Translations under genes and position numbers: made by a program
Source: a virus
Lineage: Duplodnaviria > Caudoviricetes
Reading direction: 5' to 3' (one strand)
DNA length: 64,000 nucleotides
Virus record (IMG/VR): IMGVR_UViG_3300013713_000001
Location: 64,001-128,000 of that record
In this document: piece by piece, positions 1 through 64,000 of the stretch
Layout of the letters: each line of letters opens with the position of its first letter
Numbering within the stretch: position 1 is the first letter of the stretch
Notes under the pieces: model-generated
What the model saw: the letters and a program-made list of their open reading frames with translations, nothing else
What the model was told of the DNA's origin: nothing
Databases searched by the model: none

Positions 1-1489
1 CAGAAGTCATCTTCTCGCCAGTGGCGATGTTGATGATCGGGAACTCCTGATCGATGTCCTTGATGTTGAAGGTCGCAGACACATGGCCCCACATGAGTGT
101 TTTCCAGATGGAAGTACCCAGCTCCAGCAGCACCTCTCGCTCTGCGGGATTTTCCAGCTCTTTGTTGACCGCACGAGCCGCATTGATCAGACCCAAGCCA
201 CAGCCCGGCAGTACACCGTTCTCCAGTGCACTACGAACAGCCTTCACAACGTCCTGGTAGCGGTCTACGCGCTCTTTGATCTCTTGGTTGGTCTCACCGC
301 CCACAAGGATGGTTACCACCTCACCACGAAGCTTACGGATGCGACGTTCGTTGATACGAGCCCGCGGGGTGAACTTGTCGCTGTAGCTGTAGGTGGCGAT
401 CTCTGCTTCGATCTCACCGATACGACGTTCGATGCGCGCTACCCCTTCTTCGTCGAGCTCATGGACCGAAGAACGTGTGAACCCGAGCACCAGCGGACTA
501 CGACGGATTTCGACGTTGGTCACGTTACGCAGTGCTTCAATGCCATTGGCATACGGAGCGCCGAGCATGCTGCCAATGTCCACCATCTCCGCAGCGCCCA
601 AACCGCCGCCGAGGTTGGTCTGCGCGACGACCACGCCAGGCAACCCGTTGACGTTGTACTTCTTCAACGAGTCCTGCTGGAGCAGGATGTGACTGAGGGT
701 ATTGATCGGATCTTTCTCGATGCTGCGAACCACAAGAACGATCGTGGCCAGCGACTTACCGTCATCCATCTGCTTGCGGATGTTGGTAATGCCGTCAAAG
801 AAGTCCTGCGGGTTAGCCCGGAGGATACGGTCATCGACCACCACCGGAACGTATTCTTTCAGGGTCACCTTGCTCGCGTTGTTCGTCCCTGCGAACCAGG
901 GGTCGGCGAGGTACATGTTGATTGCCCGACCTTCGAGACGTTCGGTCTCGTCAACCGACCCACGACCTGGCTTGATGTCGACGTCTGGGTAACCCTTCTC
1001 GCAGCTGCGGTAGATGTCCATTACCTGCTGGGCAAGGGACTCATCCTGGTTGGATGTGGTGAGGGCCACCTTGTAGAGCTCTTTGTCATTGAGCGCTACA
1101 AACTTGGCGGTTTGTTTCAGCGCTGCAATGAGCTTGTTCACCACCCGCTCAACCAGACGACGGTTCTTGAAGGAGCTGTCCCGACGCAGGATGGCATGAA
1201 TGACAGAAGTCAGCAGAACAGTGGTGGTGGTACCGTCCCCGCATTCGTCATCGGTCTTGATGGCAGGTTCCGAAATGATGCGGTTAACGATCTCTTCCTC
1301 AACAGTACCAAACTTGATGCTCTTGGCAACGGTAACGCCGTCTTTGGTGGTCCAGCTCGAATCACCACTGCCGATGAGGGCTACCTTGCCGTCTGGACCC
1401 ATGGTCGAGACTACCGCTTGCACCACACGTTCGAGCACACTGTCAATGAGACCGTCAGCTTCTTCACCCAGGTAAATTTTGTCAGCCAT
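1..1489 (-). CDS. groEL: GroEL-like phage chaperonin (EL gp146-like), 3' end beyond window
   Basis: Manual minus-strand translation from ATG at 1489 (GGAG RBS): MADKIYLGEE..STMGPDG..TTKDGVTVAKSI..ECGDGTTTT..VGGETNQEIKERVDRYQDVVKAVRSALENGVLPGCG..INIATGE. These are hallmark group I chaperonin motifs. Absent from the ORF track because it has no stop inside the window. Confidence 0.95.
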   Translation of the reverse strand, partial: MADKIYLGEEADGLIDSVLERVVQAVVSTMGPDGKVALIGSGDSSWTTKDGVTVAKSIKFGTVEEEIVNRIISEPAIKTDDECGDGTTTTVLLTSVIHAILRRDSSFKNRRLVERVVNKLIAALKQTAKFVALNDKELYKVALTTSNQDESLAQQVMDIYRSCEKGYPDVDIKPGRGSVDETERLEGRAINMYLADPWFAGTNNASKVTLKEYVPVVVDDRILRANPQDFFDGITNIRKQMDDGKSLATIVLVVRSIEKDPINTLSHILLQQDSLKKYNVNGLPGVVVAQTNLGGGLGAAEMVDIGSMLGAPYANGIEALRNVTNVEIRRSPLVLGFTRSSVHELDEEGVARIERRIGEIEAEIATYSYSDKFTPRARINERRIRKLRGEVVTILVGGETNQEIKERVDRYQDVVKAVRSALENGVLPGCGLGLINAARAVNKELENPAEREVLLELGTSIWKTLMWGHVSATFNIKDIDQEFPIINIATGEKMTS

Positions 1490-1529
1490 CTTAATCTCCA
1501 CTTACAGAAATAAACAATAAAGGTTACTA

Positions 1530-1556
1530 CACCCAAGTAATATAGGTGTGAGTTTT
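1530..1556 (-). promoter_or_regulatory. phiKZ-type early (virion RNAP) promoter upstream of chaperonin
   Basis: Exact TATATTAC (plus strand GTAATATA 1537-1544) in the context ACCTATATTACTTGGGTG. Confidence 0.8.
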
Positions 1557-1557
1557 T

Positions 1558-1749
1558 CTACTTGTGCACGTAATCCAGAACGAGCATGACAAGCATTGGA
1601 ACACCCATCCACACAAACACCATAAACAGCCTGAAGAAGTACCCTCTCCACCGGCGCTTACGTTTCTCTCGTTTCAGAAATGTGTTCCAGTACTCATCTG
1701 CAAACAACCGTGCTTCGGCAACACTGTCGGGTTTATTAGGGTCTAGCAC
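1558..1749 (-). CDS. small membrane protein
   Basis: Likely GTG start MLDPNKPDSV; basic cluster then C-terminal TM helix (FFRLFMVFVWMGVPMLVMLVL). Confidence 0.55.
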   Translation of the reverse strand: MLDPNKPDSVAEARLFADEYWNTFLKREKRKRRWRGYFFRLFMVFVWMGVPMLVMLVLDYVHK

Positions 1750-1753
1750 GGGA

Positions 1754-1858
1754 TCACCACTGAGAGGTGACGTGACTGACCACGAAGAAAGCAACCCCCA
1801 ACACAACCACCTTCATCAAACTGTGTATCAACCCAGGGACAACGTGTTTCCGGTACAT
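1754..1858 (-). CDS. 34-aa membrane peptide (not in ORF track)
   Basis: MYRKHVVPGLIHSLMKVVVLGVAFFVVSHVTSQW*; fills the gap tightly between neighbours. Confidence 0.45.
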   Translation of the reverse strand: MYRKHVVPGLIHSLMKVVVLGVAFFVVSHVTSQW

Positions 1859-1860
1859 TC

Positions 1861-2550
1861 CTATTCCTTGATTACTTTTATGTCACTGTCTTGGGGGAGT
1901 AGATTATGCAACTCACCTGCCTCGTGACGGTCGTTTAACTTCTTGACGGACGCCAATGCATTTTCCAGCGATTTTGCAAGGCCTTCCAGCCAAGCCCATT
2001 TACTCTCCAGGTTACTGATCTGGGTCTTCTCCATAAAGCTGTCAGTGTAAGGACCGTAATAGTCCAACCACAGGTGAATAGAGCGTGTACAGTCAGCAAC
2101 GTAGAATTTACCTCCCCCTTTTGCGGTAATCTCGTAAAAACAATAACCGGTATAGGGAGTCTCCGGAATGTTTTCGTTGAGCCAGAACCGCTTCTGTTCC
2201 TCAGGGTATTCACCTGGGTTCTTGACGCGGTTACGGCATTCCTTGACCACGTACCGAATGGCGTCTCGAACAAGGGTCAGCTTGTTGCTAAACCTTACGA
2301 GCCCTTCGTCGTGTTCATCCGAGTGCAAACGAATAGTCGTATTGCCGTAGCGGATGTTAAAACTTGCACCCCAACGAAACCTCCGCTGGCCTGGTTCAAT
2401 CATGTTGCCTTCTCGGTCGTAACGAGCCTGTTTAAAGGCAGGAGAGATGGACATGTTGTAAAAGGTGCAGTCTGCACTCATTTCGTCGTGGAGGTAGGTA
2501 ATACTGGGTAGCCATTCTTTCTTGAGCTCTAACAACGAGGGCCCTGACAT
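1861..2550 (-). CDS. hypothetical protein with two beta-sheet+helix repeats
   Basis: ORF track; better start MSGPSLL at 2550 with GGGAG RBS. Confidence 0.7.
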   Translation of the reverse strand: MSGPSLLELKKEWLPSITYLHDEMSADCTFYNMSISPAFKQARYDREGNMIEPGQRRFRWGASFNIRYGNTTIRLHSDEHDEGLVRFSNKLTLVRDAIRYVVKECRNRVKNPGEYPEEQKRFWLNENIPETPYTGYCFYEITAKGGGKFYVADCTRSIHLWLDYYGPYTDSFMEKTQISNLESKWAWLEGLAKSLENALASVKKLNDRHEAGELHNLLPQDSDIKVIKE

Positions 2551-2573
2551 AACGTGTACTCCCAACTCTGCAT

Positions 2574-2693
2574 CTAGGGGAAATGCCGAATGATCCAAAT
2601 CAGTCCCCCTACAACATAGGCGAATGCAATCACCCCAAAAGTGTTAGACCAATAGACCTCAGCAGTAGTTCTTCTTGTTTTGTGCGTGTTCAT
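2574..2693 (-). CDS. 39-aa membrane peptide (not in ORF track)
   Basis: MNTHKTRRTTAEVYWSNTFGVIAFAYVVGGLIWIIRHFP*; single TM, AAGG upstream. Confidence 0.5.
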   Translation of the reverse strand: MNTHKTRRTTAEVYWSNTFGVIAFAYVVGGLIWIIRHFP

Positions 2694-2724
2694 GTTAAAC
2701 CTTGATAAAAAAGGATACACCACC

Positions 2725-2749
2725 CTTCCTAGCGGGTTAGGCTAGGAAG
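2725..2749 (-). terminator. hairpin terminator
   Basis: CTTCCTAGC/GCTAGGAAG 9-bp stem after the 2764 ORF, T-run further downstream on the minus strand. Confidence 0.55.
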
Positions 2750-2763
2750 AGTAATGAATTCAC

Positions 2764-3024
2764 TTACTTCGCCACCAGGTAGTATGCGTTGCCCAGTTTT
2801 TCGAAACGGCTGTTCTCACAGCTGACGTTGGTGTCCGTGTGGATCTCGATCTTGGCACCGAGGTTGAACGCCGACACCACGCGCCCGACGATATGCTCCT
2901 GCTTCACTTCACCGGTCTCGAAACGCGCCCGGGTGATGATGTGAATCCCTTCTGCTTTCAACTGACCGCTGATCAGCTTGAAGGTGTTCATTGGGATCTT
3001 TTGTTGAATCTTGACTTTGGACAT
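2764..3024 (-). CDS. hypothetical protein
   Basis: 86 aa, AGGA RBS, strong C/G-ending codon bias. Confidence 0.75.
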   Translation of the reverse strand: MSKVKIQQKIPMNTFKLISGQLKAEGIHIITRARFETGEVKQEHIVGRVVSAFNLGAKIEIHTDTNVSCENSRFEKLGNAYYLVAK

Positions 3025-3058
3025 TTCTGTTCCTTAGTGAGCGCATCGCGCTGGGTGG

Positions 3059-3337
3059 TTAAAGTAAGCCTTTCGAATGCGGAACGGCGTAACCGTAGGT
3101 AAACAACAGCAGGCTGACAAAGGTGACCACCAACCAGAACATGGTCGGAAAGGTGGCGGCCCTTATCCGTTTAGTCAGGTCTTTCAGCTCATCAACCTGC
3201 CCCTTAGATACCAGGGGGTCACGGTTGAAAACCTGGGTGAACTTTGTCGTGAGCCTGAAGAACAGGAAGCAGTAGAACAGAAACCATGCGAAAGACACGA
3301 AGTGCGCGATTTCAAGCAAGATGGCCCATACCGGCAT
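3059..3337 (-). CDS. two-TM membrane protein
   Basis: Two hydrophobic helices; GGAG RBS. Confidence 0.7.
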   Translation of the reverse strand: MPVWAILLEIAHFVSFAWFLFYCFLFFRLTTKFTQVFNRDPLVSKGQVDELKDLTKRIRAATFPTMFWLVVTFVSLLLFTYGYAVPHSKGLL

Positions 3338-3340
3338 GGG

Positions 3341-3997
3341 TTATTCTCCTTTGCCCTGAGGGCCAGGGCGTTTGCGGAAGAACACCGAGTCCGGGTTCAG
3401 GATCGGCTTCCACTGTGCGGCATGGGTCTCGCAGAACGTGTGGGTATCCTGTTCCCGGGTCTCGGAGACCAGGCATTTCCGGCAAGTGCGCGAAGCTGTT
3501 GATCCGGCGTACTTTACGTTCTCCCAGTTGGTCCACGGGTGTCCGAAATGACGGCAATAGAAGAAACGCCAGGCCAGGCGGTAGAAGGCGTTCGTCACCG
3601 GGTATTCACGAGCCAGGGTAAACATGAAGTGCGACCGCGTTACCTTGCGGAGCCAGATCCCATGAAGTTTGCTGGAAGAGGTGTACGTTTTGAAGTACTG
3701 GTAGATGTAAGGCAGGAGACTGCGGTAGCTGGAGATCAGTCCCAGTACGATCGTCAGCAGCCACCCCCACAGAGGCACGATGAACACCCCGGTCTCTTGG
3801 AACAGCAACGCCAGGAACTGAGGGGCCATGAAACGAACAACACCCAGCCAGGGAGAGAGCTGAGTGACAAGATTAGCAAGTTTCAACCAATCATCCCGCC
3901 GCTGGCCCATCACCAGGAGGCTTTGCCGGTGCATCACCAGCTTGTAATAGTAGAGCTCGAAGACAACCATGGATGTCAACGTCCAAAGAGCAAGCAT
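3341..3997 (-). CDS. membrane protein with C-terminal Cys/His (Zn-ribbon-like) domain
   Basis: Three TM segments then CRHFGH...CRKC...HTFC. Confidence 0.7.
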   Translation of the reverse strand: MLALWTLTSMVVFELYYYKLVMHRQSLLVMGQRRDDWLKLANLVTQLSPWLGVVRFMAPQFLALLFQETGVFIVPLWGWLLTIVLGLISSYRSLLPYIYQYFKTYTSSSKLHGIWLRKVTRSHFMFTLAREYPVTNAFYRLAWRFFYCRHFGHPWTNWENVKYAGSTASRTCRKCLVSETREQDTHTFCETHAAQWKPILNPDSVFFRKRPGPQGKGE

Positions 3998-4049
3998 AAC
4001 GGTGTTCCTTATAGTGAGCGAATAAGATACGGCGGTTTGCTAAAGAGTG

Positions 4050-4502
4050 TTATTGGAGCTCGTCGACAATGGCTTTGTTGACCTGTCTGAAACAGAGTGC
4101 CTTCTGACCTTCGAACACGGGCCAGTTAAGAATCCATACAGGATGCCAGGTTTTAACCTCGGTCACGCCGAATTTGACCGTAGCGTCCCCGCGGGTGGTA
4201 GCAGTCAGGCGGACCATGTTTGGATAGTCCGTGTAACCCCTGGTCAGGTTCTCGTAGATCTTGAAGAGACGTGCTAGTGCATCCTGGTCCTTTACCCCAA
4301 CCATGATGTAACCCATCCCAGGCGTCTTACCCTTGGGATGACCCTCGCACGACCAGATCGAAACCAGCCCAGCCATGCGATTAAGTGCGATCAAGCCTTC
4401 CATCACCCCTTGGTCATGGTCGGGATTGCCTTGTATCTCGCCCTTGGCTTCAGCCCATCGTTCACAGAGCTTAACAAACTTGTCGGGTGGCATAAAGTTC
4501 AT
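4050..4502 (-). CDS. TYW3/Taw3-fold-like protein (SCEGH motif)
   Basis: D-x3-..LIALNRMAGLVSIWSCEGH resembles the Taw3 D..I..L..IN...TTSSCSGR segment; paralog of 4509..4955. Confidence 0.6.
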   Translation of the reverse strand: MNFMPPDKFVKLCERWAEAKGEIQGNPDHDQGVMEGLIALNRMAGLVSIWSCEGHPKGKTPGMGYIMVGVKDQDALARLFKIYENLTRGYTDYPNMVRLTATTRGDATVKFGVTEVKTWHPVWILNWPVFEGQKALCFRQVNKAIVDELQ

Positions 4503-4508
4503 AGCAGA

Positions 4509-4955
4509 TTACTCCAGTACAGTAAGGGAGGCAGTGTTGATATGTTGGAAGATCTGGGGGACCTCACGGAAGTCGAAGCCCCATTTCAAAGTCCAGACAG
4601 GGTAGGACGCTGCATTAGGTCCTTTCTCCCGTAAGGTGATGTCGTGTTTGTATTCGGTCATTAGTACGCTTTCGTACGCCTTTCCGCGTAGTTCGATAAG
4701 CCGTGACTGGAACTTGAACAGTGCGGCCAGACCCTGTTCGCCCAGAACGCCAAAGGTGATGTAGCCGTAACCACGCCCGGCGGCGTTCAGAGTCCCCTGG
4801 CGGGAATTAACCGTAACGAGCTCAGGGTGCTTATTGACAGTAATAATCGCCATCAGGATCTCAGGATCAAACTGGGATCGGTCTTCGAGAAAGATCGAGG
4901 CTTTGTCGTAGCGGTATTCCAACCGCTCAAAGGTGTCCGGGTGCATGAAGTTCAT
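4509..4955 (-). CDS. paralog of 4050..4502 with degenerate motif (SRQGT)
   Basis: MNFMHPDTF vs MNFMPPDKF; GYGYITFGV vs GMGYIMVGV; YPVWTLKW vs HPVWILNW. Confidence 0.75.
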   Translation of the reverse strand: MNFMHPDTFERLEYRYDKASIFLEDRSQFDPEILMAIITVNKHPELVTVNSRQGTLNAAGRGYGYITFGVLGEQGLAALFKFQSRLIELRGKAYESVLMTEYKHDITLREKGPNAASYPVWTLKWGFDFREVPQIFQHINTASLTVLE

Positions 4956-4958
4956 GGC

Positions 4959-5366
4959 TTATTTCTCCCGAGGACTGGATGGTGGAAACGGAGCATGTCT
5001 CTTGTAAAACGCGTGAACTGAGAGCATGTTGTCTAACATCCGTTTAGTAGCGGCTGCCACCCGTGGGTCCATGTAGATACTTGTCATTTCGCCATGGTCG
5101 TTTTCTTCATCCACCGAGATAATTCGGTTATTTACCACCGCCAGTTTGTAGCGGCGGTGGTACTCGGTTTCATCTTCACCGTAGAGCTCAAAGCACAGTT
5201 CGTTGATCACAAGGTCAGGATCACCCGGTTTACGGATATAGCCATCCTTGTCGATGTTCAGGATCGCAAGTGTGCAACCCAGCGTATTGCTCTGGTAAAA
5301 GTCTTTTGGTGGAATGATCTTTACCTTGCTGTCTCTGTCTACTGTTACTTCGTCATAAAGTCCCAT
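4959..5366 (-). CDS. hypothetical phage protein
   Basis: MGLYD..FYQSNTLGCTL..IDKDG pattern; GAGG RBS; first gene after an early promoter. Confidence 0.75.
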   Translation of the reverse strand: MGLYDEVTVDRDSKVKIIPPKDFYQSNTLGCTLAILNIDKDGYIRKPGDPDLVINELCFELYGEDETEYHRRYKLAVVNNRIISVDEENDHGEMTSIYMDPRVAAATKRMLDNMLSVHAFYKRHAPFPPSSPREK

Positions 5367-5398
5367 AGTACAATCCTCAAAACAAATGATGGTTATTC

Positions 5399-5420
5399 AA
5401 CCTAATAATGTAGGTTTGAA
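5399..5420 (-). promoter_or_regulatory. early promoter variant
   Basis: TTCAAACCTACATTAT; the same 16-mer occurs at ~27413 and ~62055. Confidence 0.7.
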
Positions 5421-5434
5421 GAAATATAGAAAAC

Positions 5435-5468
5435 AAAAAAAATAAAGCAGGCGGTTAGGCCTGCTTTA
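5435..5468 (-). terminator. rho-independent terminator
   Basis: TAAAGCAGGC/GCCTGCTTTA stem plus poly-T on the minus strand. Confidence 0.8.
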
Positions 5469-5475
5469 GCGGTGG

Positions 5476-5973
5476 TTAGGCTAGGGAGTCCAGCCTCTGA
5501 ACAATCCCGACTCCCCCTGACCGGAGTTCAGATGTCCAGGTAACCAGTTCCCCTTTGCTGTTGGGCATTGCAAAGAAGGACCGGTTATAAGGGATCTCGG
5601 TGGACCCCCAGGAGGCACTGGTCCGGTAGAACCTTTGCTCATGCCGTACCGACCGCTGAAAGAACCACGATGGTTTAGGAATCATCACTGCCAATTGTGG
5701 TTCCAACACGCACGTCAGCGTGGAATGGGCAGTTCTCTCCTGAAGGACCAGCTCGAAGAGGTCTTTGTCCTCGCGGATGACCTCATAGAGCTTGTTGTGC
5801 TCCACGTAAGCCCTGACCTCATCTACCAGGTGTTCCGGGCGCTGAATGACCGGCCACCCTGCCACAAAAGAAATAAACTTGAAACGCTGGTAGAGTTGAT
5901 ACCAGAGTGTATCGTTATTGGCCTCTTGGATAAACAAGCTGTTGAGTTCGAACACTAAGCGGTTAGTCTTCAT
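5476..5973 (-). CDS. hypothetical protein
   Basis: ORF track, operon packing. Confidence 0.7.
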   Translation of the reverse strand: MKTNRLVFELNSLFIQEANNDTLWYQLYQRFKFISFVAGWPVIQRPEHLVDEVRAYVEHNKLYEVIREDKDLFELVLQERTAHSTLTCVLEPQLAVMIPKPSWFFQRSVRHEQRFYRTSASWGSTEIPYNRSFFAMPNSKGELVTWTSELRSGGVGIVQRLDSLA

Positions 5974-5985
5974 GGCTGTATCTCG

Positions 5986-6438
5986 TTAAGGGATCTGGAG
6001 CTTGCGGTTCTTTTCTTCCTTCGAGACAATCTGTAACGACCAGCGGGATATGGGCGCAACAAGGGTCTTCCCGTAGGCAGTCTTGGTCTCGTCCATGAGG
6101 TGTTCGTTACCCGGACGAATGATGAGAAAGACCTCGTCTTCCCCTTTCTCGAGGATGTCGTAGTACCGCGGGTTGTCCCGGAACCAGCGACGGATGACCC
6201 CGATCAGACCCGACGGATGACCCATGTCCATCGAGGTGTGGTAGAGTCGCTTTGCTTCAATCAACGCAGCGCCGGCCAGGTTCCAGCCGTTGTCCGAGTC
6301 CTGCTTGAAGTACGACGACAGGGGGAGAACAACCCAGCCCTCTTGGGTATGTTCGTTGATTTCGTAAACCATAGCACCCAGAGCGAGTGCTGCTTCTGGC
6401 TTACCTTCTGGAATAATGAACTTTTCAAACGTCTTCAT
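5986..6438 (-). CDS. hypothetical protein
   Basis: Start MKTFEK with GAGGA RBS. Confidence 0.7.
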   Translation of the reverse strand: MKTFEKFIIPEGKPEAALALGAMVYEINEHTQEGWVVLPLSSYFKQDSDNGWNLAGAALIEAKRLYHTSMDMGHPSGLIGVIRRWFRDNPRYYDILEKGEDEVFLIIRPGNEHLMDETKTAYGKTLVAPISRWSLQIVSKEEKNRKLQIP

Positions 6439-6599
6439 TGGAAAATCCTCAGTTATAGAGCGGTTGCTCCTTGGGCACAAGCAAATCGGTATACCACGTC
6501 AGCGTGTCACCTTTCCTTATCCCCGTGTGTTCTCCACGAAGAAAGAAACAAAGTGTACCGTGGGCGATGAGAACCCCGGAGGGTCTCACCGCCTTTACC

Positions 6600-7079
6600 T
6601 TAAAAACGGTATACTTGCTGACTGCGGCGTATTCCCCCGGCTTCAACTGCAAACAGTGATTCGGAAGCAACGACATGTTGGCTTCCCCCTTTTGGCTTCT
6701 CGAAACTGCAATCGGAGAACAGCTCTTTGTCCCCGAAGAAAGCATCGCTATTGGTAACCAGGTGACTGATCCCCACCTGGATAGCGCCTTTTTCTTTGTA
6801 GATGTACAGCAACTCCAGACCCATCTGGTAGGTCTGAACCTCTACATCCCCCAACCCCACATCTTCAGGGTTGACTTTGGCGAAACGCTGACCGAGCGGG
6901 TATTGCAAGACCTCTTCAGCGTCCACCGAGAATTTGCTTTCCTGAGGCTCCAGTTTAATGTCGTGGAAGACCTCAGGTGAGTTCGCGTAACCCCACTGTT
7001 TACAGATCAGGGTTTCGGCTTGAACGTTAAGGGAGAACAGTACGATAAATGCAGCAGAAATCAACTTCATGTGAATCAT
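6600..7079 (-). CDS. secreted/periplasmic protein
   Basis: Signal peptide MKLISAAFIVLFSLNVQA; two Cys (ICKQ...SDCS). Confidence 0.7.
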   Translation of the reverse strand: MIHMKLISAAFIVLFSLNVQAETLICKQWGYANSPEVFHDIKLEPQESKFSVDAEEVLQYPLGQRFAKVNPEDVGLGDVEVQTYQMGLELLYIYKEKGAIQVGISHLVTNSDAFFGDKELFSDCSFEKPKGGSQHVVASESLFAVEAGGIRRSQQVYRF

Positions 7080-7104
7080 CCTTTTCAGGCAAATAGGTTA
7101 CAGA

Positions 7105-7650
7105 TCAGTTACCAGCAATTTCCAGCAGGTCGGTCATCTTCAGGTTAGCCACTTCGTCCAAGTGGGTCTTGAAGTTGTCAATGATCCCGCCGACTTCTTC
7201 GGCCCAGGTCCGGTAGCCTTCCGAACGGTCCTTACGGAAGCCCAGGCATGCGTCGAGCAGGTTACGACCGTACATGTGAATCTCGAGGCGGTTGTTTGTC
7301 TGCACGGCATAAAACATGGTGGGCCATTCCTGTTCAACCACCCAGGTCTTGCTCACCGATTCGCCCACTGGCACGTGGATGCTGCGGCGACGCTCACACC
7401 AGTCGCGTGCTTCGGTAAGTGCGCTGCACAGCTCGAGTACTTCGTTAGCGTGAAACGCCAGGGAACTGGTGATGGATTTGATGTCGGTCCCATCAAACGT
7501 CAGCACGTTGGTGCGGAACAGTCGACCTTTCTCTTGAAGGCGGACACCCACGCTAACAGCAATCTTGCCTTTACCGCACTTGATGGCAGAGGATTGAACC
7601 ACGTTGGAACGACCAGTCAATTCACTACGGCTGAACAGTTTCATAAACAT
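7105..7650 (-). CDS. hypothetical protein
   Basis: ORF track, operon packing. Confidence 0.7.
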   Translation of the reverse strand: MFMKLFSRSELTGRSNVVQSSAIKCGKGKIAVSVGVRLQEKGRLFRTNVLTFDGTDIKSITSSLAFHANEVLELCSALTEARDWCERRRSIHVPVGESVSKTWVVEQEWPTMFYAVQTNNRLEIHMYGRNLLDACLGFRKDRSEGYRTWAEEVGGIIDNFKTHLDEVANLKMTDLLEIAGN

Positions 7651-7677
7651 ACCCCTATAGGCAAATGAGAAGCAGAA

Positions 7678-8232
7678 CTAGATGATGGCAACCGCGTCGT
7701 TAATGTCGATCGCCATGAATTGGTCACGGTATCCAACAAGACACTCACGAAGCTCGGTGAGCCGTGCGATTCCATATTTCAGATGATCCGGTTTGGTCAA
7801 CTCGAACCCCAGGTTTAAGCCTGAAGAGTTACGAGAAAAGATGTCAATGCGAACTTCGGTGGCTGATCGGCTGCCATGAATAAAGAGCGGGTTGTGGCCA
7901 ACGATGGTTGACCCATGGAACCATCGATCACTGGTCCTTAACCACTCAATAGTCTCGTCGAACGCGGCGATGTGCTCGTTGACTGCCCGGTAATGTCCCA
8001 TAAGCTTTTCTACAACCGCGGTATACTCCTTAGCGTAGATAGCCTTGTCCTTCAGTCGCGCCAGGGACTGGAGGTTGATAATGGTCTTCAACCCGATAGC
8101 CCCACTGGACCCAAACTCCAGGTCCACCCGGGTCATAAAGGTTCCATTGTCAACGTTAGCGCGATTGCTGTAGACAACAGAACGATTTCGAAAAGAGTGT
8201 ATCAGCCGACGTTCGGTAAAAAGAGTAGCCAT
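7678..8232 (-). CDS. hypothetical protein
   Basis: Probable start MATLF just after the upstream stop at 8235. Confidence 0.65.
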   Translation of the reverse strand: MATLFTERRLIHSFRNRSVVYSNRANVDNGTFMTRVDLEFGSSGAIGLKTIINLQSLARLKDKAIYAKEYTAVVEKLMGHYRAVNEHIAAFDETIEWLRTSDRWFHGSTIVGHNPLFIHGSRSATEVRIDIFSRNSSGLNLGFELTKPDHLKYGIARLTELRECLVGYRDQFMAIDINDAVAII

Positions 8233-8234
8233 GC

Positions 8235-8480
8235 TTAGTGCCTGTTCGTGAAGTGGAAGTCTTGCAGTGTAGTAATCGATTCGTACGTGGACCACGCCAG
8301 GGTAAAGAGGAAGAGGGCCAGAAAGACCACACCCCAGCGCAGATGGACCCGCTTAAGTTCGAATGCGTGCTTAGGCAGTCGGTCCAAACAACTGACCTGC
8401 ATCCATAAGCACATCAGCAGTACCGGAAGCGGGGAAAGGCAGATGAGTATGTTAAGCGTTACCATCGTCATGACAAGCAT
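8235..8480 (-). CDS. two-TM membrane protein
   Basis: Two hydrophobic helices. Confidence 0.6.
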   Translation of the reverse strand: MLVMTMVTLNILICLSPLPVLLMCLWMQVSCLDRLPKHAFELKRVHLRWGVVFLALFLFTLAWSTYESITTLQDFHFTNRH

Positions 8481-8677
8481 CCTTTATTTTCTCTGCCTAC
8501 CAACAGCGCTGTGTTACGCTCGTCAGCCGGCAAGGTACCAAGGTAGTCCATGTAGGCCAGGGTTTGTTTAAGTCCTTTAGCAATCTCCACAAGCTTGAGC
8601 TTACCCCAGCTTACCACATGGGTATCGTGAAGCAGGTGATCGTTCCCCTTCAAATTAGCATTGAAGTCAAGCGCCAT
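8468..8677 (-). CDS. hypothetical protein
   Basis: AGGA RBS; first gene after an early promoter. Confidence 0.65.
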   Translation of the reverse strand: MALDFNANLKGNDHLLHDTHVVSWGKLKLVEIAKGLKQTLAYMDYLGTLPADERNTALLVGRENKGCLS

Positions 8678-8698
8678 ATTAATTCCTTTGTATTAATC

Positions 8699-8723
8699 TA
8701 CCCAAGTGATATAGGCTTAAAAA
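8699..8723 (-). promoter_or_regulatory. early promoter variant
   Basis: AAGCCTATATCACTTGGGT. Confidence 0.7.
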
Positions 8724-9197
8724 CTACTTGAACTTAACTTTGGTGTAGCCCACCAGGTTCGTAGGGAACCGTGCTTTGTCAACGAACTCAAAGCCCAGTT
8801 TACCGTAGAACTCCAGAGCATCCACGTTACCCCGCAGGCACTCTACCTTTAACGGGAAATGCACCGAACGGGCAAATATGTCCACGAGCCGAGTTCCTAC
8901 GTGACCCTTGCGGTAGGTTTCTTCTACCCAGAGCATTTGAATCTCTCGAGGATCAGTTGGCGATACCGCCAATACCCCAGCCAACTTCTCGCCATCCAGT
9001 GCAATAACAAACCTACGGGTAATGTCAGTGAGGTCACCGCAACGCTTCTCGATTTCCTCCTTGCCAAAGCTGTGGGGATCCTTTCCAAGCAACCTGGCTT
9101 CAAGAAGAAAGGTCTGGTAGAAGCCGTGATCCAGGTGTTTGGACAGCAGGCAGCGTGTCAGTCCATCGTTGTCAAGCAGTTGGTAGGTAATGGTCAT
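8724..9197 (-). CDS. GNAT family acetyltransferase
   Basis: Motif A LWVEETYRKGHVGTRL and motif B NVDALEFYGKLGF. Confidence 0.85.
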   Translation of the reverse strand: MTITYQLLDNDGLTRCLLSKHLDHGFYQTFLLEARLLGKDPHSFGKEEIEKRCGDLTDITRRFVIALDGEKLAGVLAVSPTDPREIQMLWVEETYRKGHVGTRLVDIFARSVHFPLKVECLRGNVDALEFYGKLGFEFVDKARFPTNLVGYTKVKFK

Positions 9198-9208
9198 AAG
9201 TCCTCCAC

Positions 9209-9245
9209 AAAAAAAAATAAAGGGTGGGGGAGTGTGACCTCCCCC
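9209..9245 (-). terminator. rho-independent terminator
   Basis: GGGGGAG/CTCCCCC stem, TTTATTTTTTTTT tail. Confidence 0.7.
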
Positions 9246-9251
9246 GGTTTA

Positions 9252-9686
9252 TCAGCTGGCCTTGCAGTGACCCAGCGTGACCACGCGATCGATTGGATTG
9301 TCCTGGATCTTCTGGCCCGGCGTTTCGTCTTTCGAGGTGGTAAAGATCATAAAGAAGGGCTGGCCATTGCCGTCCCGTTTCTTGAAGATCATGCCACGGT
9401 CGTTTTGAGCAAAGTTGTTTACCAGGTCATACTCGGCCTTGGTAAACGTCAGTTCCTTGTTGAACGCTTTGCTCTTTTCCACGGTAAGCCCACCCGCGGT
9501 TACGCTGACCCTGTTCTCTTCCGACTGAATGGGGTTGTCAGTCTTGTAGACGTCAGCGGGATGCTTGGCTGCCATGTCTACAACGTTGTCGGTGTACTGC
9601 TGGCAGACAAAGCTGTTAGCCAGAGCGCCCATAGAGAATACGGAGGAGAGTACTACAACAATCAGCTTTTTCATAAGGGTATCCAT
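9252..9686 (-). CDS. secreted/periplasmic protein
   Basis: Signal peptide MKKLIVVVLSSVFSMGALA; two Cys (VCQQ...GHCK). Confidence 0.75.
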   Translation of the reverse strand: MDTLMKKLIVVVLSSVFSMGALANSFVCQQYTDNVVDMAAKHPADVYKTDNPIQSEENRVSVTAGGLTVEKSKAFNKELTFTKAEYDLVNNFAQNDRGMIFKKRDGNGQPFFMIFTTSKDETPGQKIQDNPIDRVVTLGHCKAS

Positions 9687-9724
9687 TCTTAGGTTAGGGT
9701 GTTGGTTGTGACAACTACTGGGGG

Positions 9725-10069
9725 TTAGTGCCGGGCACTCAAGAACTCACTGACGTTCTTTTGAGCCAGCCACTCGGTCATCTTTTTGTTGGGCATGTAC
9801 GTCCCGTTGATCTTGGCCTTACAGACCGCCACTGCAATGTTGCGACTACAGGCCTTGTGCGCTCGCCACCAGGAGACCCAGATAGGACTGGGCGCGCCTG
9901 AGGGGGTTGCACGGATGGGTTCTTCCATCATCCTCAACTTGGCCCACCAATCGTAACGGGCTTGGTTGGTACTGCAGTTGTTGGCGTCCATGTACCAACG
10001 CAGCCATTCCGGGTTGGGTTCGCCGTTCTTAAGAAAGAAGACGGGTTCCTTTTTAGTATTCATTCCCAT
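9725..10069 (-). CDS. WxxW tandem-module protein
   Basis: PNPEWLRWY..CSTNQA and PSPIWVSWW..CSRNIA repeats. Confidence 0.75.
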   Translation of the reverse strand: MGMNTKKEPVFFLKNGEPNPEWLRWYMDANNCSTNQARYDWWAKLRMMEEPIRATPSGAPSPIWVSWWRAHKACSRNIAVAVCKAKINGTYMPNKKMTEWLAQKNVSEFLSARH

Positions 10070-10887
10070 TAACCTTCGATAATAAAGCGTAGGCTGGTGG
10101 CGGTGCTTGGTTGGGTCAGTTCCAGGTAGTGAATCGTCAAACCTGTCACGAACTCCTCGTGGAATTCCAAGAACAGATCCCCACCGTGGAGTTTGAGCGC
10201 CAGCTCAGGAAACGCCATACGGGGAAGAAGGTATTGATCCTTATGGATTCCATAACGCCGGATGTGCGCGAGTGCCCACGAAGGGTTACCAACGCAGTAA
10301 TCCGTTATCCGTGACTCGCCAAAGAGCGCCGTGACCTTGTCCTGGACCGCCTCGGGAAGACTTATCCCGTAGAACGAAGCGTCGCCGGTCTGTTGGGCAA
10401 TCCAGCGCGTTCGGAAGAACTTAGTGTAGTCCGTCCAGACAAATCTGGTAACCCCCTTGGGCAGCTCCTCCTCGAACAACTTCACCAGAGAAACTATCCA
10501 CCCTATTAGCGTGCGGATCCCATCGGCGCTGAACCGGTCCATAGCCAAGCGCTCAATCGCCGAATGCCGGTGTTTCCCGTTGATGATATCGCTGTACTTG
10601 GCGTAGGGGTAGTCCTCGGTGACGTCCTCGAAGTAGGTGGGATGAACCAGCGCCTTCCTGAACTTATCAGAGAGCCGCGTACTGGCGGTTAGCTCCTCGA
10701 GCCGGGCAAGGCTATGCTGAATCTCTTCCCCGCGAACCTTTTCAGCTGTAGCTCCGTCAGTCTGAAAGTTGTAGATGTGTATGAGACGAGCGATCTCCTC
10801 CTCCACTGGACTTAGGACCCGAGGTGGGAACGAATTGCGGTCACTGTAGACCACCACTTTCTTTTCACGTTCTGTAAGGTAATCCAT
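10069..10887 (-). CDS. hypothetical protein
   Basis: 272 aa, GAGGA RBS, downstream of early promoter. Confidence 0.8.
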   Translation of the reverse strand: MDYLTEREKKVVVYSDRNSFPPRVLSPVEEEIARLIHIYNFQTDGATAEKVRGEEIQHSLARLEELTASTRLSDKFRKALVHPTYFEDVTEDYPYAKYSDIINGKHRHSAIERLAMDRFSADGIRTLIGWIVSLVKLFEEELPKGVTRFVWTDYTKFFRTRWIAQQTGDASFYGISLPEAVQDKVTALFGESRITDYCVGNPSWALAHIRRYGIHKDQYLLPRMAFPELALKLHGGDLFLEFHEEFVTGLTIHYLELTQPSTATSLRFIIEG

Positions 10888-10924
10888 TAAACAATCCTCA
10901 TTAGAAATTATTGCAAGGTAAATA

Positions 10925-10950
10925 CACCCTAATGATGTAGGTTCAGAAAA
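10925..10950 (-). promoter_or_regulatory. early promoter variant
   Basis: TTCTGAACCTACATCATTAGGGTG. Confidence 0.65.
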
Positions 10951-11006
10951 GAATAGAAGTTAAATCCTTTGCGTTCTTCTCGCTGATATAGATTGTGTCG
11001 GGTGTC

Positions 11007-11054
11007 AAAAAATAAAGCCGTATAGCTACCTACCAGCCAGTGGCTGGTAGGTAG
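11007..11054 (-). terminator. CTACC/GGTAG-type hairpin terminator
   Basis: 13-bp stem CTACCTACCAGCC/GGCTGGTAGGTAG, TTTATTTTTT further downstream. Confidence 0.75.
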
Positions 11055-11060
11055 TAAGGG

Positions 11061-11258
11061 TTATCGCAGGTCTTTGTCTCGGTCGAATGCAGCGGCCTTT
11101 TCTGCTTCCCATCTCGCATGGCAAGCGGAGGTGTCGTAAACTCCCCAGCACCAGGTAACCGCAAAAGAGCGAAACGTCTTGCTTATCATCCCTGTTCCAT
11201 AGACTACAAAGAGCACAAGAAGGAGGTAGATAAAAGCAAGTTTCGTGTATTTAGTCAT
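11061..11258 (-). CDS. small membrane protein
   Basis: N-terminal TM, two Cys. Confidence 0.6.
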   Translation of the reverse strand: MTKYTKLAFIYLLLVLFVVYGTGMISKTFRSFAVTWCWGVYDTSACHARWEAEKAAAFDRDKDLR

Positions 11259-11267
11259 TACTTGTCC

Positions 11268-11723
11268 TTAAGTAGGTCGCATGGAACAACCCAGCGCTAC
11301 TGCTTCGTGAATGGGCATACTGTCCCGCCTTGCGATGTCAAGTACCCACGCATGGGAGATATACCGCCCATTGGTGGTAAACAACGAAGGGGGCTCTGGA
11401 GGAAGGGCAATGTCCGCGGCAATATCTGCAGTAATGGCCTCGCCTAGCTTCTGGGCGATCAGCTGGATCTTTCCCAATGAGGTATCATCTGCTGTGTGGA
11501 TGAGATGATGAAACTCATCACCCTTGCTAGGACCGTTCCTTAATACGAAATCCAGCCAGTCACACCAGATCCGGTTGTAATGCCCCTCTTTGCGGCTGAA
11601 CAGCGGAGGCTCAGATGCATGGGGGACGTAGGGCCCGCCTTCAATAAAGGAACGAATGAAGGGGAGTTCTGCCATATGGGGGTTTAGTGCAGCTACCCCC
11701 AATGAGTTTAGTAAGTCACTCAT
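11268..11723 (-). CDS. divergent WxxW-module protein
   Basis: YNRIWCDWL and ISHAWVLDIARRDSMPIHEA segments, each preceded by EPP(L/S). Confidence 0.65.
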   Translation of the reverse strand: MSDLLNSLGVAALNPHMAELPFIRSFIEGGPYVPHASEPPLFSRKEGHYNRIWCDWLDFVLRNGPSKGDEFHHLIHTADDTSLGKIQLIAQKLGEAITADIAADIALPPEPPSLFTTNGRYISHAWVLDIARRDSMPIHEAVALGCSMRPT

Positions 11724-11728
11724 CTCGC

Positions 11729-11878
11729 CTACCCTAGATAAGAATCCAAAGACAGGTCCCAGTAAAACCAGAACACGCCATTGATCGTCACACCATACTC
11801 AACCCCAAAGGAGTGAACAAAGGCGTAAATAACTCTGCCCTCGTGATCCTTACCAACTGGAATTAAGGGAGTGTCCAT
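11729..11878 (-). CDS. small hypothetical protein
   Basis: Start MDTPLIP with GGAG RBS. Confidence 0.45.
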   Translation of the reverse strand: MDTPLIPVGKDHEGRVIYAFVHSFGVEYGVTINGVFWFYWDLSLDSYLG

Positions 11879-12110
11879 AAAGCGAATGCTCCAAGGGTTT
11901 AATCCAGTCAAAACTACGTTGAGGTTTAATAACGGTCCTGATAGGAGTGTACCAGATGTAACCAACGCGCTCCTCCCCCATGTAGAACCGAACTAGCTTG
12001 TCGCATTCTTTCGTTACAATCCACTGGTTAGGACCCGGTGGGTGTATTCTTGCGGTTACGGCTAATTCTCGGTCCACAAAGGGCCAGCCAATTACATCGT
12101 GGCAACTCAT
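11850..12110 (-). CDS. hypothetical protein
   Basis: ORF track, AAGGT RBS. Confidence 0.55.
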   Translation of the reverse strand: MSCHDVIGWPFVDRELAVTARIHPPGPNQWIVTKECDKLVRFYMGEERVGYIWYTPIRTVIKPQRSFDWIKPLEHSLYGHSLNSSW

Positions 12111-12122
12111 TACCTTTTCTCC

Positions 12123-12701
12123 TTACAGGGCCATTAGTCGTTTGATTTCATCGGTGGTTTTCTTGTCTTTCACTTCTTCCCAAGAAGCTTCGTCCATCGT
12201 AATGTCCATCTTGATGGAGACGCCAGAGAACCCGAATTCTGAGAACAAGACAATCTTGTCGTTGAAGTGCTTGACTCGGTTCTCGATCATCCACTGGACA
12301 ATCGCCTGGTCAAGGATTTCGCGTTCCTGATCAGGGGTCCAGATGTCCGTTTTCTTTTTGTTCAGCCAGGATGGCATGGTCTTCAAACTGATGCCGTAGA
12401 ACTGTTGTTTGTAGATCACCATGCCGTGGTTGCCCTCGGCTTTCAACTGGTGGATCAGTTGGGGGACATTGTCCAGTTCGTAGATGAACTGTGCCAGCGT
12501 TTTCATTTTGTCCTTTACCTTGGGGTTCAGCAAGGTATCGCAAAACGACCGCTGGATAAAGTCGGGGACCTGACTATAGATCTGCCTGACTCGCTCCAGG
12601 AGTTTCTTGGCATTCTTTGGCGGGTAGTCCCGGAACCACGCGATGACCTGCTGTTCTTGTTCTACTGCTTCCGCGTTGGGATTGAATTCAAAATTTTTCA
12701 T
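12123..12701 (-). CDS. hypothetical protein
   Basis: GAGGAG RBS. Confidence 0.8.
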   Translation of the reverse strand: MKNFEFNPNAEAVEQEQQVIAWFRDYPPKNAKKLLERVRQIYSQVPDFIQRSFCDTLLNPKVKDKMKTLAQFIYELDNVPQLIHQLKAEGNHGMVIYKQQFYGISLKTMPSWLNKKKTDIWTPDQEREILDQAIVQWMIENRVKHFNDKIVLFSEFGFSGVSIKMDITMDEASWEEVKDKKTTDEIKRLMAL

Positions 12702-12786
12702 AAATGTGCTCCTCAGACCTTAAAGATGAATCGGCAAGTAATATTTTATGTCAACCATTAACACATCAACAGACTAGGGGTACTAC

Positions 12787-13884
12787 ATGGACATGGCAGC
12801 TGATTCCGACAATACTGAACTTTACGAGGACGATCACATCGAGGAAGTGTTTACTGCCCTCGACGATACGCTCGATGAGGTTGCCGGTACCGAAGGTCTG
12901 ACGAAAGCGCAAACCTACATGTGGAGTGTTCTGAACGCCAACGGTGACGTCTCCTACCAGCAGCGGGTAGCCGGTAACGAAAGCTTCTTCTCGAAGGTTG
13001 GTGACGGCCTCGCTAAGGTATGGGCGTACATCAAGAAGATGTTCAACGGCATCCTGAACTTCTTTGGTCTCGGTGAGAAGAAAGAACCCGGGATGAGTAT
13101 TACCGAACAAACCGATGCCATCTTGAAAGCCAACCAGGAAAACCTGGCTGCGTTGACGGGTGCTCGAATGAACTTCGGTGAGCAACTGAAGCGTCAGGTG
13201 GTGCGTTCGCAAAGCGAGCTCGATGCCTTCATGACCGCGCCGAACGTGACCACGACGGAACGTAAGGAAGCCGAAGACCTGAAGGCCAAGCTTCACGACA
13301 TCAAGGCCCTGCCAGCGCCTGAGCAACAGCGCGTTGTCAAAGAAGTCGTTGAACGTTTCGTCAAGATCAACTCCCGGATGCAGCGTGCACTCGACGATCA
13401 ATGCCAAAAGGCGTTGGACGAGTACAAGCGTTATCAGGAACAGGTGACCTTTGACAACAGTTCCCACTTTGCTGGGACCGCCTTCCTGGGCATGTACAAC
13501 ATCTACCATGCGGCGATGAAGCACAACGCCAGTCATGAGATCGCCCAGTTTGTTCGTATTCCTCAAGGCATGCGCACTCTGAACGATGCGGCGCGTGCTC
13601 AGGAGTCGTTGGCCAAAGCGGTCAAGGAACTGGAAAGCGAATCCGCGTCGATCAGCCGCGGGATCAAAGCCGACGCAATCAACCAGATCAAGAGGCTGCA
13701 AGAGCTGGTTGAGCGGAAGGACCTGCGCGATGCCAACCGCGACAAGTTCAACAAGGACTTGAAGGCCTGCCAGCTGATCCTTAAGCTGACCACCAACGCC
13801 ATCCGCCAGTTGCGCGCCACCTGCGAGAACATCCGCAAGATCAGCAACATGATCAACCGTATGTTCGGTGTAGTCACCGGTTAA
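12787..13884 (+). CDS. internal head (inner-body/ejection) protein of the phiKZ paralog type
   Basis: Acidic propeptide; AGTE and AGNE sites matching S/A/G-x-E prohead-protease motifs, followed by SFFSKVGDGLAKVWAYIKKMFNGILNFF; coiled coil; late-type ATTTTATG upstream. Confidence 0.7.
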   Translation: MDMAADSDNTELYEDDHIEEVFTALDDTLDEVAGTEGLTKAQTYMWSVLNANGDVSYQQRVAGNESFFSKVGDGLAKVWAYIKKMFNGILNFFGLGEKKEPGMSITEQTDAILKANQENLAALTGARMNFGEQLKRQVVRSQSELDAFMTAPNVTTTERKEAEDLKAKLHDIKALPAPEQQRVVKEVVERFVKINSRMQRALDDQCQKALDEYKRYQEQVTFDNSSHFAGTAFLGMYNIYHAAMKHNASHEIAQFVRIPQGMRTLNDAARAQESLAKAVKELESESASISRGIKADAINQIKRLQELVERKDLRDANRDKFNKDLKACQLILKLTTNAIRQLRATCENIRKISNMINRMFGVVTG

Positions 13885-13895
13885 AAAGAAACTCT

Positions 13896-13941
13896 CCTAC
13901 CGCACCCCTGGGGTGCGGTAGGTAGGGTCTATTATGCATTT
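13896..13941. terminator. hairpin between convergent genes with GGTAGGGTCTATTATGC tail
   Basis: CCTACCGCACCCC/GGGGTGCGGTAGG palindrome. Confidence 0.75.
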
Positions 13942-14288
13942 CCTGCTAAACGCTTCTTAACCTTTGCTCGACCCACCAACAGGGTTTCGGCAAGGCTAAC
14001 CTTGTGCTTCTCGCGATACCACGTGATCCAGGCGGGTGAGGGGTTGAACCGGCTCAGGTTACTCAGGACCTCGGGTTCTTTAGGATCTTTATCGGGATCC
14101 TGTCCCTTTACCGCGGCTCGATAACGAGCCTCGAGACGGCGCTTACCTTCTTCCAGGGCATCCCGTAGACCGCAGTCATGGTTGATCCGGTACCACTCCA
14201 GCCAGTCCTTACTCAGACCCACCGACAGCGGGCGGTCGCCCCGCAAGTCAGGTTCCGGGGTACCCTTAAGTGGAGATACTTCTTCCAT
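13932..14288 (-). CDS. WxxW tandem-module protein
   Basis: True start MEEVSP (AGGAG RBS); LSKDWLEWYRINHDCGLRDA and PSPAWITWYREKHKVSLAET. Confidence 0.75.
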   Translation of the reverse strand: MEEVSPLKGTPEPDLRGDRPLSVGLSKDWLEWYRINHDCGLRDALEEGKRRLEARYRAAVKGQDPDKDPKEPEVLSNLSRFNPSPAWITWYREKHKVSLAETLLVGRAKVKKRLAGNA

Positions 14289-14298
14289 AACGAACTCC

Positions 14299-14718
14299 TT
14301 ATTCTCGATGAGTGATACACACCGCAGTTTGGTGAGCTTCTTCGAAACTAACCCCAAAGCTGTAGCTGTACCAGATAACCCACTCCAGAGAGATAACCTT
14401 GTTGGGACCCACCAATACCGGAGGGAGATAACCATTGCAGTAGTGACGTGGTGGTTCTAAGGCCAGTCCCTTCTTGATATCGTCCACAGCCTTAAGGGCG
14501 GCTGGGTACCCGAGGGTAATGTTTCGTTTCAGGAACCACGCTAACCAGCGGGTATTAACGCCGTGGGGCTCAGCGCCAAACACAGACGGTTCATCAACAG
14601 CAGGGATGTAATGCACCCGAGGAACAGCAACAAAGCCACTCGGAATACGAGGCTCTGCTTCGGGAGGCAGGATGTACAGGGAGAAGAGACGCTTGAGGTG
14701 AAGGATCATCCGCTTCAT
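14299..14718 (-). CDS. WxxW tandem-module protein
   Basis: VNTRWLAWFLKRNITLGYPAA and ISLEWVIWYSYSFGVSFEEA. Confidence 0.7.
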   Translation of the reverse strand: MKRMILHLKRLFSLYILPPEAEPRIPSGFVAVPRVHYIPAVDEPSVFGAEPHGVNTRWLAWFLKRNITLGYPAALKAVDDIKKGLALEPPRHYCNGYLPPVLVGPNKVISLEWVIWYSYSFGVSFEEAHQTAVCITHRE

Positions 14719-14783
14719 GCGGGTATACTCGACAAGAGGGTTAAGGATAAGGGGGTCCGTACAATGACCCCCTAGGTTGGAAC

Positions 14784-15641
14784 TTAGTACAAGACGTTCG
14801 TGACAGTGGTCGGACGGCCTTCGTTCTCACCGTAGAGTACATCACGGAAGGCCAAGATAACTTCGGTAACGAGCATCTTTTCCATAGGTGTCTGCTCGTC
14901 TCGCCCTTCGTAACGGATTTCAAGACCCCCTCCATCTTCCTCACTCGCGTTCAGAGTAAAGAGGTGAGGTGGAGAGATCTCCAGCACGTCCGTTTCGGGG
15001 GTGTGTTCCCGCACGTGGATGACCACCAGACGATCCCCGTTTTCACGGGTAATGCGACTCAGTGAAGGTGAGAACCGCTTCTTCTTGAAGTAGCTGGGAA
15101 GTTCGACTGTGTCTTTGAATTCCACCAGGGGCAACGCCCGATGCTTGGCATGGTAAGACTCCAGGCCATAGAACAGGTCCCGGACCATGAGGTTAGAAGT
15201 CTTTCTCCGAATACCCTCTTCGACGTCAAAGTACTCGCCAATATTCATGGAGACCTTGATGGGTTCTCCGGGAACCTGTTTCAGTACAAAGACCACGGTC
15301 ATCAAGGGGTGAGGTTCCTTGCTGTCCTTCGTGTACCCCACTACTGCAAATTCACCAATGCCGTTGATCGTCCCGTTTACTTCTGGAAGGAACAGTTTGG
15401 CAAAGTCAGGGTTTAATTCACGTGACGCAGTCCCCAGAAGCCCAGTCATCAGCCCCATCCTGGCCATACCCGTTTGGTAGTTTACAGCCTTGTCGTTCTC
15501 GCCGTAGGTTTCCCCAGCCAGGACAATGCCGTTATCGACCATTTCGGACCAGGTGGTCTTTTTGCTCTGCAGGTCCTCGGTCTTGATCGAGCAGATGATA
15601 TCAAACGAGCTGCAGTCAGTGGCCATGATGTGCTTGTTCAT
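14784..15641 (-). CDS. hypothetical protein
   Basis: 285 aa, AGGAG RBS. Confidence 0.8.
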   Translation of the reverse strand: MNKHIMATDCSSFDIICSIKTEDLQSKKTTWSEMVDNGIVLAGETYGENDKAVNYQTGMARMGLMTGLLGTASRELNPDFAKLFLPEVNGTINGIGEFAVVGYTKDSKEPHPLMTVVFVLKQVPGEPIKVSMNIGEYFDVEEGIRRKTSNLMVRDLFYGLESYHAKHRALPLVEFKDTVELPSYFKKKRFSPSLSRITRENGDRLVVIHVREHTPETDVLEISPPHLFTLNASEEDGGGLEIRYEGRDEQTPMEKMLVTEVILAFRDVLYGENEGRPTTVTNVLY

Positions 15642-15652
15642 GGGAGGTACTC

Positions 15653-16123
15653 CTAGTTGAGTTGATGAGTGTTGGGGGATTCGACGCTAAGCATGAAGAG
15701 TTTGAGCCAGTTGATGCAGTATTCAACAAGCTCTATTTTGTACTCATCCATGACGTCAGTCGCCTCATGGAGCATGATAATGGTTTCACCCTTACCGTCT
15801 TCTCGGGCCATGATACTGAAGCAGTTAGGGCCGGTTGGCCCAGGTCCCGTTTTGAATGCCAGCAGGCAGTACTCGATATTGTCCTCACGGGATTTCCAGA
15901 ACCCTGGGTAAGGATACATCATGATGCTCCGCTCACCGGTTGCCGGGTCAGGTGTCTTAGTCTTACCCTCAAACATCGGGAGGTTGTTGGTATCGCGGAT
16001 AAAGGTGTAAATCGACTGCCACAACAGCTTGAACGCGATAGGACCAACCAGCTCTCCTGGCGCGATGTAAGTGTGTGAGTCGGGAAGGTGTTCAGAAGGA
16101 GTTGTCTTGTAACTATCGATCAT
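15653..16123 (-). CDS. hypothetical protein
   Basis: First gene after an exact TATATTAC promoter. Confidence 0.75.
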   Translation of the reverse strand: MIDSYKTTPSEHLPDSHTYIAPGELVGPIAFKLLWQSIYTFIRDTNNLPMFEGKTKTPDPATGERSIMMYPYPGFWKSREDNIEYCLLAFKTGPGPTGPNCFSIMAREDGKGETIIMLHEATDVMDEYKIELVEYCINWLKLFMLSVESPNTHQLN

Positions 16124-16157
16124 AGTGAAGCCCTGTAGATAAACAATATGCGTGGTT

Positions 16158-16182
16158 ACACAATGGTAATATAGGTTTCAGA
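16158..16182 (-). promoter_or_regulatory. early promoter
   Basis: TGAAACCTATATTAC exact core (plus strand 16166-16173). Confidence 0.8.
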
Positions 16183-16204
16183 AAAAATAAGTAATTTAGA
16201 GAAC

Positions 16205-16232
16205 GCCTACCTGGGGTAATCCCCAGGTAGGC
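16205..16232 (-). terminator. CTACC/GGTAG-type hairpin
   Basis: 12-bp stem GCCTACCTGGGG/CCCCAGGTAGGC. Confidence 0.7.
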
Positions 16233-16276
16233 TAGGATCATTGGAGGTTGGTGTTATCCCTTATCCAAACTTCCAG

Positions 16277-16675
16277 TCAAGCAAAGTCAGCGATGATGAT
16301 TTTGAACTGATCCTTTGCAGGAAGCTTTTCCATGCAGATCAGTGGCCCCGGTGTTTCTTCGACAACCGAGACTTCCAGGTCATCTGTCTCGATGCTGACT
16401 GCAACCACCTGGATGAACTGCACCTGCTCGTTGCAATGATGACGGGCAAACAGATCGTTCCGGAACTCACTGCTGCCTTCGTGGAGAATCGCGTTCGTGA
16501 CCGTATTGCAAATCGCCCGTGGACTTTTGAACCGAGAAGCTAGCCAGAGTTCAGGTGTCAAGTCGAGTATTTGAGAGGCAGCAATCGACATTCCCTCTTC
16601 CAGTGTGACAAATAACCGTTGCTCACCTTTGCTGTTCTTTACACGAACCTGTACAACCGAAAAAGACTGAATCAT
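16277..16675 (-). CDS. hypothetical protein
   Basis: Start MIQSF with GAGGT RBS. Confidence 0.6.
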   Translation of the reverse strand: MIQSFSVVQVRVKNSKGEQRLFVTLEEGMSIAASQILDLTPELWLASRFKSPRAICNTVTNAILHEGSSEFRNDLFARHHCNEQVQFIQVVAVSIETDDLEVSVVEETPGPLICMEKLPAKDQFKIIIADFA

Positions 16676-16691
16676 AATAAACCTCTTAGAC

Positions 16692-16719
16692 AAAAAATAA
16701 GGGAACCCGGAGGTTCCCT
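16692..16719 (-). terminator. rho-independent terminator with C(UCCG)G loop
   Basis: AGGGAACC/GGTTCCCT stem, TTATTTTTT tail. Confidence 0.8.
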
Positions 16720-16743
16720 GAACAGGGGATTGGAAAGCTTGGA

Positions 16744-18009
16744 TTACAGGCCGAGTGCGGAGAGCAGTGCAGCGGAGTTACCGACCGATGGGACGTCTTG
16801 CTGAGGAACCGAAACGCCCGGGATCTTCTCGATGAGGGCGATGGTCTCGGCGGATGGGTTGTTGTACTCTTCCTGTACCGCACGACCAGCACGGCTACCG
16901 ATGCCGCCTGCAGCAACGCCGATGGCACCGGCCAGCAGGTAACGACCGGTTTCGCTTTCCATCAGGTTCTCGGTAGCACCGCCGAGGAAGTAGGCACCAG
17001 TAGCACCGACCGCAGTACCGACACCGGCACCGAGGCTGACGCTGCCACGGGAAACCATTTCCAGACCACCGCCGACAACGGCTGCAGCAGCAGCGACAAA
17101 GGCGCTGGAGAAGCCGCTGTCACGCTTGCCTCGAACGGTGGTCATGATGCGCTCGCTCAGGCCAGGGGTTTGAACTTGGACGTCGACTGCCAGTTCGGGT
17201 TTGACAGTGCCGAGGTCGCCGACCGGGGAGACGGTGGCTTGGGCGGATTGGACTTGGTTCAGAACGGGGGTAACGAAGGCTTCGAACATTTTGCGATTCT
17301 CCAGATTCATGTTGAGGAACATTGCGAGGGTACCAGCGATCCCGTGACCGCCGTTGGGGTAGCCCTTCATCAGGTTCCAGGTAGGAACGATGCTTGGGTA
17401 GTTGGCGATAAAGCCGTCGACGATCTTGGCCCGCGTCTCTTCGCTGTCAGCGCCGAGCTTGGCGAGGATGTCCTGGACTTCCTGGACGTGGCTTGCGAAA
17501 ACGTCTTCGGTTTTCGCTGCCGGGGCTTTCGGTGCTTCGACGTTGATGCGCTCGGAGACGGTTTCCAGGGTTTCTTTGACGTTTGGCATGACGGTGGCTT
17601 CCTGAATGGTAGAGGGAACGGTAGCAGTGGGTTGAGTTTCTTCCGGCTGTTCTGCCGGCGCTTCTGGAGCAGGTGCTTGAGCTTCGGCAGGGGCAGGCTC
17701 TTGAACCTCGAGCTTGGCGCTGCCGCTGAGAGAATCGACAGGAGTCGCTTTCTCGGCCGGTGCGGTGTTCACCGTTTTGATGGCCCGCTTGATTTCGCTC
17801 ATGGTCGTGTTCAGCTTGAACACCTTGTTCACTTCCCGAACGACGATGGCCCGTTGCTTCTGCGAGAAGAGTGAGGTGTCCTGGATAAAGCCATTGAGCT
17901 CGACCAGGATTGCCGCACGGGAACTCTTCTCGTCTTGCATCTCCTTGATGCGTGCTTTCACCACTTCCAGCGATTCATTCAGAGTGCTGGTTGCCTTGGT
18001 AGCGGTCAT
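16744..18009 (-). CDS. early protein with C-terminal glycine-zipper membrane domain
   Basis: N-terminal coiled coil, Ala/Pro/Glu linker, C-terminal GxxxG-rich hydrophobic helices; strong codon bias; own promoter and terminator. Confidence 0.85.
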   Translation of the reverse strand: MTATKATSTLNESLEVVKARIKEMQDEKSSRAAILVELNGFIQDTSLFSQKQRAIVVREVNKVFKLNTTMSEIKRAIKTVNTAPAEKATPVDSLSGSAKLEVQEPAPAEAQAPAPEAPAEQPEETQPTATVPSTIQEATVMPNVKETLETVSERINVEAPKAPAAKTEDVFASHVQEVQDILAKLGADSEETRAKIVDGFIANYPSIVPTWNLMKGYPNGGHGIAGTLAMFLNMNLENRKMFEAFVTPVLNQVQSAQATVSPVGDLGTVKPELAVDVQVQTPGLSERIMTTVRGKRDSGFSSAFVAAAAAVVGGGLEMVSRGSVSLGAGVGTAVGATGAYFLGGATENLMESETGRYLLAGAIGVAAGGIGSRAGRAVQEEYNNPSAETIALIEKIPGVSVPQQDVPSVGNSAALLSALGL

Positions 18010-18060
18010 AACAATTCTCCAATACGGTTAACAGTCAATGAAGTAAAACATTGCATTGTT

Positions 18061-18103
18061 TATTCACCCGAGTAATACAGGTCTGAACTTATCTGCAACT
18101 TAA
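18061..18103 (-). promoter_or_regulatory. extended early promoter block (36/43 identical to 54715-54757)
   Basis: TTAAGTTGCAGATAAGTTCAGACCTGTATTACTCGGGTGAATA. Confidence 0.75.
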
Positions 18104-18153
18104 AAAATAAAATGCATAATAGACCCTACCCACCTCCCGTAGGAGGTGGGTAG
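18101..18153 (-). terminator. hairpin with C(UACG)G loop and GGTAGGGTCTATTATGC tail
   Basis: 12-bp stem CTACCCACCTCC/GGAGGTGGGTAG. Confidence 0.8.
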
Positions 18154-18160
18154 TGCGTCT

Positions 18161-18589
18161 CTATGGATTACCAAACTGTTCTTCGCTAAAGGTTAGGCGC
18201 CGTCCCGCCCAATTAGCAAATAGGAAATCTGCTTTTAGGACGGCGTACTTATCAAACTCATAGGTCAAGGACATATGGGGGAGATACTCCGGATAAACCG
18301 GTACATAACCTCGTTCTTTCAGACGTTGGTGTTCTTCTACCAGGCCTGGCGAGATCAGGTGAAACACCAGGCCTGTACCCAGGACTTCAACGTTCTGGAT
18401 AGTGCCCTCATAAACCTTGTTAGCGTTTACAGAGCACAGCGGCGCCGAGAGATCTCGTTCGTCATACATCAACGTACAGTGTAACGGGTACTTGGGCATT
18501 GCAAAGCCGGCTTGCACCAACAAGCCTAGGATTTCACTTCTTTCCGGATCCTGGAGGAGGACCTGGACGTAACCTGTATCACTGGCCAT
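18161..18589 (-). CDS. 2H phosphodiesterase, Acb1/T4 gp57B-like (putative anti-CBASS)
   Basis: LHCTLMY and YLPHMSLTY 2H motifs, TGYV N-terminus, L..EH..L..RG segment; size and spacing match T4 57B. Confidence 0.8.
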   Translation of the reverse strand: MASDTGYVQVLLQDPERSEILGLLVQAGFAMPKYPLHCTLMYDERDLSAPLCSVNANKVYEGTIQNVEVLGTGLVFHLISPGLVEEHQRLKERGYVPVYPEYLPHMSLTYEFDKYAVLKADFLFANWAGRRLTFSEEQFGNP

Positions 18590-19512
18590 TCTGGCTCCTG
18601 GCGACCGCGCTTAAAGAGGTTGAGGACCTTGTTCCAATAAAATCCTTTGGACCTCAGCTTCTTGTGGGACGCGGTAAACCGGGAATCGTTGTAGGGGAGG
18701 GTAAACGCAGCAGCCTGTACATGACCGCCACCTCCGAACCGTTCAGCAATAACATTTACCGGATAAGCATCCGAACGCAACGAATAATAACGACTGTCTC
18801 GACCATTTGCATAAACCGCTACTGGGTAACCGTGGTGTTTCAGTGCATCCCCAAGATCGGATGCAAAACAGTAGTTCGCGTTAACGGCAGCAAACGTAAC
18901 ACCATCAATATCCAGCAAGTGAAAGGTCTTAGCAATCTTGGCAACCTCTAGTTCCTGTTTCCGTAAGAGCGCGTCACCGATTTGCTTTACGGTATAGGGA
19001 TCTGTTGCCATCAAGGTGTCAATACTTTCAACAGTCAGCGGGTAACTAAAAGCAGCGGCAGTCCAGCTCTTGGTCAAGGGATTTTTGAACTTCCACAAAT
19101 CCCGATCCTGTACCAACTCAATACCGAGAGGAGGTTTCACAAGCGGGTAGAAGTAATCCCAAGCCATGCCAGCGCCCGAACGCTTCATATCAAAGATAAC
19201 GTTCGTTTCGTATTCACTGCTCGGATCCAAGTGCGTCCGCAGGTCAGCACAGACTCGCTCAGCAGTGTCGTGGTGATCAAGAACCACCAGGTGACACATA
19301 CTTGCCAATTCAACCATTTCAGGAAGGGGGTAGCTGAAGTCCACAACAAAGACATTCTTCCCTTCAAGACCCTCTGGGAGTTTGCTCTTGTACTGGGCGG
19401 AGATAAGTTTCACATTTCCGTCAAAGTACTTCCAAACCACCCAAGCTGCTGCGATGCCGTCCAAGCAGTTTGCGTGGTAAATGCAAACATTCTTGTGCTC
19501 ATGCATCGGCAT
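18526..19512 (-). CDS. DHH/DHHA1 phosphoesterase
   Basis: YHANCLDG, VVDFSY, LDHH, RSGAGMAW, QDRDLW, YSLRS, GGGGHVQAAAF. Confidence 0.9.
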   Translation of the reverse strand: MPMHEHKNVCIYHANCLDGIAAAWVVWKYFDGNVKLISAQYKSKLPEGLEGKNVFVVDFSYPLPEMVELASMCHLVVLDHHDTAERVCADLRTHLDPSSEYETNVIFDMKRSGAGMAWDYFYPLVKPPLGIELVQDRDLWKFKNPLTKSWTAAAFSYPLTVESIDTLMATDPYTVKQIGDALLRKQELEVAKIAKTFHLLDIDGVTFAAVNANYCFASDLGDALKHHGYPVAVYANGRDSRYYSLRSDAYPVNVIAERFGGGGHVQAAAFTLPYNDSRFTASHKKLRSKGFYWNKVLNLFKRGRQEPEWPVIQVTSRSSSRIRKEVKS

Positions 19513-20245
19513 CGTCCTGCTCGCGGTTCTCCGGGGCATCAGAAGCACCAATGATGTCAATGCAACGCCACACACCCCAGGCCTCGCCGTTCTCTTCACG
19601 GAGGCGGTGCGCTTCTTCAAAGGCCAGGGCCTTCGTCTTCAGGCGGGTGGGTGAACGGGTAAAGACGGTGGCTCCGTTCTCAAAGACCTTACCGATGATG
19701 TAACTGCCGAGGGGCTTGTGATACGGCTCACGGAAGTCAGCACGGCGGGCCTGGGTCATCTTCTGGTGGTAGAGGTTGAACCCAAACCAGAGCAGACGGA
19801 TACGGCTGTTGATATAACGGCCATTGGCGTCTTTTTCGAGCTCCATAGGGCTAGCCCCTACATCTGACTCGAAGAGGACGTTTTCGAACTCTTCCTGGAT
19901 GGTAGTTGGTGCTTCGTGGGGGCGACCAGGTGTCGGGAGTACATCAGCCACTACTGCGGGTGCTACTGTATCCAGGGTTTCCGGTTTTTCCGCAATAACC
20001 AGAGGAACCGCAACGATGTACGGATCCGTGTCAGTCGATGGCTGGTAGAGCGCCAGATCACGGGACTCGTCCAGGTTGTCACCAGCCTGTTCGACAAACT
20101 TGTCAACGATCTCACTCAGGGCGCCTTTGACATCAGGACGCTTGAGACCACGGTTATCAGCCAGCTCCCTGGCACGTTGGTTGACCCAGGTGGAATCGAC
20201 AGGGTGCAGGGCCAGCGGAAGGTTTTCAGGAACAGTCACAGGCAA
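19499..20245 (-). CDS. hypothetical multidomain protein
   Basis: AGGAG RBS; GRY..W and A..EA.RL modules. Confidence 0.75.
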   Translation of the reverse strand: MPVTVPENLPLALHPVDSTWVNQRARELADNRGLKRPDVKGALSEIVDKFVEQAGDNLDESRDLALYQPSTDTDPYIVAVPLVIAEKPETLDTVAPAVVADVLPTPGRPHEAPTTIQEEFENVLFESDVGASPMELEKDANGRYINSRIRLLWFGFNLYHQKMTQARRADFREPYHKPLGSYIIGKVFENGATVFTRSPTRLKTKALAFEEAHRLREENGEAWGVWRCIDIIGASDAPENREQDDADA

Positions 20246-20324
20246 TCTCCTTGTATTACTTTTTTAATTTACTTCGTGTAAAGGATGTTCAAACAGCACC
20301 ATTCACAAAATTAAAAACAAGGTT

Positions 20325-20780
20325 TCATGACACCACCCCGCCAAAAACGCGGGTATTGGAACCAGACGATCGAGCCAGTTGCTGCAGCACCACCTGCCCG
20401 TCTTTATTGAGGCCAAGGGTGCTACGGATGTCGTCGGCTGGTATTGGTGGCGGGAGCAGCTGGGGTATAACCGAAGGCTGCTGCCGACCGTGACGAAGGA
20501 CTAACGTTTGCATAATGGGAAAAAGCGCGTCCAGGATCTTTACAAGGTGACCAACCTTAGTTCCCAGACGCAAGAGGACCTCTTCACCGGCTCCACGAAC
20601 AACCGCAATAGGCATCTCTGCAATGCTGTAGTTGTAGACCAGGATCTCCTCGCGCTCACGCAAAATCCCTACCGCGTACTTCCGGTTAACCGTAAAGTGT
20701 TCACGGTTAATAGCGACCCCCACGATACGCCCGTAGAGGTCCTTCAAGCGGGTGTTGCCAGTAACTACTACTTGGTCCAT
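20325..20780 (-). CDS. hypothetical protein
   Basis: AGGAG RBS. Confidence 0.65.
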   Translation of the reverse strand: MDQVVVTGNTRLKDLYGRIVGVAINREHFTVNRKYAVGILREREEILVYNYSIAEMPIAVVRGAGEEVLLRLGTKVGHLVKILDALFPIMQTLVLRHGRQQPSVIPQLLPPPIPADDIRSTLGLNKDGQVVLQQLARSSGSNTRVFGGVVS

Positions 20781-20811
20781 TACAGCGCTCCTATTCTTAT
20801 AGAAAAGGGGC

Positions 20812-21303
20812 TTATATCGCCCCTATCATCCGCAAATACTCTGTATCTTGTAATTCTGGTTTAGCGCAGGCATCTGAAGCCAGTTTGTCTGCACGTTCGT
20901 TGCCGAGAACGCCCGAGTGACCCCTCACCCAGTGAAACTTAACCTTGTTCTCTTTCAGCAACTCGTTAAGGACGATGCAGAGGTCCCGGTTCTTGACCGG
21001 TTGCCCCGTGTTGTAAGTTAGCCAGTTGTTCCTGGCCCAACCCCTGATCCACTTCGTCGCGGCTTTGATGGTGTAATCCGAGTCAGTGTAGATATCGACC
21101 TTGATGTTAGGACCGAACTCTTCCAGTGCTGTGATTACTGCCAACATCTCCATTCGATTATTGGTTGTATAATGGTAGCCCTTACTCAACTCGGTCACCG
21201 TATCACCGAGTTGAGCAAAGATGCCATAACCACCAGGACCTGGGTTGCCCTTACAAGCACCATCCGTATAGATTACATAATGGTCTTGCTTGGCTTTGGA
21301 CAT
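20812..21303 (-). CDS. rnhA: ribonuclease HI
   Basis: YTDGACKGNPGPGG, TTNNRMEM, TDSDY, VKNRDL, WVRGHSG..GNERADKLA. Confidence 0.97.
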   Translation of the reverse strand: MSKAKQDHYVIYTDGACKGNPGPGGYGIFAQLGDTVTELSKGYHYTTNNRMEMLAVITALEEFGPNIKVDIYTDSDYTIKAATKWIRGWARNNWLTYNTGQPVKNRDLCIVLNELLKENKVKFHWVRGHSGVLGNERADKLASDACAKPELQDTEYLRMIGAI

Positions 21304-21315
21304 TTAAACCTCGTG

Positions 21316-22614
21316 CTAGAAAGTTGCTCCGTCAATATAGATGGTCTGCTCGTTTTCATTTGCTAGATAATCAAACGCACTTTTATCCGGATAGCTCAGG
21401 TGCGCATTACCCTTTGGGCTCGTGGAGAGCATAAGGTCTTCTCTCTCCTTAGGTGGGTATTTGACCGTTAGCAGTTCATTGTTGATCAACCGTCGAGCGG
21501 TATCCAGCAGGTTGATCATGCTGCAACGGGAGGTAATCGAGTCGACCAGGTAGTCAACAAGGCTCTCTTCGACTGCACTGGGTTCAACATCACCAAAGAA
21601 GGCCTGGCAAGCCTTACGGCGAATCGACCGACGGGAATCAGGGTTACGGAACGACATGGTAAAGAGAACGGTATACTGCTGGTCGAAAACATTGGCGCTT
21701 TCTTTCGGAACGAACAGAGCCACGTTATTCTCGTCGACCCGTACCAGGTGAGCAGGACGTGGCGCGCCGATATTGATAACTGTGAAGTCATAACGGCTCG
21801 TCAAGTAGATGCCCGGGCAGTCTTGACGGAAGTTTTGGGAATTGAACCTAATTCCTTTGAGGGTCACATTACCTGTCAAGAAGAACCCACAGCCGATCAG
21901 TCTGGAATCCTCAATGTCAATCTTCCCCTCTCTGAAGTTACAGTGTCGAAGGTCAGAGTTGTTAACAGTGACGAAACTGTCAGGAACGACCCCGCGAACG
22001 AAACTACAATGCTCGATAAGAGAATCGCAGTAATACCCCGAAGGAAGACTAGTCCCCTGGAAGTTTAGCGTATCCGCATCTACTCCACTCAGCGACAGAC
22101 GACCTTCGGGACGGCGCACCACGCCATAAAAGCCATTGCGCACGATCGACTCGTCCCACGCATTTTCTGTACTGTCAATCCCCATCAAGACTGACCGACC
22201 AGCAAAGTAATCAGACTTGCTATGGGAGTCGATCAGGCAAATAACCACCAGGGGGTCTTTTGTTCCGTACGGAGTATAACTGGAGAGCCCTGACAGATCC
22301 AGAGACGAGCTTTCGTCAGCCAGGATGTAATGGAGGGGTGCACGGAGCCCGTTTCGTTGCTCGATATCGTGCAGGTACCGGTATACCTTTAGAACAGGGT
22401 AAGCTCCCTTAGGTCCTATACCTGGAACGCATCGGATCAACGGAAATCCGTTATGACTCCACCACCCATCAACCAGTTCCGCTTCACCGATAGCGGTTAA
22501 GATCTCACCATTGACCGCAATCACGCCAGGCTGACCAATGATTGGAGTTTCCTCAACAACAGCAACTTCTTTGCTAACAGTCTTTGCTTCAGTCTTCTTC
22601 GTCATCTTTTCCAC
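21316..22614 (-). CDS. beta-solenoid (pentapeptide-like) protein, paralog of 22667..24109
   Basis: Periodic S/N/C-x-x-x-L/F/I region; C-terminal LVDYLVDSITSRCSMINLLD. Confidence 0.75.
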   Translation of the reverse strand: MEKMTKKTEAKTVSKEVAVVEETPIIGQPGVIAVNGEILTAIGEAELVDGWWSHNGFPLIRCVPGIGPKGAYPVLKVYRYLHDIEQRNGLRAPLHYILADESSSLDLSGLSSYTPYGTKDPLVVICLIDSHSKSDYFAGRSVLMGIDSTENAWDESIVRNGFYGVVRRPEGRLSLSGVDADTLNFQGTSLPSGYYCDSLIEHCSFVRGVVPDSFVTVNNSDLRHCNFREGKIDIEDSRLIGCGFFLTGNVTLKGIRFNSQNFRQDCPGIYLTSRYDFTVINIGAPRPAHLVRVDENNVALFVPKESANVFDQQYTVLFTMSFRNPDSRRSIRRKACQAFFGDVEPSAVEESLVDYLVDSITSRCSMINLLDTARRLINNELLTVKYPPKEREDLMLSTSPKGNAHLSYPDKSAFDYLANENEQTIYIDGATF

Positions 22615-22626
22615 CTTTCAACAAAG

Positions 22627-22654
22627 CTGAGTAACCCCACAAGGGGTTACTCAG
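22627..22654. terminator. hairpin between the paralogs
   Basis: 12-bp stem CTGAGTAACCCC/GGGGTTACTCAG. Confidence 0.6.
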
Positions 22655-22666
22655 TACACCGGTTAA

Positions 22667-24109
22667 TTATTCGAAGAACGAGGAACTTTCCCCTTCCGAT
22701 GAGATCCCCATCTCTTCGGCCACGTCCTCAACTTCATCCAAGAGGACGATCATCTTCAATCGAGAAACAACTTGGTCGACCAGGTATTGGAGGATCTGCC
22801 CCTTAACCGTTTCGGTTCCCTGGTGACCTCCGTAACCAGGGAACCCTGGTCGCTCCCATGGCGGGGTATAGCCGAGAGGACCCGGACCCGGTCCTGGGAT
22901 CAGACCAAACGGTTTCAATACCCCCTTACCTTTCTCACCGAGCAATTCCTGGAGCTGCTCCTCGATGACATGCCGAGGTGAATCGATAGGGAGTGGTTTC
23001 TTTTCCGCGGGCAGAGACCATCGATCCGTGGTGAGATACACTTCAGTTGGGGAAGTTCTGATCATCATCAGTGCACGATCGTGCCGGCTCAGGTAGTCGA
23101 GCTGAGTAAAGGCGAAACGGTTAGTGACGTGAATACTTGGAACGCGCCAGTGCTGGCCATTCAACCCACCGACGCCACGGATCAGGATATCCTTCTCCGT
23201 CTCAGCAACAAACTTCTCTGCCGTCAGTTTGCTGACACTAACCTTACCCCCGTTAATCACGCACTGGGTCAGGTAACTGTTGGTTACCTTTACCGGACTG
23301 GGGTTACTTGGCTTCAACCCCCCAACGGTCGACTTGGTGATATGGGAGTTGCTATAGCGACCGCCTGACAGGATCGAGTCGACGACCGAACAGGCCAGCA
23401 GGTAGAGGTTGTCGTATTCCTGGCGTTTGCTGATCCCCGGGCGGTGAGGACCACTAGGACCCCAGCCGTTACTGGCCCCTACATCCCCCGAAACAATCAC
23501 GAGGTGGCTCTTGTTGAGAACGGTGTTCTTCACCGCCACGTTGACCAACGAGCAATCGCCAAGGAAATGGTTATCCATGCTGGCCGCGTTGATCATGATG
23601 AGGTTACCGCCACGAGCCGTGCGGAAGTAGAAGTCATCGCTCAAGACAAACGAGGAACGGTCGTCCATCAGCAAGTGGTATTTGACTCCACTAAAGCTGA
23701 AGATAAACAACGACATCTCAGGGAAGTCAAAATTGGTGGGGTCTTCCCATGGGGCATTAGTGGACTGCGTCCGGGTGTACTCGTTATAGAGCACCTGGTG
23801 GGGTAGCTGGAAGTGCTGGTCTTCGTAAACGTAGACCTCGCCCCCTGGACCAGTGGGTTTCAGCCCGGTGGCCACGGGACCAATGCGAGTCCCTGCAATA
23901 ACGACAGTAGGTCCCTTTCCGGGAAGGAGGGCTTCTGTCTTACCGCCATAGCGTTGAGCTGACTCGATCACCTTTCCCAGGCGACCTCTGGGCTTCATAC
24001 CCAGTTCGTCGAACTGCAGGACGATGTCTTTGGCGATTGCTTGAGCCTCGGCAACCTGCGGCTCCTCTTTTGGTTCCTTGGTGTCCTTTACAACCTTCTT
24101 ATCGGCCAT
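22667..24109 (-). CDS. beta-solenoid protein, paralog of 21316..22614
   Basis: HLLMDDRSS vs YILADESSS; NHFLGDCSL vs DYFAGRSVL; C-terminal LQYLVDQVVSRLKMIVLLD. Confidence 0.75.
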   Translation of the reverse strand: MADKKVVKDTKEPKEEPQVAEAQAIAKDIVLQFDELGMKPRGRLGKVIESAQRYGGKTEALLPGKGPTVVIAGTRIGPVATGLKPTGPGGEVYVYEDQHFQLPHQVLYNEYTRTQSTNAPWEDPTNFDFPEMSLFIFSFSGVKYHLLMDDRSSFVLSDDFYFRTARGGNLIMINAASMDNHFLGDCSLVNVAVKNTVLNKSHLVIVSGDVGASNGWGPSGPHRPGISKRQEYDNLYLLACSVVDSILSGGRYSNSHITKSTVGGLKPSNPSPVKVTNSYLTQCVINGGKVSVSKLTAEKFVAETEKDILIRGVGGLNGQHWRVPSIHVTNRFAFTQLDYLSRHDRALMMIRTSPTEVYLTTDRWSLPAEKKPLPIDSPRHVIEEQLQELLGEKGKGVLKPFGLIPGPGPGPLGYTPPWERPGFPGYGGHQGTETVKGQILQYLVDQVVSRLKMIVLLDEVEDVAEEMGISSEGESSSFFE

Positions 24110-24112
24110 GCC

Positions 24113-26101
24113 TTAGTGCTCCTTGATGTACTTGATGAGGGATTCAATACTCGCATACTTGTTGACGTCCAACGTAGGAATAGAGTACTGGGTTGCTTTT
24201 AACAGTTTGCTCTTGCTAGCACGGTCACTGATCACCAGGTATTTGCAATCGACGGTAAGCTTATCAGAGAGCTCTATACCGCGTTCTGCAAAGTACCCCA
24301 CCAGTTCATCATGGGTCTGATCAAACGAGCCCGTAATCGACACCTTGAAGCCTGTAGTGTCTGCTGGAGGGAGGGTCAGTTCGATTTCTCGAGCCAAGGC
24401 CTCAAAGTTCTCATGGAACGTTGGATTCGCCATCGTGTTCACAACTGCCATGGCAATGCCGTTAGAGATCCCCTTAACCTCGGTCAGGAACCGCACGTTT
24501 GTAAACAGATGCTCGAGCAACGCAATGCGCTCATCCTTGCCAATACTGAAATCGGCAACAAAGTACACATTACTGGCCAGGGCATCGGCAATGCGTTTCG
24601 AGAGGACCACCCCAACATCCGGGAAGCAGAGGGCCTTGATAAAGCGGTCAAGCGTCTGAATACGCGCCCCGTCGATACGTTCTTTCAGATCCGTCGAGAT
24701 AAGGTTCAATGCCCCTGTATTCAGGCTGAACAGATCTGCCGGCTTGGTGAGGTAGCCGCGGTGGACCAGGTCTGCCACTACCACGGGACCCAACCCTTGG
24801 ATGTCAAGACCAAACTTGTCACCCATCAGGATCGTGCGGTGGATCAACTGCGCAGGGCACGCAGAGACGTTGTTACAGACGAGTTCTGCGCTGGTCTTAC
24901 CGATCCTTGTCTCGAGGATAGAAGAACAGCTAGGGCACTCGCCAGGGGCTTCCAGAGGCTGTGCATCTCCCGACTCAAGAATACCGCTGAGTACGGGGGT
25001 GGTTCGGTTGGTACGCGAGATCGAAACAACGTCACCTGCCCCCAAGCCGAGTTCCATGAAGTTCCCGTAGTTATCGAGCGTAACACTCGAGTACAGCACG
25101 CCACCGATTTCAACGGGGGTAAAGATCGCCTTCGGGATCACACGTCCATAACCAGAGGTACTCCACTCGACGTCCTTTAATACGGGAGTACCTTCCGCTG
25201 GGGGGAACATGTACGCCACGCTCCAGCGGGGATGCAGGTTGCTGACCCCAACCTCTTGCTGCAAGGCGAGGCTGTTCAGCTTCACCATAATCCCGTTCGA
25301 AGGGACCAGGTCACTGCGCATGTTTTTCGAGATGTAGCTAGCCGACACCTCTGGCGGGGTATCAAACTTGAACTCTCGCAGCTTTTCTTTCAGTCCCTGG
25401 TACGTGGTGGCCCCGAAAGGCTCACTTGACCAATGTGCAGAGAACTGCAGGGTATTCAGGATACGTTGGTCCAGGTGTTCTGGGTGAGCACGTACCCAGC
25501 CACTCACGGCACTGCGCGGGTCTCTCTTTTTCTCACTCAGGGATTCGTTATAGGTCTCGAAGTCATGGATCCCGATCCAGGCTTCACCACGGATCTCAAC
25601 CGTGTCCAGCATGGTGTCGATCTGGATGGGAATAACACCTTTAACAAACAGGGGATGGGCATGTACAACTTCTTCCCCAACCAATCCAGCACCGCCGGTG
25701 GCCATGCCGGTGAGGAGACCTTTGGTGTAGATCAAGCGGAGACCGATGCCCTCGAGCTTCGCTTCGTAGATGAACTCAGTGCCCTCAGGGAACTTGCCAC
25801 GAAACGCCTCGACTTCTTCTTCGCTGTAGACCTTGCGGACGCTTAGCATCGGCTCCGTGAAGCGGATCACGTTCAGAGGTCCTGCATTGGGGATCTCGAT
25901 CGGGACGGGGTTACTGACGTGGGTTTCGAACTGGTGACCCAGTGCTGGATACTGATCACACAGCCCCCGAAATTCTCGCTCCAGGTTATCGAATTCTTCG
26001 TTCGACAGCTCGGGTTCCTGTTTGACATGATACAGCCAGCTGTGATGCCGAAGGGCTTGATCCAGCAGTTTCATGCGTTCAATAGGGGAATTCTTAGCCA
26101 T
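24113..26101 (-). CDS. NAD+-dependent DNA ligase (LigA) homologue with degenerate active site
   Basis: Ia domain, PMLS, KLEG, EIRGE, PRWSVAY, OB, CPSC..C..C zinc finger, HhH and BRCT all recognisable; catalytic motifs substituted (see findings). Confidence 0.9.
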   Translation of the reverse strand: MAKNSPIERMKLLDQALRHHSWLYHVKQEPELSNEEFDNLEREFRGLCDQYPALGHQFETHVSNPVPIEIPNAGPLNVIRFTEPMLSVRKVYSEEEVEAFRGKFPEGTEFIYEAKLEGIGLRLIYTKGLLTGMATGGAGLVGEEVVHAHPLFVKGVIPIQIDTMLDTVEIRGEAWIGIHDFETYNESLSEKKRDPRSAVSGWVRAHPEHLDQRILNTLQFSAHWSSEPFGATTYQGLKEKLREFKFDTPPEVSASYISKNMRSDLVPSNGIMVKLNSLALQQEVGVSNLHPRWSVAYMFPPAEGTPVLKDVEWSTSGYGRVIPKAIFTPVEIGGVLYSSVTLDNYGNFMELGLGAGDVVSISRTNRTTPVLSGILESGDAQPLEAPGECPSCSSILETRIGKTSAELVCNNVSACPAQLIHRTILMGDKFGLDIQGLGPVVVADLVHRGYLTKPADLFSLNTGALNLISTDLKERIDGARIQTLDRFIKALCFPDVGVVLSKRIADALASNVYFVADFSIGKDERIALLEHLFTNVRFLTEVKGISNGIAMAVVNTMANPTFHENFEALAREIELTLPPADTTGFKVSITGSFDQTHDELVGYFAERGIELSDKLTVDCKYLVISDRASKSKLLKATQYSIPTLDVNKYASIESLIKYIKEH

Positions 26102-26130
26102 TGAAATTTCTCCGTTGCACTATAGGGGTA

Positions 26131-26156
26131 GGGGCCAGGGGTTGCCCCCTGACACC
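26131..26156 (-). other. GNRA-loop RNA hairpin without U-tract
   Basis: mRNA GUCAGGGG-GCAA-CCCCUGGC between the NTase-like gene and the ligase homologue. Confidence 0.45.
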
Positions 26157-26158
26157 TG

Positions 26159-26638
26159 TTAGGCGACTTCCTTCACCTTGTTCTTTGCAGCGTGGTAATC
26201 GTTCAAGACACGAATGTCTTGTATCACTTGCTTAACCTCTTCCTCAGAGGCCGACGCAGCGGTCAATTGTGAGAACTCGAACCGCTTCTGGATCAAGAGC
26301 GTGAGGTTGTTGAACACGCGCACTGGGTAGCCCACGTCCGGGTATTGGACGGTGTTGAACTCGAAGTACGGGTTGAACTCACGAACCTCAACGCGTTGGG
26401 AATCTTTGCTAAGGACCACCAGCGTATCCGTCATGGGATGGTTGGTGACCGCATGGGTCTCACAGAGAGCTTCGAAATGGCGCTTTTCCAGCCATACACT
26501 TAAAACCGGGCAAGAGTCACGGAGTCCCTGTAAAACCAACGCCGAAGAACTACCCACCACAAACGCCTCATGGGGAATCTCTTCGGTAGCACAGACGGTT
26601 CCCAAAAGTACTGCAATGTTTTCTGCTTTAAGAGTCAT
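26159..26638 (-). CDS. minimal nucleotidyltransferase-like protein lacking DxD
   Basis: GSSSALVLQGLRDSCPVLSV; LLIQKR; paralog of 26643..27092. Confidence 0.7.
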   Translation of the reverse strand: MTLKAENIAVLLGTVCATEEIPHEAFVVGSSSALVLQGLRDSCPVLSVWLEKRHFEALCETHAVTNHPMTDTLVVLSKDSQRVEVREFNPYFEFNTVQYPDVGYPVRVFNNLTLLIQKRFEFSQLTAASASEEEVKQVIQDIRVLNDYHAAKNKVKEVA

Positions 26639-26642
26639 TTGC

Positions 26643-27092
26643 TTATGCCATTATGCGAGCTACGTGCTGCCGCTCTTTTACTAACTTTTCCAACGCGTCG
26701 ATGTCTGCAAGATCAGCAACCCGTTGACTTTCATCGCGTTCCATTACCTTCGAGAGGTAGCGTTTCTGCGTGAGCAAGGCACTTGGACTGTACGACCAGA
26801 CCCCGCCCACACAAACAACCCCACAGTCGGTATTGAGAACACCCAACTCTACATCTTTATCGAACTTCAGAAGTTTTTCTACGCCGGCAGCAGCGGGAGA
26901 GACCCGGAATTTGTTGCTCCGCTCATACAAGCGAAACACGTTTTCTGGAATACCTGCATCCAGATCATCCGTTGTCTCCCGTACCCCTAAGAGTACCAGT
27001 GCACTCGTCGACGACAACACCACATTCTGGGCTGGTTCGTCGAGTTCGTTCAGCAGTACTCTGTAACGTTCAATAACTCCCGCCTTGTCCAT
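26643..27092 (-). CDS. minimal nucleotidyltransferase (Pol-beta superfamily)-like protein
   Basis: SALVLLGVRETTDDLDAG (DxD), LLTQKR, ADLADI; start MDKAG. Confidence 0.75.
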   Translation of the reverse strand: MDKAGVIERYRVLLNELDEPAQNVVLSSTSALVLLGVRETTDDLDAGIPENVFRLYERSNKFRVSPAAAGVEKLLKFDKDVELGVLNTDCGVVCVGGVWSYSPSALLTQKRYLSKVMERDESQRVADLADIDALEKLVKERQHVARIMA

Positions 27093-27102
27093 AATTGTCA
27101 CC

Positions 27103-27396
27103 CTACATTGATGGGACCAACCCGCTAAGTTGCTGCATGATGTTACACACGGAGCGTTCCACAAACATATCTTGCGCAACGCCGTACAACGAATAACTCA
27201 CTGGAGCAGTACCGAACGCATCAAAGGTTACCAATGCCTGGTTACGACCGCCAAACGCAATGATAGCGGTCAATTCGTTTTGCGGACTCCGTGCAAAGTT
27301 GATGGTGACTTGGCCTTCGCCGCCTGCGTGCTGAGGCACGATCATCAACCCCCCGTTGGGGGCCATTACTGCTGGATGAAACTGTTGGGATACCAT
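27103..27396 (-). CDS. hypothetical protein
   Basis: First gene after an early promoter. Confidence 0.6.
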   Translation of the reverse strand: MVSQQFHPAVMAPNGGLMIVPQHAGGEGQVTINFARSPQNELTAIIAFGGRNQALVTFDAFGTAPVSYSLYGVAQDMFVERSVCNIMQQLSGLVPSM

Positions 27397-27407
27397 TGCC
27401 TGAATCC

Positions 27408-27430
27408 TGCTAATAATGTAGGTTTGAAAT
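27408..27430 (-). promoter_or_regulatory. early promoter variant
   Basis: TTTCAAACCTACATTATTAG. Confidence 0.7.
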
Positions 27431-29892
27431 TAGTTGATGGTGTTGTTCCGGTTGGGTTCCGCTGGTAGCGTCAAGCCATCGTGTTTCATGGCGACCACAT
27501 TCGGGTTCGAGAACACACCAAAACTAGAAAGATAGTGGCTAACACAGAAGATCTGCCGCGCGTCTTTCTTTTGAGCCAACTCTCGGACAAAGTTGAAGAA
27601 ACGAGTTCGCTTAACCTCGTCGAGGTTGGTCCCCACTTCATCCATAACTAACGGGAAGTACCCATGGTAGATCAACGCAGTAAGACGCACCGCAAAATCA
27701 ATGATACCAGTCTGACCCAAACTGCAATCAGAAATGTCCGGAACCGGCTTTGAGTCACCTACAACAACCGGAAACTTGTAGGTCAAGTCACCGTTAGCTT
27801 TGTTGCAAGGTTTCACATAAAGTGGCGTGTTCCAAACGCTTTGGATCATGGCGTTTGCGTTACCGCAAAAGGTCTTGATAAAGTCAGTCAACAGTTTGCC
27901 GATAAGTCCCTTGTTTGGGCAGAGGCGGTCCATCCATGTTTCGACGATAATGAGGCGCTTACGTAAGCGTTGAACTTCCTCATGAATCGACTCCACAACA
28001 GAGGACAGCGAGCGACTGTTAATGATGGAACGGAGGTAGTCTTCTTTCTCTTCAGTCAAGATGCTGATACGTTCGTCCAATTGTTTACGGAACTTCACGT
28101 ACCCTTCATCGAGCAGACTTTGGAAGATCTCCTCCTTTAGCGCCTCGAGCTTGGCGAGGTCTGCTGCGTAGTTACGGATGATCAAGAGTCGGTTGTTAAA
28201 CGTCTTCAAACGACGGTTGTAAAACCTCAACCGATTCTGATCCACCACAAGTTCACGCTCCCAGTTCTCAACGAACGCTGCAACGTCCAAGACATTGTCG
28301 CGGTTCATAAGTCCTATACGGGTCTCTATGAGATCTTTCTCTTCCAGGAGTGACTCTATACGCCGTGTAGCGTCAAAACGTCCCTTAAAGGCTCTCAGGG
28401 CGTTCAGGATGTTGGATATCTCATTCTTGCCGACGTTGAACTCCTTCACCAGATAGCTCAGGCAAGGAACATCGCTTCTCAGACGACAGAACTGGTGCAA
28501 GGCCACCATTGACTCGTACCAGCTCCGATCATTGTCGAGGCGGTCAGCCAATACATCGCGTTCCTTCTCCATTCGTTGAATTGCTTCACCCCACAGAGTT
28601 ACGTCTTTGCGAAGAGAGAGCACGTCTTTATCGTTTACCCCTACTTTGAAGTTACGCTTGCAGTCTGGACACTCCACCGACTCAGCATTGTCATAATGCT
28701 TAAGCTGGTGGTTGGCTGCAGAGATCTTTCCTTCAAACTCCCGGATGCGGTTGTTGACCTGGTTCAACTGGTTTTCGAGCTGCTTGTACGTCGCCCCGTT
28801 GATCGAGGAGTCGTTTGCATTAACAACACAGTGGAGCTGAGCCACAAACGAATCGTAAACCAGTTCCAGTCCTTTGAAGTCGTAGCCTTCTTCACCAAAC
28901 ACGGGTTGGTCAGCCAGAACAGTGGTATGTTCTTTGATCGACTGTTTCAACTCGTTGATCTCGGTCTCCAATTGGTCCGCTTGGTTCTGGAACAGGAGGG
29001 GATCTTGGATGTATTCCTCAACCCCTTCTAACAGACCGGCGTGTTCACCAATGGTGTGTTGAAGGGACGAGATGTTTTCTTCGTAGTTACTGATCAACCG
29101 CTCGGTGATCTCAATGCCTTCAACAAGTTCGTCTTCGGTGTTGATAAACCCGCTGACCTTGTTTACCGTCAACGCGGTGGAAAGCATCTCGAACTCTTCA
29201 ATCTTGCGACGAAGCAAGGGGTTGATCTTGTACTCTTCCAACGAACCCCGGAGCAGCAGGGACTTACGCAGATCTTCATCAATGAACTTGATACGGTTCT
29301 CAAGTTCTTCAACCCCACATTCGGTAATGCGTTTCAGCTTTTCGCTTTCGTCCGCATAACGAGAGACCTGGTTCTTTAACACCGCTTTGAGTTCGTTACG
29401 CTCAGTTTTCAAGCGGTTGAATACATTCATCGCCATGCTCGTATCGTTGGGATAGAGCCACAGCAAGATCTCTTTACGTCGGGTAGGGGTCAGGTTGCTA
29501 AAGAGGTCATACACCTTTAGCCCTGACAGGAACCGTGCACGAGGACGGTCCAGTTTAAAGTGGGTCCAGCACAGCTCTTTCTGAGCCATAAAGGTCCCGC
29601 CTTTGTTTAGTTCTTCACCGTTCAGTTTAAACGAATGACCATCGGCTACGCCGGTACGTGAATCGAAGATGTAGTGCTTACCTTCGATCTTCCACTCACC
29701 GTATTTACGGCCGCCGGTATCAAAATCAGCGCTTTCGGGTGGGAGTTGGTTAACCTCTTTAAGAATACTGGTTTTACCTACACCGTTCTGAGCCACGAAC
29801 AAGTTGACCATGTGCGCAAGGTCCAGCTCAACATAGGTAATACCGTTTTTCTGCAGCGGTATATAGTTTTCGAGGATCAGTTTAATCAGCAT
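27430..29892 (-). CDS. sbcC: SbcC/Rad50-like SMC ATPase (phiKZ gp165-like)
   Basis: Walker A QNGVGKTS, coiled coils, CPDC zinc hook, signature SLGQ, Walker B LVMDE, VSH. Confidence 0.9.
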   Translation of the reverse strand: MLIKLILENYIPLQKNGITYVELDLAHMVNLFVAQNGVGKTSILKEVNQLPPESADFDTGGRKYGEWKIEGKHYIFDSRTGVADGHSFKLNGEELNKGGTFMAQKELCWTHFKLDRPRARFLSGLKVYDLFSNLTPTRRKEILLWLYPNDTSMAMNVFNRLKTERNELKAVLKNQVSRYADESEKLKRITECGVEELENRIKFIDEDLRKSLLLRGSLEEYKINPLLRRKIEEFEMLSTALTVNKVSGFINTEDELVEGIEITERLISNYEENISSLQHTIGEHAGLLEGVEEYIQDPLLFQNQADQLETEINELKQSIKEHTTVLADQPVFGEEGYDFKGLELVYDSFVAQLHCVVNANDSSINGATYKQLENQLNQVNNRIREFEGKISAANHQLKHYDNAESVECPDCKRNFKVGVNDKDVLSLRKDVTLWGEAIQRMEKERDVLADRLDNDRSWYESMVALHQFCRLRSDVPCLSYLVKEFNVGKNEISNILNALRAFKGRFDATRRIESLLEEKDLIETRIGLMNRDNVLDVAAFVENWERELVVDQNRLRFYNRRLKTFNNRLLIIRNYAADLAKLEALKEEIFQSLLDEGYVKFRKQLDERISILTEEKEDYLRSIINSRSLSSVVESIHEEVQRLRKRLIIVETWMDRLCPNKGLIGKLLTDFIKTFCGNANAMIQSVWNTPLYVKPCNKANGDLTYKFPVVVGDSKPVPDISDCSLGQTGIIDFAVRLTALIYHGYFPLVMDEVGTNLDEVKRTRFFNFVRELAQKKDARQIFCVSHYLSSFGVFSNPNVVAMKHDGLTLPAEPNRNNTIN

Positions 29893-29942
29893 GGTATAGG
29901 TCTTCTAAAAAGTGTACATCTCTAGATAATGGGTGTCTGTGT

Positions 29943-30935
29943 ATGAACTTAATTAATTGGCTTGGTGTGGGGATTGTTGCTGCCACCAAGCAGACCGATA
30001 CAAAAGAAATCATGGTTCATATGCCAAAGGACTCTCCTCTAGCAGATGGACGAACAGTAGCTCAAGTTGAGACCCAAGAACAGGAAGCAGTAAACGCTAA
30101 CGGGGAACCGGTTAAGGTCACGTCCCTTATCAGTAACACCCGCCCCGCCAAGTGGAACTCCCTTGGTGAACCTAACCGTCTCACAGCACCTGACGTTAAG
30201 GAGGGTAGCCAGGTCTCCCTTTACCAGGTACAGGGTCAAAGCACGCTCTACTGGACCACCAATGGATTCAGTGCTGAAACCCACCGCCTGGAAACGATTG
30301 TCTGGGGGTTCCAAGCAAACCCAGCGGTTGACGAAAACACCGAGTTCAACGTCGATAACTTCTATACCATCACCCTGGATACTCGTCGGGGAAAGATGGC
30401 GTACCGTGCTTCCCAAAGTAATGAGGAGAAGTCAGGGTTCGAAGTGGTCATTGATGGCGGTGAAGGTCGGGTCGAGGTAGTTGGGACGAACCAAAGCGCA
30501 TTGGTAGTGGATGACTTCAACAGCAAGTTCATTTACACCAACAAGGAAGGTACCCTTATTGGGGTGGATAAGAAAAAGGTGGCCATTCATGCACCTGATT
30601 CGATTATCTTCGATGCTACCGAAAGTGTCAGCGTTTCCACGAAAGTCCTGAACGTTCAATGCACCGACATCAACGTCCAGGCGAAGAAGGCAAAGATCGA
30701 GATCACTGAAACCGAGTGGGAAGGTGACGTTAAATTGAAGGGTGAGTTGGAGCACACCGGCAGTACCCATCAGAAGGGCAATACCGTTAGTACTGGCGTT
30801 ATCCAGGGCCTTAGCGGGGTCAAGTCGGCCATGACCGACCTTGATACTCACACCACGTCCTTTGTCGAACGCGGCAAGGATACTTCGGGACCACCCGTCC
30901 CAGTTCCACAAGAGCCGGTTGAAAGCACACCTTGA
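29943..30935 (+). CDS. baseplate central spike (gpV/phiKZ gp164-like)
   Basis: OB-like N-terminus (APDVKEGSQV), beta-helix repeats, C-terminal LDTHT..TSGPP; synteny with SbcC. Confidence 0.7.
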   Translation: MNLINWLGVGIVAATKQTDTKEIMVHMPKDSPLADGRTVAQVETQEQEAVNANGEPVKVTSLISNTRPAKWNSLGEPNRLTAPDVKEGSQVSLYQVQGQSTLYWTTNGFSAETHRLETIVWGFQANPAVDENTEFNVDNFYTITLDTRRGKMAYRASQSNEEKSGFEVVIDGGEGRVEVVGTNQSALVVDDFNSKFIYTNKEGTLIGVDKKKVAIHAPDSIIFDATESVSVSTKVLNVQCTDINVQAKKAKIEITETEWEGDVKLKGELEHTGSTHQKGNTVSTGVIQGLSGVKSAMTDLDTHTTSFVERGKDTSGPPVPVPQEPVESTP

Positions 30936-30941
30936 GACTTA

Positions 30942-30986
30942 CTACCCCTACTCCGGAGTCCGGAGTAGGGGTAGGGTCTATTATGC
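30942..30986. terminator. hairpin between convergent genes with GGTAGGGTCTATTATGC tail
   Basis: 15-bp stem CTACCCCTACTCCGG/CCGGAGTAGGGGTAG. Confidence 0.8.
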
Positions 30987-33875
30987 TTAACTCATGTCAC
31001 GCTTGGTAAAGAAGTTGTTTGTTCCCAGTCCGCCATTGTCCTCAAACACAGGAATGGCCGAACCACGACGACCACGACGAAGGACGTGCTTGTCCATCAC
31101 GATATACGACTCGTCAACCGTCAGCACGCCATTGACCGCGGTCCCAAACATCACTTCACCGTTGTTGACTTCCCGCAGGACATCAGACGCAATGGCCTCG
31201 ATGTTGTCACCAAAGCGCCGCAGGTAGCAATACGACGTACCGGTGGGGTTCACCTTTACCGCATACTCCCTGTCGAGCAGGTACACCCGACCCAGCAAGA
31301 CCACTTTGGAACCGGCTGGAATACGAACCCAGCCTTCCTCGTTGATGTTGTAAGGATCGACAACAGTGGTTCCACCGACTTCCTGCATGTCAGTGGAATA
31401 GACCGAGCTCCCTGGCTTGACCTGGTACACCCCTTTGTTAGCGAGCAAGATGGGTGGGTGTAGCTCGTCCACCGCATCAATGGTCAAGGTCCCCGAATAC
31501 AAGCGAGCAGGGTTAACAGCGCCTGGGGTAAACGTGGGAAGGTCATAACCGAAGTTACTTACCCGGAATGACAGGTCACCGTAGACTTTGCCAAACGGAC
31601 GACTGACCACCACATCATAGCCACTGGAGTCGATCTGCGAGGCAAAGAGGTCACTCCCGGTGTTCCAGACCCCGTCTTCCGACTTCGACGCGCGATTGGT
31701 CCCAGCAGGGACGTTACTTGTCTCGGTCAGTCTTACCAGTGTCATCCCGGTAGACCCAATAAAGTTCAGGTCAAAGGTTCCGCTGTTGACGTTGTACGAG
31801 AGCGCACCACCTTCAGCGTAACTGTAACCATCGGTGAGGATAACCACAGCCTTACTGAGGCTCAGGGCATAGACCTGGATCTGTGGATCCCGCAAGGCGT
31901 CAGGAACCGCAGGGTTGCGTGCCTTGGCCCTGGTCATGACGTCTTTCACCAAGCCCTGGAGACGGGAAAGGGTCGCTGTACCAAGGGTTACTTGCGCTCC
32001 CAGTGTGACCACCCCTTCGGCATACCCGAACGTCGAATAGGCGCGGTACCCGTTTTCAGTTGTGAAGACCAGGGAATTAAAGCCGAAACCACCCGAGCTT
32101 TTCGAGGCAAAGACGGTGAGTCCTTGAGGGACATTGTCCAACTTCGGATATGGAACCACGTTAGTTGGAAGTCTAACCCCGAAACGTGAACCCACCACGC
32201 TTCCAACAACATCCTCGGAATCCCACGTAAGCTCCGCCCAACGGTACACACCCATCGCACTGTCAAGTCCATATACCAGATACTTAGTTGTCTCGTTGAG
32301 GTTAGTGATTGGGATGATGCGTTCAGGCACTGCACCAAACGGACTGTGTCGTGCTGGGGCATAAAGTTCGGTTCTCACCGCTTTGGCCTCAATACGACGA
32401 CGGTTCGCCTCCAACCACGATTGGAGGCCGGTGTACTCGGAACGGTAACGCTTGACCCGGATCCCGTTACGCACTGACACTGCACGCAGGATATCGCCCG
32501 TATCAAGAACAACACCTGGCAGGTTACCCGGGGCATTGAAGTCCCAGATGTCAGCTACCGTGACGTACTCGGCATTAGCAGGTGGGGCGAGCGCACTGTC
32601 CAAAGCGACTGGGTTACGGGTCCCTAGTTGGGTAACGGTTGCCGTTCCGCCAGAGAGCAACGTACCGGGAACGATAGAAACCATAAAGCCAATGGTCAGG
32701 TAGTTCGTTACCCCACCACCGGTCACGATCACTGGAACCGTGACGTACATCCGGATCTCGTAGTTCTCCGAGGCCCACATCAACGAGACATTTACCTGAG
32801 GGGAACCATACTGACTGCCGATCTTGATCGACTGTCCCGATGCCAGGGTAATGAACTTGCGAATGTCGTACCCGTGACCGCCCTGCAGAGACGCCTGGTA
32901 AGGCGCTTGCCCGATCTTGGTGTAGAGGGCCTGGTAAGCACTCGTCACCGCGTCCGTCAGCGTAGGGTCAGTCTCAAACGCGTCTACCTTGAAGAACTTG
33001 TGCAACAAGGTAAAGTTGAAGTTGTCGTCAATGCGCCCAAGTACCGACAAGCCCTTGTAAGCGGTCCCCACAAAGCTGTTGTACAGGAGGAAGTTACGAG
33101 GACCGGCTGGGTTCCCAAGGGCATCCTTGTAGACAAAGATCTTTTTCTCCGCAAGGGGCTTGAACAAGGAGACCTTATTGTCAGACGTTACCCCACCTAC
33201 GTTGTTCCAACCACCGGCCAGTAGTCGAGACTGCAGGTTTGGGATCTCTGCTAAACGCGACGCTTTACGGGCTTTAGCAGGCCCACTGAGAAACGCCGTA
33301 TCGGTCTGGTACGTCCCACGGTCAGACTGCGGGGAATAGATGACCCGATCCCCACTAAAGGCCATGGCCACAGGAAGCCCCGAGTTGAAGTAGCGTACAC
33401 CTTGAACAACTGTGGGGACCAACGTTGGGAACTCGTTGACGTAGTAGTACGAGGCGACCTGCAACACGTCGTTCAACTGGTAGTCGGTCTCTACCAGGGG
33501 GTTGTTAGCATTTCGAGTAATAAACGCTTGCTTGGCCCCTTGAGGTGTTACATACGCACTGACAGGCGAAAGGTTGGTTTGTTCAGCCAGCGTCGCCGTA
33601 CGGTAGTTGTCTTTCAGACCAAGTCCTACGCTCCCCTTGTTCTCACCGTGCACCGGTCCGACTTTGTTCAGGTGCTCGTCGATCGGGACCACAACGTCAG
33701 TAATGAACTTGGCCAGGTTTTGACTGAAGAGAAGAAGCGAATCTTTCGTCCCTCCGTTAAAACTCGAAATCTTTTGCTCTACGGCATAGGTCATCTCGTC
33801 CAGTTTAAGGAGTACTTCACCGAACCGTGGTTCTGGGTTCTCGACAAACGGCGGTTCCCCACCATGAATAATCAT
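30987..33875 (-). CDS. tail fibre/baseplate protein
   Basis: H..K..VGLG..DNY.TAT fibre motif; C-terminal RRGSAIP shared with paralogs. Confidence 0.75.
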   Translation of the reverse strand: MIIHGGEPPFVENPEPRFGEVLLKLDEMTYAVEQKISSFNGGTKDSLLLFSQNLAKFITDVVVPIDEHLNKVGPVHGENKGSVGLGLKDNYRTATLAEQTNLSPVSAYVTPQGAKQAFITRNANNPLVETDYQLNDVLQVASYYYVNEFPTLVPTVVQGVRYFNSGLPVAMAFSGDRVIYSPQSDRGTYQTDTAFLSGPAKARKASRLAEIPNLQSRLLAGGWNNVGGVTSDNKVSLFKPLAEKKIFVYKDALGNPAGPRNFLLYNSFVGTAYKGLSVLGRIDDNFNFTLLHKFFKVDAFETDPTLTDAVTSAYQALYTKIGQAPYQASLQGGHGYDIRKFITLASGQSIKIGSQYGSPQVNVSLMWASENYEIRMYVTVPVIVTGGGVTNYLTIGFMVSIVPGTLLSGGTATVTQLGTRNPVALDSALAPPANAEYVTVADIWDFNAPGNLPGVVLDTGDILRAVSVRNGIRVKRYRSEYTGLQSWLEANRRRIEAKAVRTELYAPARHSPFGAVPERIIPITNLNETTKYLVYGLDSAMGVYRWAELTWDSEDVVGSVVGSRFGVRLPTNVVPYPKLDNVPQGLTVFASKSSGGFGFNSLVFTTENGYRAYSTFGYAEGVVTLGAQVTLGTATLSRLQGLVKDVMTRAKARNPAVPDALRDPQIQVYALSLSKAVVILTDGYSYAEGGALSYNVNSGTFDLNFIGSTGMTLVRLTETSNVPAGTNRASKSEDGVWNTGSDLFASQIDSSGYDVVVSRPFGKVYGDLSFRVSNFGYDLPTFTPGAVNPARLYSGTLTIDAVDELHPPILLANKGVYQVKPGSSVYSTDMQEVGGTTVVDPYNINEEGWVRIPAGSKVVLLGRVYLLDREYAVKVNPTGTSYCYLRRFGDNIEAIASDVLREVNNGEVMFGTAVNGVLTVDESYIVMDKHVLRRGRRGSAIPVFEDNGGLGTNNFFTKRDMS

Positions 33876-33894
33876 AGACGACTCCAATAAGGTG

Positions 33895-33915
33895 AGGGGA
33901 GGGGTTACCTCCCCT
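33895..33915 (-). terminator. intergenic hairpin
   Basis: AGGGGAGG/CCTCCCCT. Confidence 0.5.
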
Positions 33916-33920
33916 GGTAT

Positions 33921-36900
33921 TTAAGGCAACAGTTCGCTGGTCTTCAAGAAAGCAAAGGTTCCGTCATCCTGAGGGAGACCTGAACTCACCGGAATGATCC
34001 CGCCTTTCCGCACATAACTCAGTTCATAATCCCCTACCATAAACGGCTGAGCCCGCTCAATCAAAAGGATCTGGGTCAGGTTAGTGGTCACCGTTGCAAC
34101 ATGGAGCATCGAGTGCCCAGTGCGCAACTCTAAGGTCGACAAGATGTATTTCGGCTTGCTTCCCTCGATTGTTACGTAAATGTAAAACTTCTTGTTTCGA
34201 GGATCCGGGTCAATATCACGGAGGTCAATGGAGCCCCCTTCGACCTCGTACATCGTTCCGTTGATCATTACCGGAACACTGTCCTGGAAGAACAGGGACC
34301 AGATGGTTTCCGGGTAGACCGTTGGGCCAATAAACCATTGGACGTCGCCAGTGGCTGGATCTGTCTTGTGGAACAGCCGTGCCGCGCCTCCGGTGTAATC
34401 GTAGACCTGTGGAGGGTAGGGTTGGATTGCCACGTTTTCAGCACTGTCCCCAGACAGCCGAACATCCGCCATCCCAACACGGGGAATAGGGGCCGTCAAA
34501 TCCACCTGGCTCCAGCCTGCGGTTTGACAGTACACCGACTCGAACTTCTTGGTAGAGAGGTCAATGTCGAAGTACATGATCATCCGCGAACGACCCGCCG
34601 AAATCGTCGAATATGGGCTGAAGGAATACACCGCCAGCTTGTTCCCGTCACGGTACAGGTACAGCCCGCCTTTGCACCGGTCGTTTTCCAGACCCGACAC
34701 CCGCATCTCCGGCTGAGTAATCCCGATCACCGCACGGTAAGCGATCGATTGATCCAACACCGTGAAATCGGTCAGCAGGTAAACGTCAGGATGGTCTGCG
34801 TTAGGCGCTTCGAAGGTTGGGGTGAAGAGAACCGTGATCTGCCTTGCAAAGCCACGGACTGGATCATGGAACGCCAGAATGGCAATCCCGAGGTTCAGTC
34901 CTTTAAAGGTTCCACCTGCCGCATCCTGCATGAGGTAGAGACTGATGCTCCAGGGAGCGGGATCCGTATACTCACTTGGGATAAGCGCCAGGAACTTGTC
35001 CATCACCGGTTTACGAGCACCGTAGAAACTCAGGGCCTTGTAGGTCACGGTTTTGTTCGGCTCGTCAAACGTCTTCCCGAAGGTTCTTGGGCAGCTCGTT
35101 ACCACGTTGTTAACCGAAGGCGCTGCAAACTCAGCCAGCTGTGGGAAGCGACCGCCAGTAATCCCAGTGTACCCCATAGCAGAGAACGCGGTAGTTCCCA
35201 TCTCAGTCCCTGCTGCCTTTAACTCAGCATCCGACCCCGAGATACAGATAGGAACTTCTGTGGCCTTTAGGTTGGAGGTGTAGATGGCGTTGCTCAGGGG
35301 TCTCGACATGACGTTTTCCACACTGAGGTTTGTTACCTCAGGGCGTACCGCGTACGGACCGGTTACCTTGCGGAAGTAGGTCTTACGGTTGTTTGTCAGT
35401 TGGTCGACTGCACTGTAGAGTTCGCCGTCATCCTCGTAAGTCATCGACCCGGCTGCAGTACCGCTCAGCAGCGGTGAGTTCACCACCTGGTTACTCATGC
35501 GCAGGTATTCGTAAACGCCGCTGGTCCCGTCCATTGGCTGAGAGAGAACATCGGCTGCACTGGTTCGCCCCCTGATCTTGATCTTGTAGACAAAGGCAGG
35601 GAAGATGTTACCACCGTTGATCGTGGCAATCGCGATCTCACCTGTCTCCAGGATCACCCAAGAACCCGCACCAGTCGTCCCCATCCCGTAGTAGAAGGGG
35701 TTGAAGAAAGCAGATGCGTAGTTGTTACGTTCAGCGAGGGTGTTGTCAGTAAACCCGATGTCCAAGGTCGGTGGATTAAAGACCATTGTAATCACACCAG
35801 TTTTAGGGTTGAACTCCAAGTTCAGGCCAGTCTTGGGCTGGGTCCGAATCAATGGTTGCCCTGAGACGGAACGTTCACATTGAACTAACCCCGAGATAAA
35901 CATGTACCCCGAATCCAGTACCCCTGGTTTAGCACAACTCAAGACCAGACCCCGACCTACCTTGTAGATGTTGGTGGCAGGTTGGCGGAAGGTGAACGGA
36001 CCGTATTTGGAATAACCGCCGCTAGGGGAAGCAGTGGCCTTGAACGGTGCAAAGGCATCAGCGTTGGTAAACTGTTGGCCTTCGTAGTCTTTAAACGTCA
36101 CAGGGACGTGTTCGAACTTCAGCTTTTTCTTTGGGCCTTTAAGGTCGCTCAACGGAATGCGGAAGAACATGTAGTTGTCGTTGCGTGTACCGCTGACACT
36201 GACCACCAAGACTGCGTATTCACCAATCACATGAATCGAGAACCGGTTAACATCAGCCCGATAGGCCGAAGTCATCTTTCCAGCAACCGCTGACATGTCG
36301 AGTTCGTAGTACGAGTGAACCGACCCGTCAAGGGTACCGTTGGTCAGGGTCAGGAAGCAACGTGCCAGTCCAGGGTTACCCACCATCATGATCCGGTGGT
36401 TACTGCCCGCTACCACTACGGTGGGGTTAAACCCGATCGCTTGCAGGCTTGGTGGCTGGTACTTGTAACCGGTGTAGGTAATCCGCGCGTTGCTCGTATG
36501 GAACCCGGGCATCTGCGAGTAGTACAGTCCTTCGTTACGTCCGTCGTTGTGGTTGGTCAGCATCATGAAGATGCCATTACGCTCCATGCACATCGCCGAA
36601 CACGGTACAAGCGAACCCATGCCTTCAAAGGAGCCCGAGATCTGCGGAGGGATATAACTCCCGCCCCCGTAGTAACTGAAGGGAAGTACCCCGTTGCGCA
36701 TGACCAGGTCGCTGTCACGACCGTAATCCTCGGACAGTGCAAGAACACCACCTGGCGTACTGAAACGGTTAGAGGCTACCCCGGCCAGTTCCTCATCCAG
36801 CGTTGCCGTTGGGTTGTTGTCGAGGTTCCCCAGGTCCAAATGGGCCTTAGTGATCCGGTGGGCATTGCCGTAGTTCTTGTCGTGATCGACCAAGCGCTTC

Positions 36901-37505
36901 AACTGCGCAGCCTTAACCGCCTTCAACTGAGCAAAGCTCTCGTCAATCACTTTGTCCGCCCCAGACTGAACACCGGGGTCACGCGTACTGTAATAGTTCG
37001 CGATGTAGTTGAAGAAGAAGGTCAGCTCGTACCAGTCACCGATCTCAGTCTTGATCGAGTGCGAGTGCATACTGGCCGGTAGCGTTGGCGGAACGTTAAA
37101 GACCTTCGACCAGGGAATCGGAAGCTTGCCGTTGTACATCTGACGGAGCCAGTCGTCAATGCTGTTGCGAGGAACAAACCAGGCACCAATGCTCTGGTAG
37201 GTAACCGAAACAAAAGCGTTCTCGTTTCGTACCTTTTCTGACAACTGGATAAAGGAAGAGATGTCTCGACCGGTGATCTCACAGAAGGGCAGAAACTTCC
37301 CCTCAAACCAATAGTCGGTACCGAGCTTGAGAATACCACCTGCTGCGTTATAAACTGTAACCAACTTTTCTTCAGCAAAGAACGGCGTGCCGTTCGGAAC
37401 AATCCACGGACACTCCTTGTCTTTGATCGGTACCTTTTCCCGCAGTACCCGGTTTTCAACACGGGTACCACGTACATCAAACTTAACCGCTTGCAGCTTG
37501 TCCAT
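33921..37505 (-). CDS. tail fibre/baseplate protein (phiKZ gp145/146-like paralog)
   Basis: NAHRITKAHLDLGNLDN, IPPQISGSFEGMG, DLRDIDPDPRNKKFYIY. Confidence 0.8.
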   Translation of the reverse strand: MDKLQAVKFDVRGTRVENRVLREKVPIKDKECPWIVPNGTPFFAEEKLVTVYNAAGGILKLGTDYWFEGKFLPFCEITGRDISSFIQLSEKVRNENAFVSVTYQSIGAWFVPRNSIDDWLRQMYNGKLPIPWSKVFNVPPTLPASMHSHSIKTEIGDWYELTFFFNYIANYYSTRDPGVQSGADKVIDESFAQLKAVKAAQLKRLVDHDKNYGNAHRITKAHLDLGNLDNNPTATLDEELAGVASNRFSTPGGVLALSEDYGRDSDLVMRNGVLPFSYYGGGSYIPPQISGSFEGMGSLVPCSAMCMERNGIFMMLTNHNDGRNEGLYYSQMPGFHTSNARITYTGYKYQPPSLQAIGFNPTVVVAGSNHRIMMVGNPGLARCFLTLTNGTLDGSVHSYYELDMSAVAGKMTSAYRADVNRFSIHVIGEYAVLVVSVSGTRNDNYMFFRIPLSDLKGPKKKLKFEHVPVTFKDYEGQQFTNADAFAPFKATASPSGGYSKYGPFTFRQPATNIYKVGRGLVLSCAKPGVLDSGYMFISGLVQCERSVSGQPLIRTQPKTGLNLEFNPKTGVITMVFNPPTLDIGFTDNTLAERNNYASAFFNPFYYGMGTTGAGSWVILETGEIAIATINGGNIFPAFVYKIKIRGRTSAADVLSQPMDGTSGVYEYLRMSNQVVNSPLLSGTAAGSMTYEDDGELYSAVDQLTNNRKTYFRKVTGPYAVRPEVTNLSVENVMSRPLSNAIYTSNLKATEVPICISGSDAELKAAGTEMGTTAFSAMGYTGITGGRFPQLAEFAAPSVNNVVTSCPRTFGKTFDEPNKTVTYKALSFYGARKPVMDKFLALIPSEYTDPAPWSISLYLMQDAAGGTFKGLNLGIAILAFHDPVRGFARQITVLFTPTFEAPNADHPDVYLLTDFTVLDQSIAYRAVIGITQPEMRVSGLENDRCKGGLYLYRDGNKLAVYSFSPYSTISAGRSRMIMYFDIDLSTKKFESVYCQTAGWSQVDLTAPIPRVGMADVRLSGDSAENVAIQPYPPQVYDYTGGAARLFHKTDPATGDVQWFIGPTVYPETIWSLFFQDSVPVMINGTMYEVEGGSIDLRDIDPDPRNKKFYIYVTIEGSKPKYILSTLELRTGHSMLHVATVTTNLTQILLIERAQPFMVGDYELSYVRKGGIIPVSSGLPQDDGTFAFLKTSELLP

Positions 37506-37523
37506 AGTTTCAGCCTTTAAAGC

Positions 37524-37546
37524 GTACGGGGTGGTCAGCCCCGTAC
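37524..37546 (-). terminator. intergenic hairpin
   Basis: GTACGGGG/CCCCGTAC. Confidence 0.5.
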
Positions 37547-37557
37547 CTATTCGGTTG

Positions 37558-40500
37558 TTAAGGCAGCATTTCAGTCGACCGCAACCAAGGGATCTGTCCT
37601 TCTACGTTGACCAAGCCAGAAGAAGCAGGAATGGAGTTCCCTCGTTTGATCTCAGAAATGCGGTTCCCGTTAATAGTGAACACGTTGAACCGCTCAACGG
37701 TGAGGATCTGGCTATCCCCAGTAACGACTTTAGCCACCCACACCTGGAACGGACTTTCCAATCGTTTCTCCTGAGAGATCTCGTACTCAGGCACACCGTT
37801 GTTCAACAATGCGTAGATATAGAAGGTCTTGTTTCGAGGATCAGGATCCGCATCCCGTAGATCGACGAAGCCAGGTGCCATGGTGTAAGCCTTGCCGTTA
37901 AAGACCGCCTTGCTCTCCGTTTGGAAGAAGATAAGCCAGCCTGTCTCCGGGTATACCGATCCGAGCATGGGGTTCCATGTGGTTCCCTTAAAGATCGTTG
38001 CGGCGCCGCCTGCCGCCTGTGGGTGCATGATCATTTCCACGACCCCCAGATCAGGGACTACTGCTCGGTGGGCGTTACCGCCGCCGTTACCCACAGCGAT
38101 GTAGGTATCGGTCCCCGTGGTTGACCAGCGCTTGGTCCCTCGGCTGTAGTACTTGAACTGGCCGTACAACTGCAAGGTATCGCCCTGACCAGCCGCGGAG
38201 ACCCCACTGTCAAAGAACCCAGACAGGGTATTCCCATTCAAGTAGTACCCCACCCGCATCGAGCCATGAGCTGGGTAGTTGCTGTCACCGGCAATGTAAC
38301 CATCCCAGCCTTTGCTTGTTACCGAAACTGCCCCCGTTGGGATCGTCTGGTGGATCCGGTTCAGGACCTTGTAATCCGTCACCGTTTTGTGCAAGACGCC
38401 CGAGTAGGTCGGTTCAATGACCATCATGGTGTCACGGCGTTCAGTTGTTCCCAAACGACCCCAACTGATCCAGACCAGGACCGGCAACCAACCAAACTTA
38501 TCTGTCAACGGCCCGGTTGGGTCACAGATCACCACGATGACGTCAGGTGCTTTAAGCATCTCGGTCACCGAGTCCACTTCCCGTTTCAACTCCGCAACAA
38601 TAGCGGCTGGGTAGGTGATGGTGGCGGTAGGGACGATTTCCAGAAGGCCCTTGGCGTTGATCCGAGTGGTGTGAGCACTGATCACCTTGATGCTGTCCAG
38701 GTCTGCAGGCTGAATCCACTCTGCAGATTGATCTGGGAGATCCAGGTAACGACGCGAGGTCCCTACACAGAATCGGAAGTCGCCCAGGTCGGTGTCATAG
38801 TTTGCAAGCTGGCTGCTTGGAACCGTGACAGTAGCGCCGCCGATCTTTGCTTCCCCCCGCACTTCCCACACCTTGTTACTAAGCGGACGAGCCCGGACAT
38901 TGCTAACCATTTTGTTCTGGATGTTCGAACGCGCCGCTAATCCACCTTTCGCTTCCCGGTAGTAAAGTTTGTTCCTGGCCAGTACCTTACCGCAGTCAGC
39001 CGTATAGAAATCACCACCATTCCCGAGCAGGAACGATTTGGGTTTGATCCCGGACGTCAGAGGAGAAACCACCGGTTCAAGCACCTTCTTCTCTTCTGCA
39101 GGGCCCAGCGCGGTGTTCCATTGCCGCGAGAGGATGTCGTAACGACCCTTGGCGTTGTTTGCTTTCAGGTACCACATACCCCGTGGGAAGGAAGCGTAGT
39201 CACCAGTGGAAACGATAAGCGTCCCATCAGGAAGCACCGCCATCCCCTGCCTGTCCCAACCATAGGCCACGTGGTAAAGCGAACGCCAGGTGATAGGAGA
39301 GTTCAGCCAGTCGATGAATGGGTTCGTGAAGTCCAGCAAAGGTTGCGGGGTCTTGTGAAGCAAGTCCATCACCCCAGTCTCTGGATCGAACTCATAGGTG
39401 GCTTCGACCGCAATCTGCACCTGCGAACTGATCGACCCGGACGCATAACTACCAAGGAACGACCCAATGATTTTCATCAGGACCTTTCCTGGCTTATCCG
39501 GGATAGGGGTGGTAAGGCAATGCTGGGAGTAACAGTTACCGTAGATCACCGTTCCTGAGGTCTGCCGAATAGGGAACCAGCAGCGCGTCCAGTTAGGCCA
39601 CGTCCCAACCGGTGTGTAAAACCTGAAGTACTCGGCGTTGGTGCGCTTAACCCCATCAGGGTCCGTATAGGTCAACCGTTGAAGGGTGGCCTTCACTGGG
39701 AGCTGAGCAGCCACGTCAGCCTTTGGAACCCGGTAGTAGTAACGGAACCGTTTCTCCGAGTCACCCACCGCAGCACTGACCAGGGACCTGTTGTTGTAGG
39801 TATGTCCAATGCTGATGTAGATCCAGTTCCCTGCAAGCATTACCTGCATCCAGGCGATGTGATCACTTGCCTTTTGTCCGGTAGGAAGCTCAGTCATCAA
39901 CTCACTGAGGTCCACACGAGACAAGACATGCTTAGCCGGGTCCAGGGAACCGTTGGTCAACCCGACGTAGAAGAGGTTCTTGTCCGCATCAGCCACAAGG
40001 ATCACTTCATCGCCACTGCCTGCTGCGATTCGGTTAACCGTAGCTCCGTCGTTTTCAATCCGCTGGTGGGTGTACCGGTAGCCTGTGTAGACCCGACTCT
40101 TGTTCGACGAGTAGAAGTCTTCGATCACCGAGAAGTACAGACCGTCTACACGTCCGTCAAAACGGTTCTCCAGGAACACCACCGAACCATCCGGCTCCAT
40201 GGTAATCCCCGCGGTTTCACTCAAGCCACCCAGCCCTTCAAAGGAACCATCGATCGAAGGGGGGATAAAGTTGGTGTTACCAAACTGGCTGATGGGAAGG
40301 GTGTCTTTACCAAGAAACTCGTTGGCGTCTACCCCCGTCAACTCAAGGATCGTTTTCAGACCGTCCACTGTCAGATGGAGATCCCGACGACCCGACATCA
40401 ATTCACCCACACCAGATGCCGTAGCAAAGTTATCGACGTTTCCTAAGCCCACCTGAGAACTCAGGATACCGTGGGAGTTATACGACCCCACGTGGTCTTT

Positions 40501-41112
40501 CAGGTAAGTCAACAGCTCCTGCTTGTACAACGCCAGGTAATGGGTAAAGTTGTCGAAGTAACGCTGGATCTTTGTTTGGATCAGCGGTTTGCCCTTGCGC
40601 GACGACAGGTCGCTGATCAGCCCCAGTACGCGAATGGTGTCTTGAAACGCCACCACGTCATAGAGCAAGGAGTGACCATGGATACGTGGCGGGAAGACGA
40701 CAGGTTTCCCTTGCAGGTTGTCAAAGTCGATCATGCGATCGTCTTCAGCCGTTGCCATGATAAGGTTCATCAGTGACGTGTCAAACAAGGTAAACTCACC
40801 CACCACGTCGTAGTCAAGGAACCCTTTGGTAATCTCAGGGTCCTTAAGGTTGATCATGCAGGCTACACCCTGGGCTGCCAGGTTTGTCAATCCAGGCATG
40901 ATCTGGTAGATCTCGAAGTCCTCCTCGGTCATCTCCTGACCGTTCTCAAAGTACAGCCTCAAACTGCTGATAAAGAACGGGGAGTGTTGAGGAACGATAA
41001 CTCGAGTACCGGCACCGGGCTTTACCGTGTCGAACGGTTCACCGCGGATCTGGTTCTCGATGTTCTTGTGCAGGATGTCATCCCGGAACTGCCGGACGAT
41101 TGGAGTCTGCAT
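37558..41112 (-). CDS. tail fibre/baseplate protein (paralog of 33921..37505)
   Basis: NSHGILSSQVGLGNVDN, IPPSIDGSFEGLG, DLRDADPDPRNKTFYIY. Confidence 0.8.
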   Translation of the reverse strand: MQTPIVRQFRDDILHKNIENQIRGEPFDTVKPGAGTRVIVPQHSPFFISSLRLYFENGQEMTEEDFEIYQIMPGLTNLAAQGVACMINLKDPEITKGFLDYDVVGEFTLFDTSLMNLIMATAEDDRMIDFDNLQGKPVVFPPRIHGHSLLYDVVAFQDTIRVLGLISDLSSRKGKPLIQTKIQRYFDNFTHYLALYKQELLTYLKDHVGSYNSHGILSSQVGLGNVDNFATASGVGELMSGRRDLHLTVDGLKTILELTGVDANEFLGKDTLPISQFGNTNFIPPSIDGSFEGLGGLSETAGITMEPDGSVVFLENRFDGRVDGLYFSVIEDFYSSNKSRVYTGYRYTHQRIENDGATVNRIAAGSGDEVILVADADKNLFYVGLTNGSLDPAKHVLSRVDLSELMTELPTGQKASDHIAWMQVMLAGNWIYISIGHTYNNRSLVSAAVGDSEKRFRYYYRVPKADVAAQLPVKATLQRLTYTDPDGVKRTNAEYFRFYTPVGTWPNWTRCWFPIRQTSGTVIYGNCYSQHCLTTPIPDKPGKVLMKIIGSFLGSYASGSISSQVQIAVEATYEFDPETGVMDLLHKTPQPLLDFTNPFIDWLNSPITWRSLYHVAYGWDRQGMAVLPDGTLIVSTGDYASFPRGMWYLKANNAKGRYDILSRQWNTALGPAEEKKVLEPVVSPLTSGIKPKSFLLGNGGDFYTADCGKVLARNKLYYREAKGGLAARSNIQNKMVSNVRARPLSNKVWEVRGEAKIGGATVTVPSSQLANYDTDLGDFRFCVGTSRRYLDLPDQSAEWIQPADLDSIKVISAHTTRINAKGLLEIVPTATITYPAAIVAELKREVDSVTEMLKAPDVIVVICDPTGPLTDKFGWLPVLVWISWGRLGTTERRDTMMVIEPTYSGVLHKTVTDYKVLNRIHQTIPTGAVSVTSKGWDGYIAGDSNYPAHGSMRVGYYLNGNTLSGFFDSGVSAAGQGDTLQLYGQFKYYSRGTKRWSTTGTDTYIAVGNGGGNAHRAVVPDLGVVEMIMHPQAAGGAATIFKGTTWNPMLGSVYPETGWLIFFQTESKAVFNGKAYTMAPGFVDLRDADPDPRNKTFYIYALLNNGVPEYEISQEKRLESPFQVWVAKVVTGDSQILTVERFNVFTINGNRISEIKRGNSIPASSGLVNVEGQIPWLRSTEMLP

Positions 41113-41122
41113 GCCAGGCCTC

Positions 41123-41869
41123 TTAGTTCAGGTTCAGTTTATCTTGAGCTGCCAAGCGGAAGGCTTCTTTAAGCACCTTCACACTTACCGCGTTGTTGTC
41201 GCTGTTGCCCGCCAGGTCTTCAATCGTGGCCTTAGGGACGTTTGCCGCAAGGTCGAGACCAATAGCCGTCTTATCACCTTTGTGCGCTTCAGGGAGTCCC
41301 TTGGCCATGTGTTGGTCCAAGAGCTCCTTAACACTCAACTCACCGTTCCCCGTGTCAGCGCCGGTCATGACAAGCACGAGGTTCTCAAGACGCGACATCA
41401 TCTCGAGGTAGTCGTAGGTCAGCGTGGCAGGGTGGTCGTGTGGCGGCGCGGGCCAGTCCTTTGGTACATCGGCCAGGTCTGCCCAGAAGGCTTGGCGCGG
41501 ACTGTTGGCAATGTTTGCCACGAGAGTCGCAAAGGCCACCTCGTTAAGGACGAAGGGTGAACCGATTGTGGAGTAGGTTGCCGTCAAGATAGCGGCGATC
41601 GGTTTCAACAGTACAACAGAACCATAGACGTTGCGTTTGTACTTGATCGTGAAGTCGGCAAAGGGGTGAGCAAAGGCATAATCAACACCTGGCTTCAGGG
41701 GTGTCGTACTACCCTGCTTGTAGAGTTTGAAGTCTTTTGCAAAGAACGGTGCATAGCGAGGAGCGAACTCCCGACGGGCGTCATCAGCCGACGGTTTGAT
41801 CGTCTCATTGGCGACGATGCAATCCACGCGCTCTTGAAAGGGGTTCCATGCATAGGTGACCATGGCCAT
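41123..41869 (-). CDS. short paralog corresponding to the fibre N-terminal domain
   Basis: APFF..LKPGVDY..TYSTIG..VPKDWPAPPHDH..IGLDLAAN; start MAMVTY (GGAG RBS). Confidence 0.75.
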   Translation of the reverse strand: MAMVTYAWNPFQERVDCIVANETIKPSADDARREFAPRYAPFFAKDFKLYKQGSTTPLKPGVDYAFAHPFADFTIKYKRNVYGSVVLLKPIAAILTATYSTIGSPFVLNEVAFATLVANIANSPRQAFWADLADVPKDWPAPPHDHPATLTYDYLEMMSRLENLVLVMTGADTGNGELSVKELLDQHMAKGLPEAHKGDKTAIGLDLAANVPKATIEDLAGNSDNNAVSVKVLKEAFRLAAQDKLNLN

Positions 41870-41988
41870 CGGACTATCTCCAAAGAAAGACATCAAAGGT
41901 ATTTTATGACTAATACCCCATATAAGAGGTTCCTATAGGGAGCTATAGGGGTCAGGATTTCATAGAATCATCCAGGAGTTTGTCCTTT

Positions 41989-43227
41989 ATGTACACGTAT
42001 AAACGGGCTGTTGGAATCAACCAGCTGGTCCCTGAAGGGCAAGAGATCGTTGACATTTCAACCCTCCAGACTAAAGCGCTCCCGATTACCTTTACTGAAT
42101 TGATCATTGTGGTGACCGACAGTCTCTATAAACGGGACGTGGCGATCAACATGCAGGACTACGTCAACGAGTTCATTGCATTCAAAGGGACTATCCAACA
42201 ATGGCTGACCAGTAAGGCATCGGTGGTCTTAAAGACAAGCAATACCTTGCCCGGCACAGAGTACCGTTGGGGAACGTTGCACGATATCCAGTACCAGTGG
42301 TTTACCCTGCACCCTGGTGATGCGAAGATGGCGATTGATCGGCAGGAGCACCTCGACGTAGGGGACGCTCCAGACATTCGTGTCTATAAGACTGATCGCT
42401 CTGCGGTAGACTACAAGAGTCTTGCTGAACGTTGCCTGTGGACGTTTAACGGTCATATGGTTCGCGCAGTAGGTGACGAGACGGGACTCTACCTGTTGAA
42501 CGCAGGAAAGAACTTCCGGGTGAATGACAACTGTCATGCCTGCTGCATCAACCTGAATACCTTGACAAAGCTGCAGACGTACAGCCTTAAAGAGGAGGAC
42601 CTGATCTACGAGAACAACGAGGACTATATCTTCGTTCACTTAAAGGCCCCGGTCTCCCTGTTGAAGAAGACTGTGTGGATGAGCATTGGTGGCCGTCTCT
42701 ATTTGAACGACGTGGTTCACATGGTAAGTGAGAAGATGCTTGCCATTCGCACTGAACGGGTAGATTGGTTTACCCGGATCTTTGATTCTAAACGGTTCAT
42801 TGATTTGGACGGGATCATTGATTCTGAGCGTGAGGTGGTCGGCAAAGACTTCTTTACCACTGAAGCGTTTTGGAAGGCCTTGATCGCTCATCCTTCCACG
42901 TTCCTTATTGTGTGCGACAACCCGCACCTGTACGTTTCACTGAAACCGGTTCAAGCGTACAAGTCACCCTTTACCTACGAAACACATGAGACACGGGCAC
43001 TGCCGCTGCTAACCGCAGACGGGATGTTGCCAAAGTACTTTACGACTCGCATCATTAACCGGAGGGTTCTGAACACCGACTTAGGCAATCAAAAGCTCTA
43101 CCTCAACTGGGGCACCGGCATTGGGAATGAAGGTGAGCTCCATCATGGTTACACGAATCGGTTTAGACCGAGTAAACTAAACAACGCCTATCTGCTCTCG
43201 ATCAGAAGCGTAATACAAGAGTCCTAA
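41989..43227 (+). CDS. putative virion structural protein
   Basis: 412 aa, AGGAG RBS, late-type ATTTTATG at 41901; structural gene neighbourhood. Confidence 0.6.
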   Translation: MYTYKRAVGINQLVPEGQEIVDISTLQTKALPITFTELIIVVTDSLYKRDVAINMQDYVNEFIAFKGTIQQWLTSKASVVLKTSNTLPGTEYRWGTLHDIQYQWFTLHPGDAKMAIDRQEHLDVGDAPDIRVYKTDRSAVDYKSLAERCLWTFNGHMVRAVGDETGLYLLNAGKNFRVNDNCHACCINLNTLTKLQTYSLKEEDLIYENNEDYIFVHLKAPVSLLKKTVWMSIGGRLYLNDVVHMVSEKMLAIRTERVDWFTRIFDSKRFIDLDGIIDSEREVVGKDFFTTEAFWKALIAHPSTFLIVCDNPHLYVSLKPVQAYKSPFTYETHETRALPLLTADGMLPKYFTTRIINRRVLNTDLGNQKLYLNWGTGIGNEGELHHGYTNRFRPSKLNNAYLLSIRSVIQES

Positions 43228-43229
43228 TA

Positions 43230-43748
43230 ATGGTAACGGGTAGTACAGGAGCGGTTCCAATGAAAGAAGGTAGCAAGATAACGCTCATCATGGGGATGCT
43301 GATCGCTGTCTTGGCCCTCATGCTGTTGAACACAGTGTGGCCACGACAAACCACGCTCTCCGCAGAGAGCATGGAAAGTATCAACAAAATGGCAGATAGC
43401 ATGAAGCAATCCGCCGCCAACTGGGAACGGGTGTCCAAATCCACCACGGAACTGAACGAGGTTCTGCTGGCCCAAGCAAAGGGGAGTCGTAATGAAATCA
43501 ATGCGCTGCATCTACAACTGCTGGGTCGTTATGGTCTTGATCCTAACGATCCTTTTAGCGAGTACGTTAACAGCGTGCTCCAGCAGTCCCAAGGTAACGG
43601 AGGGATCGACTTACCTCGAGGTGAAGGGGAAGCAGGTCGAGGTCGAGGCGTACCGGAAGCAAATGCTAAGCTTGCAGGCTCGACTGACCGAGGTTCCTCC
43701 CGAGTTGCTGACAACGGCCACAGAGCCACCGCCCATTCTGCTCAGTAA
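43230..43748 (+). CDS. inner-membrane spanin (Rz-like)
   Basis: N-terminal TM then periplasmic coiled coil; overlaps a lipoprotein gene in another frame. Confidence 0.7.
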   Translation: MVTGSTGAVPMKEGSKITLIMGMLIAVLALMLLNTVWPRQTTLSAESMESINKMADSMKQSAANWERVSKSTTELNEVLLAQAKGSRNEINALHLQLLGRYGLDPNDPFSEYVNSVLQQSQGNGGIDLPRGEGEAGRGRGVPEANAKLAGSTDRGSSRVADNGHRATAHSAQ

Positions 43749-43962
43749 GCTCGCTGCTTACCTCGACAGTTACGACTGCACGGACCCGCAGTTAAGCCAA
43801 CCCTCTAAGGACGCCTGCTACCGGGTCATTCGTGTCTTGTTGATCAACACCACTCGAAGATTGGATGAAACCAATACGACCCTTTACGTTGGGCAGCGTA
43901 AGGTCGCGCAATTGGTTCAGACTATCAACGAGCTGATTGAAACATTGCCAAGCACTCAGTGA
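43492..43962 (+). CDS. outer-membrane spanin lipoprotein (Rz1-like)
   Basis: Lipobox LTA-C followed by SSS; Pro-rich EPPP; overlapped with i-spanin. Confidence 0.75.
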   Translation: MKSMRCIYNCWVVMVLILTILLASTLTACSSSPKVTEGSTYLEVKGKQVEVEAYRKQMLSLQARLTEVPPELLTTATEPPPILLSKLAAYLDSYDCTDPQLSQPSKDACYRVIRVLLINTTRRLDETNTTLYVGQRKVAQLVQTINELIETLPSTQ

Positions 43963-43986
43963 TAGATAAGCAGAGAAGCAGACAAC

Positions 43987-44020
43987 TACCCTACAGGAGC
44001 CTTGGGGCTCCTGTAGGGTA
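43987..44020. terminator. bidirectional hairpin terminator
   Basis: 15-bp stem TACCCTACAGGAGCC/GGCTCCTGTAGGGTA between convergent genes. Confidence 0.75.
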
Positions 44021-44035
44021 AGTCCTGTATGTAAG

Positions 44036-44407
44036 TTAACCCTTTTCGGGGCTTGGAGCAATGATCTTTGCCGCCTTGGTACGAAGTCTCGAAAGACTGT
44101 CAGCACCACTAAAAATTGCCGTAAGGGTCTTGCTGACGTTCATGAACTGCCAACTAACAACCACCGGACCTACCACCATGATAAACATCGACATCTCGCT
44201 GGGCCAGAGGTTGTACTGACTGACCGAGACCCAGATGGAATACGAGTTGAACAACCCCATGAGGCACACTACAACAACCGAAAGAATACCGCCCAGGTTA
44301 CGAAGGAGAACCGTCCACTTACCGAGAACTTCCCGTTCGATACCACCCGCCGGAGGAGGGGGCATCTGGACATCATCCCCCTCCTCAATTGGCTTACCAT
44401 TTTCCAT
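44036..44407 (-). CDS. two-TM membrane protein, holin candidate
   Basis: Start MENGKP; two TMs, basic C-terminus; converges on spanins. Confidence 0.5.
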   Translation of the reverse strand: MENGKPIEEGDDVQMPPPPAGGIEREVLGKWTVLLRNLGGILSVVVVCLMGLFNSYSIWVSVSQYNLWPSEMSMFIMVVGPVVVSWQFMNVSKTLTAIFSGADSLSRLRTKAAKIIAPSPEKG

Positions 44408-45005
44408 GATGTACATCCCCAATAAACACACCGTGGTCTCGTGCCAGTTTCTCGCACCGCCACAGTCCAATAGCGCCGCTGTCTGCACTGTGTTCGTCGA
44501 CGACGGAGATATCGATACCATTGGCATCCAGGTACGGGTACTTCATGAGACCAATATGCACATCCTTCTTGTCACTTCCCTTGAAATCAGCCCCCACTAC
44601 TGCTTTGGCCAATCGGGGGAGTACCAGAGAGAGATGCACGTCATTATCAACAAAGGGTTTCCGAATAATCTCTGTTAACTGAATCAACTGCTTAAAGGTA
44701 CCTGGCGACCGACCGAGGAAGTTGTCCTCTCCGATGCCCATATCAGGTTCGAAGACTTCAATCAACATGGCAATAGAACGTGCCATGGCCCAGCTGCGCG
44801 CAAATACTTTGGTGCTTGCCAAATCATCGAACTGCACGGGAATGTCATAGAGCAACTTATCGCCATGAATCGTGTTCATGTACAGGAGTTTAAACGGCTC
44901 CGGCCTGACGAGGTTGACATCGAAGACACTCACCCCCATGCACGAAGTCGATTGGTCCATTGAGATGACCCGTGCACATTCGGGGGATTTTAGCACTTCA
45001 AGCAA
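44394..45005 (-). CDS. RuvC-like Holliday junction resolvase
   Basis: ISMDQSTSCMGVS, IGED, G..KKDV, EHSADSGAIG. Confidence 0.8.
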   Translation of the reverse strand: MLEVLKSPECARVISMDQSTSCMGVSVFDVNLVRPEPFKLLYMNTIHGDKLLYDIPVQFDDLASTKVFARSWAMARSIAMLIEVFEPDMGIGEDNFLGRSPGTFKQLIQLTEIIRKPFVDNDVHLSLVLPRLAKAVVGADFKGSDKKDVHIGLMKYPYLDANGIDISVVDEHSADSGAIGLWRCEKLARDHGVFIGDVHHGKW

Positions 45006-45601
45006 AGCATTCCTTTTTTGGTACCATGATGGAACCTCAAGATAGCGACCATTTCAGAATCCCCAACCAGGTACTCGCTGGGGGCGTCTTCACTGGGACC
45101 TTTGAACACAAGCTCAAATCCAGCTGTACTGTACGTCGCAAGGCTACTGGCTTTCCAGTGGCCCACTGCGTTGTACTCGTTCAGAAGGACGCAGAGCTTC
45201 CAGGCGAGCTCGTTGTTGTGGTTGGTGGGGTAGGTATTGCCCGAACCCAACTCATCCAGGAAAGAGAGCTCAGCAGGATCGTCGACCGTGATTGGAGGTC
45301 CCATCCACAGGTCTTCATTGACAAAGGGGTTACTCAGTTTCATGACCGAGCTCCCTTCCACTGTCACCTGATTGTTTTCGCACTTGTTGACGAAACGAAT
45401 CAGGACGTCTCCCGTGGCTGGATCACGGGCTTCAAGCACCAGGTCCCCTGCTTCGTCACGAAAAGCTTGAGACTCCGCAAAGTCTGCTTCTTCATAACGG
45501 GTCTGGTAGAACATGTTGATCACTGGCAGGGCTTGTGCCAGGGTCATCCGTTCAGTCAGGGGGAGGTGCGGGGTTCCTTTTAAGATGGCAGGAATCACCA
45601 T
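44990..45601 (-). CDS. putative structural protein
   Basis: ORF in structural operon. Confidence 0.6.
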   Translation of the reverse strand: MVIPAILKGTPHLPLTERMTLAQALPVINMFYQTRYEEADFAESQAFRDEAGDLVLEARDPATGDVLIRFVNKCENNQVTVEGSSVMKLSNPFVNEDLWMGPPITVDDPAELSFLDELGSGNTYPTNHNNELAWKLCVLLNEYNAVGHWKASSLATYSTAGFELVFKGPSEDAPSEYLVGDSEMVAILRFHHGTKKGMLCLKC

Positions 45602-45603
45602 GA

Positions 45604-46551
45604 TCAGTTACCTTGGCCGGCAGCCGAGGAGTTCGCGATCGAGTGCAGGAGCATCGGTGCACTGGCGCCGTGGTCGAGGGCCATGTTGATCTGGGTGTTC
45701 GTCAACGCGTTCCGCCCATCACGCTCAGTGATATAATGGGCAAAGATCGCGCTGGCCACTTCGGTGTACTGGATCGAGCCGTTCCCCGAGATAGCTCCAC
45801 GGTGCTGAACGTCAATCCCGTAAGCTACACCCACTTCGTTGACCGACGCATAACTTGCATCGTTATAATAGATTTTGCACGCCAGTGACATCTCACGTAG
45901 ATCAGCCTGGTACAACGTTGCATTAAGGATCGCCGAACCGTTGACATATTCGTCTGGTGTCGGAATCGTACCCTGGCTGGTCAGCGGAACCGGCTGCGGA
46001 TTCTTCAGGTTGTCTTCGGTATGGATGTACGGGTTGGTCTTTTCGTCGCCGGTGATCGGGTCACGGGTCACGAGGACTTCACGCGGGTTGTACTTGGAGA
46101 AGTCAATGAGCTTCAGCCAGTAGAAGGCGTACATGACACCGTTGCGTTCTTCCACCGTACGCATGCGGTACTTTGCACGGTTGAGACTGTCCAGGTCTTC
46201 GCTCAGAGGACGTGCAATGAACGGAATCGCCGTGAACAGGTTCGCGTCGATGGGCTGGTGCTGGTTGACCTGGAACTTCGATACACCCCGGGAGTCGGTC
46301 CCGACGTGGTTCGAACCGCGAACACCCACGCCAAAGTACTTCAGTTCGAAGTTACGGCTCGGCTTCTGACCAAGGCTTTCGGCGGCAAGGATCTTGTAGA
46401 CCTCGTTGAGGGTGGTCCACTGGGGAACAACGAAGGGCTGGTTCGTGACGATACATTTGTTCAGGACGTGACCAATGGAGGTGTTCGTGACGGTTTGAGC
46501 AGGAACCTCAGAACGGTTCAGGTCCGCGGAGTCATTAGCGGTAAGTGCCAT
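45604..46551 (-). CDS. virion structural protein (tail/baseplate)
   Basis: TTLNE, HQPIDANLF..IPF..RP..DL, RAKYRMR, YWLKLI motifs typical of conserved phiKZ-like structural proteins; strong codon bias. Confidence 0.65.
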   Translation of the reverse strand: MALTANDSADLNRSEVPAQTVTNTSIGHVLNKCIVTNQPFVVPQWTTLNEVYKILAAESLGQKPSRNFELKYFGVGVRGSNHVGTDSRGVSKFQVNQHQPIDANLFTAIPFIARPLSEDLDSLNRAKYRMRTVEERNGVMYAFYWLKLIDFSKYNPREVLVTRDPITGDEKTNPYIHTEDNLKNPQPVPLTSQGTIPTPDEYVNGSAILNATLYQADLREMSLACKIYYNDASYASVNEVGVAYGIDVQHRGAISGNGSIQYTEVASAIFAHYITERDGRNALTNTQINMALDHGASAPMLLHSIANSSAAGQGN

Positions 46552-46563
46552 GGAAAGAGTTCC

Positions 46564-46962
46564 TTATTTGAATCGCATGGAAAAGGTATGCTTAAAGCGC
46601 ATAGAATTTGCTGAACTAATAACGCTTACACGGTCAGGATACTGGATAAAACTGCCAATGTCCTCGGGCTGCAACCCCAATCCGGTCTTGCTGTTAAACC
46701 AGCGTGCAATCGTCTCTTTCGTGAGCAAGGCCGGTTTGTCCTTCCACTCACGGTCAAGGGTTAACGACGCGTAATCCGAATAGGGTTTAAGACTTACCCG
46801 TTCAAGGGTAAATTCCACCATTGGGAATCCAGGGCCATTCACCACGAACTGGAAGTCATTGTTACGGTCTCTACCACAGGGAGTTACTTCCAGCCGAGCA
46901 TCCAGACCGCCATTGTGCAGACGACAGAAATCTCGCCTTACCCACTCAAGTACCTTGCTCAT
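46564..46962 (-). CDS. hypothetical/structural protein
   Basis: Start MSKVLEW, AGGAG RBS. Confidence 0.6.
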   Translation of the reverse strand: MSKVLEWVRRDFCRLHNGGLDARLEVTPCGRDRNNDFQFVVNGPGFPMVEFTLERVSLKPYSDYASLTLDREWKDKPALLTKETIARWFNSKTGLGLQPEDIGSFIQYPDRVSVISSANSMRFKHTFSMRFK

Positions 46963-46964
46963 GG

Positions 46965-49184
46965 TTACTCCTGGGCTTTGGGCCAAACCAAACGACCAAT
47001 GTCATCGGCCGGGAGATCAATCATCGGTCCACGACCAGGCCAGACCAGACGACCATAATCGGTCGGCGGTACATCCGGGTTAGGGTCGGGCATGAGACGG
47101 ATATAGGAGGTGTCTTGGATGCGAACAGCATAGTGACCCAAATCAGGGTCAAGATCGACCGGGACAAGGTCTTCCTGAGTGATGATTGCGACGCAGGTAG
47201 TGGAATCGGCATTGGTGCTGAACTCTTCAGAAATAGCGATCGGGATAACAGTCTCGAGGGAGCAGTAGCTGTCGATAAAGCTCTGACCATTGAGACCAAC
47301 GTTTCGGTAGTCACCATCAGATGCATTGCCTGGACCCGTTAAGCGACTGTCGCCTACAAAGATCTCGTTTGGCAGTTCGGTGACGTCTTGACCGTCATCC
47401 ATTTCCCGCACGGTTTGAATCGTGTAGGAGGACAACTGCATCATGATGTCGATCAGTGCATTCTGACGGACCCGCAGCGAAGGGTTAGAACTGGTGTCCC
47501 ATCCTGTCGCGCGTTTAAAGATCTCCCACGCAAAGTACTGGGCTTCCTCGGGCGAGTGCTCGGCAAAGTCCAGCTCATAGCGGTCAATCAGGTCGTTGTA
47601 GGTCGTTGCAGTGGTCAAAGTAACAAACCCTGACTCGTACATCATCTCGGTCGTGTTTTTCACCCTGGCGCGTTTGTTGAGGTCGTAGAACTGACTGTAG
47701 ATCTTTGTGTGTTTCCACATGATCTCGTAGATTTCTTCCGACTGCTCCATAAGGAACTCAGGGGCAACAAAGGACTGCCGAGGGATCCACAACGAACGGA
47801 TGTCAAAGGCCATGTAACCTGGGATATACAACTTTCCACCGATCCGGATAAGCTGGTCAAGCGAAGGTGGAGTCGCCTTTAGGACGTGCTGGTAGTACGC
47901 CGGAGCGATGTAGGTCTGAGGCCGGCCACGGGCAATGTCCATCAGGTGACGCCAGAGGTAGTAGGCATCCCCTACTGCAAGCCGGATGTCCTTACCGCTC
48001 TTGGGATCACGGACAAGAATCTTGCCGTTGTAATACCCCTTACCTGCCAGGTAGATCCAGTTGTTAAAGGTCACCGACATCTTGGTGTGCAAGTGACGGT
48101 TCGTGTAGTCCATCATCTTTGACTCCAACACTTTTGTTGGAAGCTCGGAGTAGAGACTGTACGTACCCTTCCTCAACGCGTGGTCATGCCAGATAGCCGA
48201 CTGGACGTAGTTGTCTTTTGCCAGCGTTTGTTCCTTGAGGATCAACTGCTGGGTGTTGATGTAGTCCGGGGTCAACCCGTAGCTATCCTGGAGGTTCAGG
48301 TTCAGCTTACGGTACAGGGGTGTAGGGGTGAGGTCCTCCAGCTGCGTTTCGGTATTGTTTACCAGGTCGTAGCGGGCCAGTGGAATACTTGCCTTTGTTA
48401 GCAAGTTCTCCAGCATGAGCTCAAAGGTGTACTGTGCGCCCGGGTTGTTGTCAAGCCAAGCAATGTTGTTGTACAGCCACATTGTTTGTTCTTGGCTCAA
48501 ACTCTCCTTGTACTTAGAGAAGTCGCCGTAGGAGTCGATCCTTGCCCAGATGTAGAAGTCGTGAGCATGACGGGTCCCAATGGCCTCATGGCGCATTGTT
48601 GAAATGGCCATGATCACACCCTGGTAAAGGGTCATCACCCCAGTGACCGGCAACATGAGATTATCGGTATGGATATATTCGTGGTTAAACAGCTGCGGAA
48701 CAAACCCAGTGATGAAACGTTGCAGACCTGGTATTAACTGGTCCTCGTTCCACAGTACGAGCTTTTTGTTGTAGCTCAGGATTTTATAGTTCTCAGCCGT
48801 AAGGGTTGTCTCATACGGGATCGGTCTCAATATCCCTTTGATCAACTCAGCCTGCCCTGGATAGGTGTCGGCTAGGCGATTAAACCAATACCCACCTTTG
48901 GAGTATTCCCTGAGGGTGGCGATGTGAAACGCCAGGTTTTCCTTGTTGAAAATGATCGCCTCACCGGTATCGATAGAGTTGATCCACATTTCTTCATCAG
49001 TGGGGTGATAGTCCCCATTGAGGTTCATGTAATACCGCCAGGTCTTCCGATCCTCGAGGACTGGGAACCCGGCTGCTTCTAGGACACTGTTCTCCCTAAG
49101 GGCTACAGCCTCGATCTTGATGACCAAGGTCCGAGCCAGGCTAAGCGTGTCCCTTACGTATTCATCAAATTCAATATTTTCCAT
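46965..49184 (-). CDS. virion structural (baseplate) protein, phiKZ gp128-like
   Basis: TWRYYMNLNGDYHPTDE..INSIDT, LPTKVLES, QLSSYT motifs; divergent from putative portal. Confidence 0.65.
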   Translation of the reverse strand: MENIEFDEYVRDTLSLARTLVIKIEAVALRENSVLEAAGFPVLEDRKTWRYYMNLNGDYHPTDEEMWINSIDTGEAIIFNKENLAFHIATLREYSKGGYWFNRLADTYPGQAELIKGILRPIPYETTLTAENYKILSYNKKLVLWNEDQLIPGLQRFITGFVPQLFNHEYIHTDNLMLPVTGVMTLYQGVIMAISTMRHEAIGTRHAHDFYIWARIDSYGDFSKYKESLSQEQTMWLYNNIAWLDNNPGAQYTFELMLENLLTKASIPLARYDLVNNTETQLEDLTPTPLYRKLNLNLQDSYGLTPDYINTQQLILKEQTLAKDNYVQSAIWHDHALRKGTYSLYSELPTKVLESKMMDYTNRHLHTKMSVTFNNWIYLAGKGYYNGKILVRDPKSGKDIRLAVGDAYYLWRHLMDIARGRPQTYIAPAYYQHVLKATPPSLDQLIRIGGKLYIPGYMAFDIRSLWIPRQSFVAPEFLMEQSEEIYEIMWKHTKIYSQFYDLNKRARVKNTTEMMYESGFVTLTTATTYNDLIDRYELDFAEHSPEEAQYFAWEIFKRATGWDTSSNPSLRVRQNALIDIMMQLSSYTIQTVREMDDGQDVTELPNEIFVGDSRLTGPGNASDGDYRNVGLNGQSFIDSYCSLETVIPIAISEEFSTNADSTTCVAIITQEDLVPVDLDPDLGHYAVRIQDTSYIRLMPDPNPDVPPTDYGRLVWPGRGPMIDLPADDIGRLVWPKAQE

Positions 49185-49208
49185 AATTGGACTCGAAGGG
49201 GTTATGTC

Positions 49209-52200
49209 GTGAAACATTCAAGAGAGTTGACGATTGGCAATGGTAACATTGACATGTCCAAGGTGCGTTCTGACCTTAAGTCCGTAAACCCCGCATTGGC
49301 TTCTACCCTGGCACGGGCTGTTCCTAAAAACGCAAGAGCCCCTGAACGGGACGAACTGACTGGTAAAACAGACAAGGGCATCAGTCAGTTCAAACTGGAA
49401 AAGCTCAGCAGTATCATCAGCAACAACATTAACGCCGCGTCTGACCTGCGTGTGATTACGCCCTACATCGGTAAGGCTGAGACCATCTGGCAGACCATGC
49501 TGCTGTACCCCAACGGTCGTCAGCCAAAGATCTTGACGTATGAGACCCAGTCGTCTCCGTACAAGAACGCAAAGTTGCATAGTGAGCTCTTGTCCATCTG
49601 GGACAATTACTACACTAACGGCTATAAGATCGAGGGGGATTTGAAGAAAATCGTCAGCGATCTCCTCATTAATACCGGGAGTTACGCACTCTTTAACCTC
49701 AGTCGTCCTGGGCTGGACTACCTGATCAACGGTAGCCAGTTAAAGAACGCAGGGGTAGCAGGTGTCGAATCGTTTATTGCTCAGGCTCAGGAAGATTTTA
49801 ACCGGGAGTTTACCATCACCCCCGATAAAAGGGTCCTGATGAAGAACAAGGGTGCTTTCATTAAGAACCCACACCAGAAGTACCAATCGGTCTCTGGTAT
49901 TGAAAGTGTCTTTGGTAAAGGCCCTGACTACGCGGGGGATGAGTTCCGCTTGTTCAGTGATACAGAAGACCCTGAACACCTCATCAACATTACCTTTACG
50001 GATAACCCAGCCGCTCTCTTCTTGCAAAAGATCAGTGCAGGTCGCCGTGAAGACCGAGTCAAACAGGTTTCTGGGTTTGAGAGTCTTGACCTGTTGATCG
50101 ACGACTCGTTCAAGGACAATCCTGAAAAGGAAGAATCTACTCCTGGGAAAAAGAAAGACAAGCGCTCGCCAAAGGCCAATGCTAGTCCTCAGACAAAGAA
50201 CTTTACCGAGGAACAGATCCAGCAGGCTAGTGCGCAAATGTTCAGTAGCCGGAACATTGCCACTCAGTTCATCCAGTATGTTAAGCCTAACGGGGCTCTC
50301 GATACCGCTCCTTACGGTCGAGGCTTAACCTTCCACCTGCCAAGTGAGTGCTTGATCCCGATTCACTTCAACGGTGGTAACGGACGGACCGCGCCCGACT
50401 ACATCGCTTTGCTTGATACTGACGTAGGTAGCTTCCTGAAGAACACCAATGACTTTGAGTTCTATCAGTCGACCGGTGCTAACAAGGAAAACAACCAGAA
50501 CCGTCCAAAGAGCGGGACGATGAACAGCCTTATCCAAAACCTGCGTAAAGTTCAGGAGGGTAAGGAGTGTGACTTTGACATGCGTGAATTTGCTGAGGTC
50601 TCCAAGGCTAACTTGATCCGTGCATTCAGCGCGTCTATCTTGAGCGGTCAGGGCGACAACATCAGCATCGAGATCGACGAGGAGGTCAACAAGATCTTCC
50701 TCCAGCGCATGTTCCGCGGTCAAGGGGTGCGCTGCCTGTACATCCCGGGTGAAGCCATTACCTACATGGCCCTGAACTTTAACCGTATGGGGATTGGTCA
50801 GTCGCTCGTCAACATGGCAAAGGACCACATCACGCGTCTGGCAATGCTTGACCTGGCGGACACCTTGTCCAACCTGGAAAAGGCTACCCCGCACTCGATG
50901 ATGACCGTTCGTCTTAACGCGAATGCTCCAGAGCCTATGGCAGACATTGCTAACGCTCGGAACACGTTCTTTGAGGCTAACCCCACTGTCCACAACATGA
51001 TGATGCAGCAACAGCTGTCGATTCCTGACATGATCAGTGCCCTACGTGAGGCGTCGCTTACGGTTAAGGTCGATCCGGGTGAGAACCCGTTCTTCCCACA
51101 GCACGATGTTACCATTGATCACATGGACCGTAACAACTTCCCAAGTATCGATGCAGGAACTCGAGCGGAACTGTTGAACAAGATCGCCAGTTACCTACAG
51201 CTTCAAAAGAGCTGGTTGGACATTGCTGATGATCAGAACAACTTCCAGATCGAAGCACTGGCTGAGCACCAGATGCTCTTGAATCAGGTGGTAAGTTATC
51301 AGGCTGAGCTTGGTTCCTTTATTGCTGACTTCGAGCGCAAGCATGCCTACGTCAACGCACCGCTGCTGAAGGAGATGATTGCGAAGATCCGCGAGATGAA
51401 GAAGCTCTGGAAACCGGACAGTGGTGAAGAACTCGAGGGTACTGATGCCCAAAAGGTCAACATCATTCTTGCAGACTTTATCAGCAACATTGTTTGCAAG
51501 CTTCCTACGCCCACCAGTATTGAGACGACGTCGAAGATCAAAGACAGCCTTCAGGTGGTTAATGATCTGGTTACTAACTGGATGGACATGGCCGGCGGTA
51601 ACGGAACCCTGTTCCATGTTGGTAAACTCCTTGGCTTCATCAAGGGCGATGACTCCAATCCAGAAGAGGATGTTGATCCGAAAAGCCTGGCCAAGATCAA
51701 GGGTCAGATTAAGGCGGTATTCCTCAAGCAGGCCTACCTCAAGTACAATCTTCCAATGCCGTTTGATGACGTATTGGCGGGTGGTGAAGGTGGTGGTCTG
51801 GCATCGTTGGTGAATGATGTTGTTCAACAACACCAGAACACCGGTGAGTTCCTGGCAGCTATGATGATCGGTCTCAACCAGGCTGACGCAGAAGTCCTGA
51901 AGAAGCACTGGAAGAAGATCGAGAAAGCAACGGCTGACTTGGAGAACGCTAAGGAAAGGATTGAGGGTCAAGCAGAACCTGACCAGAGCCTGACGAATGA
52001 CGGCGAGACTCCATCTGACGACAACGCTACGCCGGATGAAGAGGATGAGCTGACTAACACGGATAGCAATCTGGAAGAAACTGACACCAACGAAGAAGAG
52101 GAGCCGGAGGAAGAAGAGGACACTCCAGAAACTGACGATGAGAACGCGGGTAAGGACGACAAGGGTGGTGATGACGGACTCGATCCCTCCAAGAACGATC

Positions 52201-52226
52201 CTAACTTCCAACCGTTCAAGCTTTAA
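49209..52226 (+). CDS. putative portal protein (phiKZ gp129-like)
   Basis: ~1000 aa; LPSECLIP.H, YIALLD..G, YMA.NFNRMGIGQSL motifs; acidic C-tail; synteny. Confidence 0.6.
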   Translation: MKHSRELTIGNGNIDMSKVRSDLKSVNPALASTLARAVPKNARAPERDELTGKTDKGISQFKLEKLSSIISNNINAASDLRVITPYIGKAETIWQTMLLYPNGRQPKILTYETQSSPYKNAKLHSELLSIWDNYYTNGYKIEGDLKKIVSDLLINTGSYALFNLSRPGLDYLINGSQLKNAGVAGVESFIAQAQEDFNREFTITPDKRVLMKNKGAFIKNPHQKYQSVSGIESVFGKGPDYAGDEFRLFSDTEDPEHLINITFTDNPAALFLQKISAGRREDRVKQVSGFESLDLLIDDSFKDNPEKEESTPGKKKDKRSPKANASPQTKNFTEEQIQQASAQMFSSRNIATQFIQYVKPNGALDTAPYGRGLTFHLPSECLIPIHFNGGNGRTAPDYIALLDTDVGSFLKNTNDFEFYQSTGANKENNQNRPKSGTMNSLIQNLRKVQEGKECDFDMREFAEVSKANLIRAFSASILSGQGDNISIEIDEEVNKIFLQRMFRGQGVRCLYIPGEAITYMALNFNRMGIGQSLVNMAKDHITRLAMLDLADTLSNLEKATPHSMMTVRLNANAPEPMADIANARNTFFEANPTVHNMMMQQQLSIPDMISALREASLTVKVDPGENPFFPQHDVTIDHMDRNNFPSIDAGTRAELLNKIASYLQLQKSWLDIADDQNNFQIEALAEHQMLLNQVVSYQAELGSFIADFERKHAYVNAPLLKEMIAKIREMKKLWKPDSGEELEGTDAQKVNIILADFISNIVCKLPTPTSIETTSKIKDSLQVVNDLVTNWMDMAGGNGTLFHVGKLLGFIKGDDSNPEEDVDPKSLAKIKGQIKAVFLKQAYLKYNLPMPFDDVLAGGEGGGLASLVNDVVQQHQNTGEFLAAMMIGLNQADAEVLKKHWKKIEKATADLENAKERIEGQAEPDQSLTNDGETPSDDNATPDEEDELTNTDSNLEETDTNEEEEPEEEEDTPETDDENAGKDDKGGDDGLDPSKNDPNFQPFKL

Positions 52227-52234
52227 CTAGAAGC

Positions 52235-52295
52235 AAAAAAAAACATAGTACCTACCTCCAGCCCTCAGGGCTGGAGGTAGGTACTATGCCTATGC
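52235..52295. terminator. 21-bp perfect hairpin between convergent genes
   Basis: CATAGTACCTACCTCCAGCCC-TCA-GGGCTGGAGGTAGGTACTATG; poly-T on the minus side, TATGC on the plus side. Confidence 0.85.
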
Positions 52296-52898
52296 TTATA
52301 CGAAACGCAGGTAGAAGAACGACGTCGGCAGGCCCTGGAGCATGCGCTGGAAGTTGATGGCTTTCAGGGTGGTGTCCACTTCAGGATCCGCGAAGACCAG
52401 TTCAGTTTCCTGGAGGTTTGCGTTCATGTAGATCGCACCACGGATGTAGCGGTCGAGAACGGTCTCTTGGAACTCGAAACCGACCAGGTGATCCGGGAAC
52501 ACGGTACCCTCTGGTGCACGGCGTTCGTTCAGCGCGGATTGTACCGCGGCCAGACCTTCGGCGATGTTCTCAGCCAGTACGTCCAGCGGGAAGGCGATCT
52601 CGAAGCTCGGGGTGGCGGACTCGAGGGTCCCTTCGATTGGCGCCGGAGCGAAGCGTTCTGCCAGAGCAGCGTCGACGTCCTGCCCCTGGAAGCTGGTACG
52701 GAGCCAGTCGATGACTTGTTCCACACCTTCGTTGAGGGTTTCAGGAACGGTCAAGGAGAGGGTTCCTTCACTGCCCTGGTCAGTCCCGACGTTGGATGCA
52801 CCACCATCGAGTTGTTCGATTTTTTCATCAGTGGCCTTGGGAGCCGCCTGGGTTTCGGTTGCTTGACGGTTACCGGTATTGCGATTGGATCGAGACAT
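52296..52898 (-). CDS. acidic hypothetical protein, probably highly expressed
   Basis: Start MSRSNR (GGAG RBS); strong codon bias; TATG upstream. Confidence 0.75.
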   Translation of the reverse strand: MSRSNRNTGNRQATETQAAPKATDEKIEQLDGGASNVGTDQGSEGTLSLTVPETLNEGVEQVIDWLRTSFQGQDVDAALAERFAPAPIEGTLESATPSFEIAFPLDVLAENIAEGLAAVQSALNERRAPEGTVFPDHLVGFEFQETVLDRYIRGAIYMNANLQETELVFADPEVDTTLKAINFQRMLQGLPTSFFYLRFV

Positions 52899-52953
52899 TG
52901 GAAACTCCATAGAGTTCAGGTTGGGGTAGTTTACATAGGATCTGGTCTACGTT

Positions 52954-53211
52954 TTATTTAATCAATCCCTTCAACTGCTCATCATCTGCATTGGGTAAAC
53001 ACCCAAAGCTTTCGAGTCGGTCCCACGCATATTGACCTAAGCGCAAGCGACGAATGACCTCTTCCATGAGATCGTTGCCGTGGGGGACCACAATGCCATT
53101 AAACTCCTCTGGGAAGTTCTCGAAGTTCATCAGCCGGCATTTGCCTAACAGCTTGATGATTTGCTCATCTTCGAGATGGCCGTAGTCTTTCTTTTCTTCG
53201 GGGATAGTCAT
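52954..53211 (-). CDS. hypothetical protein
   Basis: AGGA RBS; EEVIRRL shared with 54754..55404. Confidence 0.65.
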   Translation of the reverse strand: MTIPEEKKDYGHLEDEQIIKLLGKCRLMNFENFPEEFNGIVVPHGNDLMEEVIRRLRLGQYAWDRLESFGCLPNADDEQLKGLIK

Positions 53212-53234
53212 GAAGCAATCCTTAGTAATATGAC

Positions 53235-53272
53235 AAAAAAAAAATAAGAGAGGTGGGAAGACCTCTCTTATT
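53235..53272 (-). terminator. rho-independent terminator
   Basis: AATAAGAGAGGT/ACCTCTCTTATT plus poly-T. Confidence 0.8.
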
Positions 53273-53290
53273 GGTTAGCAGTTAACCCGA

Positions 53291-54253
53291 TCAGCCCCAG
53301 ACACCTCTGGTGTGCAGTAGGGTATGGGAACTGTAAGCTGTCGCCTGGTTATGGAACAGTTCCGGGTATTGCTCTCGCGAGACGAACCCTTCATTGTTAT
53401 CGGGGAGGTTGTCCGTGCAGATAATCAATTCTTCGTTCCCCCTAGGGAATACATGGACTTGAATTCGACTCATCGGATCAGCAGACGTGTAGCGCTGACC
53501 TATCATCCCGACACTGGCTTTCATCAGCCGCTTCTCCAAATCTTCCAAGTAGACCTGGAAGACTGCATTATGAGAGAGGTAGTTCTTGATCAAGACCACA
53601 TCCTCACTCGAGAGCTTTGGCGACAGTCTTACCGCCTCGAGAACTTCGGTTTCCAACACCTTGGCGACTTCACTGTTGAACGGAGGATTGCAGATACCTA
53701 TAGGGTACGTGATCACCAGTCGAGGAAGGCCTTTGGGAGGAGGCCCCAGGCGGTACATGGGGAAGTTTGGAAGCACCAGTTGCGAGAACGATACCTTGGC
53801 GGTTTCTCTCCCCAGTTGGTTACCGTACGGGTCAGTAGAGATCATTTTCAGAATCTCCCCCAGCTTGACCAATTCACCGAAGAGGCTTTGGCGGCGTTCT
53901 TCATCATTCGTCCATTTTTCAGTATCCCTGTGACGGTGATTCTCCAGGATCTGATCGACTTTAGACTTGTCCTCGTCCGTTTCGATAATGAAGTGATCGT
54001 TACGATCGGTGCGGCGAATTGTCGTGTAGAGGTGACCGTCACCTAGTAGATCAGGGGAGAGTTCATCCTTTCGGGCAAAGGCTCGTGCGGCTCGTTGCTG
54101 GAGGTCCCGGAGGATCATCACGGCTGCCGGGGTCAGTGAAGAAAAGGAGATGACCGACTCGAGCGAGTTGAGCAACTCCTCGTCAGTTGTTGGTTTGACC
54201 GGTACACCCATCATGTTTACGTTCGTGTCATTGCGGAAAGCGTTATGGTTCAT
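53291..54253 (-). CDS. hypothetical protein
   Basis: 320 aa, AGGA RBS. Confidence 0.8.
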   Translation of the reverse strand: MNHNAFRNDTNVNMMGVPVKPTTDEELLNSLESVISFSSLTPAAVMILRDLQQRAARAFARKDELSPDLLGDGHLYTTIRRTDRNDHFIIETDEDKSKVDQILENHRHRDTEKWTNDEERRQSLFGELVKLGEILKMISTDPYGNQLGRETAKVSFSQLVLPNFPMYRLGPPPKGLPRLVITYPIGICNPPFNSEVAKVLETEVLEAVRLSPKLSSEDVVLIKNYLSHNAVFQVYLEDLEKRLMKASVGMIGQRYTSADPMSRIQVHVFPRGNEELIICTDNLPDNNEGFVSREQYPELFHNQATAYSSHTLLHTRGVWG

Positions 54254-54295
54254 GGTATCGTCCTTCCAGAAGTCTTACAGTTATGGGGTAGGTAG

Positions 54296-54341
54296 TAAAA
54301 ATAAAAGGTTAGCCCAGGAGAGCCCGAAGGCCCTCCTAGGT
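54296..54341 (-). terminator. terminator with UUCG loop
   Basis: mRNA CCUAGGAGGGCC-UUCG-GGCUCUCCUGGG, then UUUUAUUUUU. Confidence 0.7.
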
Positions 54342-54348
54342 ATTGAGG

Positions 54349-54660
54349 TTATTCCTGAGGTTCTCTCAGGAGTGCGTCCACCAGACCGGTGGCCATGCCG
54401 CTGAAAGCCATGCCGCCAACGCCGGCCATTGCACCGTTGAGGATACGGGCAGTCGAGCCGAACTGATCAGTGATCCCGAAGACATCACCGATTGCGTACC
54501 CGATTGCACCACCCACAGCACCGCCCACCAGAGCACCGGCAACAGTGCTGCCTTGACGGTAGTTAGCCGCTGCAGTGAGAACGCCTGCAGCAGCACCAAC
54601 GTAGTGGGAGGTCTTCATAGCGGCGTCACGGTTACCACGAACAGTTTCAGTAGTCATCAT
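54349..54660 (-). CDS. glycine-zipper membrane protein
   Basis: GALVGGAVGGAIGYAIG, GAMAGVGG; GGAG RBS; homologous to the C-terminus of 16744..18009. Confidence 0.85.
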   Translation of the reverse strand: MMTTETVRGNRDAAMKTSHYVGAAAGVLTAAANYRQGSTVAGALVGGAVGGAIGYAIGDVFGITDQFGSTARILNGAMAGVGGMAFSGMATGLVDALLREPQE

Positions 54661-54714
54661 CTATACTCCAAAGGATACTTTAAAAAGGACAAAGGCAAAG
54701 ACTGCCACGTCTAT

Positions 54715-54757
54715 TATTCACCCTAAGAATATAGATCTGAACTAAACTGCAACTTAA
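54715..54757 (-). promoter_or_regulatory. extended early promoter block (36/43 identical to 18061-18103)
   Basis: TTAAGTTGCAGTTTAGTTCAGATCTATATTCTTAGGGTGAATA. Confidence 0.75.
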
Positions 54758-55404
54758 TTTTTATCCTCAGCCAAACGGGAAGGGTCAGTCAACTCGATCA
54801 TCGGTTCCCAACGCCAGAAGACATTGTTCTTGCTGGTGATCCCCGCAGCAGCACGAGGGGTCATCCAATAGATCCCCAAGATGTCATCCGCTTCTCCACC
54901 CTGCATGATAATGCTGCTAAGGTTGTAGACCTTCTTGAACTCGAGGATCAGTTCATCTGCTTCCGCACCAGACAAGCGCTGGGTCAACCGCTCCTTGATT
55001 GCCTTGAAGCGATTCTTAGGCAACACCTCTTTCAGGTTCAGATGGACCGAAGCACGCGCGTTGTCAAGATCCCTGTGAGTAAAGATGGAACCAAGGGATA
55101 CAGGAGAGTCTGGACCTGACCCAGGATGACTGACGGTACCGTACAGCCCAGGTTGTGGGTAAGGGGACTCCCTGTTAACTGGGGGCTGAAGGGGATGCTG
55201 GTAAGGCGCTCCGCTCGGGGAAGGGGCCATCAGTCTGCGAATGACCTCCTCGAACAGACCTGCCGCACTGTTGGACAAGTGGTTGTACCCAGCAAACTTC
55301 TGAATCTCTTCAGCCAGCTGGTAATTGGTCAGGCGAGGATAGCCCGAACCGGAATTGCTTGGGGTGGCAGCCGCAGTGTGAATATTGCGAAGTGCGCGTT
55401 CCAT
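54754..55404 (-). CDS. hypothetical protein with Pro-rich linker
   Basis: AGGAG RBS. Confidence 0.75.
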   Translation of the reverse strand: MERALRNIHTAAATPSNSGSGYPRLTNYQLAEEIQKFAGYNHLSNSAAGLFEEVIRRLMAPSPSGAPYQHPLQPPVNRESPYPQPGLYGTVSHPGSGPDSPVSLGSIFTHRDLDNARASVHLNLKEVLPKNRFKAIKERLTQRLSGAEADELILEFKKVYNLSSIIMQGGEADDILGIYWMTPRAAAGITSKNNVFWRWEPMIELTDPSRLAEDKN

Positions 55405-55461
55405 GGTGTTTCTCCTAGGTAGAAAAAGAGCAGGATGCTCAAGAACTATGGGGGGGGGTGT

Positions 55462-55487
55462 TACATCGGGGTGATATGGGGGTGAAA
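55462..55487 (-). promoter_or_regulatory. early promoter variant
   Basis: TTTCACCCCCATATCACCCCG. Confidence 0.5.
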
Positions 55488-55491
55488 CTAT

Positions 55492-56121
55492 TTAGAGCTT
55501 GGCGATTGCTTCCTGTTGTGCTTCCAGAGCGCCAACGAATGCACGACGGTAGACATCGGGGTAACGAGCATAGCCACCCTTTCCAAACTTCTCTTTGATG
55601 TGTTTGATCGACTCAGCGATGCGCTGGTCTTCGGTCTGGTTCGGGAAATGGAACTCCCGGTACTTGATCGCGCGGCGCAGGAGGATCTCGGGTGCACAAG
55701 GCATGCCACGGTCCGCTGCGTTGATGAGCGCAGAGAACTCAGTAGAGAACTCCTCCTCGTAGGAAGCACGGTGCTCCAGGCACGCCAGCGCCACCCGCTC
55801 ACGTTCCCACGGACGCTCGCCGAGGTACTCCACAATCAACGGATGATCTGTTGTGGAGATCCAGTGATGACTCAACTCATGGTGGTTATTGCGACTCCAT
55901 GCGAACAGGTCATGGAAGTAGGCAGCAAATAGGATCTCGACTTCATCGAACTGCATGTCCAGCTCGTTGTTGATAAAGAGCGCCGTTTGGTTGACCTCTT
56001 CGAAATGGTCTTCCCGATGGGCCAGGTCGTTCAGTTCATAGGCCTTGCCAAAAGCAGTAATGATGGATTGGCGTGCTACTGCGATATCTACGCTCATTTC
56101 AGGTTCCTTAGAGGTTGTCAA
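55492..56121 (-). CDS. HD-domain phosphohydrolase
   Basis: HREDH, YFHDLF, NHH, EHRAS, AADRG. Confidence 0.85.
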   Translation of the reverse strand: MTTSKEPEMSVDIAVARQSIITAFGKAYELNDLAHREDHFEEVNQTALFINNELDMQFDEVEILFAAYFHDLFAWSRNNHHELSHHWISTTDHPLIVEYLGERPWERERVALACLEHRASYEEEFSTEFSALINAADRGMPCAPEILLRRAIKYREFHFPNQTEDQRIAESIKHIKEKFGKGGYARYPDVYRRAFVGALEAQQEAIAKL

Positions 56122-56782
56122 TAGCGGCTTGCTGTTCTTTCAAGGTTTCCCCGAAGACACGCAGGTACAGTTCTGGATAACGTGCGTAACCGCCAGTCCC
56201 CGCTTTGTCCTTGATGAAGCGCAGCGAGATCGCCATCACCTCGTCTTTGGACTTGTCTGGGTTAATGTCGGTATGATGAGTCAGGACGCGTTGGAACAGT
56301 GCCTTAGCGTCTCCTGGGAAGCCACGGTCAGCAGAGTTGATCAACTCCGCGAACTGGTTAACGAAAGCACCCTTATACGAAGCACGGTGTTGCAGGCACG
56401 CGTAGGCTACACCGGCACGGTCATTACCCGCTGCGCGACCGCGTTCGTTACCGAAGTGTTCGACGATCACCGGGTGGTCAGCACCCATGAAGTACTCGTA
56501 TGCCAGCTGGTGGTGGTTAACACGAGACCAGGCAAACAAGTCGTGGAAATAAGCCGCAAAGAGCATGTTCATTTCGCCATGACCGAGCTCGAGACGTTCA
56601 TTGATGAAGCGGGCACACTGGTACACCGACTCGAAGTGCTCCTGACGGTGCCCCCGGTCGTTCAATGCCCAGTGAGGGGAAAATGCGGTAATGATCTGGA
56701 AGCGGGCTTTGTCATAAGGATCAACAAACATAGGAGTCCTCGAAGGAGACTGTGCAGCGGTACTGTTGGTATTGTTAAGCAT
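56108..56782 (-). CDS. HD-domain phosphohydrolase (tandem paralog)
   Basis: HRQEH, YFHDLF, NHH, QHRAS, SADRG. Confidence 0.85.
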   Translation of the reverse strand: MLNNTNSTAAQSPSRTPMFVDPYDKARFQIITAFSPHWALNDRGHRQEHFESVYQCARFINERLELGHGEMNMLFAAYFHDLFAWSRVNHHQLAYEYFMGADHPVIVEHFGNERGRAAGNDRAGVAYACLQHRASYKGAFVNQFAELINSADRGFPGDAKALFQRVLTHHTDINPDKSKDEVMAISLRFIKDKAGTGGYARYPELYLRVFGETLKEQQAAIDNL

Positions 56783-56822
56783 AAAGAAATCCCTAAAGGT
56801 GGGGTGGGTGAAGAAAAGAAAG

Positions 56823-56850
56823 CCTGCTCCCGGTGTTACCCAGGAGCAGG
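56823..56850 (-). terminator. hairpin terminator
   Basis: CCTGCTCC/GGAGCAGG stem, TTTCTTTT tail. Confidence 0.65.
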
Positions 56851-56865
56851 TTAAATCCTAGCGCA

Positions 56866-59193
56866 CTAGATCAGTGCCATCATCAATAGGCTGCGGTACG
56901 TCGTAACGCGTCGCATGGTTGCCATGTTGACGTCCAGCGAGCTGTAAGAGAACAACCACATCGAATCGTCTTGGGTAAAGCGCAAGATCTTGTCAACGAC
57001 TTGAATGTTTGCGTCATCACCCATGGACAGCGGGAACCCGTTCTCGACAAGGTCGAAGAACTCTGGGAACTTACTGCGACGAATAAGAAGTGGAGCGTTG
57101 CCCTGCTCGACGCCCGATGGAGCCAGCCGTTTGTTCACCAGCGTGAAGTGGATAGGGCGCTCAGTGACGAGACGCAGCGTCTTCTGGATCTTGTCCACAA
57201 TGCTGTCGTCTTCTTCAACCTGGTTGTGAACACTTTCAGATACAAAGATCTTCATTTGCTCAGTCAGGAAGTTTGCTGGGCTACCTTCTGCGTTGAAACA
57301 GCGGAAGGCTTCTTCGTCCGTCTCTTTGAAGTGCTGGTCAAGCTCGTTGTAGTCTTCAAAGATCGACTCAATCGCCAGGTAGTTGACGTGGTCCTTGGAG
57401 TTATGATACCCCAGAGAACTGATCAGCCAATCGTTGACCATCAGGGTCAAGCGCTGGTCGATGTAGCCGGCGATCTCGTCATCGATATGCGCGGTGTCGA
57501 AGAAGTTGACCATCCGCTTCATGCGCATGAAGAAGGACAGGTTGGTGTCTTCCGCATCTTTGAACAGGAACGGCAGGTTCTTGATGATCGCGGCGCGGTC
57601 AGCTTCGGAGTTGCAGGTGTAGAAGTCCCAAACACGCGTGTTAAAGGACGTTGCGTTAGTCCCCGTCATGTTAACTGTCAGGGCTTTGTTTGTTGCGTCA
57701 ATGGCGGACAGGATCGCACCAGAGGATTGGTTCGCTACGGTCTCGTTGAGGGTTACCACTGGAATACCTTCCAGCTTCTCACAGACGGCAGGCGGGATAC
57801 TTGGGGTCTTTGCTTTACCCAACAGTTTCTCGGCTGGTGTAGCGGCAATCTTTGTTTCGGTGCTCCCGTCAATGCCTTCCAGAAGCGGCAACAATTTCTT
57901 CGGATCAGTAAACCCTGCTGCCATGTCCAATCCCTCTGCAGGGACAACGGTACTAAACCACCCGTCGTCGTTTTCCAAATCAATCTTTACAACCCGGAAG
58001 CTACCATTAAGAACAGAGTCTTCCTGCTCTGGCTGATCGGGGTGACGCTTAAAGGCATGCTGAACCTTCTTCCAATCAGATTCCGGGATAAAGTACCAGT
58101 TATCTTTTCCAATCCACTGGAACAGCCGACGATAATCGTAGCGGTTCTTGTTTTCTTCGGTGATCTGAGTAAAGTCTACCTGTTTAGTTTCCCAATCCAC
58201 CGTCTCAAAGCCATTGTTGGAAAGGCTAGGATCAGGTGGAACATGACGGTTCTTAGCTTCGTGCGCAGTGCGCATTACCTGCTCGACCAACGGAGAGGCG
58301 TCTTGCTGCGGGTAGGACCCCATGTAGGCGTTCGTCCCAAACCCAATCATGCCTTGCAGGGCACGTTCCGCTTCAACGATCATGCTGTTGTCGGCACGGG
58401 TTGGGGTATGGGTTTCGAACACCAGGTTAGCGTACGGGTTGCTGACTCCAAAGGTGGTACACGCATGGGTAAACGTATCCTTGAATCGTTCAAGGTCACC
58501 AAGCATCTTCTTGATTTCTGGAGTCAGGTAATACGTTTTCTCGCGCCCTGCGGGGGATTTAGCCAACCAGGAGATAAGCTCCATGGTCAACACCATGCTG
58601 GACGCCATTTGCACGGCTCTACGATATTCCCCCTCGCCCAAGTTGCCCGATTGAGAACTCTTTGCCATATCGATCAAGATCTGACCGAATACAGGAACCC
58701 CTGCTTTGGCAATAAACACCATAAATTCCTGATGCTGGTTGATCGTATCCACAAACGCGTTACGGATATTGCACACAGCACCGGTCGTTTTGTTACAGCG
58801 AAAGTGTTCCAGTACAGCCCGATACTCAGCGTAGAAGCCGCCGTGGCGGCGCACCAACGAGTTGAAGAACTGCATGGCAGCCTCGGAATACTTTTGCACG
58901 TATTCCTGGTTCAACAACTCTTCCGCAGTGCTATTCCCAGCAAGTGCACGTAAACCATCGTCTTCGTAGCGGGAGCTTCCTAAGGCATCCCAACGAATAC
59001 CTGAACCTTGGCCACCCAATCCAGCCTGGCCCATGTTGTTGCCGTCCATCAACCCACGAAGGTTGGCGAGCGGATCCACCCGGTTGTAAGGGTTCTGCGG
59101 ACTACCAGTTCCAGTGGGTGCGGTCGACGTATCGATCGTCCGCCCTGGTTGCTGGTTGCTAGGTCTATAAAAGTTGTTACCACTCATGGCCAT
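56866..59193 (-). CDS. large hypothetical protein in the nvRNAP-subunit operon
   Basis: 775 aa, overlaps the upstream stop; low-complexity N-terminus. Confidence 0.8.
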   Translation of the reverse strand: MAMSGNNFYRPSNQQPGRTIDTSTAPTGTGSPQNPYNRVDPLANLRGLMDGNNMGQAGLGGQGSGIRWDALGSSRYEDDGLRALAGNSTAEELLNQEYVQKYSEAAMQFFNSLVRRHGGFYAEYRAVLEHFRCNKTTGAVCNIRNAFVDTINQHQEFMVFIAKAGVPVFGQILIDMAKSSQSGNLGEGEYRRAVQMASSMVLTMELISWLAKSPAGREKTYYLTPEIKKMLGDLERFKDTFTHACTTFGVSNPYANLVFETHTPTRADNSMIVEAERALQGMIGFGTNAYMGSYPQQDASPLVEQVMRTAHEAKNRHVPPDPSLSNNGFETVDWETKQVDFTQITEENKNRYDYRRLFQWIGKDNWYFIPESDWKKVQHAFKRHPDQPEQEDSVLNGSFRVVKIDLENDDGWFSTVVPAEGLDMAAGFTDPKKLLPLLEGIDGSTETKIAATPAEKLLGKAKTPSIPPAVCEKLEGIPVVTLNETVANQSSGAILSAIDATNKALTVNMTGTNATSFNTRVWDFYTCNSEADRAAIIKNLPFLFKDAEDTNLSFFMRMKRMVNFFDTAHIDDEIAGYIDQRLTLMVNDWLISSLGYHNSKDHVNYLAIESIFEDYNELDQHFKETDEEAFRCFNAEGSPANFLTEQMKIFVSESVHNQVEEDDSIVDKIQKTLRLVTERPIHFTLVNKRLAPSGVEQGNAPLLIRRSKFPEFFDLVENGFPLSMGDDANIQVVDKILRFTQDDSMWLFSYSSLDVNMATMRRVTTYRSLLMMALI

Positions 59194-60842
59194 GGCTCTC
59201 TATAACGTAATCTGTGATCTGTTCGACCGTAAAGATCCTTGAACTCTGGATCGATCCCAGTCGTTTTACCGTCAATCAGATACAGACAGGGGTTTAAGTA
59301 ACCCCGGCTATCAGGGTTAGGTTTATTCACCCTGAAGTAGCTGTGTACGAAAGGTTGAGAAGCATCAGTGAACGTCGCACTGTCGTTGACGTCGAAGTCA
59401 CCTTTCTTCTGTTTCCCCATACCGGTATAGACTTTGTGTTGCGGCATGCAGCCTAGGACGTAATCGATGAACGGATTGTCCGTAGGAGTGGCTTCCTGGA
59501 TAAGGTTGGCGTTACGCGCATTGTCGATCTCCTTAACGTGAAAGTGATCACTCAAGAACTTGGCAACCTTTTTCTGGTTGATCTCTGAGTTGTTCTTGAT
59601 GTCATATTTAAAGTTGTTTGCCGCGGTAAGCAGGCTGTCCAGGATAAACTCCAGACTGGCCAGTTCCTTGTGGAACGCCGACGCGCGGTTGGTGGTCTGT
59701 ACGATCTCACTCCGGTTAGCGATGATGTAGTTGAACAGGTCGAACATATTGCTTACAACAATCGACTGTCCCGCAAACCGCTTAATGGAGTCTTCGTCCA
59801 GGTACTCGTTAATGGTTTCAAAGTGCTGATCGATCAGACGGAGGATGTACTCGTCCGTGTCGCCTGCTTTCACAGAGCAACGACCAATGATCAACTTCCA
59901 GTAACTGGCTTCGTCGATCCGATCAATGTCGAAGTACGACGAACAGCAATCCACCACAAACATCAGGGCACTCATGTACTGCAGTGCCATAGCGCTCAAG
60001 GACTTACGGCCCGCGTTCAAGTTGCGGACTGCAATGGCGGTGTCCAGGCTCACGAAATCACCCAAGGACTTCTTGTTCGTCCCCGAGTTACTGCGCGAGA
60101 AGATTTCCCAACGGTCTTCTGGGCGGCACTCTTGAACCAGCGCGTCCAGCGGACCGAGCCGGTAGTCACATTCACCATACTCACGCATGGCTTCACTAAA
60201 CCCCATCTTGGCAAACATGTACCATGCCAGGAGTGGCGTAGGGGTCTTTGTGTCTTTGATCTTTCGTGCTTCAGTGGGACTGTAGAAACGGTTAGCAGCC
60301 AAGTTGGTATCGTAGCTGCGCGTCGTCAAGACCCCTGTTTCACTAAAGACCTGCGTGATGTTGAACGGTTCTACCCCAATCTTGAACTTGTAACCCAGTA
60401 CCTTGACAAAGATCGAGTTCTCCTTTGTTACCGGAAGGCCTCGCTCTGCCAGCACAAACTGCGTGCTATAGAACGCATCGCGCAAGAACACGTCACCGTA
60501 CTCATTCGTGTACGGCAGCATGGTGTACGCTTTATAGGAGATGATCTGCCCGCCCTTGTCCTTGTAATCGATGTTGATCGACACAGGGTAAAGGGATTCC
60601 TTGTGGGCATCAAAGATCTTCCGACTGCTACCAATCAGATAATCAATGAACTCCTTTGGATCCGCGACTTCGCATTTCCGAAAGAAGACCCCCTTGTTCT
60701 CTACGTTCTTAAGGATACTTCTTAATGCCCTGTCGAACCATACATGCCCATTCTCGAACTCTTTCTCATGAAACCCCTCCGTTAAGACTGGGTTAAAATC
60801 AGGCATCTTTGCGTCCATCATGTCGAGCAGCTTACGGTTCAT
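59184..60842 (-). CDS. putative non-virion RNA polymerase beta-like subunit (phiKZ gp123-like)
   Basis: 552 aa; LPY...G..F, NKPNPDSRGYLNP; second gene downstream of capsid under an early promoter, similar to phiKZ order (inference). Confidence 0.6.
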   Translation of the reverse strand: MNRKLLDMMDAKMPDFNPVLTEGFHEKEFENGHVWFDRALRSILKNVENKGVFFRKCEVADPKEFIDYLIGSSRKIFDAHKESLYPVSINIDYKDKGGQIISYKAYTMLPYTNEYGDVFLRDAFYSTQFVLAERGLPVTKENSIFVKVLGYKFKIGVEPFNITQVFSETGVLTTRSYDTNLAANRFYSPTEARKIKDTKTPTPLLAWYMFAKMGFSEAMREYGECDYRLGPLDALVQECRPEDRWEIFSRSNSGTNKKSLGDFVSLDTAIAVRNLNAGRKSLSAMALQYMSALMFVVDCCSSYFDIDRIDEASYWKLIIGRCSVKAGDTDEYILRLIDQHFETINEYLDEDSIKRFAGQSIVVSNMFDLFNYIIANRSEIVQTTNRASAFHKELASLEFILDSLLTAANNFKYDIKNNSEINQKKVAKFLSDHFHVKEIDNARNANLIQEATPTDNPFIDYVLGCMPQHKVYTGMGKQKKGDFDVNDSATFTDASQPFVHSYFRVNKPNPDSRGYLNPCLYLIDGKTTGIDPEFKDLYGRTDHRLRYREPWP

Positions 60843-60852
60843 CCTCTAGTCC

Positions 60853-61986
60853 CTAGGAAGTGTACAGTTTGTAAACCGTCACAGCGCATGTTGATACCGC
60901 GGCCACAGCCTTTGCGATCTCCCCCCAACTGTTTGCACTGTTACGTTTCTTGTCGATGTCCTGGCTAGCTTTTATCACTGTGTCTTTTATCTGATTCTGA
61001 GCTGAAGTAGCCGAGGTGTTGATATCACGGATATACAACGCCATCGAATGCTGAGCCTTTAACCGGTCGGTCTCGTTACGATGATTGCTAGTTGTCTGGC
61101 GCAATTCTTCCGCCAACTTCACAACCTCTGCTTGGGCTTTATCCAAGGAGTCTTCCAGCGCTGATTTGTCTTTCAGCAAACCGCTCATAGCTTTAGAATT
61201 GTCACTCAGTTTCTTTTCAGCGATTAAAGCCCGCTCAGTGTTACCACCCATCGAGCATTCTTCCATGGTTTCGAATAACCCGTGTTCGCCAAGGGAAGCC
61301 TTGGTGAGGTCGTCGAGCGCTAGGTAAATTTCCTGGGGTTCAATGCTGCCATAATGCAGTCCGACGTACAGCCCAGCAGGTCTGCTAGGGTCTTGCACGA
61401 CTGGAACCCGAACGGCTTTACCCATCACGTTCGTATAAATCGGGTTTAGTTTGCTCAAGGGGTCATTCAAATAAATGAAATAGTGCAACCCCCCTTTTGG
61501 GTTTCGCTGAGCACATTCACTGGCCATCTCAAACAGTTCCTGGAGTACAAACCCATAACTGTTGAGCGGGGCGATGTTAGCTGCCTCCATCGAGTTGAAT
61601 AACGAAATGCCCAAGATGTTGCTATGGATCACTTCGTTCTCGTCCGACAAATCGCCGGTCAAAAAGATCTTCACATAAAAGTCGGTCGAATAAGCGTCAC
61701 TCAGCAAACGGTTTGTTTCCCTGTGCTGGGCAACTGTATCCTCTAACTTCTTCAGGAACTCTCTATCGAAAGGGGTCTGGGCTAGCCGGTGGTCGATCCA
61801 GAAGTTGTCGGCCTTAACACCGCTAACCTTTATCTGGACTTCTCGTCTGGCGTAGTTATGTGAAATCATCCGTTCTTGAGCGCGGATTATGTAGTTCAAC
61901 CCACCTTGGGTTTTAACAATAAGCTCGGCGTTACTGTAATTAGATATCTGATATTCTAGTTTAAAACTAGAAATACTCTTGTCCAT
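60853..61986 (-). CDS. hypothetical protein with C-terminal coiled coil (phiKZ gp122-like position)
   Basis: Start MDKSIS (GAGGA RBS). Confidence 0.7.
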   Translation of the reverse strand: MDKSISSFKLEYQISNYSNAELIVKTQGGLNYIIRAQERMISHNYARREVQIKVSGVKADNFWIDHRLAQTPFDREFLKKLEDTVAQHRETNRLLSDAYSTDFYVKIFLTGDLSDENEVIHSNILGISLFNSMEAANIAPLNSYGFVLQELFEMASECAQRNPKGGLHYFIYLNDPLSKLNPIYTNVMGKAVRVPVVQDPSRPAGLYVGLHYGSIEPQEIYLALDDLTKASLGEHGLFETMEECSMGGNTERALIAEKKLSDNSKAMSGLLKDKSALEDSLDKAQAEVVKLAEELRQTTSNHRNETDRLKAQHSMALYIRDINTSATSAQNQIKDTVIKASQDIDKKRNSANSWGEIAKAVAAVSTCAVTVYKLYTS

Positions 61987-62044
61987 CGAGCCAAGTCCTC
62001 TAGTCTTGTTATAACCTCTGTGCACGAGGCTACCTTAAATACAC

Positions 62045-62072
62045 TCACGCTTGGATAATGTAGGTTTGAAAT
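62045..62072 (-). promoter_or_regulatory. early promoter variant
   Basis: TTTCAAACCTACATTATCC. Confidence 0.7.
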
Positions 62073-62093
62073 TGGATAGCAAATTTTAAAGTT

Positions 62094-62139
62094 GCATAAA
62101 TACCCCTCCCTGGCCCATTGCAGGCCAGGGAGGGGTATT
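62094..62139 (-). terminator. capsid gene terminator with TTTATGC tail
   Basis: 17-bp stem AATACCCCTCCCTGGCC/GGCCAGGGAGGGGTATT. Confidence 0.8.
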
Positions 62140-62213
62140 ACTTTCAGGACAGGATCCAACTCACAAACGACGGTACGGGTATAGCAACTGACCGTAGTTC
62201 GTAGGCGGGATGA

Positions 62214-64000
62214 TTACGCGTTTGGGTCAGTCACCGGCTGCAGCTTGATGTCGCCAGCGTTGGCCAGGCGAACAGCTTTGACTGCCAGGTCGTTGATCAG
62301 ACCACCGTCGGTCAGGAACAGGTGCGCGTCTTCGATGAAGAGGCGACCCACGACCACGTTCAGACCCCAGTGCTTGTAGGTCGGCAGGGTCATGACAACA
62401 CCGAAGTCCTTGTTACCACGAGTCACGTTGCCTTGCACAACGATGTTCTCTTTGGTAACGACGACACCGATACCGGCCAGCGGATCGATGACTTCCGACG
62501 ACGAGTCGTTCTTCGGCACGATGGTGACGTAGCCGATTTCCGAATCGAAGTTGGTTTCGATGACGTCGGTCTTCTCGACCGGGCCGATGGTACGAGCGTC
62601 ACCCGAACGGAAGATGAAGCGGCTGATGTTCTGGTGAGCCACGATCGACCAGCGACCGCTCATGTCACCCGAGGTGTACTCGGCAACAGCCGCCAGGCCC
62701 GAACGGGTGTTCAGCGCAGCGATGATGTCGGCGATCTCGTTGGTGATGGCAGCGGAGGTAGCGTTCCACACGTCGTACGAGCCGTTCGCCGAAACCACGT
62801 CGCTCAGCTTCAGCTTGCGGTCGACGCAGGTCGGGGTCAGGAAGTGCTGACCAGCCAGAACTTCGGAGCCTTGGCTGTTGGCAACAACCGCCGAACCGTC
62901 GATCTGCTTGATGTACTCGATGTGCTTGCGCGCTTCAACGAACGCAGTCTTGGAGCACTGGTTGTTGATGATGATCGACATCTGCTTCAGAGCGAAGTCC
63001 AGGGATTCCTGGTAGACGTCTTTGTCGCTGACCGGGTACTGGACCGAGATCGGCGAACGGCGCTGAACCGACAGGTGCTTGTACGCATCGAACACTTCCA
63101 CGCGGTAGCCGAAGTTGCCGCGGTTGGTGTTGTTGACGTTCTGACCGGTACGGGTCGACACGACGGTGCCTTGCTTCAGGGTGTTGAACAGCGCCTGTTG
63201 CGGGCTGGCAGCATTGCCGTACTTCACAACAGCCTTGGTGTTGATGTCGTACAGCTCGGAGATGCCAACGGAGCCGGCCAGCAGGGTCAGGTCACCGCGC
63301 TGACGCTGGTAGGTACCGGTCAGTTGCAGCTGGAGGCGAGGCTCGTAGCCGGCAGCCAGGAATTCGGCAAAGATGGTTTCGCCGATGTTGTTCCCGTCTT
63401 TGTCCTGGACCGAGAAACCTGGGTACTGCTGGATCTTCAGGTTCAGGGTACGCTCGTCGGAGCTCTGGATCTGACCGCCGACGCCGAAGGTGTTGTTCGA
63501 CATGGCAGCGGTGTTGATGAACACGACGTGCTCTTTGGAGCCGACGGTCAGCTTGACGCCGATGCGTTTGATGGCGATGGAGTTGGACTCCAGCTCATCG
63601 GTGTTGCCCCACGGCTGTTGACCAGGGGTCTGGGTCAGGGCCAGGAAGTTCGGGATGCTGACCGGAACAGCCAGGTCCTGGGTCAGGTGTTCCTGACGGC
63701 CGTAGGCGTCGCCCGGCATGTACTTGATCTTGGTCGGTGCCGAGATGTCCGAGCCGGCGAAGAAGCGACGGGTGTCGGCGCCGTCGTCAGCAGGCCAGAC
63801 CGGGTACACGGCCAGGACTTCTTCTTTGAACATGTCGCCGGAACGCAGCAGGCCGAAGACCGGACGCAGATCGGAAGCCGACTGGAAGGCGGTAGCGCCG
63901 TAGGTGTAGGTACCCAGGCCAGCGGCACGGACGGACATTTCGACGCCTTCTTCGCGGTAGCCGATCGAGATCGGAGCGTACAGGGCGTCAGCGCCTTTGG
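62214..64000 (-). CDS. major capsid protein (phiKZ gp120-like), 5' end beyond window
   Basis: Frame stays open to the window edge (..KGADALYAPISIGYREEGVEMSV..); NTNRGNFG, RRSPISV..P, P.Y.H..L motifs; extreme codon bias; synteny. Confidence 0.75.
   Translation of the reverse strand, partial: KGADALYAPISIGYREEGVEMSVRAAGLGTYTYGATAFQSASDLRPVFGLLRSGDMFKEEVLAVYPVWPADDGADTRRFFAGSDISAPTKIKYMPGDAYGRQEHLTQDLAVPVSIPNFLALTQTPGQQPWGNTDELESNSIAIKRIGVKLTVGSKEHVVFINTAAMSNNTFGVGGQIQSSDERTLNLKIQQYPGFSVQDKDGNNIGETIFAEFLAAGYEPRLQLQLTGTYQRQRGDLTLLAGSVGISELYDINTKAVVKYGNAASPQQALFNTLKQGTVVSTRTGQNVNNTNRGNFGYRVEVFDAYKHLSVQRRSPISVQYPVSDKDVYQESLDFALKQMSIIINNQCSKTAFVEARKHIEYIKQIDGSAVVANSQGSEVLAGQHFLTPTCVDRKLKLSDVVSANGSYDVWNATSAAITNEIADIIAALNTRSGLAAVAEYTSGDMSGRWSIVAHQNISRFIFRSGDARTIGPVEKTDVIETNFDSEIGYVTIVPKNDSSSEVIDPLAGIGVVVTKENIVVQGNVTRGNKDFGVVMTLPTYKHWGLNVVVGRLFIEDAHLFLTDGGLINDLAVKAVRLANAGDIKLQPVTDPNA

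Follow-up and report, generated by a model that had tools for sequence, protein, structure and literature searches.

An NAD+-dependent DNA ligase is present in about 32% of jumbo phages (PMC9503650), and among those related to phiKZ the enzyme is optional: it is found in EL, 201phi2-1, PhiPA3 and Goslar, and neither an NAD+- nor an ATP-dependent DNA ligase is detected in the genomes of phiKZ (L051) and SPN3US (L054). The phage nucleus retains DNA-processing proteins encoded by the phage as well as by its host (PMC12908238), and it is there that the ligase of PhiPA3 is located (PMC10245766). The chemistry involves a single catalytic metal held via residues of motifs I, III and IV, with the lysine of motif V in contact with the AMP phosphate (PMC7470946), while D117 is listed as essential (PMC5052709). 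Pieces of the enzyme also occur alone, as in the solo Nlig-Ia proteins of 81 phages, an NAD+-binding module proposed to work without ligation, as a sensor (PMC9503650). A limited search of the literature found no described dead phage ligase. We discuss here a gene of an EL-like uncultured jumbo phage which, with a probability of roughly 0.65, we understand as coding for a ligase that is catalytically dead and kept for some non-catalytic function, variants that bind NAD+ or clamp DNA included.

The gene lies in a stretch of 64,000 nucleotides, the window, taken from a virus record of 229,109 bp (Duplodnaviria, Caudoviricetes), and it is known from this single genome and one sample. Its reading frame runs uninterrupted from 26101 down to 24113; a preliminary description of the window had announced an intact frame of 662 residues, and it is indeed unbroken, preceded by a ribosome-binding site and ordinary in its codon usage (CAI rank 105 of 181). 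The product, called the pseudo-ligase in what follows, is laid out thus:

24113 to 26101, minus strand: pseudo-ligase reading frame, 662 aa, orthologue of the phage EL gp122 NAD+ DNA ligase (phrog_3869, E 3e-127)
26110 to 26113, minus strand: ribosome-binding site GGAG, 8 nt ahead of the ATG
25877 to 26101, minus strand: domain Ia (NMN pocket); equivalents of Y22, H23 and D36 kept, D32 to N ancestral, Y35 to F; constraint retained
25193 to 25876, minus strand: nucleotidyltransferase (NTase) domain; equivalents of K115, E113, E173, K290, R200, R208 and S81 kept, metal and phosphate residues lost
24947 to 25192, minus strand: OB domain; relaxed more than any other (neutral-equivalent 0.11 substitutions per nucleotide), basic K331, R339 and R370 lost
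24842 to 24946, minus strand: Cys4 zinc finger; all four cysteines kept (389, 392, 409, 415)
24368 to 24841, minus strand: HhH region, shortened across the whole clade; equivalents of R446, G455 and G521 kept
24116 to 24367, minus strand: BRCT region, by alignment and model, with no Pfam match in the pseudo-ligase; R614 equivalent changed to His

Pfam profiles match domain Ia (under the cut-off), the adenylation domain and the OB domain. The protein aligns over its full length with E. coli LigA, Cys4, HhH and BRCT regions included (27% identity, E 7e-51), and its AlphaFold model (mean pLDDT 82) has LigA structures as top fold matches. The six domains that the preliminary description had recognized by eye are therefore present in the order of LigA, Ia - NTase - OB - Cys4 Zn - HhH - BRCT, those of HhH and BRCT type being placed by alignment and model.

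The top cultured match is the NAD-dependent ligase gp122 of Pseudomonas phage EL (YP_418155.1, 41%), followed by those of RisingSun, FishSpeaker, Aphrodite1, AH04 and Miami, and 25 uncultured relatives, 55-61% identical to the pseudo-ligase, have complete catalytic motifs. In the tree the pseudo-ligase groups with these 25 closest relatives (support 100/100) and with EL gp122 (100/98), at the tip of a long terminal branch (0.52). It resembles the EL gp122-type ligases in length (662 as against 650-674 aa, with few small indels), in domain order, in the shortened HhH region, in the motif variants of the clade and in its position between two conserved genes:

27430 to 29892, minus strand: SbcC-like ATPase, the ancestral upstream neighbour, motifs intact
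20812 to 21303, minus strand: RNase HI, the ancestral downstream neighbour, catalytic motifs intact

The same placement is seen in EL, in most of the cultured relatives examined and in close uncultured relatives. The proximity of SbcC and RNase H had been read as a hint that the protein might be a repair scaffold; being ancestral synteny, shared with intact ligases, it gives no evidence for a new role. The divergence from these relatives lies elsewhere, as all of them keep D117, R136, D285, K314 and a hydrophobic OB wedge, which the pseudo-ligase does not. By descent, then, it is a syntenic orthologue of EL gp122, and, failing as it does by its sequence in four defining catalytic features, it is not to be filed as an active LigA.

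Several features of the neighbourhood deserve mention in their own right. Directly upstream of the pseudo-ligase, tandem phrog_12854 paralogues occupy window positions 26159-26638 and 26643-27092 (minus strand); they are paired in EL and in close relatives too, and the 149-aa paralogue is modestly accelerated in the pseudo-ligase lineage (z=2.5). Between the pseudo-ligase and RNase H stand two fast-evolving genes with no Pfam match (window 21316-22614 and 22667-24109, minus strand), 33-41% identical to those of close relatives when SbcC is at 76-86%; EL has one gene there.

The changes that matter were placed in an alignment of 279 sequences, the pseudo-ligase and 278 homologues, one partial sequence being gapped at D117 and R136. 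Residues are numbered here as in E. coli, those of the pseudo-ligase being given where they differ:

25751 to 25753, minus strand: motif I Asp117 to Glu, codon GAG
25694 to 25696, minus strand: Arg136 to Gly, codon GGC
25295 to 25297, minus strand: motif IV Asp285 to Asn (residue 269), codon AAC
25208 to 25210, minus strand: motif V Lys314 to Met (residue 298), codon ATG
24998 to 25012, minus strand: nick-wedge loop of the OB domain (residues 364-368, E. coli 380-384), carrying N364T, D366R, V367T and I368T

R136, D285, K314, V383 and I384 are reportedly essential in E. coli LigA, according to mutagenesis from the Shuman laboratory, their importance being supported by invariance and by a review (PMC7470946); we take R136 and K314 to contact the cofactor phosphates, and V383/I384 to be the minor-groove nick wedge of the OB domain. 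At D117 all 277 other sequences that cover the site have aspartate, so that the KxDG of motif I, its K115 kept, is broken in the pseudo-ligase only; at R136 the other homologues have arginine (275) or lysine (2), and D285 and K314 are invariant in the 278 others. The four substitutions first noticed by eye, visible as KLEG, TGGAG, NGIMVK and AYMFP, are therefore real and private to this lineage, each of them being within reach of one base change. To these is added the wedge: N364T, D366R, V367T and I368T are lineage-specific among EL-like phage homologues, which in E. coli numbering turns V383/I384 into T/T and D382 into R. The preliminary description, which had counted the RAGDVIP motif as altered, was right on these changes and misled on A380 to N, a trait of the 25 closest relatives. 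No sister sharing the losses turned up among homologues, shorter homologues, viral and metagenome contigs, 50%-cluster representatives or exact clusters. The partial relative L018 keeps D285 and K314, and the short match P0271 is a split copy of the relative P0008 with its motifs intact. In a relative near-identical to P0008 (L058:239-2247) the ligase is split into ORFs of 311 and 333 aa, the frame being lost right after motif V; its catalytic motifs are intact, and the split may reflect either a fault of assembly or a rare mutant.

Not everything that looks unusual is a loss. GRTG replaced by SGYG, N198 by D (in NPRN), the LDNY form of TLHN and A380 by N are common to the 25 closest relatives, whose catalytic motifs are complete; D32 to N, part of the NEEFD variant, is present in most of them and ancestral in the clade. 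Y35 to F occurs in 39 other homologues of the alignment and N201 to S in 13, while Y225 to H is a natural variant among homologues. About half of the motif changes initially listed as damage are thus traits of the clade, and the core of the claim stands.

Much is also kept: K115, G118, E113, the motif III glutamate E173, K290, R200, R208, S81, D36 and the four zinc cysteines, the retention of the lysine that is normally adenylated and of the motif III glutamate having been correctly seen at the outset. The pseudo-ligase therefore shares with E. coli LigA (PDB 2OWO, 5TT5) its full-length sequence and fold, K115, E113, E173, K290 and the Cys4 cluster, whereas the catalytic-metal carboxylates, the phosphate-binding Arg and Lys and the V383/I384 wedge of LigA are all replaced. 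From what is known of LigA enzymology, a protein deprived of D117, D285, R136 and K314 should be able neither to adenylate K115 nor to seal nicks. It might be argued that we are dealing with a remodelled or weak ligase that is still active: K115, E173 and K290 persist, D117E is conservative, this is the only ligase gene found in the genome, and the clade tolerates non-canonical motifs, such as R333 to G. Yet not one of the 278 other homologues lacks any of the four functional groups, and the sole catalytic metal is held by the carboxylates of motifs I, III and IV, with the motif V lysine positioning the AMP phosphate (PMC7470946) and D117 listed as essential (PMC5052709); residual activity is accordingly very improbable.

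The absence of another enzyme is documented over the whole 229-kb genome, where profiles PF01653, PF01068, PF09414 and PF22745 detect no second DNA or RNA ligase beside the pseudo-ligase, a search that the preliminary description had suggested for a canonical ligase; profile PF14743 is uninformative here, its controls having given no match. A close relative lacks 13 genes that are present here; nine of these were scanned, yielding only unknowns besides an HNH nuclease and a DHH phosphoesterase, and nothing ligase-like. A search for the NAD+ salvage gene PF04095 gave no match. A DNA polymerase of the phiKZ gp50 type is present, and a query with phiKZ gp54 (chimallin, ChmA) found no match in this genome nor in EL, this search being too insensitive. 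The host LigA would presumably now seal nicks for this phage.

Could such losses be an accident of sequencing or assembly? The gene comes from one sample, but two assemblies, the second being Logan contig SRR1749106_182 (possibly of the same sample), are identical across 7,989 bp at the locus, and the neighbouring enzymes keep their catalytic motifs. Hypermutation of the whole genome was considered and rejected, private changes over 181 genes numbering 3187 here as against 3334 in a relative, with no general rate excess; the ligase, at z=2.25, ranks seventh highest. An artefact is thus extremely improbable, and we hold that the pseudo-ligase is real and specific to its lineage.

The pattern of the losses is informative. 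Among 26 near-universal columns the pseudo-ligase breaks four, all of them polar active-site positions: of the universal positions of that type 4 out of 9 are broken, and of the 17 structural ones none (Fisher p=0.008). Columns invariant in the clade are broken at 13 of 73 sites, as against 0-5 in 18 other EL-like lineages. Under a codon branch model omega is 0.096 on the pseudo-ligase branch and 0.14 in the background, and omega=1 is rejected (LRT 134), synonymous sites on that branch being near saturation (1.4-2 substitutions per nucleotide), so that the whole-branch value mostly reflects the time before the loss. A neutral tail was therefore fitted at the end of the branch. When one tail is imposed on all sites it measures 0.038 substitutions per nucleotide and improves the fit (LRT 8.7). 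For 21 functional sites, retained ones included, chosen from knowledge of E. coli LigA though compiled after the alignment had been viewed, release amounts to 0.18 (CI 0.066-0.30), and for 103 other conserved sites it is 0 (0-0.017), a difference with p=2e-4; a wider, partly post-hoc functional list gives 0.35 as against 0 elsewhere. On four control branches release is 0 for both site sets.

These figures bear on the simplest alternative, that of a young pseudogene under plain neutral decay, stop-free by luck. Each key change costs one base change, the uniform tail does improve the fit, and at 0.038 substitutions per nucleotide 10% of ORFs would still be free of stops; at 0.07-0.15 the chance for an unselected ORF falls to 2%-0.05%, before indels are counted. 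However, functional and other conserved sites need separate release depths (LRT 13.9-29.9), and for the 103 conserved non-catalytic sites the upper limit is 0.017, which largely refutes this view and leaves it scarcely credible; plain decay, like artefact, is unlikely. The preliminary description, which took many catalytic losses and no frameshift as a sign of selection, had named as evidence of simple decay the combination of canonical orthologues with neutral dN/dS or frameshifts: the orthologues are canonical, but omega is about 0.10 and no frameshift is seen. With release confined to catalytic and nick-contact sites, its view that selection maintains the gene is supported, and the gene has probably been kept by selection. 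What we observe, in one lineage and with synonymous sites near saturation, is what is asked of a pseudoenzyme, that is, catalytic losses within a sequence that otherwise appears to be under purifying selection. As far as the substitutions tell, the catalytic chemistry was set free long enough ago to leave a measurable trace, and the fold was not.

A similar pattern may nevertheless arise with no function at all, from selection against misfolding or for translational coupling. The pseudo-ligase might be a functionless but expressed relic, the ligase being dispensable, with selection removing only what would cause misfolding or damage to downstream translation, a step towards the ligase-less condition of phiKZ. 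The same split is expected in that case, with a released surface chemistry and a kept core, and conserved basic (5 of 23) and acidic (4 of 20) residues do erode in the pseudo-ligase when hydrophobic ones (6 of 166) do not. The downstream gene starts 3 nt past the stop, its AAGGAG Shine-Dalgarno-like sequence lying within the last codons of the pseudo-ligase; phiKZ and SPN3US manage with no detectable ligase, and no second carrier of the losses was found. Against it stand the full length with so few small indels, although in-frame deletions would be tolerable for a relic, the normal codon usage, and the lack of significant relaxation in domain Ia, the zinc finger, HhH and BRCT. We regard a relic as unlikely, if far from negligible.

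That Ia, zinc finger, HhH and BRCT have stayed constrained, OB having relaxed more than any other domain, agrees with a role in structure or partner binding that goes back to an active ancestor. Under the reading that we prefer, an ancestral phage NAD+ DNA ligase gene would have come, in one lineage, to code for a catalytically dead protein that is preserved at full length and in its fold for some use other than catalysis, the host LigA taking over sealing. The protein would offer the surfaces of these four domains as a platform for partners within the replication and repair apparatus of the phage, a role that the ancestral ligase may already have filled alongside catalysis. There is a precedent in the family, where a catalytic-dead mutant of RNase H still supports replication (PMC13648698). 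Among the jobs that can be proposed, that of a partner-binding platform seems to us the likeliest, and we put it forward tentatively.

A special case of the preferred reading would be a protein that binds, but does not consume, NAD+ or a signal derived from it, a sensor or sponge directed against NAD+-depleting defences. The pocket is indeed largely there, with the equivalents of K115, E113, E173, K290, S81, R200, R208, Y22, H23 and D36, Y225H and Y35F being natural variants. Release at the adenosine- and NMN-pocket sites is not significant (0.03 and 0.07 substitutions per nucleotide), with intervals that include 0 and reach as far as 0.24-0.42 and a grouping of sites made post hoc. Solo Nlig-Ia proteins and the dead Ia+NTase paralogues of 201phi2-1 and Phabio point the same way, and an engineered NAD+ sensor was built on a point-mutated E. 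faecalis ligase (PMC6747460). Yet R136 and K314, which contact the cofactor phosphates (for motif V, PMC7470946), are lost, the kept residues are structural as well, the retention of HhH and BRCT is left unexplained, and the Acb1 gene close by goes back to the ancestor of the clade. This role is quite unlikely. Apart from these arguments, the Acb1 homologue (anti-CBASS; PF23474, E 7e-11) is found at window 18161-18589 (minus strand), in a position conserved clade-wide, and bears an 'RNA ligase' label in EL.

The other special case, a clamp on nicks or ends, or a decoy blocking host LigA or nick sensors, was among the ideas of the preliminary description and now fares worse. The OB, Zn and HhH architecture is kept, with the equivalents of R446, G455, G521, R200 and R208, and R320 remains; but a nick-specific clamp is disfavoured because the residues that contact DNA are eroding. 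Indeed, the wedge loop (V383/I384) is the most released set of sites (0.86 substitutions per nucleotide) within the most relaxed domain, 12 of 52 clade-conserved basic residues are gone, and the NTase domain counts 24 basic residues, as against 28-33 in relatives. Blocking nicks would, besides, harm a phage that has no active ligase. A clamp or decoy is consequently improbable.

Returning to the preferred reading, we probably have before us an enzyme in the course of becoming a protein without enzymatic activity. A more specific version is conceivable though doubtful: the sole ligase would have become a scaffold, or a binder of NAD+ or adenylate that does not consume its ligand, with a definable role in replication or in counter-defence, and the genome would show this conversion at its first steps. 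If true, it would mean that the NAD+ ligases of phages have a second, non-catalytic function which persists once ligation is lost. The genome stands between the ligase-bearing and ligase-less states of the phiKZ-related jumbo phages, and a protein with its chemistry lost and its fold kept, next to 25 intact close relatives, makes a matched pair for comparison. Such a pair lends itself to two questions: do these phages rely on the LigA of their host, and does their own ligase do a second job that is not catalytic?

Other dead ligases exist under the same label. 201phi2-1 gp332 (L059:2608-3534), which has a 72% match in phage Viktualia, and Phabio gp331 (L061:2453-3451) are dead Ia+NTase paralogues of LigA, 308-332 aa long, each directly upstream of an intact ligase; both have lost motif I, R136 and the residues of motifs IV and V, and both bear the annotation 'NAD-dependent DNA ligase'. 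Like the pseudo-ligase they derive from LigA in phiKZ-related jumbo phages and have lost catalytic motifs. Unlike it they are truncated and far more degenerate, the lysine of motif I being unrecognizable, whereas the pseudo-ligase is full-length, the sole copy, in ancestral position and at an early stage, with no shared descent with those duplicates. Solo Nlig-Ia proteins, also ligase-derived, are single small domains, whereas the pseudo-ligase keeps all six, its NAD+ binding being only putative. The annotation 'NAD-dependent DNA ligase' of jumbo phages conceals dead copies, namely the pseudo-ligase, 201phi2-1 gp332 and Phabio gp331.

A few further observations concern other genes. The most accelerated gene of the genome with respect to its close relative (z=3.25) is not the ligase: it codes for a 465-aa phrog_27616 protein (L050:67-1464, that is G000 138167-139564, outside the window). 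A DHH/DHHA1 phosphoesterase at window 18526-19620 (minus strand) is shared with EL and L012 and absent in most close relatives. Finally, the SbcC-like gene of one relative (L020:5143-8661) codes for 1172 aa instead of 820 and has a LAGLIDADG_3 match, which suggests an intein with a homing endonuclease.
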